Shown here piece by piece: positions 1 to 57,431 of a stretch of DNA of 57,431 nt. Numbering within the stretch: position 1 is the first letter of the stretch; the number at the start of each line of letters is the position of its first letter. The notes below the pieces were generated by a model. It saw only the letters and a list, made by a program, of their open reading frames with translations. It was not told the origin of the DNA and did not search any database. The DNA comes from Ministeria vibrans ATCC 50519. Its lineage: Eukaryota; Protista; Filasterea. The position numbers and the translations under genes are program-made. The stretch spans positions 1-57,431 of the forward strand of contig CALSCP010002583.1 in the NCBI GenBank assembly GCA_943704425.1, read 5' to 3'.

Positions 1-32
<32 letters not shown>

Positions 33-43
33 ACGAATCTCAC

Positions 44-91
44 CGCATTGTTTTCACAGACGCCCGTGTATAAATTTTGGGTCGAGGCCAT
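44..91 (-). CDS. First coding exon of a gene running off the left edge (MASTQNLYTGVCENNA)
   Basis: ATG at 91, 16 codons, then a GTGAG donor at 43 followed by a poly-A intron tract. An upstream GTAAGT...CAG pair suggests a 5'UTR intron. Confidence 0.45.
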
Positions 92-705
92 TTGTGTACG
101 AAGGAGCTAATCGGGCGAGGATTGTGACGAGTGAGTTGCTTTTGAGTCAAGTTGAAGAACTGCTGTGAGATATTGTATGGAAATTGTATGATACAAAAGG
201 CAGTCAATGTGATGTATCGGGAAACGCTAGTTACGCTACACTCCCTGTTTACTTTATGTTGCAGTAACTTACATTGAATTCTTGTATTGTTAATTATTTG
301 TTGTTTGTTTCGGCGGCGATTAAGCGCGTGAACTACTTTTCGTATTGTGCGGAAAAATTGTTTCCAAGAAAAAAAGGTCACAACATTATCTTGTGAATGT
401 GAGTCGTCTGTATATAATAATTATATGGGTTATGGTGGAGGTAGTGACTAGTGACTAGAGAGTGATTGGATACCTGTGCATTATATGTTGCAATGTTGAC
501 TATTGAGAAAGATATGATGAACTAATGTATGTTGTCTCTTAAAGTACATACTACATACTACCAAGTCAAATATTCGATCTGTCTGCCCGCTCTGGCGCTC
601 TCAGCTGTGTCGACACACTGCCAAATAATGCCAACGTGTTGAGTGGTAACAGTCTGCACTCTAGATCTGCTCTCCTTCAATCAAATTATTCAATACAATT
701 TGAAG

Positions 706-760
706 ATGATCAAGACCATCGGCCGTTATGTACGTCTGTCGACAGTGTGGACACTGTCAC

Positions 761-815
<55 letters not shown>

Positions 816-2485
816 TGCGAGACTAACCTCTGTGCGGCAGGCGGTGGCATGGGGCACCTTTGTTGTGCTGTTGGTCGCTGGGAGTGCCCTGCATGGGAAC
901 CTCCTGCTGATTGGCGTGCTGCTTGCCCAGACGTATGGAATTGACTTCGCCGAGCGCCTCGGCGGCTTGTGGGAGCAGTCGTGGTTTGCAGGAACGCACT
1001 TTGCGGGACTGGAGTACATCATTGCCTTCTCCGTCACCATCACCATGCTCGGCTACCACGGGGTCTCGGGCGGGCTCTACAAGTACTACTACATTGATCG
1101 GAAGGACCGCGCCGAGGAGTGGAAGGTTCGAAAATGCCCAACGAAGTGTTGTCATCGCTGAGAGTGCAAACGTCCTTCGTCCCCTTCTGCTGCATAAGCG
1201 TCGAAATCGCCCATTGTCGCTTGCCGAGGGTTGAACTCGGGGTGTTTTATAGCGAATGGGAAGTTCAAATGCACGGGATGTCGACGCAAACGCATTTTTT
1301 GTCGATTCTTTTCTTCATTATTTATTATGTGTTGTCGACTTTTCTTTTCTGCCGTTACTGCTCGCTCGGGGTGGCGAGCCATTGCGGTTGTCCCACTGGT
1401 GGATGGCGAGTGCACCTTGTGTGCTTTCCCTGCTGTGCGTGTGTCATCACTGCGTGTTTTGCACATCTCTTCTGACTCGTTGGTTCTGTTGTTGCAGGTG
1501 CAACCGAAGCACTTTCCGAGTGCCGCACTGCTGCGCGAGCAGATTATGCTGGGAACCTTTAACATGTTGCTGGGCAGCAGTGTGACGGGTTTCCTCATTA
1601 CGTACATGATAAACAAGGGACCGCTGTTGACATTGCACGAGGAAGTGACTGTTGCCTTTGACATGCGCGTCACGTCCATCCCCTATCTCATTCTACAGTT
1701 CCCTCTCATCTTCTTGGCGGAGGATGCCTTTGCCTACTATGCACATCGGTATTTCCATACGCGCTTCTTCTACACGCACGTCCACAAGACACACCATCGG
1801 TACCGTCAACCCACCGCCTGGTCCACCAGTACGAAGAAGATTAATAATTACTATGTCTCTATTTCGCTTGTGCAACACGTGAGACCAAACTCACAAACAC
1901 ACTAAGCACTTCGCATTAAGCACACGAAGCACACACACACACACACACACACACACTCGTCACAATCAGCCTCACTGTAGTCTCACTTTGTTCTAACCCT
2001 CACACACATATCACGTTCCCCCTCTCCCCACCAGGCTCCATGCACACCGCCGAGTTCCTGATTCTCAACGTGGGCGTTGTCCTGCCCGCCTTCACGCTCC
2101 CACTTCACAAGACAGTCTTTGCGGCCATGCTCGCCTACATCTTTCTCCATGGCATGCTTGACCACTCGGGAATCAAGTTCACCTCTGTGTTGCCATGGCA
2201 ACACATCACCAACTTCCATGATGACCATCATCGCCTCTTTCATGTTAACTTTGGTCTAAACTCAAACGTACGTTACTAATTATTATTAGTTTTATTTGTT
2301 GTTTGTTTTTGTGCAAAAAAGTCAATCACAGACTCACTTTTGTTTCTTTTTCCCCCTTTCTCTCTCTCTTTCTTTCTCTCGTTCAGTTCTTTGATGTGAT
2401 CCATGGCACGTGTGCTCGTGACGATCGAGTCTACGGCGAAACCGTCTTTGGTGGTTTTGGCAAAGAAGCTGCAAAAGTCACCTAA
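706..2485 (+). CDS. Fatty acid hydroxylase / sterol C5-desaturase family membrane enzyme (5 exons: 706-729, 841-1125, 1498-1828, 2035-2266, 2387-2485)
   Basis: His boxes HRYFH, HKTHH and HDDHH, plus LDHSG and NFG...FFDVIHGT. Canonical splice sites join the ORF pieces in frame. Confidence 0.9.
763..816. repeat. (TG)n microsatellite in intron 1 of the desaturase
   Basis: Direct read of the sequence. Confidence 0.95.
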
Positions 2486-2531
2486 TACACTCTCCCAATC
2501 ATTCACTTCGCTATGTCCCTCTACTGATTGT

Positions 2532-3572
2532 TCATTGCAACAGTTGATCAAGAAACTTCTTCCAGTCGGCGCGTGAAAAGGAGTCTGCAGATTGGTTGGT
2601 GATGCCGTTGATTTGGAAAAGAGGAACACCATAGATGCCCTGTGTGACAGCGTATTTCCTAATAAACAGAGCCAGTGACGGAAGGAAGGAAGGAAGGAAG
2701 GAAGGCGAGCGATGTGTGTGTATGCTTACCAGGCCACTCGTGCATCTTCATTGAGGCCTCCGTTGTTGAGGGCTGCCAGGAAGTCGTCGTACGACACGTC
2801 CATGTTGGCTGAGACCAGCTTGGCCATGGCGCTCNNNNNNNNNNNNNNNNNNNNNNNNNNNNNNNNNNNNNNNNNNNNNNNNNNNNNNNNNNNNNNNNNN
2901 NNNNNNNNNNNNNNNNNNNNNNNNNNNNNNNNGCTTACCAGGCCACTCGTGCATCTTCATTGAGGCCTCCGTTGTTGAGGGCTGCCAGGAAGTCGTCGTA
3001 CGACACGTCCATGTTGGCTGAGACCAGCTTGGCCATGGCGCTCTTCACCTCGGGCTCCGTCTCGTTCGCCGCAGCCGCAAGGAACTCCTGCTGGTGCACA
3101 AACATCAGTTCCATGTATTGCACAAAGACAGCCGAGGATTTGGCCGGAGGGGTGAAGAAGCGACCGCCCTGAGCCTACACACACAAAGAGAGTGTCATCA
3201 CACAGTTCGAAAACACACTCAAACACAGTTTTTGGTAATATTTCGGCAGATGACGCACCGCAAAGAAGGCGTTGTGGTGGTACGGCAAGGGCATGATGTG
3301 GATGACACCGTTGACGCGGTCCTTGTACTCAGCGAGGACCTATTGGGCGAGAGAGAGCGGGTCAGAAGGGACACAATGGTGAACTTCCATCGCGGTCGTA
3401 CGTCCTTCATAATGGGCCAGTTCGGCGCCGAGTCGGAGCAGAGGAAGTCATAGAAGATGTCAATGCGGACAGGGGCGTTGGGGTTACCCAGCACGACGCC
3501 TGGCGGCAGCGTGGGCGTCGGCGGCTGTGCAAGCGCAGAGCCCACCAGAGCAAAAAGAAGGAGCGACAGCAT
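2532..3572 (-). CDS. Secreted DsbA-like/thioredoxin-fold protein, paralog A (4 exons; spans the 100-N gap)
   Basis: Signal peptide MLSLLLFALVGSALA; LGNPNAPVRIDIFYDFLCSDS (CxxS); PLPYHHNAF; last exon KYAVTQGIYGVPLFQING...LLQ* at 2660-2532. Confidence 0.85.
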
Positions 3573-3739
3573 GATGCAAGGATGCGTGTGGCTCTACTAT
3601 GGCTAAGGTGCGGAGTTGGGAACTCAGACAAGAAAAAGAAATTGAAATACGATTATCAATCATTGAGGAAATATCGTCTCTTGTGTTAGACTGATTGTTA
3701 ATGAAACACAGCTCTCTGTATGTAGTGACGATCAAAGCG

Positions 3740-4575
3740 CTATACCAAAAGCGAATCAATGAGTTTGTGCCAGTCGGCAGCTGAGAAGCCAGAGGCAGCC
3801 TGGTTGGTGATGCCGTTCACTTGGAAGGTCGGAGTGCCGTAGATGCCTTGAGTCACAGCGTACTTCCTGAGACGCCATGCGTGGTTATTGCGTGCGTTAA
3901 CACAACATACTTATGTGTATACTACACCTCCTTACCAGGCCACTCGTGCATCTTCATTGAGGCCTCCGTTGTTGAGAGCTGCCAGGAAGTCGTCGTACGA
4001 CACGTCCATGTTGGCTGAGACCAGCTTGGCCATGGCGCTCTTCACCTCGGGCTCCGTCTCGTTCGCCGCAGCCGCAAGGAACTCCTGCTGGTGCACAAAC
4101 ATCAGTTCCATGTATTGCACAAAGACAGCCGAGGATTTGGCCGGAGGGGTGAAGAAGCGACCGCCCTGAGCCTACACACACAAAGAGAGTGTCATCACAC
4201 AGTTCGAAAACACACTCAAACACAGTTTTTGGTAATATTTCGGCAGATGACGCACCGCAAAGAAGGCGTTGTGGTGGTACGGCAAGGGCATGATGTGGAT
4301 GACACCGTTGACGCGGTCCTTGTACTCAGCGAGGACCTATTGGGCGAGAGAGAGCGGGTCAGAAGGGACACAATGGTGAACTTCCATCGCGGTCGTACGT
4401 CCTTCATAATGGGCCAGTTCGGCGCCGAGTCGGAGCAGAGGAAGTCATAGAAGATGTCAATGCGGACAGGGGCGTTGGGGTTGCCCAGCACGACGCCTGG
4501 CGGCAGCGTGGGCGTCGGCGGTTGGGCAAGCGCAGAGCCCATCAGCAGTGTGACGGAAATAAGGAGTCTGATCAT
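3740..4575 (-). CDS. Secreted DsbA-like/thioredoxin-fold protein, paralog B (4 exons)
   Basis: Signal peptide MIRLLISVTLLMGSALA; same CSDS core as paralog A; last exon KYAVTQGIYGTPTFQVNG...LLV* with the cis-Pro loop GTPTF. Confidence 0.88.
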
Positions 4576-5169
4576 CGTGCGGGAGAGAGCTGGTGCAACG
4601 AGGAGGATATCGTCGGCTTCGGCTGTCAGTTCGCGTTTGAGGTGAGGAAAAACAGTGATTCGATTGAAAGGTGTAACAAATAAAGAGATCATTCATCCCC
4701 AATGAGCAGACATTGGCCCCGAGAGTGTCTCGATTGCCGGTACGACAGGTCTTGACAGTCACGATAAAGTGGATGAAGCTGCATGTCTCAACGGCATTTC
4801 GCACAGCGACCCGTTGCCGAAGAGCGTCTCAAGGCCGATGATAAATTCATTGTCATTACCCGCACTCTCTATCTTAAGACGACAGACATTTTCGATCCTC
4901 CTCCTACCCATACTCCACGAGTCCTCTTTCTCGTAGGCGTGTATGCGACACGTTGGTTTTCATACAACATACAAACACAAACACACTAAACACACACTAA
5001 TGTCTTATGACAGTGATGCCGTTACTGGTATAAGATATTGGTGTGAACACCCGAATGGCAGACTATCAAACCATGAACCAACGAGTGCTTCAGTGGAAAA
5101 TCTGGATCGACTATTGCTCACTGGGAGACACTGAAGTGACACTGAGAAGTACACGGGTCACGGAACTAG

Positions 5170-5399
5170 TGAGTCACTACACTCGCCTCAAATCTCTCGG
5201 GTAGACAAGCGTATCATTTCCTGAACACATAAAGACACAACCGACTCTCTTGTCATTCTTACTCAGACCAGTACAAAATGTTGTCGTCTGTCATATGTCT
5301 GTCTACTATCTAGTCACTAACTCACTACTCACTAGTCACTATAAAGTCTACTCACTGGTGAGTTAGGAATCATGAGTCATGAGCTATGAGTGTGAATCA
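5170..5399 (+). promoter_or_regulatory. Cluster of AP-1/bZIP-type sites upstream of the triple-bZIP gene
   Basis: TGAGTCA at 5170-5176 and 5373-5379 (inside the pseudo-palindrome TCATGAGTCATGA); TGAATCA at 5393-5399. Confidence 0.45.
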
Positions 5400-5528
5400 C
5401 TTTGGTAAATTTTTGTCTGTTTGTTTGTTTTTTCGAATCGTTTACTCGACCAACCATTTTCACAACATTTTTATTCCCCAAAAAAACTTTCCCCACACAC
5501 CCACCAGCCACCGTTTTCTACGACAACC

Positions 5529-7055
5529 ATGCAGTTCGTACCCACGCAACACCCCATGCCCGTTCGGCGCGTCACCTCGGCAGCACACTTTGCTGCAGGG
5601 GACATTTCGGATGACGATGATGACGACGCATCCGGCGGCGGCGGAAGCGGCGCGATTGGCGTGCCTGATTGCAGTGCCCACTACTTTGCTCGCCGCGAGA
5701 TGGCCCTGGCCGCGGATTCGGTCGGCAGTGGCTATCAGGCGAGCGACAAGCAGGTTTGGACTGCGGCGATTACGACATCGCCCGCCACGCCTTCCCGTCT
5801 CCTCTCCCAGCCCTATTCGTTATCCCGTCACACCGCCGAACCCCCCGTCGTCGGCGATGTGCGCAGAGAAAGGAATCGTGAGGCGGCCGCTCGCTACCGT
5901 GAGCGACAGCGACTGCGCGAGCTCGAAATTCGCGCGGAAATTGAGCAAAACGAAAAAATCGTTGCGAATCTTCGCGCAAGTCTGTGTCGTCTTGAGGAGA
6001 CTCTCCAAGTGCCGCCGGCCGAACGAGTTGCCAATTGGCAGCCTCCTCAGCAGGTGGGTGGCGCCCTTGACAGCCTGAATGCCCTCATTGCCTCCAGTCC
6101 ATCCGTTTCTCTTGGCGCAAAGCACTCGACCACCTCTCACTCTGGCAGCGGTGGCCCCATGCGCTCCAGGCGCGAGCGAAACAACGAAAGCGTGCGCCGA
6201 TCACGTGAGCGTCGTCGTCTGGAGTCCTTGGTTCTTGAAGAGCGTGCCTCGATGCTTAAGCGAGTCGTCGAGGTACTGTCCCGTTGTCACAGTCAATTGT
6301 CAGGTCACCCCGTGTGCTTCGCATCGCCTGCGCCTTCATCCGGGAGTATGTTGCCCACTGCTGCTGCTGCTGCCGATGTTGCTGCTGCCGCCAATGCACC
6401 TACAGCTGCTCAGCGGGAGTTTGAGCCCGACGATGGTAATAATCGAGGTAGCATTGGTACATTGACAGAATATTCTAACGATGGCGACGACGTCATTGCC
6501 ACCACAAGTGACAGCGCCAACGCCGACGCCCACGACATCGACAACAACAACGACAACGACAATGACAACGATGATCAGGTTGTGGTTGTTGTAGAGAAGA
6601 CCGCTGACGTTGGCTCCGCGGCCGTTGAAGTTGGCGAAAGAGCGCCTGACGCAAGCACGCAATGCGGCGCGGAAATCATCATCGTCGCAAACGATACTCT
6701 CAATCCTAATCACAACAGCGGGATGGATACGACCCTCGATGACGACAGTTGCAAGCAAGAGAACGACAACAACGACAACAACAACGACGACGACGATGAC
6801 GAAGACGGCAAGTCGATGTACTCGAGCAACAGTAGCTGTGACAATGGCGGCTCTGGCAGTCAGCCCAGCGACTCGTATCGTAGCAAACGCCAACGCAACA
6901 ACGACGCCTCGCGACGTTGTCGGCAGCGCAAGAAGCAGGCCATGGACGAATTGGCGCACTATAATGCCCGCTTGGTTGCTGAAAACACAACATTGGCCAA
7001 AGAAAACGCGCTTCTTCGTCAACTTCTGTCTGAGCGCACTCCCGTTTCTGTCTAA
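5529..7055 (+). CDS. Intronless transcription factor with three bZIP modules (508 aa)
   Basis: Basic regions RRERNREAAARYRERQR, RRERNNESVRRSRERRR and KRQRNNDASRRCRQRKK. Each has the N-x7-R motif followed by leucine heptads. Confidence 0.85.
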   Translation: MQFVPTQHPMPVRRVTSAAHFAAGDISDDDDDDASGGGGSGAIGVPDCSAHYFARREMALAADSVGSGYQASDKQVWTAAITTSPATPSRLLSQPYSLSRHTAEPPVVGDVRRERNREAAARYRERQRLRELEIRAEIEQNEKIVANLRASLCRLEETLQVPPAERVANWQPPQQVGGALDSLNALIASSPSVSLGAKHSTTSHSGSGGPMRSRRERNNESVRRSRERRRLESLVLEERASMLKRVVEVLSRCHSQLSGHPVCFASPAPSSGSMLPTAAAAADVAAAANAPTAAQREFEPDDGNNRGSIGTLTEYSNDGDDVIATTSDSANADAHDIDNNNDNDNDNDDQVVVVVEKTADVGSAAVEVGERAPDASTQCGAEIIIVANDTLNPNHNSGMDTTLDDDSCKQENDNNDNNNDDDDDEDGKSMYSSNSSCDNGGSGSQPSDSYRSKRQRNNDASRRCRQRKKQAMDELAHYNARLVAENTTLAKENALLRQLLSERTPVSV

Positions 7056-7274
7056 TATACAGAAACGAAATACACTTCAGAGTGATAAGAATGTCGTTTT
7101 TGCATCTTACTGCAATGAAGAAAGAGAGAGGGAGAGAGATATGTGTTGCGCTTGAGACTAAAGAAAGTCAAGACAGCTGTAACAATGTTTGCTTTTCGTT
7201 TGTGATTTATAATAAAGGAATTCATATTACTTCTGTTGATAATCATAAAAATCATACAATTTTATACTAACGTC

Positions 7275-8303
7275 ATGTCTGGAACATTGACAACTAGAAT
7301 TGTCACCAAAGATGACAAGGATACCATCAAAGAGATGAGCGAAGGCATCTACGAGGTGCATTTGCTCCTGTCAAATCTCGACTCTCGACCCAAAATAATC
7401 TCTCTTTAGGGCCACGATTACCTCGTCCAGTGCTTTGACGACTGGCTCGACGATTCAAGACGCACCATGATTGGCGTGTGCTGCGACGGAAAGCTTGTAG
7501 GACTCGACGTGGTGTTCGAGACGGACGACAGAGAAACGATCATGTTCCAAGCACTGCGCGTTCATCCCGACTGCCGCGGAAAGGGCGCCGGGACCTTCCT
7601 GTCGCACGCGGTCACTGCCCATGTCAACACCCACTGCAAGTCCACGGCAAAGCGACTGCGAGTCACTGTCAACGGCGACAATGCGACCTCCCTTGCGCTG
7701 CATGAGCGACAGGGGTTTGTGCGGCAATTCTCGCTTGGTCTCACCTACGCCATGCTGCCCGCACCCGACGCTCTCACAGCCCTCGAACAACACAAACAGC
7801 ACAACCCGTATGCCGGACGTCTTTTCGAAGCAACTCCCAAGTGTGTGGTCGAACGCCTCGCCAACAGCACGCTTGTGCCCAAAAACACCCTCATCTCCGA
7901 CTGGGTCGCGTACGACGTGCGTCTCTCCAATCTCCAAGTCATGAGCAGCAACCACACCTTCATCCTCAGCGACAACAGCGACAACTCCACCAACACGACG
8001 ACGCCCTCGGGCTTCTCCTTCTCGGCGCCCTCCCCGCGCGCCTGTGGCCAGTCCACGTACGCAACCATCTACCTTCGCGATCCCTCCGATACCAACACAC
8101 TCCTTGCCCACGCTCACGCACACTTCCGTCTCGCCCTCGCCACCCCCGGCTGCCAACGCCTCTACTTTATCACCCCAGAGCCCCTCATTGCCCGACTCGA
8201 GTCCTTTCTCACCACCGTCTCCACTGTGCGTGGTGGCACTCCTCCATTTACCTACGAACAGATGTGGCTCATGGAAAAGGACATTTCCAATGGCTCTCTG
8301 TAA
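7275..8303 (+). CDS. GNAT acetyltransferase, NAT16/histidine N-acetyltransferase-like (exons 7275-7355, 7410-8303)
   Basis: Spliced GIYE|GHDYL...W motif; acetyl-CoA motif LRVHPDCRGKGAG; N..SLALHERQGF. Confidence 0.8.
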
Positions 8304-8443
8304 AAAAAAAAAGGAAGGAAATGTTTAAAAACAAAAAAAAGAAGATTGTTTATATCAATACAAGTGAAAACACAAAGAAAAAGGAAAGAATAACTATTGA
8401 CAGAGACATGTTGCGATATAATCTTTTTTGGATCCGGTGTGTG

Positions 8444-11400
8444 TTACACGGCATCCACTCCCAAGTCGGTTTCAGCAAGAATCTTCTGCATCTCATCACT
8501 GAGAGGGGCAAGAGAGGGGTCGTCGATAAAATGGCGAGTGGCCGAGGTTTCGGGGAAGGAGGAGGAGTCGTGGCTGGGGGAGGAGGAGGAGTCGTGACTG
8601 GGAGAGTAGCGGTGGGAAGCAGTGGAGGAAGTGGTGGACTCGTCGGAAGGGTGAGGAGGGCTTGAGTTTGCGGTGTGTGACGACTGTCTTTGACTGTTGC
8701 TGGTGCTCACGGTATCATTAAGACTGTCAGGTGAGGCACCTGCAAGCGGTATGGGTGGCGCGGTAAAGTTCGAGAGTGCCTTGACGGCCGCACTGCCCGA
8801 GCCCAACTTGTTTGAGTAGGTCAGATGCATAGAGTCGGACACCATGTCGTCGCGGCAGGCGGGTGGCGCGGTCGGTGAGAGCATCGATTGTGTTGTAGCA
8901 CGGGACTGTGAAGTGCCTGTGGCAGTCGCCTTACTCACCGCCGCTGCTGTGCGTGGCATTCCTGTCGTAGACGCCCGACTTGCAGGGACCGCCACACTCG
9001 CCTCGGTGGTGTCATAACGCATCAGCAACGCACACATCTCACTGGAGTCCCCGCCCTGCCGCCGGGCCACACTCAACGGCGTCTCATGCATCATATTCCC
9101 ATGTGACGGCACTGCACCCGCCTCCAAAAGCACTTGCGCCACTTCAACATTCAGTTCACGCGCAGCCAAATACAGACTCGTATCCCCCTAAAAAAAAGCA
9201 ATTTTAATTATGAATAATATAATAACAATAAAAATGTAACAAACAAAATGTGTACCTTGAGAGTGGGTCTGTCAATGTTTGCGTTCTCACGCACAAGCAT
9301 ACGCACAATATCAGTGGCCCCCACTGCACTGGCCCAATGCAACGCACTCCATCCACTCGCATCCACACTCCACACAAACGCACCAGCTGAAAAAAGATGC
9401 ACACAATCAATTGCGCTTTTTTGGTTTCCCTCTTTGTCTTTCACGCACCTGTCAAAAGTCGACTCACAACATCCGTCATGGCATATTTACACGCACACAT
9501 CAAAGCTATACAATGAAACGTTAAATTTTTCTTCGTTCTTTTTATTTTTCGTTTCTTACCTGTTCTTCCGACGGTATCGCGAACATTGAGAAGCTCACGG
9601 ACATTGTGAGTGTGATCAAGGCAGTAGAAGACGCAGTCGGTGGCGGCGACGGAGCAGGCGGCATGAACACAGCTGAGCTGGTCAGCGTCGACAAGATACA
9701 GGTCGGCGCCGGCCGCAGTTAGGAGCTGGAGGGCTGGGAGGGAGCCCATGAGACACGCAATGAGTGCTGGTGTTTGCTTGTTCGCATTGACATGGTTCAC
9801 TTGTGCGCCGTGTGCAATGAGTTCGACAAGGCATTCCGTGGCGTTTGCCTCAATGGCCACGTAGAGCGCCGTGTTGCCGGCCGCATCGCTCTCGTTGATG
9901 GCCGCAGCAGGACTCTGCACTGTCCCCACTGATGTACTTGACGACATGGCAATCGACAAAATCGCATTGGCAACTTCGTCGCTGGACGAGAGCTGCGCAA
10001 CAGATGCCCCACTGTGGAGAAGTTCTTCGAGACTGGACGCCGTAATGGAATGTTGTTGTTGTTGTTGTTGTTGTTGCCGTTGTTGCTGTTGTTGCTGTTG
10101 TTGTTGTTGCTGTTGTTGTACGTTGTCGTATTGTTGCTGTGCCGCGCTGATGAGTGATGTGAGCGACACTACGTCGTTGCGCATACAGGCAGTGCGAATG
10201 TCGATAGCAAGCGACGAGAGACCCACCAAAGGTGTCACCGAGTCCATCTCCATAACGTAGGTAGTGGAAGTCTCGCGACGCTTGATATCGTGCAGCTTCA
10301 TCGACTCGACACGACTGCGTTTGCTCCGCCTGCCCCCTGCTCCTCCTCCTCTTCCTCTTCCTCCTCCAAGTGCATTCGTGGCACCACTTGCGGTGGTGCT
10401 CTGGCCATCGTTCTCTTCCTCTTCATCGTCGCTGTCGCCCTTGCGCGTACGTTTGCGACGACGCGCGACCACAGCAGCCAATACCACGACGAGGGCGAGC
10501 ATCAGAACTACAATGACGGCAATGGCAACAATGGTGCTTGTGGACAGACTCGACGACGGACTCGCTCCAGTAGGCATGAGAGGCACGTTGGATGACTGAA
10601 CGCCAGCGGCGACCAGACCCACCTCGGCGTTGCCCAGCAGCTCCATGGGATTCACGAGCGCCGATGAAGACAGGTAGTTGGCACACAGCGTGGGATTGGT
10701 GTTGGCCCAAGGGCTGTTGGCGCGCGGTTGATACGAAACACGCGCTCGCCATGCCGAGACGTTGCGCGACGCCATCGCTTCGGTCCACCTGGTGGACATA
10801 CCGCTCACGGCAACGCTCGTCTGCATCGATGCGTTGTACCACGCAAACAGATCGTACACGTCAATGGACATGACTGACACCTGCGAGACGAGCAGACTCG
10901 TCAGGCGGTACTGCAGCGTAGACATCGTCTCGTTCATGTTAAATGTCGTCATGTCCGTTGGTAAAAAGTACACCTCGAGAACGCCAATGTAGCTTGCGAG
11001 CGGGATGTCATCACAATCGCCACCGTCAAAACCGCAGGCAACGTTGTTGCACTGAAGATCGCAGGTGTTGTCGCCCACATGAGTGAGGCAATACGACTCG
11101 GAAGGACACACCGGAATCTCGCGGAGATACTCAAAAGGACCGGGGCAGGAGAAGCCGTTGAAGCTGCACTCAGCCACATTACAGGCAAGCTCAGACGCTG
11201 CTGTGCAATTTCCCGCGTCAAACGCCTGGCGGCACATGTCGCGCTGCGGGCAGCTCGCCCAGTAGTCATTGGCTTCGATACAGTCCAACCCGTCCCAATT
11301 GCACGCGGCGGTGTTGCACTACAAGGGGAAACGACGGCGCGTGAGAACCCACGGGAGTGCGCCGTCTCCTTTTGGCGACCCACAGCCACTGCTGCGACTC

Positions 11401-11883
11401 CCCTGCACCCCGTGCGACCCCAGCACACACTGCTCCAGCCACTCAAGTCGGGCCACCACAAACCCCCTTCCCCCCCCTTCACATAACACAGTTGCACAGT
11501 CGGCAAAAGTTGCACAAACATCCAAAAAAAAAAAAAAAAAAAAAAAAGGACGAGCCCTTAACATACCATATTGTCGCACGTTCCATCGCCAAACATCATC
11601 CAGCAGGACTGAACGCTGCATGATGAGTCGTATTCAAGCGCCGTTTGAGAGCGGGCTGGCCGTCTGACAGAGCAGAAGAAGAAAAGAAGAAAAAAAGGGT
11701 TCAGAGAAGGGTGTTCGGATGAGAGGACAGGTCGGAGACTTCGGGAGGTCGGTCACGACACAATGGGCAGGTTTTGGGGGGGGGAGAGAGAGAATGGAAG
11801 TCGGAGAGAGTCGGAAAGAGCGAAAAAGACAAAGCTTACGACAAAGTCCAAACCAGAAGCCCCAGCACTGCCAAGCGCATCAT
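8444..11883 (-). CDS. Notch-like receptor without EGF repeats: SP-3xLNR-HD-TM-ANK-PEST (6 exons: 11883-11840, 11663-11567, 11318-9560, 9505-9449, 9386-9256, 9187-8444; 943 aa)
   Basis: Signal peptide MMRLAVLGLLVWTLS; LNRs (FGDGTCDNMCNTAACNWDGLDC; CNVAECSFNGFSC; GDNTCDLQCNNVACGFDGGDC); TM followed by RRRKR; ankyrins including GWSALHWASAV and TSLYLAARE; S/P-rich tail. Confidence 0.88.
10050..10118 (-). repeat. Coding (CAA/CAG)n polyglutamine tract in the Notch-like intracellular domain
   Basis: Direct read of the sequence. Confidence 0.9.
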
Positions 11884-12191
11884 TGTGGTAGCGGGGGAGA
11901 GGGGGTGGAAGCACTGATGATTGATGAAAATGCAACAATGTCCAGTGAGAAGAGATTATTTTGTATTTTTGTATTTTTGTAATTCAGTGTTATTTCAGTC
12001 ACTCTTCTGTCAAATTAAAAATCCGTGAAAAAATCCTTCGCGACATATGTAAACAAAGCACTCTATCATTTAGTTCACATCAACTAGTAATCATCAATAG
12101 ACAATAAGATCATTCGCTGGTTGGTTTTGGATGACAAACACATCGATCTTTCTTACTCTGAACAATGTATGTGAATGTGTTTACAACATTT

Positions 12192-13346
12192 CTATTGATC
12201 CAATTCCAAAATAGTGTTGGCCCACTGAAACTCACTAGCAAAGCCGACGGAATCCCTGAGATTGAGCACGCCATGGCCCCACAGGTCGGGGACAAACATC
12301 ACATCGCCACTCTGCTGCACACACTCATATGAGGCACGTCGGCGCGGCAGTCGCGCGCGGTCCCCCTTTGCCCACACACTCACGGGCTGTTGCGAGTAGA
12401 ATGCGTCGAGAGGCGCAAAGAGAAACCATCGCTTTCGGCCATACACAAGTGCATTCCAGGCACTACAACAAACACAAAGAAAAACATGAAATTGATAATA
12501 TTATTAAAAAAAATCAATTGTTTGTGTGTGTGTATGTGCGTAAGTCAGTCGTCACCTTGAGTGCCAGTGGATGGGAGAGCCGGAGCGAGGAGGCCCAAGG
12601 AAGAACTGAATGTTGCTGCGTGTGATGTTGGTGTCGAGGGGATCGAGAAAATCAGGTAGGAAATCCGCAAAGACGTCGGTTGCAAGGGAGGCATTTGCAG
12701 GGAGAGACTCAAAGACATAGTGGGGCACCGAGGCGGAGGAAGGTTCGCTGGAGCGCATGTAGTCAATGAAGGAGCGCAAAGAGGAGCGCTGAGCAGAGCG
12801 GTGAGGGGACGACGGAAAGGACTGTGCGTAGGGGATGGACACGCGGGAGACGGGCGTGTCTGCGTGCATTAGCAGCAGTGCATCTCGTGTCAGTTTGCGT
12901 TGCCATGACGATGACTGGGCTCCCTTGCGCACCAGTACCGGACGCGAGACGCTCAAATAGTCCCTCACAAAATCTGAATGAACCAGTTTTTAGTTCTATT
13001 AATTTGGTAAGAGTGTATACCTTTGGCAGTGAAGGAGTCCGCACTGACCACATCAATGTCACACTCATTGCGTCGAAGGTCCGCAGCAATGCTCTCATCA
13101 TCAACACCATCAACCCAACCAGAGACAGTACTCTTCTCAGACTCTGTTTCAGTTTCAGTCGACTGTGCGACGGATTCTAATGTTCTCTGTGTAAGACTGG
13201 GGCATTCGTGAGCGCCTTCGAGTCCAAAGGGCTCTGCGACAGCCTGTGCAGCCCACTCGCCCGCCGCACACGCACTCTCCCACGCTGTACGACCCCACTC
13301 GTCCACCACATCCTCATCTGCACGCCCATCCAGCAGTGTCTATCGT

Positions 13347-13408
<62 letters not shown>

Positions 13409-15138
13409 GTGAGTGAGAGAGACACACAGACACAGACACAGACACAGACAGAGACACAGACACAGACACAGACACAGACACAGACAGAGACAAAGACAGA
13501 GAGAGACAGAGAGGACAGAGAGAGAGGAGGGGGAAAGAAAAAAAGTGATAAAGAGAGAGAGAGAGAAACAAAGTGATAGAGAGAAATTGTGCTGTTTGCG
13601 TGAGTGTGTGAGGACTAACCTGCACTGCCAGTGACTGTCCCCTGATGGCCGCACAATGCAGTGGTGTCTGTCCAAAGTGATTCTGTATGTCCAATCCTCC
13701 CTCACCATCACCTATTACATCTTCCATTAGTGTGCAGTATGTGTGTGTCTGTGAGCGTGTACGGTCAATGAGTCTGGCGAGCAGGGTGGGATCGCCCAGT
13801 GCGGCAAACACGTGCAAGACCGAGTGATTGTACACATTGGCGACTGAGACTTGTGCTCCTTCGCTAATAAGCTTTGAGACTGTCTTTTGTTGCGTCAGAC
13901 ACCCCAAGAACATTCCTTCAGCGTCCTAAAATTGAAAATATACCAATGAAAACTTCGAGTAAGGGTATTTCTTACCACTCTGCTGATAAAGGAGGATTCT
14001 CCTGCTGTATAGAAATGGGACACTTTGACATGACAGTTCAATCGCAACAGCGTGTGAAAGTCGTCCGCACCGGCACGCAAGAACACCGAGCGCAACAAAT
14101 TGATCATTGTCGCCTCAAAGCCAAATGACGCACTCAACAGCGAAATGTGACGCATATACGACGCAATGGAATCAGACTTGCTCCGCTCACGCGCCTCCTT
14201 CTCCTCTTCCTCTTCCTCTGCGTCGTTCTCGTCGTCCCGTTCATACAACTGCCGCGCAAGCGAGTGCATTCCGTGCACAAACGACTCGGTCAGCTGTCCC
14301 ACTCCAGCGGCAAACTGCCCAAACTCACTGTGCAGTGCGCCGTCGCTCGGCTGCAGTGCCAGCAGAAGCTCATAGCCCCGATACGCTTCATTATACACCT
14401 ACCAAAATGAAAGCACAAGAAAAAACCCCCCATAAAACAATTTCGTGAGCAACATCAATCGCTGTTTTCTCTGCTGTGTGTTTTTACCTGCTGTGCAAGT
14501 TTGATGTTGACAAAGAGTCGCACAAGCGAGGCCGCCTCCTCGCCGTGTTCCTTGGCAAATGCAACGCCCTTTTCGCGATTCTCGCCCAAGACACGGTGGT
14601 GCAGATGCTTGTGTAGATCAAACCAGTCGGAGAAGCCCGCGGCGCGAATGTAGAGCGAGAGAATGGACAGCGCGCGATCGTGTTCGCCGGCGCCCATCAA
14701 CAGCGCACTTGTTCGTCCGCAATACGACGCGTCGGCCGGCCGCAGCTGCACCGCCTTCTCCAGCATGTCAAGGGTCTCGGTCTGCTTCCCTTGCATCGAC
14801 AGAACCACGCCGGTATTCCAGTGTGCGTCCGCATGTGTCGGTTCAATCGCAATGCACTATCAGTGTGAGAGTGTGTGTGTCATTTGATAAGCAAGTTCAA
14901 ACCCCAAAAAAACACCACGTACGCTTGCCAACGATTCCAGGGCCTTTTCCAGGTTCTTTTCATGCACGGCCACCTGGGCGACGGCAATAAGCTCGTCGCA
15001 CAGCCCTGACAAAGACACACAATCAATACTAATGGAGCCCCTTTTCCTTCCACGTCTACCTTCCGCCTTGACCTCGTCAAGCTCAAGCGACGCCACCGAT
15101 CGACTCAATATACAAATTAGAACAGCCGCCAGCAGCAT
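12192..15138 (-). CDS. Signal peptide + TPR + ankyrin + C-terminal JmjC (JMJD8-like cupin) multi-exon protein
   Basis: MLLAAVLICILSRSVAS; TPR (IEPTHADAHWNTGVVL...LEKAVQLRP); ANK (GQTPLHCAAIRG); JmjC QFFLGPPRSGSPIHWH...YGRKRWFLF...QQSGDVMFVPDLWGHGVLNL. Confidence 0.82.
13347..13530. repeat. (GA)n and (GACACA)n intronic microsatellites
   Basis: Direct read of the sequence. Confidence 0.9.
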
Positions 15139-15288
15139 AATTGTTCAAATTCAATGGAAGTCGGAAGAGAATGATTAATGGTCGAAAGTCGACAAGGCGA
15201 AAAATCGAAATTCGAAAGATCAAATCAAATCTCTTCATCAAATAATTCATTTTTCAATATTTTAATTTTTACTGTCTCAGACGCTGTC

Positions 15289-16399
15289 ATGGATAAAAAG
15301 ACGCCGCAGAAAGCACCGCAGTCACCGGGGCTGCTCCAATCGACAGAGACGACGCTCCCTGAGCTGTGGCCCACCGTCGACAACTTGCCAGGTTTGAAAG
15401 GGATCGTAGCAACGCCACAGCTCACGCGCGTCGCTTCCCTTGCTTTCCCCTAGTCGACAACCGCGTCATGGAAGTTATCAATCCGCGAACACCCCCCAAT
15501 TTCGGACAGAAAGTGAAGGAAATGGAACAGTTACAAGAACAGAAAATCCTCGAAGGTACCACAAGCAAATGCCCGACTTCTACGGGCCCACACGCACTCG
15601 TTGGATGCACCCATGTGCATATGCTCCTGCACCACGCATCACCGTTGAAAGACACCTTTTCTATTTGAGTCACACTATCAATATCAATATTGTTTATAAT
15701 ATTTTACTCTAAGCACTAAGCACACATAACAACCACACATAATAAGCACACATAACAACCACACATAACAACCACACATAACAACCACACATAACAACCA
15801 CACACANNNNNNACCACACATAACAACCACACATAACAACCACACATAACAACCACACATAACAACCACACACACTAAGCACACACTAAATACTACGCAC
15901 TAAGCACACACACACACTAAACACTAAGCACACACACTGAAAAAAGCAAACACAGCACACTAAGCGCACTAAGCACACATTAATACTAATTGCACACCCT
16001 TAATATCGTACAATTATATGCAGACCGTCTTCAAATTGTATGCTTCTTCTCCTCTTACTCCACTTGCACACACACACACAAACAAATAATTATAATTGAA
16101 TCGCGTCGTGTACCGCTTCGTATACGCTCGTTCGTCGCTCTCGTCTCTTCGTCTATTTTGCCTCTTATTTCCTTTTTCATTGCTGTAGATCTCCAAGCAT
16201 TTACCCCAGACGCCCTCTCAGACAAAATCAAAGAACTTGAGAATCGCGCATACGAATTGGGAATTCGAGAAGGTAAAAAACAACAGTCGATAAATATACA
16301 AAGAGACAATGTATTTTATTTATTTCAGGGCACGAGACGACTCGCGGCCGTCTGCTCAATGTTCTCGAGGAGAAAATGGGAACCGCAACCGGAATGTAA
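15289..16399 (+). CDS. LIN52: LIN52 (DREAM/MuvB complex subunit), 4 exons
   Basis: N-terminal PELWP; C-terminal DKIKELENRAYELGIREGHETTRGRLLNVL matches the LIN52 pattern L.N.AY.LG..E..E.TRG..LN.L. Confidence 0.85.
15720..15870. repeat. 13-bp minisatellite (CACACATAACAAC)n in a LIN52 intron
   Basis: About 11 tandem units with a small N gap. Confidence 0.9.
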
Positions 16400-16803
16400 C
16401 AAGAACTAAAAAGTACCCTGTAACGAAACAAAAAGTAAAGAAGCGTCAATATTATGTAAACAAACAGATCCAAAAACAAAAAATACACTATTATGTAATT
16501 ATATAAATCTTCTTTTGTTATGACAGCAAACATCCATCATATCCATGGGAGTAATAAAACAGAAGCAACTGCCTTCATTAAGACTACAACTCTTCGAGGG
16601 AGAACGGTGGAAGGAATGAGCATAGAAAAAAAAACTCTCCCCACGTACAACACATACACGTACATGAGTGACGTACTGTGTAATCGTGCTCGGTGTACAA
16701 CTGCACGTCTCTCTGAACGCAGAACTGAGACTTGAGCAGTGAAATTTGATCTCAAATGCAAAATCAATAATATTATTCTGTTTGTTTACATTAATTATTC
16801 CAT

Positions 16804-17746
16804 ATGAGCGCCTCCTCCGCTTTCAGTACGNNNNNNNNNNNNNNCGTACAAGGTGGCCGCGTCGCTTCTGTCGGGAATGCGCTCGTTCGCCAGGCACTAC
16901 CTGAGAAAGGGCTTCTCGCTGCACGAGCGCTATGCCAAGGGGCACGGCGCATCGTGGGCCGTTGTGACAGGCGGCTCGGACGGCATTGGCCTTGAGATCT
17001 GCCACCAGTTGGCTGCGCGCGGCTTTAATATTTGCATTGTGAGCCGAAACGCAGCCAAGATCGACGGCAGGCTTGCAGAGCTGGTCGCGGCGCATCCGAC
17101 GATTGCGACACGCGCGGTGGTTGTTGATTTTGGAAGGCTGTTCAAGATCAGCGACTACCAGGAGCGCATTGGCGCTGCACTGCAGGACATTGATGTTGCT
17201 ATGTTGTTCCTCAATGCCGGCTTCGTCCGCGTCGGTTCTTTCACGGACATTACCGCGCAGGAGATTGAGCAGTCAGTCATGATCAATGTGATGCAGCCCA
17301 TTTACACCGCCAAGGCACTTGTCGACCAGATGCTCAGCCGCAAGCATCTCTCGGCAATCGTCATTACCTCAAGCGGCCTAGGCTCCATGGCCATCCCGGG
17401 CTGTGTTGACTACAGCTGCGGCAAGTCCTTTGCCACTCTGCTCGGCGAAGGACTCAACTATGAGCTGGCAGGTAAGATTGACTGCATGGCATGGCAGTCG
17501 GGCAAGGTGGCGACCAAAATGAACGGCGCAACTGCCGATGGGAGTCACTGTGTCACGCCCAAGCAGGCGGTTGCGGGTATGCTCAACGACCTGGGACGCG
17601 AGAGCCTTACGTACGGCTGTGTAGCGCACTCCTAGAGCATGTTCATGGTGAGCTTGCTTCCCCAGTCGATCATCAAGCGCAAGTTCTTTGCTGGATTCAA
17701 GGAAGAGCGCTTGAAGCAGATCGAAATGGTGCGAAAAAGCGAATGA
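16804..17746 (+). CDS. Intronless short-chain dehydrogenase/reductase (3-ketoacyl-CoA reductase/17beta-HSD12-like) with an in-frame TAG at 17633-17635
   Basis: WAVVTGGSDGIG, LNAG, SS, YSCGK (YxxxK). The reading frame continues for 36 plausible codons after the TAG to a TGA at 17744-17746. Confidence 0.85.
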
Positions 17747-17902
17747 ATCGACTTTTTCACAATCATACCACACCAAAATTATGATTGTGCATTCTGCATT
17801 ATGATTGTGCGTTTTGCATTAGTCTACTTTTGGGCCCACCCCACACAAAATCAAACTTTACTTGCAAATTCGGAATTTGAGACTTGAATTATTTGTCGTT
17901 TT

Positions 17903-18140
17903 TTATTCATGACACAAAACGACTCGCGGCCGTCTGCTCAATGTTCTCAAGAAGAAAGACAATGGGAAGCCGCAACCAGAATGTGACGAGAACAAAAAAA
18001 AGTGTTCTGTAAGAAAAATAAAAGAAGAGTCAATATAATGTAAACAGAACCAAAAACAAAAAATATAAATAATCTTCTTTGTGAGATCAGACATCCATGG
18101 AAGTAATTGCCTTCATTAAGACCAAGGTCCTTCGAGTGGA
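17903..18140 (+). repeat. Diverged direct-repeat copy of the LIN52 last exon and 3' flank (copy of ~16321-16600)
   Basis: Shared ACGACTCGCGGCCGTCTGCTCAATGTTCTC...CCGCAACC.GAATGT and TGCCTTCATTAAGAC blocks. The splice acceptor is mutated (TTTCAG to TTCATG). Confidence 0.85.
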
Positions 18141-19190
18141 AACTGTGAATGTTGGTAGACATTTTTTCATCATCTCAAACACAATAAGAAAATAGGGAAA
18201 AAACACAAAAGAAAAGAGATAAAAGAAATAACTTACGTATGTGGTACGCGCATGGGTTGCTCGCTCCTCTTTGTATACGTGTCAACGTCTCGAATCACCT
18301 CCTGGAAAATTGAACACAAAAGAAAAAAAAGATGAGACAGAAAAAATCACAAAAACACAGAAAGTTATAGTGAAAAAAAAAGTGTTGTTTCGAGGTCAGA
18401 CAAGTTCTGGCTTAAACGTAAACGCTTATTTTCTTTGTTATCATCAGTTGCGATAAGTTGGGGAAAAAAGTTAAATCATCATTCCGAAACGGGAGAGAAA
18501 GAGAACAGAGAAAAAGAGAAAAGAATCAGTCGTACCGAGACAGGAACGGATCGAGCAGTCGCGCCACGGCCTCGCACAGTGTTCTTGCGTGGTAGAGACA
18601 CCCCGCAAGCGCAAGCGAAGCCACGGATGCCGGTGAAACTCGCGCACAAACAGGTTTTGCGTTTTTTTCTCCACGTGGCATTCCACATGGGAGAGATTCC
18701 AGCGACCATCGCAGCGCGCGCGTCGCATGATACACCAAGGTGTACATGATCATCGGTATGACGCCAAAAGATCGGCCCGAGTCGGTCGCAACAACGCGAA
18801 ATTGGCGATCCGCGTTTTTTTTTTTTTCTCTTTCTAGAAATTTCCAGAGAAAGTCATATTGCAAGGAGCGTCCACACAAGTAAGTGTCAACCACTTCAAG
18901 AGTGTGTCATGTTGATGAAACGAGTGTTGTCACGAAGACGAAAAAAATGACTGAATAAATTATAAAATTATTTTAGTTTTTAATTTTTATTTGTCAATTG
19001 AGTTGATATTCAAGTTTAAACTGGTAGTAGGCACAACCGCACAAGGCAGATTCTAGTTACTCAAACCAGACTCACTAGTCAGTAGTCCCTACTCAGTGAA
19101 CCCACTTGTGACTACGTCAGTACCTTGTACGCTATAGCGAGTACTCCATGAAAGTGATCACTCTGAAGATCATCCTTTTTTTCAATTCTC

Positions 19191-22100
19191 ATGGCTGAGC
19201 TCCCGTCTTTGCTTGACGACTTGTCGGGCGACATGCTGACGACGCTGTCGGCGGACATCACAGCGGACGATGTGATGCTGCTGATTGAAGAAGGAACGCC
19301 GGCGAAAAATGATCACAAAGACGACGTTGGCGAGGCGCCTGCGTCGCTGAGGCCCGCGGCGAGTCGCGGCAAGGAGGACTGTGTGCTTGCGGACATGTCG
19401 CGAAGGTCGCGGCGTGAGAGACAGCCGTCGCGCAAGTACCTCAACTCAGTGAAACTCGTGGAGAAGAAGAAGACACACGCTGAGGCGCAGACGGACGCCA
19501 CGGCCGATCTGAGGGCCGCCGCCGCTGGTGGGAGTCCGCAGAAGCATGGTAAAGAGGGTGGAGAAGCGTCGACGGCAGAGACGTCGGCGGCAGTGAAGAG
19601 GAAGAAGAAGAAGAAGAAGGAGGATGGAGAGGAGACGGCGGTGGTGGGCGCTGGTGACGAGAGGAAGAAGACCAAGAGCAAGCGGAAGGCGCAGGACGAG
19701 AAGGACGCGGACGCGGGAACACAGGGGGTGTCTGGCGTTGCGAACAAAGACGGCAGCGAGGGCAATGCCGCATCGGACGAGGATGAGACGGAGGACAAGG
19801 ACGACGACGATGACGGCGACGAAGTGTACTGTGTGTGTCGCGGACCCGGCTATGGGTTTATGCTGCAATGCGATGGCTGTGACGATTGGTTCCATGGGAG
19901 CTGCGTTGAGGTGACCGCACGCAAAGGAAGGCGTCTGGCCGAGAGCAAAACCGACTGGTTCTGTCCCGTTTGCGATCGTAAAGAACATCACAATTATATT
20001 AGTACGTGTTACTGACAATAGTTTTTCTTCTGTTCTTATGTGTTAGTTGAAGAACGAAAAAAGAAGCGGAAAGATGATCGACAGTCGCGAGGAGACAGCA
20101 GCGATGAGGACGAGGAGGAAGGAGAGGACGAGGAGGCACGGAAGGAACGGCGACGGCTGCAGAAGCAGCGGAAGAAGGAGAAGCGTGAACAGCGACGGCT
20201 CAAGAAGAAGAAGCGACGTCCCTCGGCACTCGTGTGCTATGGAAGCAACTGTGCGAAACTGGCGGCAAGCGACAGTGTGTACTGCAGCGAGGAGTGCATG
20301 GTGCGCAGCGCAGAGGAGGCATTGTTAGGTGGAGGAGATGAGTCGGAGGAGGAAGAGCAGGAGAAGGACAGTGCCAAGGCGGAGCGAGAGCGTCTTAAGG
20401 CAGCCGAGGCACACGCTCGCATTGCCCGTCGCCTCAGTGACAGTCTGCGTGTGTCCCATGCTGCTGCTGCCGCAGCTGCCGTCGCCGAGCCCAACCCACA
20501 ACACCTTGTCGCCCGTGAGAAGACACGCGACCGTCTCATTTTCAAGCCACTTTTTGAAAGGTATTTTGAACATGAACTACACAAGACCCGCAAGATCACA
20601 CAGTTATAATATAATATAATTTTATTATTATTATTATTGTTATTACTATTTTTACTATTATGATTAAATTTTTATTATTAATAATTTTTGTATTAAATTG
20701 TTTAATTTGCAGGACGAGCAAGGACAGTCTGATGGAACCCGAGGTGAAGACGGAGAACCACGTACAGGCTGTTGCCAAGGAGATTGAGTCTGCGCTGTAC
20801 GCAGTGCATGGGATGCAGATTGCAGGTGGAAGCAAGTACATTTCACAGGCGCGCACGATTATGATGAACGTGCAAAACCCCCACAATACGTGGCTCTATC
20901 GTGATTTGGTAACGCGGGAGCTGAGTGCGGCGCGTCTGGTGCGTATGTCTGTGACTGAGCTGGCACCGCGACAGCTGCAAGAATGGATTAAAGGAGAACG
21001 CGAGCGTGCAACCAAGTTGATTGTCAAGGAGCCCGAGACAGAGCGGGTGATCATCAAGCAGGACGACGGACAGGTCGTCGTGACGGTTGAGTCGGTGGAC
21101 GCGAAAAAGGAACAGGAGGAGGAGGAGGCACGGAGAGAACGTGCCAAGCGCCGCAAGGCCGAACAGAGTGCAGCGCAGCAGCAGGGCGATGATATGGATA
21201 TTAGTGATGAAGAGGACACTATCATTGCCTCTGCTGGCGGTGGGACGGCCATGTCGCCTTCGTCGTTGGCCACCATCAATGCACGTCGCTTTTCGGCGTT
21301 CTCCGATGCGGGCTCAAGCAGTGGTGGTGGGACCTCTGAGACGAGTATGTTGTTACCGTCGTTGTCGTCTCCGTCGTCTTCGGCCACGACTGCCGGGGTC
21401 ACTGTCAATGCACGACGACCCGTTGCGACGCTGGTGCCGGCCATGAAGATTGCAGAGGAAGAGGACGAGGATGACGATGGTGACGAGGAAGGTGGCGGCG
21501 ACGATGATGACGACCAAGGGAGCATCATTGTGAGTGGCGATGAGGATGAACAGCCACTGGGCGACGGCGCAAAGACAGTAGATGAAGCAACAAAGGCGTC
21601 GTCGTCGTCGTCGTCTCGTGGGCGCACTGCGTGGACTGGGATGATCAAGATGCCGCCCTTGGAAAAGGCCAATGTGACTGCACATGTTGTGGTTGGCTCC
21701 GAGACGGGCGACTTTGGCTCATTGTCACAGATTCTGCCGGAGACACTCGTGCTCAGCGGTCGCATTCCGCCGAGTGTTGTTGACAAGTACTGTGCCGACC
21801 TGCTCAAGTTCAGCTCGTCGCGCGAGCTGGTTGTCATTGCACTTGAGCCGGCGCACGCCAGTGACACGCAAGCACACTCGGCCCTGACCGCGTACTTTGC
21901 TACCCGCCAGCGCTGTGGCGTCGTCGGCAACTGTCTGCCCACCGTTCAAGACATGTACTTGGTCCCCGTCACCGACGGCAAAGTCCCCTCGTACGTCCCC
22001 CCCCTTCTCTGCTCTGTTCGCAACGGCATCCTTGGAGTCATCGCCCGCAAGACTTCCCGTAAACGCGCCTCGTCTGTCTCCGATGCTCCTCCTCCCAAGC

Positions 22101-22724
22101 GACCGTCGCTCGACCATGCTACTTCTGCTGCGCCAAGCAAGGCCGCATACGTGCCCCCTCCCCCGCCCCCTGTCATGCGTCCCACGGCTACCACCACCAC
22201 TCCCGCACCTCCCGCTCTCTCCTCCTCCTCCTCCCCCACCACCACCACAGCTGCTTCCTCAATCTTCTCCACCGGCGTCTCTCGCTTTGGTCTCAACTCT
22301 CTTGGCCTCAACACTGCCACACCTCGCCCTCCTCCCCCTTCCGCTCCTCCAGCACCATCCGCTCCTCCCCCCGCTCCTCCCTCCAATCCCAATCTCAATT
22401 CCTTTTTCTCCCCACCTCCCCCTACCCCTCCCTCCACCTACCACCACCATGCTCCTCCTCCTCCCGCTCCTCCAGCCAACACAGTCAGCTACAACGCCAA
22501 GTTTTTCTCCCAACAACCCCTTCCTCCCCCTCCCTTTCCTCCTCCCTCCTCCTCCTTCCCTCGTCCCCCTCCTTACCAGCAACAACAACAACACCACCAA
22601 CAACAACATCAACATCAACAACATCAACATCAACAACATCAACATCAACAACATCAACAACAACATCAGCAACAACAACATCAACATCAACATCAACGTC
22701 CACCCCCGCAACATCGACAACAGC

Positions 22725-22756
<32 letters not shown>

Positions 22757-22798
22757 CGGCAACAACAACACACCTTTTTCCCTCGATACCAACAATAA
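19191..22798 (+). CDS. PHD finger + TFIIS-M + SPOC protein (PHF3/DIDO1/Bye1 family), 3 exons
   Basis: VYCVCRGP..GFMLQCDGCDDWFHGSCV...WFCPVC; VAKEIESALY...KYISQARTIMMN; SPOC WTGMIKM...SGRI...YFATRQRCGVV..DMYLVP; Pro- and Gln-rich tail. Confidence 0.9.
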
Positions 22799-22830
22799 AC
22801 GAATAGACATTAATTTCATTTTTCTTTTTC

Positions 22831-23913
22831 TCAATCATCTCGCACTATCGGCTTTCCGTCCAGTTTCTTCAATCGTGGCAATCGCTTTGCCACTTCCGTT
22901 TCCCACATTTCCTCTGCGCTTAATCGCTCCTCGATCGGATTCCCTAGCAGTATCAATTCTTCCAAATGCTCTAATTCATTCTGAAATCAAACCAAAGAAG
23001 AATAAACCAGTCTTATCCTCTTATCCTTGTCCTACAATGGCTCAAACAAAATGCACTATTCTATTCTTACCAACTTGTCAATTTCCGTCACATCTTTGAT
23101 TCGGTTGTGGCTCATATAGAGAACTTTTAGGTTTTTGGCCTTTTCAATGCCCTTCAGTCTGTCGATAGAGTTGTACGAGAGCCACAACTCTTCAAGCGTG
23201 CCAGCGACCGGCTCAAGCCCCCCAATCGTTTTGAGGTTGTTTCGTGCCAGTGAAAGTGTTTTCAGTTTTCCTGCACGAGAATAATAGGAAAGTGTACAAT
23301 AAATATAATGCGTGTGTGTATGTGTGGGTGTAAATTCGAAGAGAGGGAGAAAGAAGAAAAATGATAGAGAGTAAGTAAGAAACGAAGGGATGATACAAAG
23401 TGATAGAGAGTGGGGATGAGTTGTGCTCTCAAAACAGTGTTCCTTTTTCTCTTTACCCAATCCTTGGAGGTTGGATATCTTTTCAATGTTGTTTGTGGAC
23501 AAAGCAAGATGCCTAGCAAATCATTAATCAATAATATGAATGTGTATGACTGTCTAGCGTGTCTTATATAATGTGTATGCAATCATCATAGTACTGCCAT
23601 GTCTTGTGTTAAGTGTCTTACTCGCATTCCACCAGTGCCGACAGGCTCGCGTCCATTTTCTCAATGGGCGGTAACTGCATGTACAACTTGACCACCTTCG
23701 CTTTGCCTGACTGCTCTTTCGACGTCTCCTCCTGCCCACAATGTTCATCAAAGAAGGAAAAGAGAGTTTTTCCTTATTAGTCTGTTGCGCTTCACCAGCG
23801 GTTCTTAAAACGACTGCCTACCCATTTGGCTAGTGCCTCTTTGATGGTAGTGCCTTTGGACTGCAGCACAAATGGTTCAGGAGAGGAACGACAAAGTGAA
23901 ATTTGCTCACCAT
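22831..23913 (-). CDS. DNAL1: Dynein axonemal light chain 1 (LC1), LRR protein with an ATG-only first exon
   Basis: M|[83 protein letters not shown]. Confidence 0.92.
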
Positions 23914-24140
23914 GGAAACGAGAGAAATGCCAGAAATGCAAGCGGAATCGAGAGTATGGCGCTCAAGAGTTGAACAAATCAGTGTCTATCAAAAGTGCCT
24001 CAGAGTTGTGACTTGAGAGCGGATGAGTGTTTTGCTGACTGCTCGCAAATATATTGTTTGATTGTAAATAAAAATAATAAAAAAGGATAACGACTAAGTC
24101 GAATAGCTTAAAATAATATTTACCATTCTTCTTGCTTGCA

Positions 24141-25870
24141 ATGAGTTCTCAAGACGCCGCCGTTGTAATGGAAGTGACGCACGGTGTGCCGTACAAGGAG
24201 ACGGAGGAAACGGAACGCGACGATGAAATTGAAAACTGCTCTGACGCCTCATCGGTGAGCAGCTCTGCTGCCTCGAGTAGCGCCGCTGATAGCAGCAGCG
24301 ACAGCAGCTCGAGCGACAGCAGCTCGAGCGAGAGTGGCGAGGACGACGACAGCGCTGGCGAAGGCGCCGACGCGTCGCCGCAGCCCAAAGCGGCTGCGTC
24401 AACAGCAGCAGCAGCCGGTAGGAGCACACCGGCGCCCTGCCGCTTCGTGCCAGCCCCATCACTCACACGTGTACCCCCATATTAGCTCAATCGGCGTCTG
24501 TCGCTTCAGACGAAGGACAGAGCGCGACAAAAAGAAAGGCTGCGACGGGAATCAAACGAGCTGCGCCAGCGGCCGATCTCAAAGGTATTTCCCACCCACT
24601 TGCCCTCCCTTCGTTCCCTTGGCGTGTCTTTCTATGCGTTTCCGGCCCGATTTGCTCTCAAATGAGACGCATTTTTCCATTTCAATGATTTGGCGCCAAA
24701 ATCAAAAATGAAAATGTCAAAAAAAGAAACGAATGCACTTCTACAGTCTCCTTCGCTTTTCTTCTCCTCGCTTTCCTTCTCCAACATTCGTACTTTTGTA
24801 TTTTGTACACTGTGTCGTGTTTTTCGCCAACCATTCGTGCCGTACTCTCGGCTGTGCTCTCAGTTTTGTTTTTTGTGTCATGAACATATTTTGCTTCTTC
24901 TTTTGTAGGTACGCCAGCCTCCAAGCGACGAAGAAGAACCGCTGCGGAGCGTGCAGAGGCGGCGCAGGCGAAGAAGGAGCGAGCGGAAGCAAGAGCGGCG
25001 AAGAAACTTGCGCATGAACAGGCAAAGGCAGCCAAAGCCATTGAGGTGCAGGCAATGAAGGAGCGCAAGGCGCGTGAAAAGGCGGAGCGCGAGGAACAGC
25101 GCAAGAAGGAGCGCCTGTTGACGAGTGCGCAGCGAGAGGAGTTGCGCGTGAAGCGCGAGAAGGAGAAAGCGGAGCGCGTGGAGAAACGTCGAGTGGAGGC
25201 GGAGCAGCGTGCGCTGAAGAAGAAGGAAGAGGCGGAGCTGAAGGCAAAGCGCGCCATTGAGCGCGCCGAGGCCAAGAAGCAACGCGATATGGAGAAAGAG
25301 AAGGAGAAGGAGGTGCAGCGGAAGAAGCGCGAGGAGGAGAAGGCGGAGCGAAAGAGGCGCGAGGAGGAGGAAAAAAAGAAGAAGGAAATCAAAACACGAC
25401 CGCTCACGTCGTTCTTTGCGCCCAAGGCCGAGAAGGCCAAGAAGAAGACGACGGAAGAGACATCGATCTCCACTGTTGACACCGCGTCTTCCACTTTGAC
25501 AAACGCCAACGCCACCATGGATAGTGCCACTGCGGCGCCCGCGAGCATGGAAGGTGTTGTTATGGTGGACGCCACCCTTGCCACCGACGTCACCGAGTCG
25601 TCGTCGTCGTCGTCATCGGGCTTGTCGTCTCCCAAACAGGGACCCGTTGCCAAGTTTCGGCCGTACCGCGCACCCGACGGTGTCGAACTGGCGCCCGTGC
25701 ACTCGCGCGAGCCCTGCTCAGTGTGTCCTCTCGATTGTGGGCAGACGTTGGCGTCAACGGGTTTCAGTTGGTTGGTGTCGCAGCGGGGACGCAAGCACGC
25801 GCCACGCGTGCGCACTAGCACAGTGCGCCCCACTCCGGCACTCCCCTCGTGGATTGTCAGTAACAACAGC

Positions 25871-25904
<34 letters not shown>

Positions 25905-27550
25905 GTAGCAAATCGGTCATTGATGTGGACAGTGATGAGCAGCAGCAGCGGAAGCAACAGGACGAAGAGGACGTGGCCATGCTCGATGCAGTCGTGTCGT
26001 CAGTCAAGCTGCGTGCGCCGACGTATAAATTGTTGCAGTTTCACACCAATGTGCGTCCGCCGTACTTTGGGACGTGGACACAGAAGCGATCGGATGCGGT
26101 GGGACCTCGACGGCCGTTTGCCATGGAACTCGACACGACCGTGGTTGACTACGACTATGACTCGGAGGAGGACTGGGAGGAAGACGAAGGTGGTGAGAGT
26201 CTGGCGGGGTCCGAGGTGGGCGACGACGAGGAGGACGTTGGCGGTGAGGATGAGCTCGAGGACGGCTTCGTCGTGCCCCATGGGTACTTGAGTGCCGATG
26301 AAGGGCTCGAAGAGGACGACGAGGAAGGTGGTGGCGGTGACTCTGCTGCTGCTCTCCTTGCTGCCGGAAGCGCCGACTTGCCTGTGACGGAGGCGGATCG
26401 CAAGCGCAATGCAAAGGTGCGCCACTGGGAAACCGAGGCGGAGATGGCGCATGCGCCCAAAGCCATTGTGTTGGTGGGACCATTGTGGCAATCGCAAGAG
26501 GATCGTGTGGCCGGCAAGGCAATTCTCAAGCGCAGTGGTCAAGGAAATCTCTCATCAGACGACTACACGGCACTGCGTGTAGCGCGCTCGTGTGAGAAAC
26601 TCTACCAGTTGCGTGGACGCCTGCTCATGGTGCCTGGGACGAACCGCACACCGGATGGCACGTACGAAGAGGAAGCGGTGGATGGCAAGACGGGCTTGAC
26701 TGGTGGCGACGCTGCTACGGGGACCTGTGGTGGTGATCAAGGCGAGGGTGGAGACGGAGCGGAGGGCGGTGCGGACGCGCTGAAGGGCAAGAAGAAGCGA
26801 ACACCTCGCGTGAAGAACGAGTCGCCTATTCAGGTGCCACTCGACGTGGCAGCGCAACTGCTGCGACATGTGCACAACAGTCGCGAGGGACTGGGTTCCC
26901 TCGTGGAGCACTTTCGCAAGGACCACCCGGCCGCAGGCAAGGGTGCCATTGAGAAGACCATCCGCAATACGGCCGTGAAAGGCCAGCGTCCCAAGGAACG
27001 GTTCAAGCGCTGGATTGTCAAGCCCGAGTACATTGAGCGCTACAAGATTGACCTCAAGTAAGACAGAGGAGAGATGAGATGAGAGATGGAGAGGGGGGAA
27101 AAGTTAGAACGGAGGACTGTGGATGTATTTGTGTGTGTGTGTATCTATATTGACATGTGGTACCCGCGTAGTGCGTTTGGATTGGGTGGAGCCAAGGGAC
27201 TGCCAAAACCAAAGCGCACGCCCACACCCAAAACGAAAGTAGCGGCCGCTACGTCAGCGACAAGCAGTACAGCTACGGGTGAGTCTGCTGCGACTGCTAG
27301 TGCTGCTGCTTCTGAGAGTGAACCTGGTGATGTGGAGATGACACCAGTGACGCCTGGTGGAGAGGCAATGGGGGTGGTGACGCCCCTGACGGGCGCAAGC
27401 AATAGCAGCAATGAGGAGAACAAGGTGGTGAGCAGCAGTGGCTCTGTGACAAGTCGTGTGACGGACGCGGCTGAGAGTGGATCGCCCATCAAGAGCATGG
27501 AAGGACTCGATGAGATGGCAGACGCACCACAGCCCATGATGGTCGAGTGA
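24141..27550 (+). CDS. CHAF1A: Chromatin assembly factor 1 subunit A (p150/Cac1)
   Basis: KER coiled coil; PIP-like PLTSFF; KLLQFHTNVRPPYFGTW; DYDYDSEEDWEE; FVVPHGYLSADEG; C-terminal winged-helix-like region. Confidence 0.92.
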
Positions 27551-27772
27551 GGAGCTAAACAAGACGCAAGAGAGAGACAGAGAGGCAGAGACAGACGGAG
27601 AGTAGCAATGGAGCGTGTGATGAAAACCCAATCAAACAATTTAATAATAATACTTTTTTGTTTTATTATTCTTCCGTTAAGAGAGACCCATTTCACACAC
27701 TCTCTCAGTCACACACACACACACACAATCGCACTCACACAGGAAGTCACTCAAAACAAAACAGGTGGTCTC

Positions 27773-29484
27773 TTATTGGAAAGGAGAGGCTCTGGGGGCC
27801 CTGGGGGAAAGTGTAGGGGCATCCTTGAAGATAGTGATGGAGCGGAGCTGGCGCTGGAAGGCAAGCTTGTTGCCAATGATGAGAGGACGCACGGAAGCCT
27901 CAACACCCACCTGCGAGCCCTTGTAGATGCCCACTTCATCGGCACGCACGCGTGTCCTAATGAACATAGAGACAGAGAGACAGACAGAAAAAGAGAGAGA
28001 AAATAATAAGAAAAAAAAATAACAGAATGAGAAAGGGAAGTAAGAGTGGATGGGAATGGACTGACCCTGAGACGGCGTGGAAGACGCTGAGATAGCGGCG
28101 AACCAGACCCATTGTCTTGTAGATCTCCTCATCTTCCTCGCTGAAGAAGTTGGTGGGCACCTTGGAGCCCTCGAAAGGGCGATAGAAAACGTTTTGCCTA
28201 ACACCCAAAGCAAGCGACGGTATTAAAATTATTTTATTATTTTTATGAAATTGCAGTTTGGAACTTACTTGAAGGTGGCTGAGCCTGAATTGGGAATGAT
28301 TTGACGTTCGGGGTTTCTCTTGTAGGAGGGAATGTGCGACGTGTTGGTCTCGAGCACGGCTGCCTTGATGTCCTCGGTCATGTGAGAGAGACTGCGGGTG
28401 ACTTCGGGGTAGTCTGAGGGATTGGCGATGACGTGCGAGAGGAGGGCAGTGCGCAAGTCCTCGAGCCAGTCAACGTAGCGAAGCATGAGCTCGTTGGCTT
28501 CCGACGCCTATGAAACACACACAAATTAAAATGCGTCGAGAATCAGAGAGACGGGTCGACACAAAAAAGACAAAGAAAATACCTCGTCTAAGGGCAGACA
28601 GTTGACGGAGATCTCATAGACAGCCTTCTCAGGCTCGGTCACGAACACACCGCCAAAGAGTTCCTTCTGGAAGTTTCCAGAGGGCTTGCAGTGGGCATAG
28701 GAGACGACGGCGGGGGGCGCCAGATGCGCCAGACCCAACACTGCCTTGTCCTGCTGTGCATCGAAGAAGGCCGGCACGTTTCCGCCTTTGGGCCTCGCAT
28801 GCGCCACAATTTTGAGCTCGCTGGGGTTGATGTTGACAAAGGCCGTCTCCTTGGTCATGAACGTGGCCAGCGTCGCCTCCATGTCGACGCGCGCTGCAGA
28901 GGAAACACGTTTTTGTGTCAGGCGCAGAAACGAGAAGCATACGGCCACACGACAGGCACCGCGTCGCATCCAATTAATAGGCGCCCCTCCAAAGCCCAGG
29001 ATGCGGGGGGTGGCGTACGGCATAGCGTGCGGGTGGAGGCGGGCAGTCGAGTGGAAAAGAAGGCGAAAAAGACACTGATGCGAATGCTGTAAGCGCCCCT
29101 CTGGCCATGGCGAGGCCGGCAGGGCCTTGGCAAGCGTGGCCGAGGGTGCGGGGCGAAGCGCCAGGCGACGGTGCACAGCGAGAAGTGGCAGAAAAGGGCA
29201 AAAGAGCAAAGAACGAGCAACGCGCCAAAACGGAAATGAAAAAGAGAGAAAGGGAATGGCGCCAGCGAAGGGGCAAGAAGAGAGCAGGCTGCGGTCGGGT
29301 CGATGAGGCACAGACGAGTGCGATGAGGCGATGAAACGCGATAAACGGGAAAAGAGCAAATGAAGAAGAAAAACGAAAACACAGACAGACACACACACAC
29401 AGACAGACTCATACCGGCGGCAGTGGAGGAGAGCATGCGTCGGCTGCCAAAAGCGGCCACGCGACGAAGGGAAGCGGTGAGCAT
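27773..29484 (-). CDS. Mitochondrion-targeted protein, putative phage/giant-virus-type OB-fold ssDNA-binding protein (5 exons: 29484-29415, 28893-28583, 28507-28269, 28197-28066, 27956-27773; 311 aa)
   Basis: All exons join in frame through GT-AG sites. Presequence MLTASLRRVAAFGSRRMLSSTAA. Motifs VSYAHCKP..GNF..KAVYEISV and IYKGSQVGVEASVRP..GNKLAFQRQLRSITI. The gene model is strong; the function is inferred. Confidence 0.6.
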
Positions 29485-29745
29485 GAGTGAGTTGTTGAGT
29501 TGAAGGGGGAGAAAAAAATAGTTTTGATGAGATGATTGCTATTTGATCGAAGTTGAAGGTAACAATTTGTTTTGCACTTGTTCTGTCCACCACCAAAAAA
29601 CACTGACCAGGATGACGCCCGCCACATGCATATTGCATAGACAGATGGGAGTTCCGCGCCTTCCTGCCGCCGTGGTGCGGCTGGTGTCCCGATTAGCAGA
29701 CGCATTCATACGATCAGTCTGAGGGCACAAACACAGACAGTGCTG

Positions 29746-29776
<31 letters not shown>

Positions 29777-29928
29777 TCTCTTTCTGTCTCTCTTTCTCTT
29801 TGTGTGCGTGCCTTTCTTTGAATCCCTATTCCCTTGCATTCTTTGTACGCTTGCTGTGACAGCCCATTCCTTATAAGCTCTGTCATTATTAGTTTAGTAA
29901 CTAATAAGGGTCTATGGGCGCCCCAATT

Positions 29929-31029
29929 TAGGCCCTCGGAATACTAGGTATCGGGCCTGAGAGCCAGAGGTATCGGTATCGGTATCGGTACTGAATTCCC
30001 GAGAACGGAGGTATTCAGTAGTACTGGTTTACTGACAAAAAATACTGGTACATCTGGACGTATTTTTGAATTTTGAGTGATTAAATGTAACAGTATATTG
30101 ATAAATCGTGACAAAGAACTCTCGCGGGGTGTCATTGGGGAGCGGGGGGAGATTCTTGGCCGGCCTTAGGACGACATTGATCGATGGTTTGGGGCCAACG
30201 GAACGCTGGTTCGCGCCAGAGGTCCGGGTTGCAGGAGAGAAAAGACTCCATTGCGACGGACTGTGGGGCCAGCGAGCTGCGCGTCTCGCGCCATATACTT
30301 TTTGGAACTTTGTTGGCTCGCTCAACACTGCACTGAGTGGGGACAAACGCCGCGATGCGCCGCACTACCCGGCGGAGAACACTATCCGGCTCCCTCTTCC
30401 AGAAAGACAGCAATGTTTCTTTGCCGTCTGTGGGTTGCCTGCGGNNNNNNNTTCTGCGACGACGTAGCCATCCGCCAAGAAGCAAGAGCTCGAAGTCTTA
30501 CTCTTCTTAGCGGTGCTAGCCATGCGCCAGAGGCGTCTGATGACCTCGACGTGTTCTTCGGCCTCGCGCGGAACCGCTTCGGTTTTCGCTTTTGGCGCGG
30601 AGTCGACGGTCACTTCCACAACATCGGATTCCACTGCAGTTTCGTTAGCCGCGGACTCACCGTCGTCGACCGAGATCATTGCGTCGGAGCTGACGCTGCT
30701 GGTAGCGTGTTCTGCGCTCATTCTCTCGATCCTGAAATACGATTTGTCCAGGATCAGAAGAGACAAATCAAGGGCACAATTCTTGACTTTATCGACTGAT
30801 CTTCGTTACGAGTACGCCAATATGAAATACAGAGTGAATCACGTAAGATATAGGAGAGAGTTTATAATGAAATTACTGACAAAAATACCGGTACTGGTAT
30901 TTAGTTTGATCAGCGGCCTCGCCAGTACGTCCTGTTGATCACCCCATCACCCTCAGTACGTATTTTCATAGGATTACCGGTAGGTACTCAAAAATACTGA
31001 AATACTGTACCTAGTATTCCGAGGGCCTA
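29929..31029 (-). mobile_element. Non-autonomous (internally deleted) hAT-superfamily DNA transposon
   Basis: Perfect 22-bp TIR TAGGCCCTCGGAATACTAGGTA (29929-29950 and 31008-31029); subterminal (GGTATC)n repeats; minus-strand remnant LLSFWK...LRRVVRRIAAFVPTQCSVERAN...RSSLAPQSV...FLSCN resembles the hAT dimerisation domain. Confidence 0.88.
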
Positions 31030-31197
31030 CCGGCCCCATCTTTTTGGAGTTAGTCCGTGGCGGAAGCATTGTATTACTCTCTTTTATATGTGTATTAATA
31101 TTTCTCTCTCTCTCTCTCCTTTTTGAGTAAACTTTTCGACTTCATTTATTCCTAACAATAATTAATTTATTATTACACCTATTGCCCTACTTTGTCC

Positions 31198-32648
31198 ATG
31201 ACCACGTGGTCACGTTTGGGCCAGGCGACCAACAGGCGAACGGCACAGGGACACTTCAACTTCACGAAAGGATGTGTGTTTTCGCCCGACGGTCTGTGTC
31301 TTCTGACGGCCGCTGACGACCGCTCTCTGCGCCTCTACGACCTGCCCTTGCACGCGTGGACGGCCGCCGGCACCGGTGGTTGTGCTGCGGCGACGGACGC
31401 GCCGACGGATGCCTCGGATGCGGAATGCGGTGGTGCGCTGGAGACGACGCTGCGAATGAACGCCGGTGCCACCATCACCGACTACTGCTGGTACCCCGCC
31501 ATGAACAGCAGGGATCCTACGACGTGTGTGTTTGCTGCTGTTGCCCAGGATCACCCCGTGCAGCTGTGGGACGCCTTTACGGGCCTAGTGCGCTGTACCT
31601 ATCGTCCGTACAACCATCTCGACGAGGTAACTTGCCTCGTTTGACACATTCGACTTGCACACACTAAGCACTAAGCACTAAGCACGACACACACGAAGCA
31701 CACAAAGCACACATACACACATACGTGCACACTAAGCACACACACACTAAGTACACACACGACACACGTCTCCTCTTTCTTAGATCGCCGCCCCCAACAG
31801 CGTTGCATTCTCGCCTACAGGCGATCGTCTCTTTTGTGGTTTTAATCGCTGCGTGCGCATCTTCCGTACTGACAGGCCCGGACGTGAATGCGATGAGAGA
31901 GCCACAGGCACCGCACGAAGCGGACAAAAGGGAACCATAAGCTGTATTGCATTTCCTGGTGGCGATCACGATCCTCAGCGAGCCTCACGGTATTCTTCAT
32001 TGACCGACCTCATAATAACAATAATAATGATTATTGTTCTTATTATTATAAAAAATTAGTGATTCGTGTACCTTTGTTTGTGGGAGCTACGGTCGTTCGG
32101 TGGCCCTGTACGACACACGCTCGCCCAGTACGGATGCCCTTGCCCTGTACGCCACCGACAGCGGTGTGACACGCGTGGCTATGAGTGGCGATGGGCAGCG
32201 TGTGTACGCGAGCCCACGCACCTGTGATGCAGTGCTCTGTTGGGATGTGCGAGTGGGCGGTGGACGTGAGCCTATTGCGACCTTTCAACGAGCTTGTGAG
32301 ACAAACCAACGCATGGGAATGGTTCTTGACGAACGGAGCACTCCCGAGCTCTGGTGCACGTCCACCGATGGCTCGGTCGCTCGGTTTGATGCAGTTCCAA
32401 AGCAAACAGAGAAGGGTGAGCGCCCAAGTTCGACCACGATGCAACAAGAGGCCAGTGAGCGTGTAAGTGTTCACCCCCAAGACGCGTGCAATGGCATTTC
32501 GTTGCACCCATGGCAGCAAGGAATGGTCGCAACCGCCTCGGGGAAACGACGACTAATTGCGTGGAGTGACAGTGACGACGAGGAGGACGAAGGGTGTGCG
32601 GTGCCTCCTGAGCCAGGCGTCACGGTCTGGCAGAGACAAGACAACTGA
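31198..32648 (+). CDS. WRAP53: Telomerase Cajal body protein 1 (WD40), 3 exons
   Basis: NFTKGCVFSPDGLCLLT, DYCWYPAMNS.DP.TC, DHPVQLWDAFTG..RCTYRPYNHLDE, TNQRM, NGISLHP, ATASGKR. Confidence 0.9.
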
Positions 32649-32735
32649 CTGCCTTGGAGGCAACTTTTTCATTTGTCTTTGCACGTGTTGTGTATCTTGG
32701 TGTACAGTGTAAATGTGTGTATGTATAATTGTGCG

Positions 32736-32804
32736 TTACATAAAGTCGACGACATCGCCCACTTGAAGGGCCATTGTGCGGTCCGTAAAAGACGGGAGGA
32801 CATC
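32736..32804 (-). repeat. Diverged tandem copy of the last ~22 codons of MOCOS
   Basis: Encodes DVLPSFTDRTMALQVGDVVDFM* versus the gene's HVPPSDTDRTVTLQVGDVVTFM*; 76-bp period. Confidence 0.85.
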
Positions 32805-32811
32805 ATTTTTT

Positions 32812-33341
32812 CTACATGAAGGTGACGACATCGCCCACTTGAAGAGTCACTGTACGGTCCGTGTCCGACGGAGGCACATGGGAAAAGAGCACACCAAAGA
32901 GTGTGCGTCCATCGCGACGACGCACTCGCGATAATGTGCGCAAGGGCTCTTTGAGCGCCCGCACTGCACTACGCTGGTCCACGCACACCATGGCACAGCG
33001 ACCACACGGTCCTGCACTCACAAACTCGGCGCTCGACTCATCCTGGCCACTGATACGCATGGTGTGCCAGTCGTCTTCCGGCACGCGCACAAACCCGCGT
33101 GTCTCGGCCGTTAGCTGACCGGCGCTCTCTGTCGAGTTACTTGCGACAATAATGTTGGCGCGGAATCGATCAATTTCGCTTGCAGCGCTCGCTCCAAACA
33201 AAAACTCGTGTGTGTCCTGAAGAACCCAAATTAGTGTGTGCTATTTTAGAATGTCATGACGTTTTGGTTTCGTATTGTACCAGAGAGACTACGAGAAACT
33301 GGGCTTCGTTTGCGGCCGACAGCGCAAATTCCTGCTGCTGC

Positions 33342-33390
<49 letters not shown>

Positions 33391-35581
33391 GGGAGTGGTA
33401 CTCTGTGCGCTTGCACAGACGACTCGAGTTCCGATCAACTGAGGTGCGCACCAAACGACAGTCAACTGTGTCAAGAACGCGTGTGAGCCACTGGGCCACA
33501 GCGGCACCACAGTCGAGCACGGAAATGCCATCACCACACACTTTGGCGTTGAGACGACCCTCCTGAACGACGGCGTGTGAGTCAGTGCTATGGGAAGGAT
33601 GAGGGGGTGGTCCATTAAGAGGCACGGAGACACTGCCGTAGTCGGAGCGACCGTTAAAGGTGAGTGTAAGCTGCTGATGATCCGTGTCAATGTGCGGCTG
33701 GACCAGTGCGAGTAAGGGCAGTGTCTTTTGGGTGAGTGCACGTCCATCGCCAGCAACGACCATCCAATGACGATCGTAGCGCAGTCCCGTCGCGTCAATG
33801 GGCCAGTGGTCAACTGAGACGGCCGCACATGACTTGACAGGGTACACACACAGTTGTTGAATCGTGATCGAAGTCGAAGGAGCAGACCCTGCCACACACG
33901 ACGACGACAACGACGACAACGACTGCTCATTGGCCAAGTAGCAGTCACGCAAAAAGGCAACCCATGTGTCGACATCGTCACGCGTCGACATGTAGCCAAA
34001 CGATACCCGAATGCTCCCAGTTGCTTGTGCCTTCCACTCCCTTGCTCCACCAGATGTGTCCTTCACTTGCACCACATCTGTGTCGTCCCAGCACACATGT
34101 CCCGCGTCCAACTGCGCCTCCACCTGCGCCCCTGTTAGCCCTAGGGCGTAATGGCATGCACCTGGGTTGCAAAAACACCCCGTGCGCAAGTGGATTCCGT
34201 GACCCTGTGCCGTCCTTGCCACACTCGCATACCCAATGGGCGCTCCCTGGGCATCCTGCAGCGAAAAATTCACCACAGGCCCAAACGAAGCAGCAGCATC
34301 ACCATCATCATCACCATCAAACACCTCCAGAGGACACCCATCGTGAATGATGCACAGTGGCACTTCTGTGCTTGTGTGGTACATGGCACGCATGGCATCC
34401 ACGCAAGTGCGTCTGAGGCGCGCACAGTGTCGCGACACTGCACTCATCCCGCCCGGAATGTGATGTTGGAGCATATTAAAGCCCGCGGGGAGTGCTGCTG
34501 CCCCGTGCACGTTGGGTGTGCCATCTTCAAGTCGCTAGACACAAATGGGGGAAGAGTAAGCATACGCTCGTTGTGTCACAAAGTGCTAACTCTTACCGCG
34601 ACGAGTTGAGTGCGTCGAACACAGATAGGCTCGTCGGCCACCACGCCTGCTACTGTTCCTCCGCCAAAGTAGGGTCGCTGTTGCATCATTTCATCCGTGT
34701 CGGCACTGTGGCGGATGATCACAGCGCCCAGACCAGTCGGATAGCCGAACATCTACAGAATGATTGAGCGTCCTCAACGATGGCGTTATTTCCTTTACCT
34801 TGTAAAAAGATACAATGGTGAGATCAGCTTGGACGGTGTGCAACGAGAGAGGTTCGGTGCTGGCAAGAGCCGCAGCGTCCAACACGACAAACCACGGCTG
34901 CGCCGGGACGACTGTACATTTGCGCTGGGACGCCGACGCCAACGCCGCCGCAGCCGCAGTGAGGTGCACTCCGCTGACTTGTGCAGAGCCGTTGCGCAGT
35001 GCGTCGACAACCTTGTCGAGACGACGTACACGACGGCCCGAGAAGTTGCACTGGCCCGAGAGGACGCAGACAGGGCTTGTGTTGGTGCGTGCGCCGGCGA
35101 CGGGCGGCTGGGCGGGGGCGGAGGACGGCACGCGAATGTGGTCGATGCAAAGGGAGTCTGTTTGGGAGCGCAACGCAAGCTCACGCATGCCCACCACGGA
35201 GGTGTGGCTGGCGCGTACGTACGCAAAGAGGCTGCGTTGGTGTGCAAACGCCGCATCGGCGACGAGGCGCAGAGCGGCGGACGCACCGGCGACAAAGACG
35301 CAACTGTGCGTCTGGCCAGTCACGCCGAAATGGTGGAGCACACGCGCACGCGCCACGGCCATAATGTCCGTCGCAGCACGCGCGCTTTCGGACATGACCG
35401 AGTGCGGGTTGCCGAGCAGCGCCGTCTCGAGGAGACGCTGATGATCGCGCACTTGCGATCGCGCAAACAGAGTCGCGCCCGAGTGATCAAGGTACGTGTG
35501 CTCTGCGAGCAGCGGAAACTCCTCCTTGCGTAGCTTGCAAAGCCATGCCTCTCCGTCGTCGTCGTCGTTGTCGTAGTCCAT
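32812..35581 (-). CDS. MOCOS: Molybdenum cofactor sulfurase (NifS-like PLP domain + MOSC domain)
   Basis: YLDHSGAT, GNPHS, LDAA, SFYK|MFGYPTGLGA, LRTGCFCNPGAC, GSIRVSFGYMST, VYPVKSC, YDRHW, ANEAQFL, RFRANI, C.RC.MVCVDQ. Confidence 0.95.
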
Positions 35582-35879
35582 TCAAATAAAAATTATAATA
35601 AAATTAAATTATTATGAATAATAATTATAATAATAATAATAATAATAATAATTATCAGCTCTTGACTCTCTATTTATTTTTCTAATAATGAAGATTACAT
35701 TCTTGTCTTGAAGTCTACGGCGGAAGTATTGTGCTGCTTTTTGCTTTGTATGTAGTTTTGTTTTGACATCAAGTACAGCTCTCGATTCTCTATTTTCGTA
35801 TTATTCTTTCATTATTTTGCTATTCTTTTGTTCTTGTACAATTTTACTTTCTTTAATGACTGTATGTCCTTTGTGGTTA

Positions 35880-36908
35880 CTAAGGGGCATACGGTGGCGG
35901 AGGAGTGTCGGGCACGGCGGGAGGCGGATACGGAGTGTTGACAAGTCGGTACATTTTGTGATCGCGCGCAACAATGGCAATGGTGCCGTCCGCACCCACG
36001 TCGGCATCCACAACGACAATGCGCGCCAGAGCCGCCAGGGGAGTCCAGCGGTAGACACCGAGTGCTTGGCCCGGAGCGGGCGTTCGCATGTGCGCCTTTC
36101 CCTCCTGTGTCCACACGAGCAATTGAGTGCACACGCGCGCTGCACCGCCCACCACGTTGCTCGGCGCACCCGCCATCTGTTTCCAGTCGCTTTTGCTTGC
36201 AATCCATTCGTACACATGCTTACGCGACTGTCCATTGATCTACAAATACACAGAGTCAACAAAAACTGAAACAAAGCCAAAAGGTAAAAGTGATTATCGT
36301 TCGTCTGAGCTTGAGTGGCGGTCAAGACTCAACGCGTACATCGTAAAAGTTGTTGTCTGCCGTCGCGATAAAGTGCGACGCTTCGCCGCGGTGCGGCTCC
36401 ATTCGTCTGAGGCGGGGATTCCAGATCAGGCACTTGTGGTCGGTGCCAATGGCAGTCACCTTGTCAGCCGACGTGACACACACTCGTCGCACCAACGGCG
36501 AGACGACTTCGGCCCAGACTCCGCGAGCAAACCTACCCATAGAAGGAACAGAGAAAGGCGGTGGTGGTGAGTGTGCTGTGGGGCGCACAGGGAGCGGAGC
36601 AAGGGCGCAGTGGCTCATACTGGAACGATCGCAGCTTGTTGTCCATGGAAATTGCCCAGAGTGCCCCGTCTGCTCCAATGGCAATGTCAATGGCTTTGCC
36701 AAGCTGCGCAACATGCTTCCACAGTGCCACTCGTGGGTCCCAGGCCCACGGAATGTTCTGAGCGTCGACTGGAAAGAGCGACCGGGAAAGTTTCACATAT
36801 TTCGCCAAGAGAAAATTTACCCAAACTCATACCGCACACCATTTGGCCAGAGGAGGCGCAGCTGATGCGCACAGCAGCACCAGGGATGAGTTCAACAACG
36901 GGGGGCAT
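35880..36908 (-). CDS. Tectonin-repeat-like beta-propeller protein with a C-terminal PPxY motif (multi-exon)
   Basis: IPGAAVRISCAS, W..WKHV...DIAIGADGALWAI, DADVGADGTIAIV repeats; ends PPPPYAP*. Confidence 0.6.
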
Positions 36909-36975
36909 AAAGAGCAAAAAAAAAAAAAAGAGAAATTGTCTAATCAGCTCACTTTCACAGTTTTACACACTTTTA

Positions 36976-37902
36976 ATGAACTTCGAAGACTCCCTCTCGT
37001 TGGCGTTGACGCTGGGACGTGCGTCGGCAGTGGCAAGCGACTGTGGTGCGATGGCGGTGGCTGTGCATGCAGCGGCCGTCTCGTACGGGTGGCGTGCGGA
37101 GGGAGGCAACGGCGAAAGCGTCGCGATGCTTCCCGCATCGTTTGCCGCCAACGACGGCCGGACGTTCACGCTCGAGTACCGGCGCGACCCCGGCGGCGAG
37201 CAGGCGACTGTTCTTGTGGTGTGTGTAGCGCGCGACGCCAACGTCGTGGTGAGCGTGTGTCGCAACAACGACAATCGCACTGTGTCAGTCGACCTCAAAC
37301 CGGTCGTGAACTTTGTCAATGCGGCGGCGTTTGCCACCGACAGCGACTCCTCGTGCGAGCCCGACTACACCAGCACGTACACGCTGCGGGTGCGTACGTT
37401 GCCCGACTTGCTCAAGAGTGTGCTTGGGTGCAACAAGAGCGACAGGAGTCATCCCACGACGACGACGACAACCACACCCTCACCTGCACAGCCTCGGCCG
37501 AGTGCACCCATGGCCGAGCCCGACGTGGACCCACTTAGAATAGGCAGACCCATGTACCCGGGTGGTGTGAATCCCTTCAACGTGGGCGGCGCCGATTTGG
37601 ATCCGCTTGGTGGTGGACCACTGCATGGCGGACCAGGTGGCGGCATGCTGGTGGGTCCCAACCACCCCATGTTTGCGGGCGGCGGCGGTGGCGGCGGCGT
37701 AGGAGGACTGGGTATGCCTGGACGTGGTGGTCCACACATGCCGCCTGGTGTGCCGCCAGGCGCTCGCTTTGACCCGTACGGTCCGCCCATGGGCGGTGGG
37801 CCACGGGGCGGACGCCCTGGGCGTGGTGGCCGCGGTGGCATTGGCGGCGACCCCGATCCGGATCACTTCCAGCCGCCCGACTATGGCAACATGTTCATGT
37901 AA
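36976..37902 (+). CDS. PSMF1: Proteasome inhibitor PI31
   Basis: FP domain (AVHA..V..GW); VGGADLDP, GGMLVGPNHP, PPGARFDPYGP, PDPDHFQPP...NMFM*. Confidence 0.92.
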   Translation: MNFEDSLSLALTLGRASAVASDCGAMAVAVHAAAVSYGWRAEGGNGESVAMLPASFAANDGRTFTLEYRRDPGGEQATVLVVCVARDANVVVSVCRNNDNRTVSVDLKPVVNFVNAAAFATDSDSSCEPDYTSTYTLRVRTLPDLLKSVLGCNKSDRSHPTTTTTTTPSPAQPRPSAPMAEPDVDPLRIGRPMYPGGVNPFNVGGADLDPLGGGPLHGGPGGGMLVGPNHPMFAGGGGGGGVGGLGMPGRGGPHMPPGVPPGARFDPYGPPMGGGPRGGRPGRGGRGGIGGDPDPDHFQPPDYGNMFM

Positions 37903-38190
37903 TAATAAATTTAAAATCTCTCAAACTGTTCCTGTTCGTCAGATTAGGATGCGTGTCTATTTGCACTTGTCTCTACAGACACAATTTTAAAGCGTCGTTT
38001 TCCGAGGCCCTTGCCTACTGGCTAGTCATCCCAAGTTTTCAAGTAATCCCAACGGCAACAAGGTGTGTTAGGCCGTTGATTTGGTTGCAGTGCACTTCAG
38101 ATTTTGAGTTCGACTGGAGTTTGACTTTTTTAGTTCGACTCATTTTCAGAACTGTTTCATTTCACAATTATTTTTGCGCAATCCCTCGCA

Positions 38191-40888
38191 ATGTCGTTTT
38201 TTGTGCCCACAGAAGTACTTCGACTTGAGACTAGACTAGAACAGTTGAAACAGGTGAGTTGCAAAGATACAAAATTGTGCGTGTCAATTGTCAACTCAAC
38301 ACACACACATTGCACGCTTGCCTGTATGCGTAGGCCGTGGTCGTGGCCGAGGATGTTCTCAGGAGGCTCGAACACAAGACTAAGAAGCACATTGTGAAAG
38401 AAGGTTTGAGCTGTCCAACAATAATTATCGTATTTTCCTCTCGACCCAAACTTAAAATAAAAAAAATTCCCCACACACAGCAACGCCATCGGGAAATCGC
38501 ACAGAGCCATGGACTGCAGATGACATTAGTGATGCGGAACTTGAGCATGGGTCTTCGGGACGCGTTGCAGGTGAGTTTGGAGCGTGTTTTTGGTTTTGGT
38601 GGTGGATGATGGTTTCTCTGTGTTTTTGTTTACAGTGGCGTTGCGCGCCTTGGCGAAGGACACGGGGCGCGCGACTGCTGTGGGAGTCACGTTGGAGGAT
38701 GTTGCTATTGCTCTTGAGTGTGCGGGGCGCGAGGAGCTGGCGTTTGAGAAGGAGGCATGGCGCGTCGTGTGCGCCCCACTAGTGCGTCTCAGGGAAGGCA
38801 TGCAGGAGCACAAGGCTGGCCTGAAGACGCTCGAAAAGCTGAAGCGGGTGGTTGACGCGAGGAAGAAGGAGCTTGCGCATGTGAACAACAGCACGAAGAG
38901 TGATCCGACGGAGCGCAGCTATCATGGCGAACTCGTTTTGCAAGCGTGTCGACCGTATCGCACGCAGCTCGAAGAGTGTTGCAAAGACATTGTGCGTGTC
39001 CTCGAGCTCTACGAAGACACCATCATGACCACGTTGCAGACGTTTCTCAAGTCGCAACATCGTCAGTTGCTTGGGTCGCGCAAGGGCGTCGAGGAGGTGC
39101 TTCGTCGAGTGATTATGCGCGGCGCCCAAGAGTCATTCGAGTCGGTCACGGGCGATTCGCGCGCTCGCGTCGAGGGACTTATGCGTGTGGTGGTCACCCA
39201 AGAGCACGCGAGCGACTCGCCACACGACTTACAACTACAGCAGGGTCAAACGGTGCTGGTGACGAACCAACGGGCGACGGGCATCGATGAGGGCACTGCC
39301 TACTACGAGGGAGTGGTTGCGGCCACACTTGAATCGGGCCGGTTCCCTGCGTCGTGTGTGGCGCCGTCGCTGACCACCGATGACGGTCTTCTCGTGCCCG
39401 TCGACCCATACCACCAGCACCAGCACCAGCAACAAGGGCCACTCCAGCAAGGCATGTTGTCACCCGTTGACTGCTCTCGTGCGCGCGCCAGCTCTGGAAC
39501 GAGCAGTCTCGATGGAAGTGGTCGTCTTTCGCGTCTCCTGGACACCACTGTGCTCGAGACGGAAGAAGAAGAGTACGCTGAGCAACTGAGAAATTGTGTT
39601 GCGCTGGCACTGCGTCTCATCAACTCGGCGCACCTCACAGCGCGACACACCTCGACAGCAATACCCTCGGAGTGTGGCAATACCCTCGGAGTGTGTCTCG
39701 CCAGTGGGCATGGGCGAGCGAGAGGCACGCGTGGCCTTTGTCAATGCAGCTGTGTATGTCATTGAGCGCGTGCGGCAGTGGGGGCGCGTGAGTATGCATG
39801 GCGTGGGCAACGTAGCCAGTTGCTACAGTGAGCTGGAGCAGAGCGTGGGTACCTTTGGGTCGTCAGGTGCCTTGTACGTGCAAGAGTGTGGTGCAGAGAG
39901 CGGAGCGGCACTCGATGAGATCACTGTGGCCTGTCGGGGCTGTCTCTATAGTATTCGTGCCCTTTCGTATGCCTGTCAGAATGGCACTGTGGCGCGTGGT
40001 GCGGTCCAGCGCGAGATCAAGAACACATCGGAGTACTTTGGTGATCTGCTGGACATCCTCGAGAAGATGCACAATGACCAAAGTGGCGGCGGGGCAGTAC
40101 AGTCAGAACAACAACAACAACCACCACCACCATCTGTGACAACCGTGGGTGCGCCTCCTCCCTCTTCTCAGCCGCCCCCTTACTCCTTGTTCAAGTCAAA
40201 TCCAACTCCAAGTGCAACAGCAGCGACTCCGATCGGTGAGATGGGTCCCTCTGCCGTCTATGATCGCGTTCAACCACACCCTTCCTCTGCTGCTGCTGCT
40301 GCTGTTGCCATGATCATCCCTGCTACTGCTACCACTACTACCACCGCTGGTGGCTTACCTGCTCAGTTCACCCCATCACTTGAAGACGTGACTCGGACCA
40401 AGCAACGCATGCAGATTGAGCGTCAACGCGCCTACGAAGAGCAAAAGCGTCTCGAAGAAGAGCAGAACCGTCAAAAGGAGCTGGCACGCCTGCATCAACA
40501 ACAACAGCAACAACAGAACAGCGGACTGCAGCTCTTCCCCACTTTCAACACTGACTACGCCCCAATCACTCGCCCAAACAACCCTGATCCTATTCCAGTC
40601 GTACCTACCCAACCAATGCCTACTGATGAGTTCTACCGCGACGATACACAGTCCATCTACGATCCTGTTGCCACTGACGACTCCACTTACGACTACCCTC
40701 TCTCACACACACACATTCCACCCACTCACACCAGTGACATTGTGCTTCCCTCTCCACCCGTCGACTCTCCAATCACTCCCAACCTTCCTTCTCTTCCCTC
40801 CGACTCCTTTCCCTCTCCTTCTTCTTCCTTGCCCACAATTGACGATGAGAGTCTCGAAATGCGCTTTCAGCGACTCAAAAATAAATAG
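38191..40888 (+). CDS. BAR-like coiled coil + SH3 + helical bundle + Pro/Tyr-rich tail adaptor; frameshifted by a 19-bp duplication at 39658-39695
   Basis: Short 5' exons; BAR-like helices; SH3-like (HASDSPHDLQLQQGQTVLV...YYEG...SGRFPASCV); ends DDESLEMRFQRLKNK*. Confidence 0.65.
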
Positions 40889-40926
40889 AAATACAAACAA
40901 TATTAAAAAAAATTTATTGATACAGC

Positions 40927-43782
40927 TCATCTCCAAACACGCGCCAGAACTGCAGCAGTCACAAACACCATAAAAGATGAGTACGCCGCGACGCGTCGCG
41001 TAGACAAAACATTAAAATTGGGAGGGACAGGCCGTGATTGTGCACCGCTATTAATACTGTGGCTGTGGGCCTCTTCTGCTCCCCCTCTCGTGCCCTCGAG
41101 GAGAAGGTTGGGCTCCAACTCGGGCGGTCGTTCTTCTCTCCCTGGCTCAAGTGCGTTTTGGGGTACTTCTGTTGTGGCAACGACGTGTAGGTCGAGGGCG
41201 GTCATGGAGTGCGGGCGAGAGTCGCTGAGGAGGCACTGGAAGAGAATGAGCGCGAGTCGAAGCGAGAGAGCATTGATCGTCGTCGCGTCGGTGCGAGAAG
41301 CATTTGCAGCGCCAGGTGACTGTGCTTGACAATCCGGAGTGTTCTCGTATGTCCCAACAATGGCCCGCTCAAGCCGTCCTGTCCGCCTGCATATATTTTC
41401 GCAACGGCAGCCATAGGTTGTCGCGCCTACAATATTGAGGTCGTCACCCAAACGCGCCGTACAAATTTCAACCGCGCTCTTGTACGACTCGGCCGCAAAC
41501 GTATCGTCGTCCAGGGCCATAAATACGTTCCCTAGTTCCGTCAATGCCTCAGCCGCAAGAAGGGAGTTCTGGTCGGCAATGCAGCGGCACGCACACGCTG
41601 CAGCAAGCAAAGCAGCCGAAAGATTCTTCAGGGTGCGCCACATACGACTGAGTCGGATGCCAAGCCATACCACAGCCTCGTCCTCCCCATCCATCGACAC
41701 AATGTCTCCGGCGCACAGAGTCACCATCAGCCGCATTCCTTCTGTGCCCACGCGTCGACTCCACTCCTCATCACGCCTGACCTTCTCCGCATCGTCAATC
41801 TGCCCTTGCAACACCACAGCCGCCAACTCAACGGCACACCGCATCTCCTCATCGTTCTCAAACGCACTCGCAAGGCACTCGTCCCGTCTCGACTGCGGCA
41901 AAAGAACGGCTACACGAGACAACGTGTGCACCACTTTGTAGTGATGGAGCAAACCCAATGCAATCTCAACGACACCTTCGCCCTTGGCTCGCTTCGCCTG
42001 TTCCCCGTCGCCCGTCACCAGCAGACGTACCACGTCCATGTGCACCTCAAAGCCAGCGAACAGACCCAGTAGTCCAACAAGCTTCTTCTTCACCGTCGCG
42101 TCTCCTCGAGGGTCCTCCAGGGCTCCACGCACACACATCTGCGCTGAACTGGGTGCCGCCTGCGATACCATTTTTGTCAGCGAGATAGCTTGCTGGTCCA
42201 CCTGCGCCACCATTGACTTCAACTCCTCTTCTGGGCCGCCCGCCAAAAGACTTCGCAGATACTCGACAGCCTCGCCGCCCGTAAATGGCGCCACTTTCAA
42301 GGGAGCCTTCGTCTCGAGCAGATCCGTGACTTCCTGCTCACACGTTGAAAGCATCTTTCCCGCCGACGAAAAGAGTGCATGCATTTTTTCCGCTATCTCA
42401 TCACAGCCGTCAATGACCATCAACCAGCGGCGTTCGCACAGCAACCATTTCTCCAGTGCATCCACACGCGTACCAGCACCCACAACGTCCCCAACCGCAA
42501 GGGAGAGGTACTGCACGACCGCATCAAACGACTCGGAAAGTGACTGTGAATTCGTGCCGTCGAGCCAGAAGACGTATTGGTACAGGTGTGCGTTGCGTCT
42601 TGCATACTCAACGGCCAACGCAGTCTTCAGCATGGTGCCCGACGCAGATAAAACCACGATCGCTTCCTTTTCGAGACGCTCCTTGATATTAGCCAGGTCT
42701 TCCTCACGCTCCAGAGTTGACATGGGCAACGCAGGGACCATAGCAAGCTTGTCAAACTCGGTGTAGTCGTGGTTCACCACCACAAACTCGCCCGTGTTCT
42801 CGTGCTCGCGCCATGGCAGTCGACCCAGTATGGATGTCATGCGAAACGCGACAAAGTCATTGCGAACGTTTTCGTCAGTGCTTTCGCCCCCATCAACGGC
42901 CAGCGCGTCGGACATGAGCTCATCGACTTTGTCCGCCAAGCATCCAATGGTCGCCCAGAGCGCCGGTCCCTCTTTTGCGCGTACAAAGGCGCTACCGTTC
43001 CAGGCGGGGCGCAGCCAGGCGTTTCGCAACGCCGTGTGCATTATCGTGCCCGTACAGTGGCAATATCCGAAGAAGGCGCGGGGCACGGACGCCAAGCAGT
43101 GGCAAGACCCGTGACTCTGGTGCGCTCTCAGCTGTGGTATGCTAGTGCCTCTGGCCCGCAAAGATGCACACTGTTTGTCTACCGCACCACCCGAGTGGCA
43201 GGTGTCGAGTATCAGCAAGATTCGTCCCCAGCGGTCAGACGTGTCGACCTGCAAGTCATCATGCAGCTGGTCGACGGTGTAGGCTCCCTCGTAGTACAAA
43301 TCCTCATCGACAGTACCGTCGTCGTTGATCACGGTCCGCTGGTAGCAGCGAGTGTCGGCAAAGGCAGCACCGTACGACCCGTTGTCGTTGAGAAGGCCGT
43401 GCGAGCAGACGTACACGACAAGTTCATCGCGTTCCGGTGCGCATTGCGGGTGCATGAGAGCAAGGGCGTCAATCGCCTCGAGGATGTTCGCATGCCCCGA
43501 AGGCTCCTGTCGCCACTGGAGGCTGCCAGTGTCGACAGCGGCGACTGCAGCGTCGGCATACATTTGCTCATCCGCATCGCTGTCAGGAAAGGCAGACTCT
43601 GACAGCGCCATGGGCGTGTCGGCGAGCACGAGAACCTTGTAGTCGTTGTGGACAAGGTCAACTGCCATGTTGCGCGCGGAGGGGCCGACGCCTTGCAGCG
43701 GGTCGAGGGAAAGTTGTTGAGGGTCGAATAGTCCCCGGCTGATGACGAGAGCGTACTTTCTCTCACCGTACTTGCCATGCAT
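40927..43782 (-). CDS. Intronless caspase-like (clan CD) + NB-ARC-like NTPase + TPR protein (NLR/STAND-like), 951 aa
   Basis: KYALVIS, LVVYVCSHG (His), ILLILDTCHSG (Cys); REEDLANIKERL...IVVLSASGTMLKTALAVEYARR...YQYVFWLDG; RWLMVIDGCD; TPR AEALTELGNVF...AAESYKSAVEI. Confidence 0.82.
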   Translation of the reverse strand: MHGKYGERKYALVISRGLFDPQQLSLDPLQGVGPSARNMAVDLVHNDYKVLVLADTPMALSESAFPDSDADEQMYADAAVAAVDTGSLQWRQEPSGHANILEAIDALALMHPQCAPERDELVVYVCSHGLLNDNGSYGAAFADTRCYQRTVINDDGTVDEDLYYEGAYTVDQLHDDLQVDTSDRWGRILLILDTCHSGGAVDKQCASLRARGTSIPQLRAHQSHGSCHCLASVPRAFFGYCHCTGTIMHTALRNAWLRPAWNGSAFVRAKEGPALWATIGCLADKVDELMSDALAVDGGESTDENVRNDFVAFRMTSILGRLPWREHENTGEFVVVNHDYTEFDKLAMVPALPMSTLEREEDLANIKERLEKEAIVVLSASGTMLKTALAVEYARRNAHLYQYVFWLDGTNSQSLSESFDAVVQYLSLAVGDVVGAGTRVDALEKWLLCERRWLMVIDGCDEIAEKMHALFSSAGKMLSTCEQEVTDLLETKAPLKVAPFTGGEAVEYLRSLLAGGPEEELKSMVAQVDQQAISLTKMVSQAAPSSAQMCVRGALEDPRGDATVKKKLVGLLGLFAGFEVHMDVVRLLVTGDGEQAKRAKGEGVVEIALGLLHHYKVVHTLSRVAVLLPQSRRDECLASAFENDEEMRCAVELAAVVLQGQIDDAEKVRRDEEWSRRVGTEGMRLMVTLCAGDIVSMDGEDEAVVWLGIRLSRMWRTLKNLSAALLAAACACRCIADQNSLLAAEALTELGNVFMALDDDTFAAESYKSAVEICTARLGDDLNIVGATTYGCRCENICRRTGRLERAIVGTYENTPDCQAQSPGAANASRTDATTINALSLRLALILFQCLLSDSRPHSMTALDLHVVATTEVPQNALEPGREERPPELEPNLLLEGTRGGAEEAHSHSINSGAQSRPVPPNFNVLSTRRVAAYSSFMVFVTAAVLARVWR

Positions 43783-44000
43783 GGGGACACAAGAAAGATT
43801 GTAAATCTATAGGCTGTGAGCGAGAGAGGCAGGCGAAAGAAAGGCTGTTTGAATAAATAATAATAATTTTGATAAAATTGCATTTTAATCGACAGAACGT
43901 CAAAAAACAAAATCACTCATTGACTCATTCTTTACTCTTCAATCGTAAGCTGCCACTCGTGACCAATTTGAACGTGCTTTTTTCTTCACTCACTGCTTCC

Positions 44001-46067
44001 ATGGAGGACGAGGTACGTTGAAGGAAGGGCAGTTTTGATGCGTTGCTGAGTGTGTTTGTCTTTCGCAGACCAACTCAACTTCGACCTTTGCTCTGGATGT
44101 CCTCGTGGGGTCATTTGCTCCTCGACCAACAATCCAAGCAAGGCTGCCTCTTCGACTACCGGCCGTCGCGTTGCGCTTTCTCGATTTTCCGTCACTCATT
44201 GTCAGAAGTGTCACCGTTGAGCACTCCAATCGTCTTCGCGCCAAATTCGATGCACTGACGCCGCGCGATGGCCTTTCTCGAGCCGACGAGGAGTCCCTTT
44301 TGTTTACTGAGCTGCTCGAAGCCCTCCAGGCTCCGTCGGGTGAGCCAGGATCAATTAGTTTCAATCGAGGCAAATCAACCGTTTTCAAAATGTCACTGAG
44401 CGCTCTTCGCACCCGTCTGCGCTCCATTCCCCTCTACCTCATGATCACCGACGTATGGGACGAGCAGAGGCCCGCTGTGCTTGCCAGTAGCTCCGTCAAC
44501 ATTGCCGTCTTGGCCACACGAGTGCATCAGTAACACATGTTTCTCACGCACAGAAATGAATTGTTTTGATAAGATTCTTTGCATATATAGGAGCACTCCT
44601 GGAAGCGCCGTGGAGGAAGGACGTGTCCCGGTACTTTCTATGATGGGCGAGGAGGTGGGCACTTTGACGATTCGCGTGAGACTTAGTTCGTTGGGCACTC
44701 TGTCGGCGCTCACGATCACGCCAATGTCTCACCAAGGCATTGGTGTGTCCCCATCGTCACGACGACAATCGCTGCGCTCGGGGAAGCCAGAGACAAATGC
44801 TCAAAGAGAGGACGCTTATCTGATGGCTGCTGTCGTGAACAACCGACCGGTCGCCGAGCAACTCGACAGCGAGCAGTCCGAAGAGAGCACCTTCCGGCCG
44901 CCCACCCTTTACTACGAAGGCACGAACGACACCCAACCCACACCGAAACTGTACCGATCACAAGAGGCAACGCCCGTGGCTTTGGTACAAGCACAAAAAG
45001 ACGAAGAAGTGGAGGAGAACACGAAGAATGCGGGGCGGGGTGGAAGGATCTCGCTGAGGGACCAAGCTACGTCGCCCGTCACTTTCACACCCGAAAAAAA
45101 ATCGCCATCGCAGCCATGCTTTTCCCCTTTCCTCTTCTTCCGCTCCACAACGACACTCACCCCATTGCTTGATTCCATCCGAAGCGAACTCGAAGTAGTG
45201 CGCTCACGCGAGTATGCACAGGCACTTCTCCAGCGAGAAGAAGAAGCTTTGGACCAATCACCGCGACACAGTACCCACACGCCCCTCATGCGAACTTCCA
45301 CATACACTACCCACCACGATTTGACCCCGGCGGAATCCACTGCGCCCCCATCTCCTCAAGCAGACCTTGCATTAGGACAGCACATTCACACTATCGACTC
45401 CCTCATGGGCTCCTCTGCCAGTGTCTCGCAAACGTCCATGGTGTCGTTCTTTGCCTCTGCCACAGCTCCATTGCTCTGTAATCAGTCACACTACTCACAC
45501 TCACATCTTGAAGGCGAAGGAGAAAACTACTCGCAATCAGACTTTGAGGACAAAAGAGAGAGAAACGTGAAGGGGGAGGAGGAGGATACACGAACCATTG
45601 TCTCACCATCACGGCCTGGGTCTCGACTTCTCTCGCACGTCCAGATGTCACTCGACGACTCATTTGCACAACGAGAGGTTCACTCGCTTAGTCCCACAGC
45701 ACTCTCGCAAGACTCGCTCAACGACAGTCTTGAGAGTGGCCTGGGGATGCCTCGTCCCTCGGCTGCCATGGTTGCGGTGGCTCGGTCGGTACTCGAAGAA
45801 GAAGTAGAAGAAGAAGACGAGTATGAGTATAAGGAGGACTTTGAAGTAAACTCGGAGGAAGAAGAAGAACAAGATGATAATGATGATGATGATGATAAGA
45901 TGTTTGAAGAGGAGTTTGAATATGAGAGTGATGATGATGACGATATTGAGCACGAACTGAGTATGAGCATTGCCGAGTCGATTCGATCTCACTTCAGTGG
46001 AGGAAGTATGTCGGAGGAAGGGAGAGACAACATTGAGGAGCTATTCAGCAGTGACGATGCTTTTTGA
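44001..46067 (+). CDS. MAP10: Microtubule-associated protein 10-like (N-terminal C2-like domain, acidic tail), at least 3 exons
   Basis: FALDVLV, PAVALRFLDFPSLIV, FNRGKSTVF, LRSIPLYLMI, GEEVGTLTIRVRLSSLG. Confidence 0.72.
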
Positions 46068-46248
46068 GATTGTAAATTTGTAATCAATCATGTATTATAT
46101 ATACAGAGAGTAGTAAAATAATTAGAAATAAACAATAATCATCTCCACTAAAGTTAAAGTATAAAAATAAAATACATAATTATAAAGTTTGCGTGATTGC
46201 CCTTTTTCTTTTTTTTCTTTTTTTGCATCAAGAGAACACAAAAAATTA

Positions 46249-47372
46249 TTAACGCCTGAGGCGAATCACAACAGACAGAGCAACAAGAACAAGAGATCCA
46301 GCAATTAAAAAGCGGGGAAGAGACAGGAGGAGGGTTTGGGGGCGGAGATTATTGGTAAGAGAATCGCATTTCTTCTTCGTTTCGAGGGTGTTTGGGTGGT
46401 TGTCGCCGAGAGAGTGACGGAAAATGGAGAGGGCTCGCTGGAAGTGTGCAAGAGCGCGAGGGAGTTGTTGCTGCGTGAGAAACACAAAAGCCATGCTGTT
46501 CAATGTATTGCCTGTGGATGGGTGGTCGGAACCAAGAGACTTTTCACGGATCGATAACGCACGCTCATAGTACTCAAGAGCACGACTGTAGTCTCCTTGT
46601 GCATAGAACACACCAGCCATGTTGCTCAATGTGGTGCCGGTCGATGGGTCGTCGGGACTCAGACTTTCGAATAGATAGAGCACGCTCATAGTACTCAAGA
46701 GCACGACTGTAGTCTCCTTGTAACTGGGACATGTGTGCCATGTTGTTCAGTGTGTCGCCTGTGGATGGGTGATCGGAACCAAAAGACATCTGATAAATGG
46801 TCAGAGCACGCTCATAGTACTCAAGAGCACGACTGTAGTCTCCTTGTGCCTCGGACACAATGGCCATGTTATTCAATGTCTCACCTAGCAAAGTGGAAGA
46901 GGTCGATGACAAGGATGTTTAGACTTTATAATTGTACGGATGATTGCCAGTGGCCCCGCCAGATCTGGCAAGCCTGGTGCTGACGGTAAAACGATTTGTT
47001 GAATGAAGTGAGACGCAAGGAACTTTGTGGGTCGCCGAATTCTGAAATTAGAGCATCTCTACAGGAGAAGTCAACGATGTAGGGAGGTAGGCGAGAGAAG
47101 ATGGCACTGCGGAAATTGGAAATGATACACACCATGAGTGATGAGGCTACCGCGGTTGTGCCACTGCCATGACGGTACTCTTGCAAACCTGACGCGATGT
47201 AAAATGACTTAGGCCCAAAGTGGTCCGCCCGGCGTTTTGCATGTGCGGCAAAAGACGGGTCATCTCCTCACTCGACTGTTGTCCCAGTCATTGAGTGTTG
47301 TAGATCACACAAAACAACGTGGAAGCCGGACTCGGACGCAGTCTCCTTGTGCGTAGAACAAAAAGACCGATA
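46249..47372 (-). pseudogene. Decayed kinesin-light-chain-type (42-aa) TPR array with a C-terminal hydrophobic anchor
   Basis: Three near-identical ~126-bp units encoding TLNNMA...QGDYSRALEYYERAL.I...GSDHPST; frameshift near 46660; further degenerate unit (FYAQGDC) near 47340-47370. Confidence 0.7.
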
Positions 47373-47395
47373 CGGTATGATACTATTTTACACAT

Positions 47396-50145
47396 TTACT
47401 TGAATTGAATCCGAAGCAACAGCTTGGCGCCGCGGATAATCTTACAGGAGCGGTCGTTGAGGCGCACCCTACGAATGCCCTGGCGCACACACTGCACCGG
47501 CACAAACGCATGGCCAATGGTGTCGTCGGGATTTCCTGCACCGTCCTTGTCCAGCACAACAAACTTGAGCTGCGCCGGTCCGTACACACTGGACGGCGGA
47601 AGAGAGAAGACAAATGTTTCGTTCCACGTCACGCAGAAGCCGCTGAAAAAACACAGTTTATAGAAAGTAACCAGGGGGGGGGTGTTCTTCCTTACTTGTC
47701 ATCGACGTGCGATGTTTTGAGCCACTTTTGTGTTTTCCCGCCCAAATCGAGCGTGACCTTACAGTACGGGTCGGGAATGTCACGTTTGCTGACGCGCGGC
47801 AGTCGCACACCCGCGATGACTGTCACGATGAGCTCCGAGACGGAATCGGGACTGAACACGGCGGAGTTGAGAGAGGCAGAGAGAGCATCGTCAAAGTCGT
47901 CGTTGACCGACAGCTCGTGCATCAAATCACTGGCACTGGTTCGATCGAGCGAGGTGTTCATCATCAGTGCAGCCGCACTGACACTGCTGGTATTGAGACT
48001 GCCGCTTGTCGTGCGTCGTGTTCGCGTGCGCAGGTGCGCTGGTTTCAAGACGTATCCACTGTATCCATTCTCGCGGAACAGTGCTTGATTGGTGAACATT
48101 TGCTCCGTTGCTAAAACACACCAAAAAAAAATTTTAGTGTGTGCAGTGCAGGTAGAAGAAAAGAAGTTTAACATAATCCGAATTTTTACCTTGTTGGAAG
48201 TTCATGGCGACAATCTGACAGCCGGAGCGAAAGGCGGTGATGGGATTGACATTGGAGGAGAGAATGCGAAGACCGTGCGGATAAACGCGGGTCATATGAC
48301 GGGCATTGTAGTCAATGACGGTGCGCTCGGGAAAGGACGAGAGCATTCCTTCGCTAATGTTGCTCATGACGGCCGCACTGGGCTCGAGTGGGTCCATTTC
48401 TGAGCCGCGCGCAGTAATGTCAAGATGGATCAGACGACTCAGCTGCTCATGGACGCGTTTGGGATTGAGTGTCTGGCTCTCACGCACCGTCAGCATCTCT
48501 TCCTGTTCATCCGCCTCATTGTCACTTCCTCCTCCACCAGCGCCCGTGGTGGTGGATAGTGACGTCGACCGAGCCATTGATGTCTTCTCGCTCACCCGTG
48601 GTGTTCGCGCCCGCTCCTTGTGCTTCGTCGACGCCTGCGGATTCACATACTTGTACGCCTGCAGCAGCACTTTGCGTCGCAGTTCATTGGGCGACGGCAA
48701 AATATCCTGTCCTTCAAAGTGCTCCACAGGCGCAAGCATGTCCCCAAGCACTTCCCGCAAATCAGCCGCGATCTGCTCCTGCTGTCGTTGTCCACAGTGG
48801 ATCTCCAGCGACAGAATGGCTACGATCAGTGCAAATATGAGTGAGTGAGTGACACTCGAGATTTGTGTGTGTCTCTTTGCCTGGAAGGTCTGATTTCTCA
48901 AAGGCGTGCTGTGCAATGGCTTCAAGAACACTGCGAAAGCGCAGTCGAGGCCGAGTCATTGTGTATCCATGAAACACCTTTCAAAAGAGAAACGAACAAC
49001 CATAAGCAACAACAGATACAGATGAGTGTCGGCTTGATTGGTACTTCGGGAATTCCGTCGTCTCCGTCCCAACAGTCAAGCTCGACACACCGACCGCCCT
49101 GCTTGAAACACGCTACGTACATCTGAGAGAAAAATACACACACATATATATACAAGTTTGACGGATGAGTATGATTTTTCGAAGATTTTTCGTGGCCAAT
49201 CTGGAACAGTCGTACGTCGATTGATTGCGAGTCGAGCACCTGCCGCCCACTCAGATAGGTGTTGTGGCTGCTGCTGATCCAGTAGTTGGACAGGGGAAGA
49301 CTCATGTCCTGGTAAAGTTCGTCGCAGACCGGATCAAAGATGTCGTTTGAGTCGGAGAGGAGGTACTCAGTGAAGGTCTCGAGAGATGTGAGAGGTGGAG
49401 GCACTGGTTTGGCGGGTATTCTATGCTGTGCGTGCGAGCCCTTTTGGTTAGCGAGAAACTCCGCCAGGGGGTCCTCGAGAGCGGCGTCTTCCTCGGCGGC
49501 GCCCGGCAGGCCACACAGAGCGTCGTAGAGGGCGGCCACGGGCGGAACGTGCTCGAGCTCGCGCAAGAGCACTCGAAAGGTGTCCAGGTCGACAAAGGCA
49601 CTGCCATAGCCCGATTCGGACGTCATGGGACGCGCCGTGGGCTGCTGCCGACGTACCACCTCGCGTACCACAGATTTGCTTGTGCTCACATTGAAGTTTC
49701 GTCGAAGGAATTTGACAATCTGAAAAAAAAAATATCAATCATGAATGCTATTGAGTGGACTCATTGTAGTGGATGTGCGGTAGAGAGAAAAAAAAGGGGG
49801 GGGGGATCGTAGAGTGTCCCATGACTTGTCGAGGAGAGAAAGGCAGCAAAGGTTCGCTGAGTTGGGAGAAGCATTTGGGGCGTTGTCCCTGGCAACCGAT
49901 CGTGGTCAAAATACCTGTTCGACACTGCGTGGACCGCGCTCAAAGAGTTGCTGAATAAGTTGCTCGTCGTCTACAACGAGGTCTGTCACTTCGTTGGCGA
50001 CAGTGCTCTTCAAATCTTTGACGCCGAGTGTTTTCAACGTTGGATGATTTAACTGGGGTGCCGAGTCGCGGCGTTGCAGAGGCGCTCCGGTGTTTTTGTA
50101 CGTGTCGACTTCGCCAATCATTTGGCGCGACGTACCGCAGCCCAT
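47396..50145 (-). CDS. Phosphoinositide-specific phospholipase C (X, Y and C2 domains; N-terminal MGC acylation motif), multi-exon
   Basis: YQDMSLPLSNYWISSSHNTYL, GGRCVELDCWDG, FHGYT, ILSLEIHC, LPSPNELRRKVL, TRVYPHGLRILSSN, GCQIVAMNFQ, NGYSGYVLKP, C2 with PDPY and WNETF. Confidence 0.95.
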
Positions 50146-50249
50146 AGTGTGTAAAAAAAAATTCAGGACTGAGTCGACCTAATTGACACTGAGCGGTCTG
50201 AAATAACTGAATAAATTCTGATTAGTCCTCATTTCTATTCTATTCGCAC

Positions 50250-50978
50250 ATGCCCTTCGTGGAGAATATACCCCCCTCGGTCGAGTACATACCAAACTTC
50301 CTTAGCGAAGAAGCGGCAGCGGGGCTGTGGCGCGAGGTATGGCCTCACATCACTCTCAGATCCATCTCATTCATTTCCGTTCCATCCTGCGCTATTTTCA
50401 AGGTCTACAATGCTCCCAAACCAAAGTGGACACACCTGAGCAATCGAAGACTACAGCAATGGGGCGGCGTCGTGCCTGGCGACGGCAGCAGGTTCATTTC
50501 CGAGGCGCTTCCATCTTGGCTGTCGAGTCTCACCTCACGATTGATCCCGCTCGCTGTCTTCGCCGAAAGCGCCCCTGCGAACCACGTCCTGATCAACGAG
50601 TATGAAGCAGGGCAAGGTATCATGCCCCACACGGACGGACCGGCGTACGAGCCGACCATTGCGACGGTGTCACTCGGCTCACACACAGTCCTTGACCTGT
50701 ACGCTGACCAGGGGAGCCGCACCACCCCCGACTTCTCTCTCCTCCTCGAACCGCACTCTCTCGTCATCATCCGCCAAGATGTCTATACAGCTCACCTCCA
50801 CGGCATCGCCGAGCGCACCACCGACGACTCCCGTTCCGTTGCAAACGCATCCTTACTAACTCACCAGTACCAAGACAAACCCGAACTCGTCCGTTCCACT
50901 CGAGTCAGTCTCACTATCCGTCGCGCAAAAAACGAACGCAAAATCCCTCAATCTCTTCTCAAGGGACTAAAACGCTAA
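50250..50978 (+). CDS. ALKBH6: AlkB homolog 6 (2OG-Fe(II) dioxygenase), intron ~50337-50402
   Basis: YIPNFLSEE, APKPKWTHLSNRRLQQWGG, ANHVLINEY..GQGIMPHTDGP, HGI, RVSLTIR. Confidence 0.93.
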   Translation: MPFVENIPPSVEYIPNFLSEEAAAGLWREVWPHITLRSISFISVPSCAIFKVYNAPKPKWTHLSNRRLQQWGGVVPGDGSRFISEALPSWLSSLTSRLIPLAVFAESAPANHVLINEYEAGQGIMPHTDGPAYEPTIATVSLGSHTVLDLYADQGSRTTPDFSLLLEPHSLVIIRQDVYTAHLHGIAERTTDDSRSVANASLLTHQYQDKPELVRSTRVSLTIRRAKNERKIPQSLLKGLKR

Positions 50979-51044
50979 CTTTATAATTGTCATTTGTAAT
51001 AGAGTATTTTGGAAGTAATTTGTACAGTGAATTTTTTTACTTTT

Positions 51045-52760
51045 TCAATTGGAATCAGGAGAACCAATGAAAGTGTTCCAACCACTCACACACACATCGC
51101 AAAAGTCCTTTAGGTAGTACTCAAGACACGTCAGATAAAACCACCCAAAAAATACCCCTGAAAAAGAGAGAGAAGACAAGCTCAGCCAAACTCGCACTCA
51201 TTAGACTCACTCAAAACAAATCAGACTCATTCAAAACAAATCAGACTCACTCAAAACAAATCAAGACTCATTAAAAACAAATCAAGACCCACTCAAAACA
51301 AATCAGACTCACTCAAAACAAATCAGACTCATTCAAAACAAATCAGACTCACTCAAAACAAATCAAGACTCATTAAAAACAAATCAAGACCCACTCAAAA
51401 CAAATCAGACTCACTCAAAACAAATCAAGACTCATTCAAAACAAATCAGACTCACTCAAAACAAATCAAGACTCACTCACACACTAAAACAATTAATAGT
51501 GTACCTCCCAAATGAGCAGCATGATCTAACGCTCTGAATCGGAAGATCAGACCCGCGAGATCAAAACATACGAGACCCAGAAGCAAATTCTTGGCAGCAA
51601 ACACATACGTGGGGAGAAAGACAAAGGCAACTGAGGTGAGAGGGTCGCTGACAGTCGCTGCGGTGAAGAGAGCAAAGATGGCACCGGACGCGCCAAGAGA
51701 TGAGGCGTGGCGAAGAGAGAGGACGCGGAAGGCGTGGCTGACAACGCTGGAGGTGGCACCGGCGCTGAAGAAGAAGGCGCAAAAGGCCTCGCTGCCCAGA
51801 CGGTCGCACAGGGGAATGCCAAAGGAGTAGAGAGCTGCCATGTTGAACGCAAAGTGGAGGGGCTTCTCGTGTGAAAAGAAGGACGTAAGAAGAGGCATGA
51901 GACGTGAGGAGGACGATGAGGACAGGAAGTGGCGCCGCATCAGTGGTTCTATGCTGGAAATTAGTAGGGTCTCGACTCTTTTCCTTTATTTTCTTACGGA
52001 GAATGGGAACTTGCCAGAGCCCGAAAATAATGGCGTTTGCTGCCATAATACATAGGACAGTCTTTTCAGACTCTTTCCGTGAACTATTAATACAAAAAAA
52101 GAGAAGAAATAAGAGTCAGAAGTGAATAAGAAACATCTTTGTGTGTGTGTGTGTGTGTCTGACTTGAAACTTCTCTTGACTGTCGCCCAAAATGTCTGGT
52201 CTTCAGGAGCAACGGGCTTCTCGGGAGCAAGTGCATCTTCTTCAGACCCCGAGAACCACTCAATGATGGAGCCAAAGCTCGTTGTCACATAACTACAATA
52301 ATAACATGAATATTAATTTCGTCATTGTGATGTTATGACAGAGAAAGTGTTGTCGACACACAAAAGACAATTTTGACTTGACTCACTTGACGGATTGCTG
52401 TCGCAGCGATTCAAGCCGCAGACGCTCGCGTTCTCTCTTGTCGTGTACTATTGCTGCAATGCCAAAGCTAACGGTGCCAATCTAAGCGGGAGAGAGCGGT
52501 TTGAGTGGGCGAAGTCGAGTCAAGCCGGAAGGAAAAGCGGTCGAGTGGACACTGGCGGAGACACAGCGCAAACGCAGCCACGCACTTACGCCAACAGAGA
52601 AGATGATGGGTCTGATAAGGCTCTGGGCCCGCGCCTGCACGCTCAGCGGCTTGCGCGCGGCGCTCTCGCCAATGAAGACAGTGCGTGCCGACTGCACACG
52701 CTCCCCTATCCGCGCACCCCCCGATATTCTTCGACAAATCACTCCCAGACGGCCCAGCAT
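51045..52760 (-). CDS. PARL: Mitochondrial rhomboid protease (PARL/Pcp1-like), multi-exon
   Basis: Arg-rich presequence; SFFSHEKPLHFAFNM, SLGASGAI (catalytic Ser), DHAAHLGG (catalytic His). Confidence 0.88.
51203..51478. repeat. 21-22 bp minisatellite (GACTCACTCAAAACAAATCA[A]) in the last PARL intron
   Basis: About 13 tandem units with a higher-order repeat of variant units. Confidence 0.92.
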
Positions 52761-53047
52761 TAGTGACAAATCAAAAAAGTCAACGAGTGCGTGGGTGTGT
52801 TAAAATTGATAGATTTGATCATTACTACTCGTCGTAATAATTAATTTTAACCCCAATGAATAAACCGCTCACAAACCGCTCTCCTCTCGCACACACGGCA
52901 CCATTGAATGATTCATCCCCTTGGAGTTGAATGACTTGAATTGTATAATATATTATATATACATCTCATAGAGGTATGAGTCTTATTTTTCACCGAAAAA
53001 TGTAAGTTGACACATGATTAATTATTATGATCATTTCCTCATGCCAT

Positions 53048-56310
<3,263 letters not shown>

Positions 56311-56674
56311 GCTGCTGAATCTTCGTGCCAATGAATAAAATTGATTTTTTCAGAGATGGAGAGAGATAAGGGCCGCACACAGGCAGAGCTCTACTGCACC
56401 ACTTGGAGGGGTGGAGAGACGTGTTGTGTCACCGTCATCGCAAATCTGCAAAGCACTGCTCTGGCAACTCCCTCTAATACTGACAGCAACACCGCCTGGT
56501 AGCATGCAGTCTGAGGGCAGCGCACCAAACACATACCAAAGTTAGGTGGTCATTCTCATTTGCGTGTACCCATTCTCAGTAGCTCCCTCAAACACACACA
56601 CAATAGAACACGCCTTTTACAAAAAAAAAAGTGGTATACTTTGGAAAAAAAAAAAAGAACACTGGCAGGTCCAC

Positions 56675-56971
56675 TCACTCCGACTCCTCGACGACTGGCT
56701 TTTTCGTCTTTCTCTTGGGCGTTCCATCCGAGTTTCGCTAAATCGTACAAAAAAAATTATATTATAATTATATATATATATATATATCATAGATATGGCT
56801 GTCAAGAGGTCGACTCCCTCCTCTCTCTAACTTTGTTGTTTCTTTCTCTATCTATCACTTAGATCTTTCTCTCCTCTTCTCTCTATCACTTTGTTGTTTC
56901 TCTGCCTCTATCACTTTGTTTCTCTCTCTATCACTTTGAATCTCTCTCCATCACTTTGTCTCTTTCTCCCT

Positions 56972-57049
<78 letters not shown>

Positions 57050-57297
57050 CTCAATCGTACGTCATTGATAGGCACTGTTACATCAATGCCAAACCAGCGG
57101 GGAATTCGGGTGGCGCGCTCAGTTGCAAATGCTTGATACTACGTGAAGAGAGGGGTGAGAGAGAGAAGAGCGGGAAGCGACGAGACGCACTTGATGGGCA
57201 TAGCCGTATTTGACGACGGGGTACAGCGACAGAAGCAGAGCACTATAGATGACAAAGGTATTTCTCTTCCAATTCTTGGGATTGGCCCACCAGCCGC
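56675..57297 (-). CDS. Small single-TM complex I accessory subunit-like protein (NUUM/NDUFB1-type); 5' exon lies beyond the window
   Basis: GGWWANPKNWKRNT followed by a TM; further exons YQAFATERATRIPRW... and RNSDGTPKRK...ESE*. Confidence 0.6.
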
Positions 57298-57299
57298 CT

Positions 57300-57431
<132 letters not shown>

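Follow-up and report, generated by a model that had tools for sequence, protein, structure and literature searches.

An expressed Notch-like gene without EGF repeats and with a predicted NRR-type ectodomain

Introduction

How Notch signalling was put together is an old question. Published surveys record combinations of Notch-like domains for both choanoflagellates and filastereans, but Pfam sees no HD there (PMC6040629). The gene at 8444–11883 (minus strand) of the window analysed here, a stretch of DNA of 57,431 nucleotides, raises this question in a compact form: can the ectodomain of a Notch-like membrane protein consist solely of a Notch-type negative regulatory region (NRR)? A preliminary description had read the locus as an EGF-less proto-Notch with a complete NRR. 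The following sections describe the gene model, the domains and their predicted structure, and then weigh the ways in which such a protein might have arisen and might work. All features lie on the minus strand.

Results

Gene model and transcript evidence

The gene comprises six exons and five introns, which were read from the sequence and confirmed by RNA contigs, and it encodes a protein of approximately 943 amino acids with the stop codon at 8444–8446. All five introns are present as GT..AG joints in RNA contigs from three runs of two studies. The joints 9186/9255, 9386/9449 and 9505/9560 occur in RNA contigs X1, X2 and X5, the junction 11318/11567 is formed by consecutive pieces of one record (X1 record 2), and the joint 11663/11840 occurs in X2. 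None of the five joints was found in the DNA run X18. The spliced joints in the RNA contigs rule out a gene-model artefact.

Exon 1 (11840–11883) encodes the start codon and a hydrophobic signal peptide, and exon 2 (11567–11663) completes the leader and opens LNR1, of which it holds the first half; the first cysteine of LNR1 lies at 11620. Exon 3 (9560–11318) carries most of the protein, namely the second half of LNR1, LNR2, LNR3, the HD-like segment, the transmembrane (TM) helix, the juxtamembrane region, a polyQ tract and the first ankyrin repeats. Exon 4 (9449–9505) holds part of one ankyrin repeat, exon 5 (9256–9386) a further repeat, and exon 6 (8444–9187) the remainder of the protein.

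The X2 contig that contains the joint 11663/11840 defines a 5′ UTR at 11884–11943; it reaches approximately 60 nt 5′ of the ATG (approximately 104 nt past 11840) and then stops. When exons 1 and 2 are translated together, an in-frame stop is found 26 codons 5′ of the ATG. The neighbouring upstream gene, which encodes a JmjC protein, has its own polyA site, with a poly(A) tail at 12149 seen as the T-run loose end of an RNA contig. Because of the in-frame stop, the end of the X2 contig and this polyA site, we conclude that there are no upstream EGF exons. The locus is expressed and holds a complete gene, whose product is a type I membrane protein of 943 aa.

Domain order and LNR modules

The protein contains, in order, a signal peptide, three LNRs, a juxtamembrane segment of 150 aa, one TM helix, a basic run, a polyQ tract, approximately seven to eight ankyrin repeats and a Ser/Thr/Pro-rich tail. 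The RNA joints, Pfam and the translation bear out the architecture given in the preliminary description. Its statement that EGF repeats are absent also holds, as no Pfam EGF family matched any exon. Pfam recognised LNR (PF00066) in three stretches of exon 3 (E 4.5e-16) and the first half of LNR1 in the 32-aa exon 2 (E 0.0011), and Ank families were matched in exons 3, 5 and 6. The leader has 15 hydrophobic residues, and residue 30 is the first LNR cysteine, so that LNR1 does stand right behind the signal peptide, as had been described.

All 18 of the 18 LNR cysteines are present. The second half of LNR1 (11280–11318) has canonical Ca-site residues and aligns to the Notch1 NRR chain 3eto, and LNR3 (11013–11108), the best Pfam LNR stretch (residues 70–103), is also canonical. 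LNR2 (11145–11252) is atypical: its third and fourth cysteines are separated by seven residues, and NGFS occupies the expected DGxD calcium-ligand site, leaving the module without calcium ligands. The same module recurs in a paralogue described below, and it has a pLDDT of 86–91 in the AF2 model. The linker between LNR-A and LNR-B has the same length as in Notch and keeps the conserved Trp. In human Notch, a Leu of this linker plugs the S2 pocket. Conservation of this plug is ruled out here, as a Glu is aligned at the Leu position.

Notch1, Notch2 and Notch3 NRR chains were the sole non-ankyrin sequence matches in the PDB (E 1e-13 to 6e-10). In an exhaustive phmmer search, the best matches spanning the full query (1–290) were Notch proteins with EGF, LNR, NOD, NODP and Ank domains, Caenorhabditis LIN-12 among them. 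Between the last LNR and the TM helix lie 154 aa, and the corresponding distance is 121–184 aa in most of the Notch-family matches measured. A word-prefiltered homologue search with the ectodomain returned nothing, and the same search with the paralogue returned two uninformative matches; sequences this diverged escape the word prefilter.

Sequence evidence for the HD-like segment

The HD-like (SEA-like) domain occupies exon-3 residues 103–250 (10569–11012) and is supported by the AF2 model, VIA, and HMM and hhalign comparisons. It has three N-glycosylation sequons and one cysteine. In a MAFFT alignment, the conserved HD cysteine column holds Ala, and the HD disulfide is missing. No GSVVV-type autoproteolysis motif is visible, and an RxxR furin motif is absent from the whole ectodomain; the furin S1 site has been reported as bilaterian-only (10.1101/2025.09.30.679519).

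The Pfam check, which found LNR and Ank, gave no match to NOD (PF06816) or NODP (PF07684) on the protein at E up to 10, nor was there one anywhere in the genome when E up to 1 was allowed. NOD and NODP are likewise without Pfam signal in sponges and choanoflagellates (Richter 2018, PMC6040629). Against a Notch HD profile, the segment alone scored 11.1 bits (E 1.5e-5 for one comparison), which 0 of 500 shuffled sequences reached. The likeness to HD-N that had been noticed by eye is accordingly real but weak, and it is limited to the N-terminal half of the segment. BLASTP of the lone segment against Notch proteins, with four relatives as targets, found no match (E 0.5 or worse), and a search of the ESM Atlas gave no usable match.

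Profile–profile comparison with hhalign was marginal for the segment alone (P 0.015). When the window's segment was combined with the paralogue and with one other EGF-less relative (P0003), hhalign aligned the profile to Notch HD over 128 columns (95.5%, P 1.5e-8), and the reversed control gave P 0.54. A coarser way of cutting out the HD had given P 0.26 in hhalign and was replaced by this column-based extraction. In both the HD profile and the hhalign comparisons, the gene is the most diverged member of its group. At the level of sequence profiles, the juxtamembrane segment is homologous to Notch HD as a family.

Predicted structure of the ectodomain

Searches and fold predictions used the exons one by one, and the AF2 model, based on exon 3, covers the ectodomain from the second half of LNR1 onwards, together with the TM helix. 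The confident model (pLDDT 78.5, pTM 0.69), for which the alignment included animal Notch sequences, has four strands (exon-3 residues 112–120, 146–156, 188–197 and 233–240) and four helices (128–143, 157–167, 176–185 and 209–222). Notch NRRs took every one of the top 11 places in Foldseek (E 1e-9 to 3e-7), and the next fold followed at E 0.11. Superimposition with VIA on the solved Notch1, Notch2 and Notch3 NRRs, the comparison proposed in the preliminary description for Notch1, placed these NRRs best, with Z 15.5–17.1 and rmsd 3.2–3.6 Å over 192–205 residues (model residues 1–246). A structure search independent of Foldseek gave the Notch2 NRR at Z 15.7 and, as the next chain, a SEA domain at Z 9.1. 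Taken alone, the HD region matched numerous SEA and ferredoxin-like domains (Z 7–9).

A control model was built from a six-row alignment that lacked any NOD/NODP-positive sequence. One of its rows, P0066, is probably a canonical Notch, because its contig carries EGF-coding genes immediately upstream. The control model had the same topology, and Notch NRRs were its top eight matches at Z 8–10, but its confidence was low (pLDDT 59). The predicted fold of the juxtamembrane segment is an alpha/beta domain of the Notch HD/SEA type that packs against the LNRs. To our knowledge, this LNR–HD packing is found only in Notch. The earlier claim of a complete NRR is upheld in part, by the predicted fold and the family-level profile match but not by NOD/NODP or by the segment alone, whose similarity is weak.

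Transmembrane helix, cleavage sites and intracellular part

The TM helix (exon-3 residues 263–285, 10464–10532; hydropathy 3.54) falls within a helix of residues 258–292 in the AF2 model. It is followed by the basic stop-transfer run RRRKRTRK (10440–10463) and by a basic NLS-like motif, RRSKRSR (10311–10331), which reads RFRKRSR in the paralogue. Equivalents of the S2 and S3 sites can be assigned by position only, from the model and the MAFFT alignment, to helix 209–222, strand 233–240 and the Val-rich end of the TM helix. The Notch HD HMM match stops before the C-terminal half of the HD. The motif likenesses to S2 and S3 proposed by eye have no statistical signal, BLASTP being at E 0.5 or worse, and are not supported beyond this equivalence of position. 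The RAM motif WxP (hydrophobic-W-hydrophobic-P) is absent, and the intracellular stretch of exon 3 contains no Trp.

A polyQ tract of 22 residues including one Arg (10053–10118) lies within the first, degenerate ankyrin repeat. The exon-3 ankyrin repeats (residues 426–586, 9561–10043) were matched by Pfam Ank_4, Ank_2 and Ank. The exon-5 repeat (9256–9386; Ank E 1.7e-7) contains the ALHWA motif, and the first 62 residues of exon 6 (9002–9187; Ank E 0.0011) form the last two repeats, with the LAARE motif and the capping repeat. On a Notch ANK profile of 263 positions, the pieces are in order, with exon 3 at 47–193, exon 5 at 152–194 and exon 6 at 201–257. The ankyrin motifs pointed out earlier thus sit at the right repeats, but they do not establish a Notch-specific affinity, since generic ANK arrays of the same genome outscore this gene on the profile. 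The PDB ranking obtained with exons 5 and 6 was generic and consisted mostly of designed and long ANK arrays. Of the 185 residues of the tail (8444–9001, with the stop codon), which is supported by composition and RNA contig coverage, 41 are Ser, 20 are Thr and 17 are Pro.

Relatives and genome context

The same genome contains a single-exon paralogue of 1301 aa (G000:C2097, L008:3414–7319, minus strand). It shares the lack of EGF repeats, the same atypical middle LNR, an HD-like segment of 160 aa, the TM helix, an RxRKRSR motif and ankyrins. In contrast, it has four to five LNRs, and its HD is nearer to that of Notch, scoring 17.1 bits across the two halves and P 1.9e-5 in hhalign. EGF-less single-ORF relatives comprise this paralogue, P0003 (with ribosomal protein genes on its flanks), P0107 and P0143; beyond the paralogue, the EGF-less form is seen in two other samples, with three relatives or more. 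The EGF repeats of the same genome are on another gene, which has a lone LNR and no ankyrins. LNRs occur on two other genes of this genome. The genome encodes presenilin, ADAM-like metalloproteases and, on contig C607, CSL. Its gene content (three integrin beta genes, two T-box genes and CSL) suggests a filasterean-like holozoan. HSP70 gave animal and plant matches at no more than 66–73%, besides a 100% identical ENA protein that clusters with, among others, a sequence deposited under a dinoflagellate MMETSP transcriptome.

Discussion

We consider it probable that the gene encodes a pre-metazoan Notch-like (LNR–HD–TM–ANK) receptor whose ectodomain is wholly a Notch-type NRR and which is cleaved by a switch-like mechanism. 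A calcium-stabilised LNR cap would shield the juxtamembrane strand from a sheddase, and the cap could be loosened by loss of calcium, by a pull on the LNRs or by a partner. An ADAM-type protease might then shed the ectodomain, and presenilin might cut the TM stub. The released intracellular domain, which is basic and bears polyQ and ankyrins, would be able to reach the nucleus. Triggering by DSL ligands through EGF repeats would not occur, because these repeats are absent, and docking to CSL through a RAM motif is probably lacking because that motif is absent.

Presenilin, ADAM-like metalloproteases and CSL in the genome were counted in favour of this receptor. Counted against it were the silence of NOD and NODP, the weak similarity of the lone segment, the Ala at the HD Cys column, the lack of RxxR, the replacement of the linker Leu by Glu, the LNR2 without calcium ligands, and cleavage that is deduced from sequence and a model. 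The ectodomain consists of LNRs and HD with nothing beyond the LNRs, and it therefore offers no obvious handle for force, a further point against.

A more far-reaching version is that a minimal Notch of NRR, TM helix and ankyrins serves a unicellular holozoan as a switch that needs no ligand and opens in response to calcium, force or a protease, with the presenilin-released ankyrin domain acting in the nucleus, possibly with the CSL/RBPJ of this genome and, for example, in cell aggregation. We regard this version as unlikely. If it were true, the proteolytic switch would predate, and be separable from, the recognition of DSL ligands by EGF repeats.

The protein might instead be a stable, uncleaved scaffold or sensor, in which the LNR–SEA unit is a short calcium-binding stalk and the ankyrins recruit partners at the membrane, with no part played in the nucleus. 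SEA-type domains form stalks in mucins, dystroglycan and adhesion GPCRs. The HD region alone matches many SEA and ferredoxin-like domains (Z 7–9), the furin site, RAM motif, plug Leu and HD disulfide are all missing, the ankyrin repeats are generic by sequence, and the ectodomain has no ligand-binding part, all as expected of a scaffold. However, the model reproduces the Notch-only LNR–HD packing over 192–205 residues, the basic NLS-like clusters are common to the paralogue, and presenilin, ADAM-like proteases and CSL are encoded in the genome. Furthermore, gamma-secretase usually acts on type I proteins whose ectodomain is a short stub. Taken together, a scaffold seems rather improbable. An independent shuffling of LNR, SEA-like and ankyrin domains, giving a unit that is not homologous to animal Notch, is very improbable. 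All three domains are found in other proteins, the genome has two other LNR genes, and published Notch trees that include non-animal sequences are unresolved (PMC6040629); against this, three LNRs, HD, TM and ANK are collinear with Notch at Notch-like spacing, the HD is homologous at the family level by hhalign, the LNR-A/B linker agrees with that of Notch in length and in its conserved Trp, and the exon pieces run in order on the Notch ANK profile.

A secondarily reduced Notch, descended from an EGF-bearing ancestor that lost the repeats in this lineage, has to be taken seriously even though we would not bet on it; the EGF-less state would then be uninformative on the origin of the switch. 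The canonical EGF–LNR–TM–Ank order in the choanoflagellate Mylnosiga fluctuans (PMC6040629), the EGF-like N-terminus of a Monosiga Notch-like protein (PMC2770060) and the position of this gene as the most diverged of its group all fit such a loss. In contrast, EGF-less single-ORF relatives recur (the C2097 paralogue, P0003, P0107 and P0143), and the EGF repeats of the same genome are on a separate ankyrin-less gene with a lone LNR, matching the separate-gene pattern of Monosiga. The ancestral polarity implied by the term proto-Notch is not supported, as an ancestral EGF-less state and a loss of EGF repeats are indistinguishable.

For the probable receptor with an NRR-type ectodomain, the transcript-verified complete gene indicates that an ectodomain can be solely an NRR-like module and that the EGF-less form recurs. 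It also offers a construct, small and clean, with which to test outside animals for shedding gated by LNRs and for release by gamma-secretase, processes that, like EGF-less ancestry, the gene itself does not show.

Comparison with known systems

Animal Notch (3ETO, 2OO4, 4ZLP; LIN-12/GLP-1) shares with this protein the order of its parts, namely three LNRs, an equally long HD/SEA-like domain, a single TM helix with a basic run, approximately seven ankyrins and a tail rich in Ser, Thr and Pro, and the predicted ectodomain superposes on the solved NRRs at Z 15.5–17.1. Compared with animal Notch, the gene described here lacks the EGF repeats, the NOD/NODP signal, the furin S1 site, the HD disulfide, the RAM WxP motif and the calcium ligands of LNR2, whereas it has one additional ankyrin repeat and the polyQ insert. 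The SEA-domain stalks of MUC16, Gpr126/ADGRG6, TMPRSS6 and IA-2 resemble the alpha/beta sandwich of the HD-like segment alone (Z 6.6–9.1) but are without an LNR cap.

That LNR–TM–ANK genes were already known, as the preliminary description stated for choanoflagellates, is borne out by the literature (PMC2770060, PMC3753549, PMC6040629, PMC13366479). The Notch-like protein Monbr1:35907 of Monosiga brevicollis has two LNRs and, at its N-terminus, a Cys-rich/EGF-like region of approximately 190 aa (Gazave et al. 2009, PMC2770060, supplement 4), whereas LNR1 directly follows the signal peptide here; in Monosiga, domains on separate genes have also been reported. Notch-domain genes are described for Capsaspora (Suga 2013, PMC3753549) and Ministeria vibrans (PMC2346548, PMC13366479), and in the latter species they are described, together with RBPJ, as upregulated in aggregates (PMC13366479). 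These filasterean genes are similarly receptor-type, carry a subset of Notch domains and belong to unicellular holozoans that also have CSL/RBPJ. In their accessible parts, the filasterean papers (PMC3753549, PMC2346548, PMC13366479) give domain lists rather than an HD fold or a complete EGF-less gene model. The protein has a signal peptide, LNRs, one TM helix and C-terminal ankyrins in that order, together with weak similarity to Notch, as do pre-metazoan Notch-like (LNR–TM–ANK) proteins. The gene is a member of this already known family and not a new kind.

Gene structure and transcripts

The Notch-like gene occupies positions 8444-11883 of the minus strand, exactly the coordinates of the preliminary description, and consists of six exons with GT..AG borders (11883-11840, 11663-11567, 11318-9560, 9505-9449, 9386-9256, and 9187-8444), encoding a predicted product of ~943 aa. 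Spliced forms are present in contigs of three RNA-type sequencing runs from two studies. The joints 9186/9255, 9386/9449, and 9505/9560 were observed in all three (X1, X2, and X5), the 11318/11567 junction in X1, and the 11663/11840 joint in X2; contigs of the DNA run X18 are colinear with the genome across the gene. One X1 RNA contig continues unspliced after exon 2 into intron 1 (11664-11771), which is spliced in X2. Intron 1 is therefore not removed every time, and the read-through is intron retention or pre-mRNA.

As the preliminary description had stated, the gene encodes no EGF repeats: Pfam matches to the product were limited to LNR and ankyrin families, with none to an EGF family. Upstream EGF exons, of which none was seen in the RNA-run contigs, are very unlikely because an in-frame stop lies 26 codons upstream of the ATG, a spliced X2 contig stops ~60 nt upstream of it (contigs cannot prove a transcription start), and a poly(A) site at 12149 (a T-run loose end in X2), ~265 nt from the ATG, is the end of the next upstream gene on the same strand, a minus-strand TPR-ankyrin-JmjC gene.

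Some other features were observed nearby. Every RNA contig from X1, X2, and X5 has A at position 12820, where the genome and X18 have G, a C to U change on the minus-strand JmjC transcript; X5 and X18 carry the same organism label, and either strain variation or RNA editing could account for the difference. A dispersed, microsatellite-like GA-rich simple repeat at 13540-13590, at which contigs break, has a depth 100-1000 times that of its surroundings and many loose ends in every run. At 8332, in the shared 3' region of convergent genes, X2 and some of the DNA run have an extra A in a poly-A run, either a length polymorphism or slippage in the assembly.

Domain architecture

Translation and Pfam searches bore out the described order of signal peptide, three LNRs, transmembrane (TM) span, basic run, ankyrins, and tail. 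The hydrophobic leader has 15 residues, and LNR1 follows directly, its first cysteine being residue 30. Pfam LNR matches three stretches (E 4.5e-16), in addition to an LNR half in exon 2. The single hydrophobic span (exon-3 residues 263-285) precedes RRRKRTRK, and the region after it contains a basic RRSKRSR motif, a polyQ stretch of 22 residues, ankyrin repeats matched by Pfam families, and a tail of 185 residues, 78 of which are Ser, Thr, or Pro. The intracellular juxtamembrane region contains no Trp, and thus the RAM WxP motif is absent. The quoted ankyrin motifs map to the equivalent late repeats in a Notch ankyrin profile, but a Notch-specific affinity is no more than possible: long generic arrays of the same genome outscore the protein on this profile, and consensus designs dominate the PDB ranking with the ankyrin exons.

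LNR genes and other relatives in the genome

Only four LNR loci are present in the 29.7-Mb genome. Besides the window gene, a paralogue (G000:C2097, L008:3414-7319, minus strand) is a single exon of 1301 aa with a signal peptide, 4-5 LNRs, no EGF, an HD-like (heterodimerisation-type) segment of 160 aa, a TM span, RFRKRSR, ankyrins, and a long tail. It shares the atypical LNR2 of the window protein, in which the C3-C4 loop is enlarged and three of the four calcium ligands are missing. The third locus (G000:C985, L010:4461-6389, plus strand) encodes one LNR, 7-9 EGF repeats, a TM span, and a short tail without ankyrins, so that EGF repeats and ankyrins reside on different LNR genes; a DUF6851 ORF precedes it and may be part of the same gene. 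The fourth (G000:C386, L009:4299-7379, plus strand) encodes Stealth CR1/CR2 (GlcNAc-1-phosphotransferase-like) followed by two LNRs, the established non-Notch setting of these modules.

EGF-less relatives from other samples include P0003, with six LNRs, on a compact contig where ribosomal protein genes flank it, and P0107 and P0143, single ORFs from another sample set. Reads of the organism were found in marine samples. An intronless cytosolic HSP70 gene (G000:C2175, L011:1306-3402, plus strand) has a 100% identical ENA protein, whose 90% cluster includes an Alexandrium margalefii sequence from the dinoflagellate transcriptome MMETSP0661; that data set is likely contaminated by the organism studied here or by a near relative.

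A CSL (LAG1-DNAbind) gene (G000:C607:10793-11329, E 2.3e-16), three integrin beta loci, and two T-box loci point to filasterean-like gene content; of 21 choanoflagellates, one has integrin beta, and T-box is present in the filasterean Capsaspora (Richter 2018, PMC6040629). On this content a filasterean-like holozoan is a likelier source than a choanoflagellate. Ministeria vibrans would be consistent with it, with the marine reads, and with the lack of the organism's proteins in the protein libraries.

Sequence similarity of the HD segment

Pfam NOD and NODP had no match in the Notch-like protein or anywhere in the genome. Notch1/2/3 NRR (LNRs plus HD) sequences in the PDB matched at E 1e-13 to 6e-10, covering the LNRs and only ~20 residues further. 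Residues 103-262 had no BLASTP match among the Notch proteins compared, and an exhaustive phmmer search found no close relatives (best identity 29%). Its best full-span matches (query 1-290) were true Notch proteins with EGF, LNR, NOD, NODP, and Ank, including Caenorhabditis LIN-12; the last LNR and the TM span are 154 aa apart here and 121-184 aa apart in most of them.

Against an HD profile of 34 Notch rows, which excluded the window protein and five further NOD/NODP-negative sequences, the window protein scored 11.1 bits (single-comparison E 1.5e-5), a value reached by none of 500 shuffles. The HD-N resemblance noted by eye holds, weakly, for the N-terminal half, which aligns to the profile, but the rest of the segment does not align. 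The paralogue, whose segment is closer to Notch, scored 17.1 bits with both halves aligned. In profile-profile comparisons with Notch HD, P was 0.015 for the window protein, 1.9e-5 for the paralogue, and 1.5e-8 for both combined with P0003 (95.5% probability, 128 columns), versus 0.15-0.75 for reversed controls. HD homology is thus sound at the level of the gene family, of which the window gene is the most diverged member.

Predicted structure

Searches were run on individual exons, and the AlphaFold2 models were built from exon 3, which holds only the second half of LNR1. Model 1 (residues 1-300; 40-row alignment including animal Notch; pLDDT 78.5, pTM 0.69) predicts an SEA/HD fold, in which the LNRs are followed by the strand-helix-strand ... 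strand-helix-strand order of SEA-like domains and then the TM helix. Foldseek ranked eleven crystal structures of the Notch1/2/3 NRRs first (E 1e-9 to 3e-7, 244-265 columns), and the next fold had E 0.11. VIA-align superposed model residues 1-246 on Notch NRRs with Z 15.5-17.1 and rmsd 3.2-3.6 Å over 192-205 residues. A wide search independent of Foldseek gave Z 15.7 for the Notch2 NRR and 9.1 for the runner-up, the Gpr126 SEA domain, followed by other SEA and MAD12 domains.

Because the alignment of model 1 holds animal Notch sequences, a control model was built from six NOD/NODP-negative rows only. Its confidence was low (pLDDT 59), its topology was that of model 1, and its top eight hits were Notch NRRs (Z 8.0-10.0 versus 7.6 for the next fold). 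For one row, P0066, EGF-coding genes lie immediately upstream on the contig, which makes it a probable canonical Notch, so the control is not fully independent. Of the "complete" NRR proposed earlier, the LNRs and a predicted HD fold stand, but the NOD/NODP signatures are silent and the HD similarity of the window protein taken alone is weak.

Possible proteolytic release and alternatives

We consider it rather probable that the window gene belongs to a Notch-like family with an NRR-type ectodomain; independent assembly of this architecture is very improbable. An ankyrin/polyQ protein would be tethered to the membrane and kept intact by an LNR-capped SEA-like domain, and its release would proceed by shedding and then presenilin cleavage. 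The genome encodes presenilin and ten ADAM-like Reprolysin_2 matches. The LNR-A/B linker is as long as in Notch and retains its conserved Trp. In human Notch, a Leu of this linker plugs the S2 pocket; a Glu at the aligned position rules out the plug Leu here. No RxxR furin motif is present in the ectodomain, and Ala occupies the conserved cysteine column of the HD, whose sole Cys lies elsewhere. The S2 and S3 resemblances proposed earlier carry no statistical weight and match in position only, the putative S2 motif falling on helix 209-222 and strand 233-240 and the putative S3 on the TM end (AlphaFold2 model and MAFFT alignment). The proteolytic steps are somewhat less likely than not, and an uncleaved scaffold or sensor is a less probable alternative.

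DSL-domain matches above the Pfam cut-off at G000:C2494:19909-20043 (30.6 bits, in a 7098-aa open frame) and G000:C2427:35387-35521 (28 bits, in a 14922-aa open frame) indicate that DSL-like modules are present in a genome whose Notch-like receptors are without EGF repeats. Secondary loss of EGF repeats, which would oppose the "proto-Notch" reading, is a possibility with perhaps one chance in three.

Comparison with known Notch-like proteins

Genes of this kind are already known outside animals, since several cases have been published. The Monosiga protein has a signal peptide, EGF, two LNRs, a TM span, and three ankyrins (Gazave 2009, PMC2770060), and Mylnosiga has Notch in canonical order; NOD/NODP were absent from every choanoflagellate and sponge examined (Richter 2018, PMC6040629). 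A 2025 preprint remarks on NRR-like structures in choanoflagellate Notch-like genes. Three further papers describe Ministeria Notch-related transcripts without N-terminal domains (Shalchian-Tabrizi 2008, PMC2346548), Notch-like receptor architectures together with CSL in Capsaspora (Suga 2013, PMC3753549), and upregulation of all Notch-domain genes and a putative RBPJ in M. vibrans aggregates (a 2026 paper, PMC13366479). To these, the present analysis adds a complete, transcript-verified gene whose predicted ectodomain consists of an NRR only, and fold-level and profile-level evidence for an HD in an EGF-less Notch-like protein.

Follow-up and report, generated by a model that had tools for sequence, protein, structure and literature searches.

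A spliced nuclear gene of Ministeria vibrans encodes a predicted mitochondrial protein with modest likeness to T7-type viral single-stranded DNA-binding proteins

The window, by which we mean the whole stretch of 57,431 nucleotides that we analysed from Ministeria vibrans ATCC 50519 (contig CALSCP010002583.1), contains a five-exon gene on its minus strand (29484-27773). The 936 nt of coding sequence encode 311 amino acids and a stop codon. The gene lies between a CAF1A gene (PF12253) and a WD40 gene, and its flanks are ordinary eukaryotic genes, with nothing viral among them. The parts of the gene are given below; strands and helices are predicted, and a slash marks the putative cleavage point.

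29484-29415, minus strand: exon 1, residues 1-23; predicted to be a mitochondrial presequence, carrying a motif like an R-3-type cleavage site, R16-M-L/S19
28894-29414, minus strand: intron 1, 521 nt, GT-AG, phase 1; between the presequence and the mature part
28893-28583, minus strand: exon 2, residues 24-127; N-terminal extension, putative beta1 (V-SYAH, with Y89) and putative beta2 (YEISV, 116)
28507-28269, minus strand: exon 3, residues 128-207; putative long amphipathic helix directly after beta2, linker, and putative beta3 (ATFK)
28197-28066, minus strand: exon 4, residues 207-251; putative end of beta3 (F211), then an insertion that exceeds those of the viral families (spacer of 51, against 44 at most in the four families)
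27956-27773, minus strand: exon 5, residues 251-311; putative beta4-beta5 hairpin (IYKGS ... QLRSI) and a basic, proline-rich tail ending in PFQ
27640-27772, minus strand: 3' UTR to the poly(A) site, marked by a poly-T loose end at 27640 in a contig of run X14

This stretch, or part of it, is present in 20 sequencing runs from 10 studies, and we examined eight of these runs for splicing. Two contigs span all five exons (the X14 contig with the poly-T end, 1089 nt, and an X15 contig, 1053 nt), with a subset of the introns bridged by contigs from X9, X18, X19, and X20. Intron 1 is bridged in X14, X15, X18, X19, and X20. The last of these, which alone among the intron-bridging runs is catalogued as RNA-Seq (PolyA), also bridges intron 2. 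Runs X8 and X13, which are labelled as DNA, have contigs that read through intron sequence without splicing. The transcript contigs begin at 29487-29509, and the first ATG within this transcript start stretch is at 29484. The first-pass annotation had described an intact five-exon gene, and this holds: all four introns (521, 75, 71, and 109 nt) are GT-AG, and all four are joined in transcript contigs. Overall, contigs of six studies show that the gene is real, spliced, and expressed. The gene is nuclear, and its GC3 is 0.74 (versus 0.56-0.70 in seven neighbours).

The last exon of the CAF1A gene (24884-27650, plus strand) probably ends at 27550, and its transcript contigs extend to 27565 (X14) or 27650 (X9), so that the two genes, the one under study having its poly(A) site at 27640, meet or overlap at their 3' ends.

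The first 24 residues of the protein include four arginines, six alanines, and four serines but no aspartate or glutamate, and the first acidic residue is D27. The N-terminal amphipathic moment reaches 0.67. Residues 16-20 read RML/SS, which we take to be an R-3 processing motif. Just two of the 913 methionine-started 26-mers of the window pass a presequence composition rule, one of them being the start of this gene; the rule was devised for this analysis. The earlier description of exon 1 as presequence-like is borne out, on a rule-based footing, and by composition and motif the protein is very probably targeted to mitochondria.

The gene is without close relatives in the databases that we searched. 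Among 1.84 billion representatives, exon 2 matched only itself, and in a set of 5.8 billion sequences, none of 439 candidates for exon 2 and none of 31 candidates for exon 5 was a homologue. Scans of viral, metagenome, and GTDB sequences gave no genuine match. The four exon peptides had no match at cut-off in Pfam, PHROGs, or NCBIfam, and none to the bacterial SSB (single-stranded DNA-binding protein) family of Pfam. HMM, BLAST, and structure searches were all non-significant.

The first-pass annotation had likened the mature protein to the SSBs of phage T7 (gp2.5), phage Enc34 (DUF2815), and giant viruses (NCLDV) on the basis of a series of motifs, every one of which we found at its place in the 311-residue product: SYAH at 88, YEISV at 116, a helix at 135-155, ATFK at 204, IYKGS at 261, QLRSI at 287, and the C-terminal end PFQ. 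LSVF is also present (243-246), outside the core-element test described next. We built a core profile of five ungapped elements in fixed order from four viral SSB families (77 of 117 giant-virus sequences, 79 of PF24083, 63 Enc34-type, and 22 T7-type), which were gathered by motif scans and from annotated records; the identity of nine members was confirmed with Pfam. In this test, which was built post hoc with the gene already seen, the protein scored 27.7 bits, a score reached by 9 of 2000 shuffles; for the reversed sequence, the count was 409 of 500. The five elements were best placed at V-SYAH (87), YEISV (116), ATFK (204), IYKGS (261), and the QLRSI strand (284), which coincide with five of the motifs picked out by eye, in the same order. 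Neither any of 105 real-protein decoys nor any of 89 ALKBH6 matches reached the score, and E. coli SSB scored 5.3. When the spacing was loosened, the score was reached by 48 of 1000 shuffles and by 3 of the 105 decoys, and three of the four spacers (23, 81, and 51) exceed the family maxima (19, 71, and 44). When each family was left out in turn, z-scores were 1.0 to 4.1 for the gene, as compared to -0.4 to 3.8 for 20 true held-out members. In an automatic block test with three profiles, 58, 603, and 905 of 1000 shuffles did as well, the best of the three (58) being the NCLDV profile. By these tests, the likeness to T7-type SSBs is only modestly above chance.

HMMs of the individual families (NCLDV, 77 sequences; PF24083, 79; Enc34, 63; T7, 22) did not score the spliced protein above shuffles, and neither did a pooled viral-SSB profile. 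For three of the four family profiles, the best local alignment was in the expected register. With hhalign, the match to the NCLDV profile (the beta2 and helix segment) had a probability of 2.9%, while true cross-family pairs gave 4.8% (T7 versus NCLDV), 8.2% (T7 versus the Enc34 family), and 5.9% (Enc34 versus NCLDV). Because true cross-family homologues fail the same tests, these blanks weigh little and cannot reject a remote member. An unguided MAFFT alignment placed the protein colinear with Enc34 ORF6 and T7 gp2.5. In addition, an amphipathic stretch (residues 128-155, of which the 18-mer starting at 128 has a hydrophobic moment of 0.47) directly follows YEISV. A long helix immediately after beta2 is described as the hallmark of T7-type SSBs in excerpts of the Enc34 paper (PMC5686142).

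For exon 5, the ESM Atlas gave a top match of 0.90 with 193 of 256 features in common (recognition 2821), and the 10 best family-bearing matches all had a common family or clan; by the Atlas's own caveat, shuffled proteins hit 0.9 in 4-10 of 100 cases and show 10/10 agreement one third of the time. Five of the six rows listed carry PF24083, PF10991 (Enc34), or PF21265 (T7), on 10-29% of their members, and none of the six carries a bacterial SSB family. These are the families that had been named in advance from the motifs. Exon 2 had no usable match in the Atlas. AlphaFold (AF2) models of exon 5 alone (mean pLDDT 71.8) show strands at 8-11, 14-27, and 30-43. The first strand is short and is followed by a turn at KGS and by a long hairpin of two strands, which fits the expectation for beta4-beta5 of an OB fold. 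Exon 2 alone folded poorly (mean pLDDT 42), with a strand at residues 115-123. In a Foldseek search with exon 5, nothing reached E <= 0.001 and none of the 45 PDB rows was a T7-type structure, and a VIA-align search with the exon 5 hairpin was non-significant and listed no T7-type structure.

In the MAFFT alignment, several positions that contact DNA in the viral proteins have counterparts: Y89 aligns with Enc34 Y30, N280 with Enc34 N154, and K207 and F211 with T7 K107 and Y111. The last of these, Y111, presumably stacks on bases. Excerpts of PMC10359462 mention only aromatic residues. The conserved stacking aromatic (Enc34 W150, T7 Y158) is absent by this alignment, with L276 at its position, ungapped after a common proline, and the basic residue of Enc34 R112 and T7 K109 is replaced by N209. 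An extended acidic tail at the C-terminus is also absent: the last 30 residues include one acidic and five basic residues, and the mature part is near neutral (pI 6.7). In Enc34 ORF6, the acidic tail gives a preference for ssDNA over dsDNA that is lost without the tail (PMC5686142, in excerpt). Its absence here fits a mitochondrial setting, as mtSSBs are also described without an acidic tail (PMC2965674, in excerpt). Because two defining features of T7-type SSBs, the acidic tail and the stacking aromatic, appear to be missing, we do not file the protein as a member of the family; were it to function as an SSB, it would do so in the manner of a T7-type SSB.

How does the protein compare with known systems? 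With T7 gp2.5 (PF21265) and Enc34 ORF6 (DUF2815, PF10991), it shares the predicted order of core elements, the putative long helix after beta2, and the pattern GS-x-V-x-V-x-x-S-x-x-P and QL-x-S in the last hairpin, with beta4 ungapped against T7; these families are also the Atlas neighbours of exon 5. Unlike them, it is encoded by a nuclear gene with introns and a presequence, is about 100 amino acids longer, has L276 and no acidic tail, and has a non-significant HMM score. With the NCLDV gp2.5-like SSBs (matched by DUF5871, PF19196), it has in common an N-terminal extension before the putative beta1, a predicted long helix-linker region, the KGS turn, and the size class of a 300-aa subgroup, but it lacks their W-F-x-x-x-x-FG-x-TWKL motif and acidic tail, and its score is again non-significant. 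With canonical mtSSB and Rim1 (the bacterial SSB type), it shares the likely compartment, the proposed role, and the lack of a tail (PMC2965674, in excerpt), but it is much longer, has the putative long helix after beta2, and has no Pfam SSB match; the helix and the length argue against the canonical mtSSB family, in which a short capping helix sits between beta3 and beta4. Mgm101, a Rad52/Sak-type annealing protein described in excerpts of PMC3655812, is a precedent for a phage-derived ssDNA protein that was domesticated for mtDNA maintenance, although its fold differs and it is widespread, whereas no relatives of the gene under study were detected.

The mitochondria of opisthokonts use a bacterial-type SSB. 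The first-pass annotation had also invoked a T7-like replisome for this group. This stands in part: excerpts of PMC10877234 give Pol gamma of opisthokont mitochondria a T-odd phage origin, but also report POP in place of Pol gamma in acanthoecid choanoflagellates, which means that this host need not have a T7-like replisome. T7-like SSBs are described as virus-specific, without close cellular homologues (PMC4889955, in excerpt), and full-text searches that covered few subscription journals listed no report of a gp2.5-like or phage-type mitochondrial SSB. Eukaryotic genomes do contain viral-type SSB domains: DUF2738-domain genes were counted in Hydra genomes (in the part of PMC7642931 available) and are also reported from Polinton-like viruses (10.1101/2022.07.28.501842, in excerpt), in neither case with a function or targeting. 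Whether mtSSB can be replaced is a question left by lineages that lost it (PMC12797587, in excerpt).

We consider a T7 gp2.5-type fold, a five-strand OB barrel, probable for this protein, that is, supported by sequence and modelling but not proven. Of the earlier fold assignment, the part that stands comes from the Atlas result for exon 5 and the modest ordered-motif test; it was not matched by a significant HMM or structure hit, by the acidic tail, or by the stacking aromatic. We would give about an even chance to the prediction that the protein is a domesticated viral-type SSB that acts on mitochondrial ssDNA. A phage or giant-virus SSB gene would have entered the nuclear genome long ago and then acquired introns, codon use like that of the host, and an exon for the presequence, while losing the acidic tail, which recruits the viral polymerase and helicase. 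The protein would be imported into mitochondria and cleaved near L18/S19, and the mature form would coat ssDNA at the forks of replicating mtDNA or, alternatively, might anneal strands in mtDNA repair or recombination, like gp2.5 and the phage-derived Mgm101. An expressed T7-type SSB with introns and a presequence would mean that a viral replication protein has been domesticated in mitochondria, and replacement of mtSSB would become testable. A bolder version, which we think unlikely, is that it serves as the working mtSSB in place of the bacterial type in this unicellular relative of animals, with polymerase, helicase, and SSB all of viral type; a family so far described as virus-specific would then have its first member in cells.

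The protein might instead be mitochondrial but specific to its lineage, with a different fold or a generic cellular OB fold; its SSB-like motifs would then be chance or convergent strand patterns. We consider this somewhat unlikely. The non-significant HMM, BLAST, and structure searches would be expected if so, the motif test was post hoc, and cellular OB proteins (Rim1, human mtSSB, bacterial SSBs, and CST) account for 10 of the 45 PDB rows that Foldseek gave for exon 5, all 10 at E >= 2. Against this, true cross-family homologues also fail these searches (4.8%, 8.2%, and 5.9% versus 2.9% for the gene), the Atlas match names families that were predicted beforehand, and the core-profile score of E. 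coli SSB is far below that of the gene. Should the fold assignment prove wrong, this would be an ordinary orphan mitochondrial protein.

Alternatively, the T7-type OB fold could have been kept but repurposed in mitochondria, for example for RNA binding, association with the mitoribosome, or nucleoid packing, with no role as a replication SSB. L276 and N209 at conserved aromatic and basic positions, the long insertions, the pI of 6.7, and the lack of the tail that determines ssDNA preference in Enc34 ORF6 (PMC5686142, in excerpt) would all suit such a change. But by alignment, Y89, K207, F211, and N280 match DNA-contact positions, and excerpts of the same paper describe the binding surface of T7-type SSBs as only partly conserved. 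We judge this reading quite unlikely. Even less probable, and very unlikely in our view, is that exon 1 is just a basic N-terminal extension and that the protein acts in the nucleus or in the cytosol, for instance as a viral SSB that was captured. The presequence rule is one devised for this analysis, but only one other 26-mer of the window passes it, and the lack of acidic residues before D27, the high moment, the R-3-type motif, and the separate phase-1 exon all point to mitochondria rather than elsewhere.

Elsewhere in the window, an open frame of 959 amino acids (40927-43806, minus strand) shows on inspection by eye caspase-like His-Gly and Cys motifs and, after them, P-loop-like and repeat-like regions, which we take to be an NLR-like layout; it has no Pfam match at 1e-5. 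An intronless short-chain dehydrogenase (16808-17635, plus strand) lies directly after an N gap; a misjoin or gene transfer could account for it. The ALKBH6 protein of the window has named best matches in animals and early-branching fungi, mostly at 44-54% identity; together with the Notch-like receptor described below, these matches suggest an opisthokont host, probably a unicellular holozoan with no close relative in the database. Another intronless gene (5409-7055, plus strand) encodes a protein with several bZIP domains. Finally, a Notch-like receptor (8444-11760, minus strand) has several LNR repeats, a transmembrane segment, and ankyrin repeats, with no EGF repeat in the ORFs examined. 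This LNR-TM-ankyrin architecture is that of the Monosiga "Notch-like" gene, as described in excerpts of PMC2770060.

What the first reader, a model, noticed from the sequence alone, without database searches (positions are those of the whole stretch)
40927..43782. Intronless caspase-NB-ARC-TPR receptor (NLR-like, putative immune or cell-death effector)
Seen: a 951-aa single ORF with an intact His-Gly/Cys dyad (VCSHG, LDTCHSG), an NB-ARC-like domain and TPRs. Established: effector-STAND-TPR architectures are the NLR-like receptors of fungi and bacteria. The Walker A is degenerate (SASGTMLKT instead of GxGGxGKT) and only about 2 TPRs are clear. It may therefore be a nucleotide-independent helper protease or a decaying copy. 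The absence of introns over 2.8 kb suggests HGT or retroposition (inference).
Basis: partly seen in the sequence, partly recalled or inferred. Interest (0 to 1): 0.75.

Follow-up and report, generated by a model that had tools for sequence, protein, structure and literature searches.

The report
Caspase receptor with worn nucleotide switch
A marine single-celled eukaryote transcribes an unspliced gene that joins a caspase-fold protease with intact catalytic residues to an immune-receptor (NB-ARC/TPR) body whose nucleotide switch has eroded, so it is likely an NLR-type defence protease that is triggered without its own ATP switch.

Summary
The gene is real. The 951-codon ORF (40927-43782, minus) lies unspliced in an RNA-derived contig. 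Residues ~6-324 take the caspase-hemoglobinase fold (Z 12-13) with His128/Cys195. Residues 349-530 are an FxsT-type NB-ARC module (NCBIfam E 1.8e-17). Only one TPR is clear. Whole-gene decay is unlikely: the frame is open, codon use is host-like and the dyad is kept. 'Intronless implies HGT' is not supported: the neighbouring BAR-SH3 gene has a 2.26-kb exon, and no close bacterial or viral relative was found. The protease defines a small unnamed family (8 relatives). One relative, P0010, is the mirror image: dyad lost, P-loop intact. A weak C-terminal membrane anchor is possible. Protease-STAND-repeat fusions are known in bacteria and fungi, and degenerate P-loops have precedents. Verdict: a new variant of a known kind; the immune role is inferred, not shown.

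The parts
40927..43782 (-). Single-exon gene, 951 aa: caspase-fold protease + NB-ARC-derived module + helical/TPR region + tail
   Evidence: unspliced in RNA-derived contig over 40927-43718
42811..43767 (-). Caspase-hemoglobinase (clan CD) protease domain, residues ~6-324
   Evidence: NCBIfam caspase_w_EACC1 E 1.4e-5; ESM Atlas Peptidase_C14 0.92
43399..43401 (-). Predicted catalytic His128 (SHG)
   Evidence: His kept in 5 of 6 family relatives that span it
43198..43200 (-). Predicted catalytic Cys195 (DTCHSG)
   Evidence: Cys kept in 6 of 7 family relatives that span it
42193..42738 (-). NB-ARC (AP-ATPase/FxsT-type STAND) nucleotide-binding domain, residues 349-530
   Evidence: NCBIfam FxSxx_TPR E 1.8e-17; tblastn to bacterial NB-ARC-TPR, best E 2e-5
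42622..42645 (-). Degenerate Walker A, ASGTMLKT (residues 380-387): both inner glycines replaced (T383, L385), Lys386 and Thr387 kept
   Evidence: the two glycines are present in 12 of 12 bacterial relatives and in P0010
42400..42423 (-). Walker B, LMVIDGCD (454-461), Asp458 kept
42337..42339 (-). Glu482 in the column of the sensor-1 (RNBS-B) Arg
   Evidence: Arg in 12 of 12 bacterial relatives and in P0010
41878..42192 (-). Shortened HD1/winged-helix region (residues ~531-635); GLPL motif lost, MHD His ambiguous
   Evidence: the two alignments differ at the MHD column
41449..41553 (-). The one detectable TPR (residues 744-778)
   Evidence: Pfam TPR_1 E 0.009, below cut-off
40993..41415 (-). 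Poorly conserved tail (residues ~790-930), no family match, lower codon bias
   Evidence: no TPR hidden in the other minus frames
40936..40992 (-). Hydrophobic segment 931-949 followed by Trp-Arg-stop: possible weak tail anchor

Best explanation
This is a transcribed, retained NLR-like gene whose caspase-fold domain keeps its His/Cys dyad and is likely an active cysteine protease, while its NB-ARC module has lost several nucleotide-switch motifs and likely serves as a scaffold or autoinhibitory clamp rather than an ATP/ADP switch. Proposed working, all inferred: the NB-ARC/winged-helix/TPR body holds the protease inactive. Binding of a ligand, or of a partner receptor with a working switch, clusters or releases the protease domains, which then cut an unknown substrate in a defence or cell-death response, possibly at a membrane through the C-terminal hydrophobic segment. 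Shown: ORF, transcription without splicing, fold, dyad, motif losses, a small family. Inferred: catalytic activity, loss of nucleotide cycling, mode of activation, immune role, membrane anchoring.
For: Fold and dyad. STAND identity. Motif losses against 12 bacterial NB-ARC proteins: both P-loop Gly 12/12, sensor-1 Arg 12/12, GLPL Pro 11/12 kept there and lost here. Retention under selection: open frame, CAI 0.70 and GC3 0.65 inside the neighbours' range of 0.67-0.77 and 0.57-0.73, RNA pieces in 4 of 4 runs laid, from 4 studies. [quoted passage not shown]
Against: Lys386, Thr387, Asp458 and the pre-P-loop Arg are kept, so nucleotide binding may persist. No confident model of the NB-ARC part exists (the single-sequence model had pLDDT 38). 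The 12 bacterial comparators were picked as hits to this protein. No substrate, gasdermin-like gene or partner NLR was found among the window ORFs scanned, and no whole genome was available. The sensor part is reduced to about one TPR. The RNA contigs are unstranded and three of the four runs are RNA only by guess (they do show GT..AG joints). No dN/dS could be computed.
Confidence: 0.55

Rival explanations
1. A self-contained receptor with a non-canonical but working nucleotide switch: it still binds ADP/ATP through Lys386, Thr387 and Asp458, oligomerises on ligand binding and activates its protease by proximity, like an apoptosome in one chain.
For: Lys, Thr and the Walker B Asp are kept in register with no indel in the P-loop. 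The NBD still scores E 1.8e-17. Non-canonical P-loops recur in fungal NLRs (PMC4986451, passage).
Against: Leu at the Gly before the Lys, Thr at the other P-loop Gly, Glu for the sensor-1 Arg and loss of GLPL all fall on nucleotide-contacting motifs that are 11-12 of 12 conserved in relatives.
Confidence: 0.22
2. A domesticated, non-immune protease: the caspase-fold domain does a housekeeping or developmental cleavage and the receptor body is a vestige kept only as a spacer, localiser or stabiliser.
For: Erosion of both the switch and the sensor with the protease intact. Steady presence in RNA runs. Single copy at 85% identity in the RNA runs laid, with no pile-up of paralogue contigs over the ORF, unlike the TPR gene at 46249. 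Housekeeping neighbours.
Against: The family is fast-evolving (27-58% identity to the query), sparse, and includes a pseudo-protease member with an intact P-loop (P0010), which is typical of conflict systems (inference).
Confidence: 0.15
3. A decaying copy on its way to a pseudogene.
For: Eroded P-loop and TPR array. The last 150 residues have weaker codon bias (CAI 0.65, GC3 0.54) and no family match. Some relatives look broken (P0008 lacks part of the core).
Against: The frame stays open in 12 of 1000 neutral simulations at 5% divergence and 0 of 1000 at 10%, ignoring indels. The motif losses need several multi-base changes. The dyad is intact and the gene is transcribed. The single variant seen in the ORF is synonymous (n=1, weak).
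Confidence: 0.05
4. A recent horizontal transfer from a bacterium, or a retrocopy, which explains the lack of introns.
For: No intron in 2.8 kb, the longest stop-free frame of the window. The nearest named relatives of both modules are bacterial families. Two bacterial-looking caspases share a similar insert (P0011, P0012).
Against: The neighbouring BAR-SH3 gene has an RNA-verified 2256-nt exon. Five other Pfam-supported frames run 443-727 codons without a stop. Codon use is host-like. Bacterial matches are only 21-35% identical. No relative was found in GTDB genomes, IMG/VR, phage records or JGI metagenomes.
Confidence: 0.03

Closest known systems
[quoted passage not shown]
   Same: A C14-like protease fused in one chain to a STAND NTPase and a repeat sensor.
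   Different: This one is eukaryotic, of a divergent unnamed protease subfamily, with an eroded switch, a minimal TPR sensor and a possible tail anchor.
FxsT-type bacterial NB-ARC-TPR proteins (NCBIfam NF040586)
   Same: Same NB-ARC subtype (E 1.8e-17) followed by winged helix and TPR_12-like repeat.
   Different: 63 bits against a cut-off of 300. They keep GxGGxGK[TS], the sensor-1 Arg and GLPL and carry long TPR arrays. None of the four scanned with Pfam has a caspase domain.
Fungal NLRs with CHAT or S8 protease effectors that activate gasdermins (PMC12881547, PMC9815663)
   Same: Eukaryotic protease-STAND-repeat receptors.
   Different: The protease here matches Peptidase_C14/EACC1-type caspases, not CHAT or S8. 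No gasdermin-like gene was found in the window ORFs scanned, and the host is not shown to be a fungus.
Protist and algal NB-ARC-TPR proteins (Ectocarpus, PMC3341825; Acanthamoeba, PMC4053784)
   Same: NB-ARC-TPR candidate receptors in non-animal, non-plant eukaryotes.
   Different: The word 'caspase' does not occur in the main text of either paper. Ectocarpus receptors diversify by exon shuffling of repeats, while this gene has one exon and about one TPR.
STANDs with degenerate P-loops (KpAvs8, PMC13581612; non-canonical fungal and plant NLR P-loops, PMC4986451); plant paired NLRs and caspase-8/cFLIP (recalled)
   Same: A receptor kept although its NTPase motifs are eroded; division of labour between active and inactive paralogues.
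   Different: Pairing is not shown here; the mirror-image relative P0010 comes from an unnamed contig of unknown species.

Membership tests
Caspase-hemoglobinase fold (clan CD) proteases | alpha/beta caspase fold | tested here: met
   Model pTM 0.66; Foldseek and VIA hits to legumain, caspases, MALT1, metacaspases, GSU0716 at Z 12-13. Residues 197-243 and 257-341 have pLDDT under 50.
Caspase-hemoglobinase fold (clan CD) proteases | His after strand 3 (HG) and Cys after strand 4 | tested here: met
   His128-Gly129 and Cys195 at the ends of strands 119-132 and 185-194
Caspase-hemoglobinase fold (clan CD) proteases | Proteolytic activity | not testable with these tools
   needs an assay
Peptidase C14 (Pfam PF00656) | Score at or above the gathering cut-off | tested here: inconclusive
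   The query has no Pfam hit. Relatives P0002, P0003 score just under the cut-off and P0005 passes it (24.2 against 21.4 bits). ESM Atlas 0.92 with 146 shared features.
True caspases (C14A) | QACxG motif and Asp-specific S1 Arg (motif recalled) | tested here: not met
   The motif is DTCHSG, of the metacaspase/orthocaspase type (recalled)
Metacaspase / paracaspase / legumain subfamilies | Closest structural and sequence affinity to one subfamily | tested here: inconclusive
   Z-scores are tied within about 1 across legumain, caspase-6, GSU0716, MALT1, metacaspase 4; identities 9-20%
STAND NTPases, NB-ARC/AP-ATPase clade | NBD-HD1-WHD module homologous to NB-ARC | tested here: met
   HD1 is shortened
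STAND NTPases, NB-ARC/AP-ATPase clade | Canonical Walker A GxxGxGK[TS] | tested here: not met
   ASGTMLKT; inner glycines present in 12 of 12 bacterial relatives
STAND NTPases, NB-ARC/AP-ATPase clade | Walker B hhhhD | tested here: met
   LMVID, Asp458
STAND NTPases, NB-ARC/AP-ATPase clade | Sensor-1 Arg and GLPL/GxP motif | tested here: not met
   Glu482 for Arg; QQAIS for xLPLA
STAND NTPases, NB-ARC/AP-ATPase clade | MHD histidine | tested here: inconclusive
   His aligned only if the wing is deleted; Leu in the other alignment
NLR-like receptors (effector-STAND-repeats) | Tripartite order effector, STAND, superstructure-forming repeats | tested here: met
   Order confirmed, but the repeat part is only about one detectable TPR within a helical region
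NLR-like receptors (effector-STAND-repeats) | Ligand-induced oligomerisation and a defence or death output | not testable with these tools
   needs experiments
FxsT (NF040586) | Score of 300 bits or more and FxSxx-COOH operon context | tested here: not met
   63 bits; eukaryotic context

The most novel reading that the evidence does not exclude
A protist has a split-labour NLR pair built from one caspase-STAND family: an executor with a live protease and a dead switch (this gene, possibly tail-anchored to a membrane) and a sensor or regulator with a dead protease and a live P-loop (the P0010 type), which assemble together to fire the protease. This would be an independent invention of the paired-NLR and caspase-8/cFLIP logic in a microbial eukaryote.
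Probability: 0.12. Interest if true: 0.78.

Novelty: new variant of a known kind. Interest (0 to 1): 0.45.

Why it matters
Immunity and regulated death in free-living protists are barely mapped. A single-chain caspase-fold protease receptor in such an organism is a direct candidate effector, testable with one catalytic substitution. It belongs to a protease subfamily that Pfam misses, so similar genes are probably unannotated elsewhere. It also offers a natural test of whether a STAND receptor can work without its nucleotide switch. The general design is already known from bacteria and fungi, which limits the surprise.

Tried and rejected
Word-indexed protein searches found nothing (whole protein, near lengths; residues 1-340, shorter; alignment, only 1188-3390 aa); the family appeared only in the exhaustive phmmer search. 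DNA-pattern searches of JGI metagenomes, GTDB genomes and IMG/VR with two alignments found no relative (these need conserved words, so absence is weak evidence). No match in phage records; P0010 had no plasmid match. The single-sequence full-length model was unusable (pLDDT 38) and its fold search meaningless. phmmer against PDB gave only a designed TPR and spurious mesothelin hits; profile searches gave only caspase-2 and metacaspase-4 at E 0.3-1.5. The homodimer prediction for the protease domain gave no verdict and is not used. The tree of 9 protease domains is unresolved beyond separating P0011/P0012. A frameshifted TPR array in the tail was sought and not found. P0009 (insect repeat protein) was dropped as a spurious hit before counting the family. 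The E 3e-32 from my own NB-ARC profile is circular and is not used as evidence. No whole genome is held, so paralogues, partners and gasdermin-like substrates could not be counted. Strain polymorphism in the DNA runs was not obtained, so selection is argued only indirectly. The host lineage was not determined (one search returned no names).
Full report
Observation. The ORF is at 40927-43782 on the minus strand, 951 residues, and the quoted motifs lie at residues 125-129, 192-198 and 379-387. The window is gene-dense eukaryotic DNA: bZIP, PHD/SPOC, CAF1A, PI31, BAR-SH3, phospholipase C and rhomboid genes, with 65-80-nt GT..AG introns. Public runs that hold the stretch include algae metagenomes, and a marine polyA library holds pieces of it. 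The lineage was not determined and no whole genome is held.

Transcription and introns. Four runs were laid on 38000-47500. In X7, one 5271-nt contig skips three GT..AG introns upstream and then runs from 38633 to 43718 with 2 other letters, 1 gap and no joint. It thus covers all but the first 64 nt of the ORF unspliced, and also confirms the odd P-loop letters. Coverage falls to about zero over 44023-44656. Exact-match pieces inside the ORF also occur in X17 (2), X19 (1) and X20 (3; on record as polyA RNA-seq), each from a different study. Limits: contigs show no strand or level, the X7 contig merges this gene with its convergent neighbour, and X7, X17 and X19 are RNA by guess, though their splice joints support it.

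Protease domain. Pfam does not recognise it. The ESM Atlas puts residues 1-345 next to Peptidase_C14 clusters at 0.92, NCBIfam gives caspase_w_EACC1 at E 1.4e-5 and PADLOC a caspase model at E 0.003. An exhaustive phmmer search of 1.84 billion representatives gave 11 hits at E<=1e-3: 8 family members (P0002-P0008, P0010; unnamed singletons from ENA or Logan on 1.6-5.1 kb contigs), 2 bacterial-looking caspases (P0011, P0012; taxon not given) and 1 spurious repeat protein (P0009). A model from an 11-row alignment reached pTM 0.66, confident over about 5-196. Foldseek's best hits are GSU0716, MALT1, metacaspases and caspases. VIA-align gives Z 12.0-13.1 for legumain, GPI transamidase, caspases, GSU0716, MALT1 and metacaspases, all tied. 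So the fold is settled and the subfamily is not. His128 and Cys195 follow the expected strands. Of the 6 relatives that span both sites, 5 keep His and Cys and P0010 keeps neither; P0004 spans and keeps only the Cys; P0006 spans neither. The DTCHSG motif is of the metacaspase/orthocaspase type rather than QACxG (recalled).

STAND module. Residues 358-527 match NCBIfam FxSxx_TPR at E 1.8e-17. The ESM Atlas scores 340-800 at 0.98 against NB-ARC/TPR_12 clusters of bacteria and ascomycetes. tblastn finds 24 plasmid records at 21-34% identity among the 20 listed. I aligned 12 of these 24 with the query and P0010. The P-loop maps without indels: the glycines at positions 4 and 6 are present in 12 of 12 and in P0010, but are Thr383 and Leu385 here, each two base changes from any Gly codon. 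The sensor-1 Arg (12 of 12, and P0010) is Glu482. The GLPL proline (11 of 12) is lost in both the query and P0010. The MHD His (10 of 12, and P0010) is ambiguous in the query. Lys386, Thr387, Walker B Asp458 and the pre-P-loop Arg are kept.

Sensor and tail. One TPR is detectable at 744-778, below Pfam's cut-off; a profile of 29 bacterial repeats finds only that unit and nothing in the other minus frames. Residues 801-951 match no family and have weaker codon bias. The protein ends in its most hydrophobic 19-mer (931-949, mean 1.75) plus Trp-Arg; 229 of 20000 whole-protein shuffles and 62 of 20000 tail shuffles reach that value. The test was chosen after seeing the segment and the hydrophobicity is marginal, so a tail anchor is only possible. 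The TPR gene ending at 46249 has a clearer one (2.27). C-terminal anchors are reported for Ectocarpus ROCO receptors (PMC3341825, passage).

Decay. Under neutral substitution without indels, the frame stays open in 359, 149, 12 and 0 of 1000 runs at 1, 2, 5 and 10% divergence. The motif losses need several multi-base changes, and the nearest relatives are 42-58% identical, so the switch eroded while the frame and the dyad were kept. CAI is 0.70 and GC3 0.65, inside the range of 9 neighbouring coding stretches (0.67-0.77 and 0.57-0.73; the references were used to build the index, and the reverse-complement control scores 0.69, so the test is weak). The one ORF variant in X7 is synonymous. No dN/dS was possible.

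Origin. Lack of introns is not informative here. The adjacent BAR-SH3 gene has an RNA-verified 2256-nt exon (38633-40888) and five other Pfam-supported frames are stop-free for 443-727 codons, although the 951-codon ORF is the longest. No relative was found in GTDB genomes, IMG/VR, JGI metagenomes or phage records. The nearest named families of both modules are bacterial, so an old transfer is possible; the tree cannot decide.

The mirror relative. P0010 aligns across the protease-NBD junction (E 2e-17, 25% over 447 columns) and is the only 1 of 8 relatives with an NB domain in its predicted product; the others are cut short or run into unrelated tails, so their architecture cannot be read. 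It has lost His and Cys but keeps GPCGTGKT, the sensor-1 Arg and the MHD His. Whether it lives in the same species is unknown. It shows that this family loses either half, which suggests but does not show pairing.

What is known. Passages read: PMC3501461 (metacaspase-NACHT in 15 and metacaspase-NB-ARC in 2 prokaryotic sequences); PMC13581612 (caspase-fused bacterial Apaf-1 variants; degenerate motifs in KpAvs8); PMC12881547 and PMC9815663 (fungal NLRs with CHAT or S8 effectors near gasdermins); PMC4986451 (non-canonical P-loops; effector table without C14); PMC3341825 and PMC4053784 (NB-ARC-TPR in Ectocarpus and Acanthamoeba); PMC5613156. Paired plant NLR papers were seen as a search listing only. 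Nine searches showed no paper on a C14-like caspase-NB-ARC-TPR fusion in a protist, but the library lacks most subscription papers and no supplementary tables were read; those of PMC13581612 and PMC4986451 may list such proteins.

Verdict. A real, expressed, NLR-like caspase-fold receptor of an unnamed small family, with a probably inactive switch and a reduced sensor. New variant of a known kind; interest 0.45.

Noticed in passing
window 38584-40888 (+), base 39676: The BAR-SH3 gene appears as two overlapping ORFs (38584-39765 and 39596-40888). Runs X7 and X17 both leave out one base at 39676, so it is probably one gene and the window has a 1-base insertion (assembly error or allele). Its stop lies 38 nt from the stop of the caspase gene, convergent.
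   Followed up: partly
window 46249-46918 (-): TPR_12-type repeat gene in two frames (break near 46640), ending in a clear hydrophobic segment plus basic residues (tail anchor). No NB domain was seen upstream. Many similar contigs pile on it in RNA runs (summed depth near 20000 in X7), so this organism has a very large TPR repeat family, a possible pool of separate sensors.
   Followed up: partly
window 45353-46141: A spliced RNA contig with a minus-strand intron (45541-45607, CT..AC) overlaps the 3' part of the plus-strand ORF 44481-46067 in X7 and X19: an antisense transcript, a long 3' UTR of the TPR gene, or a separate small gene.
   Followed up: no
window 44105-46067 (+): Head-to-head neighbour with a MAP10_N (C2-like) domain (E 2.3e-7), starting about 200-300 nt from the caspase gene's start; a shared promoter is possible.
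   Followed up: no
window 9441-14398 (-): ORFs with an LNR (Notch) domain and ankyrin repeats in a protist-like genome.
   Followed up: no
P0011, P0012: Two bacterial-looking caspases share with the query a similar acidic insert between the catalytic His and Cys; they are the nearest non-family relatives and a lead for the family's origin.
   Followed up: partly
L002:2395-4752: Prosthecochloris plasmid protein annotated as FxsT is a TIR_2-NB-ARC-TPR protein next to a restriction endonuclease gene, a candidate anti-phage NLR.
   Followed up: no
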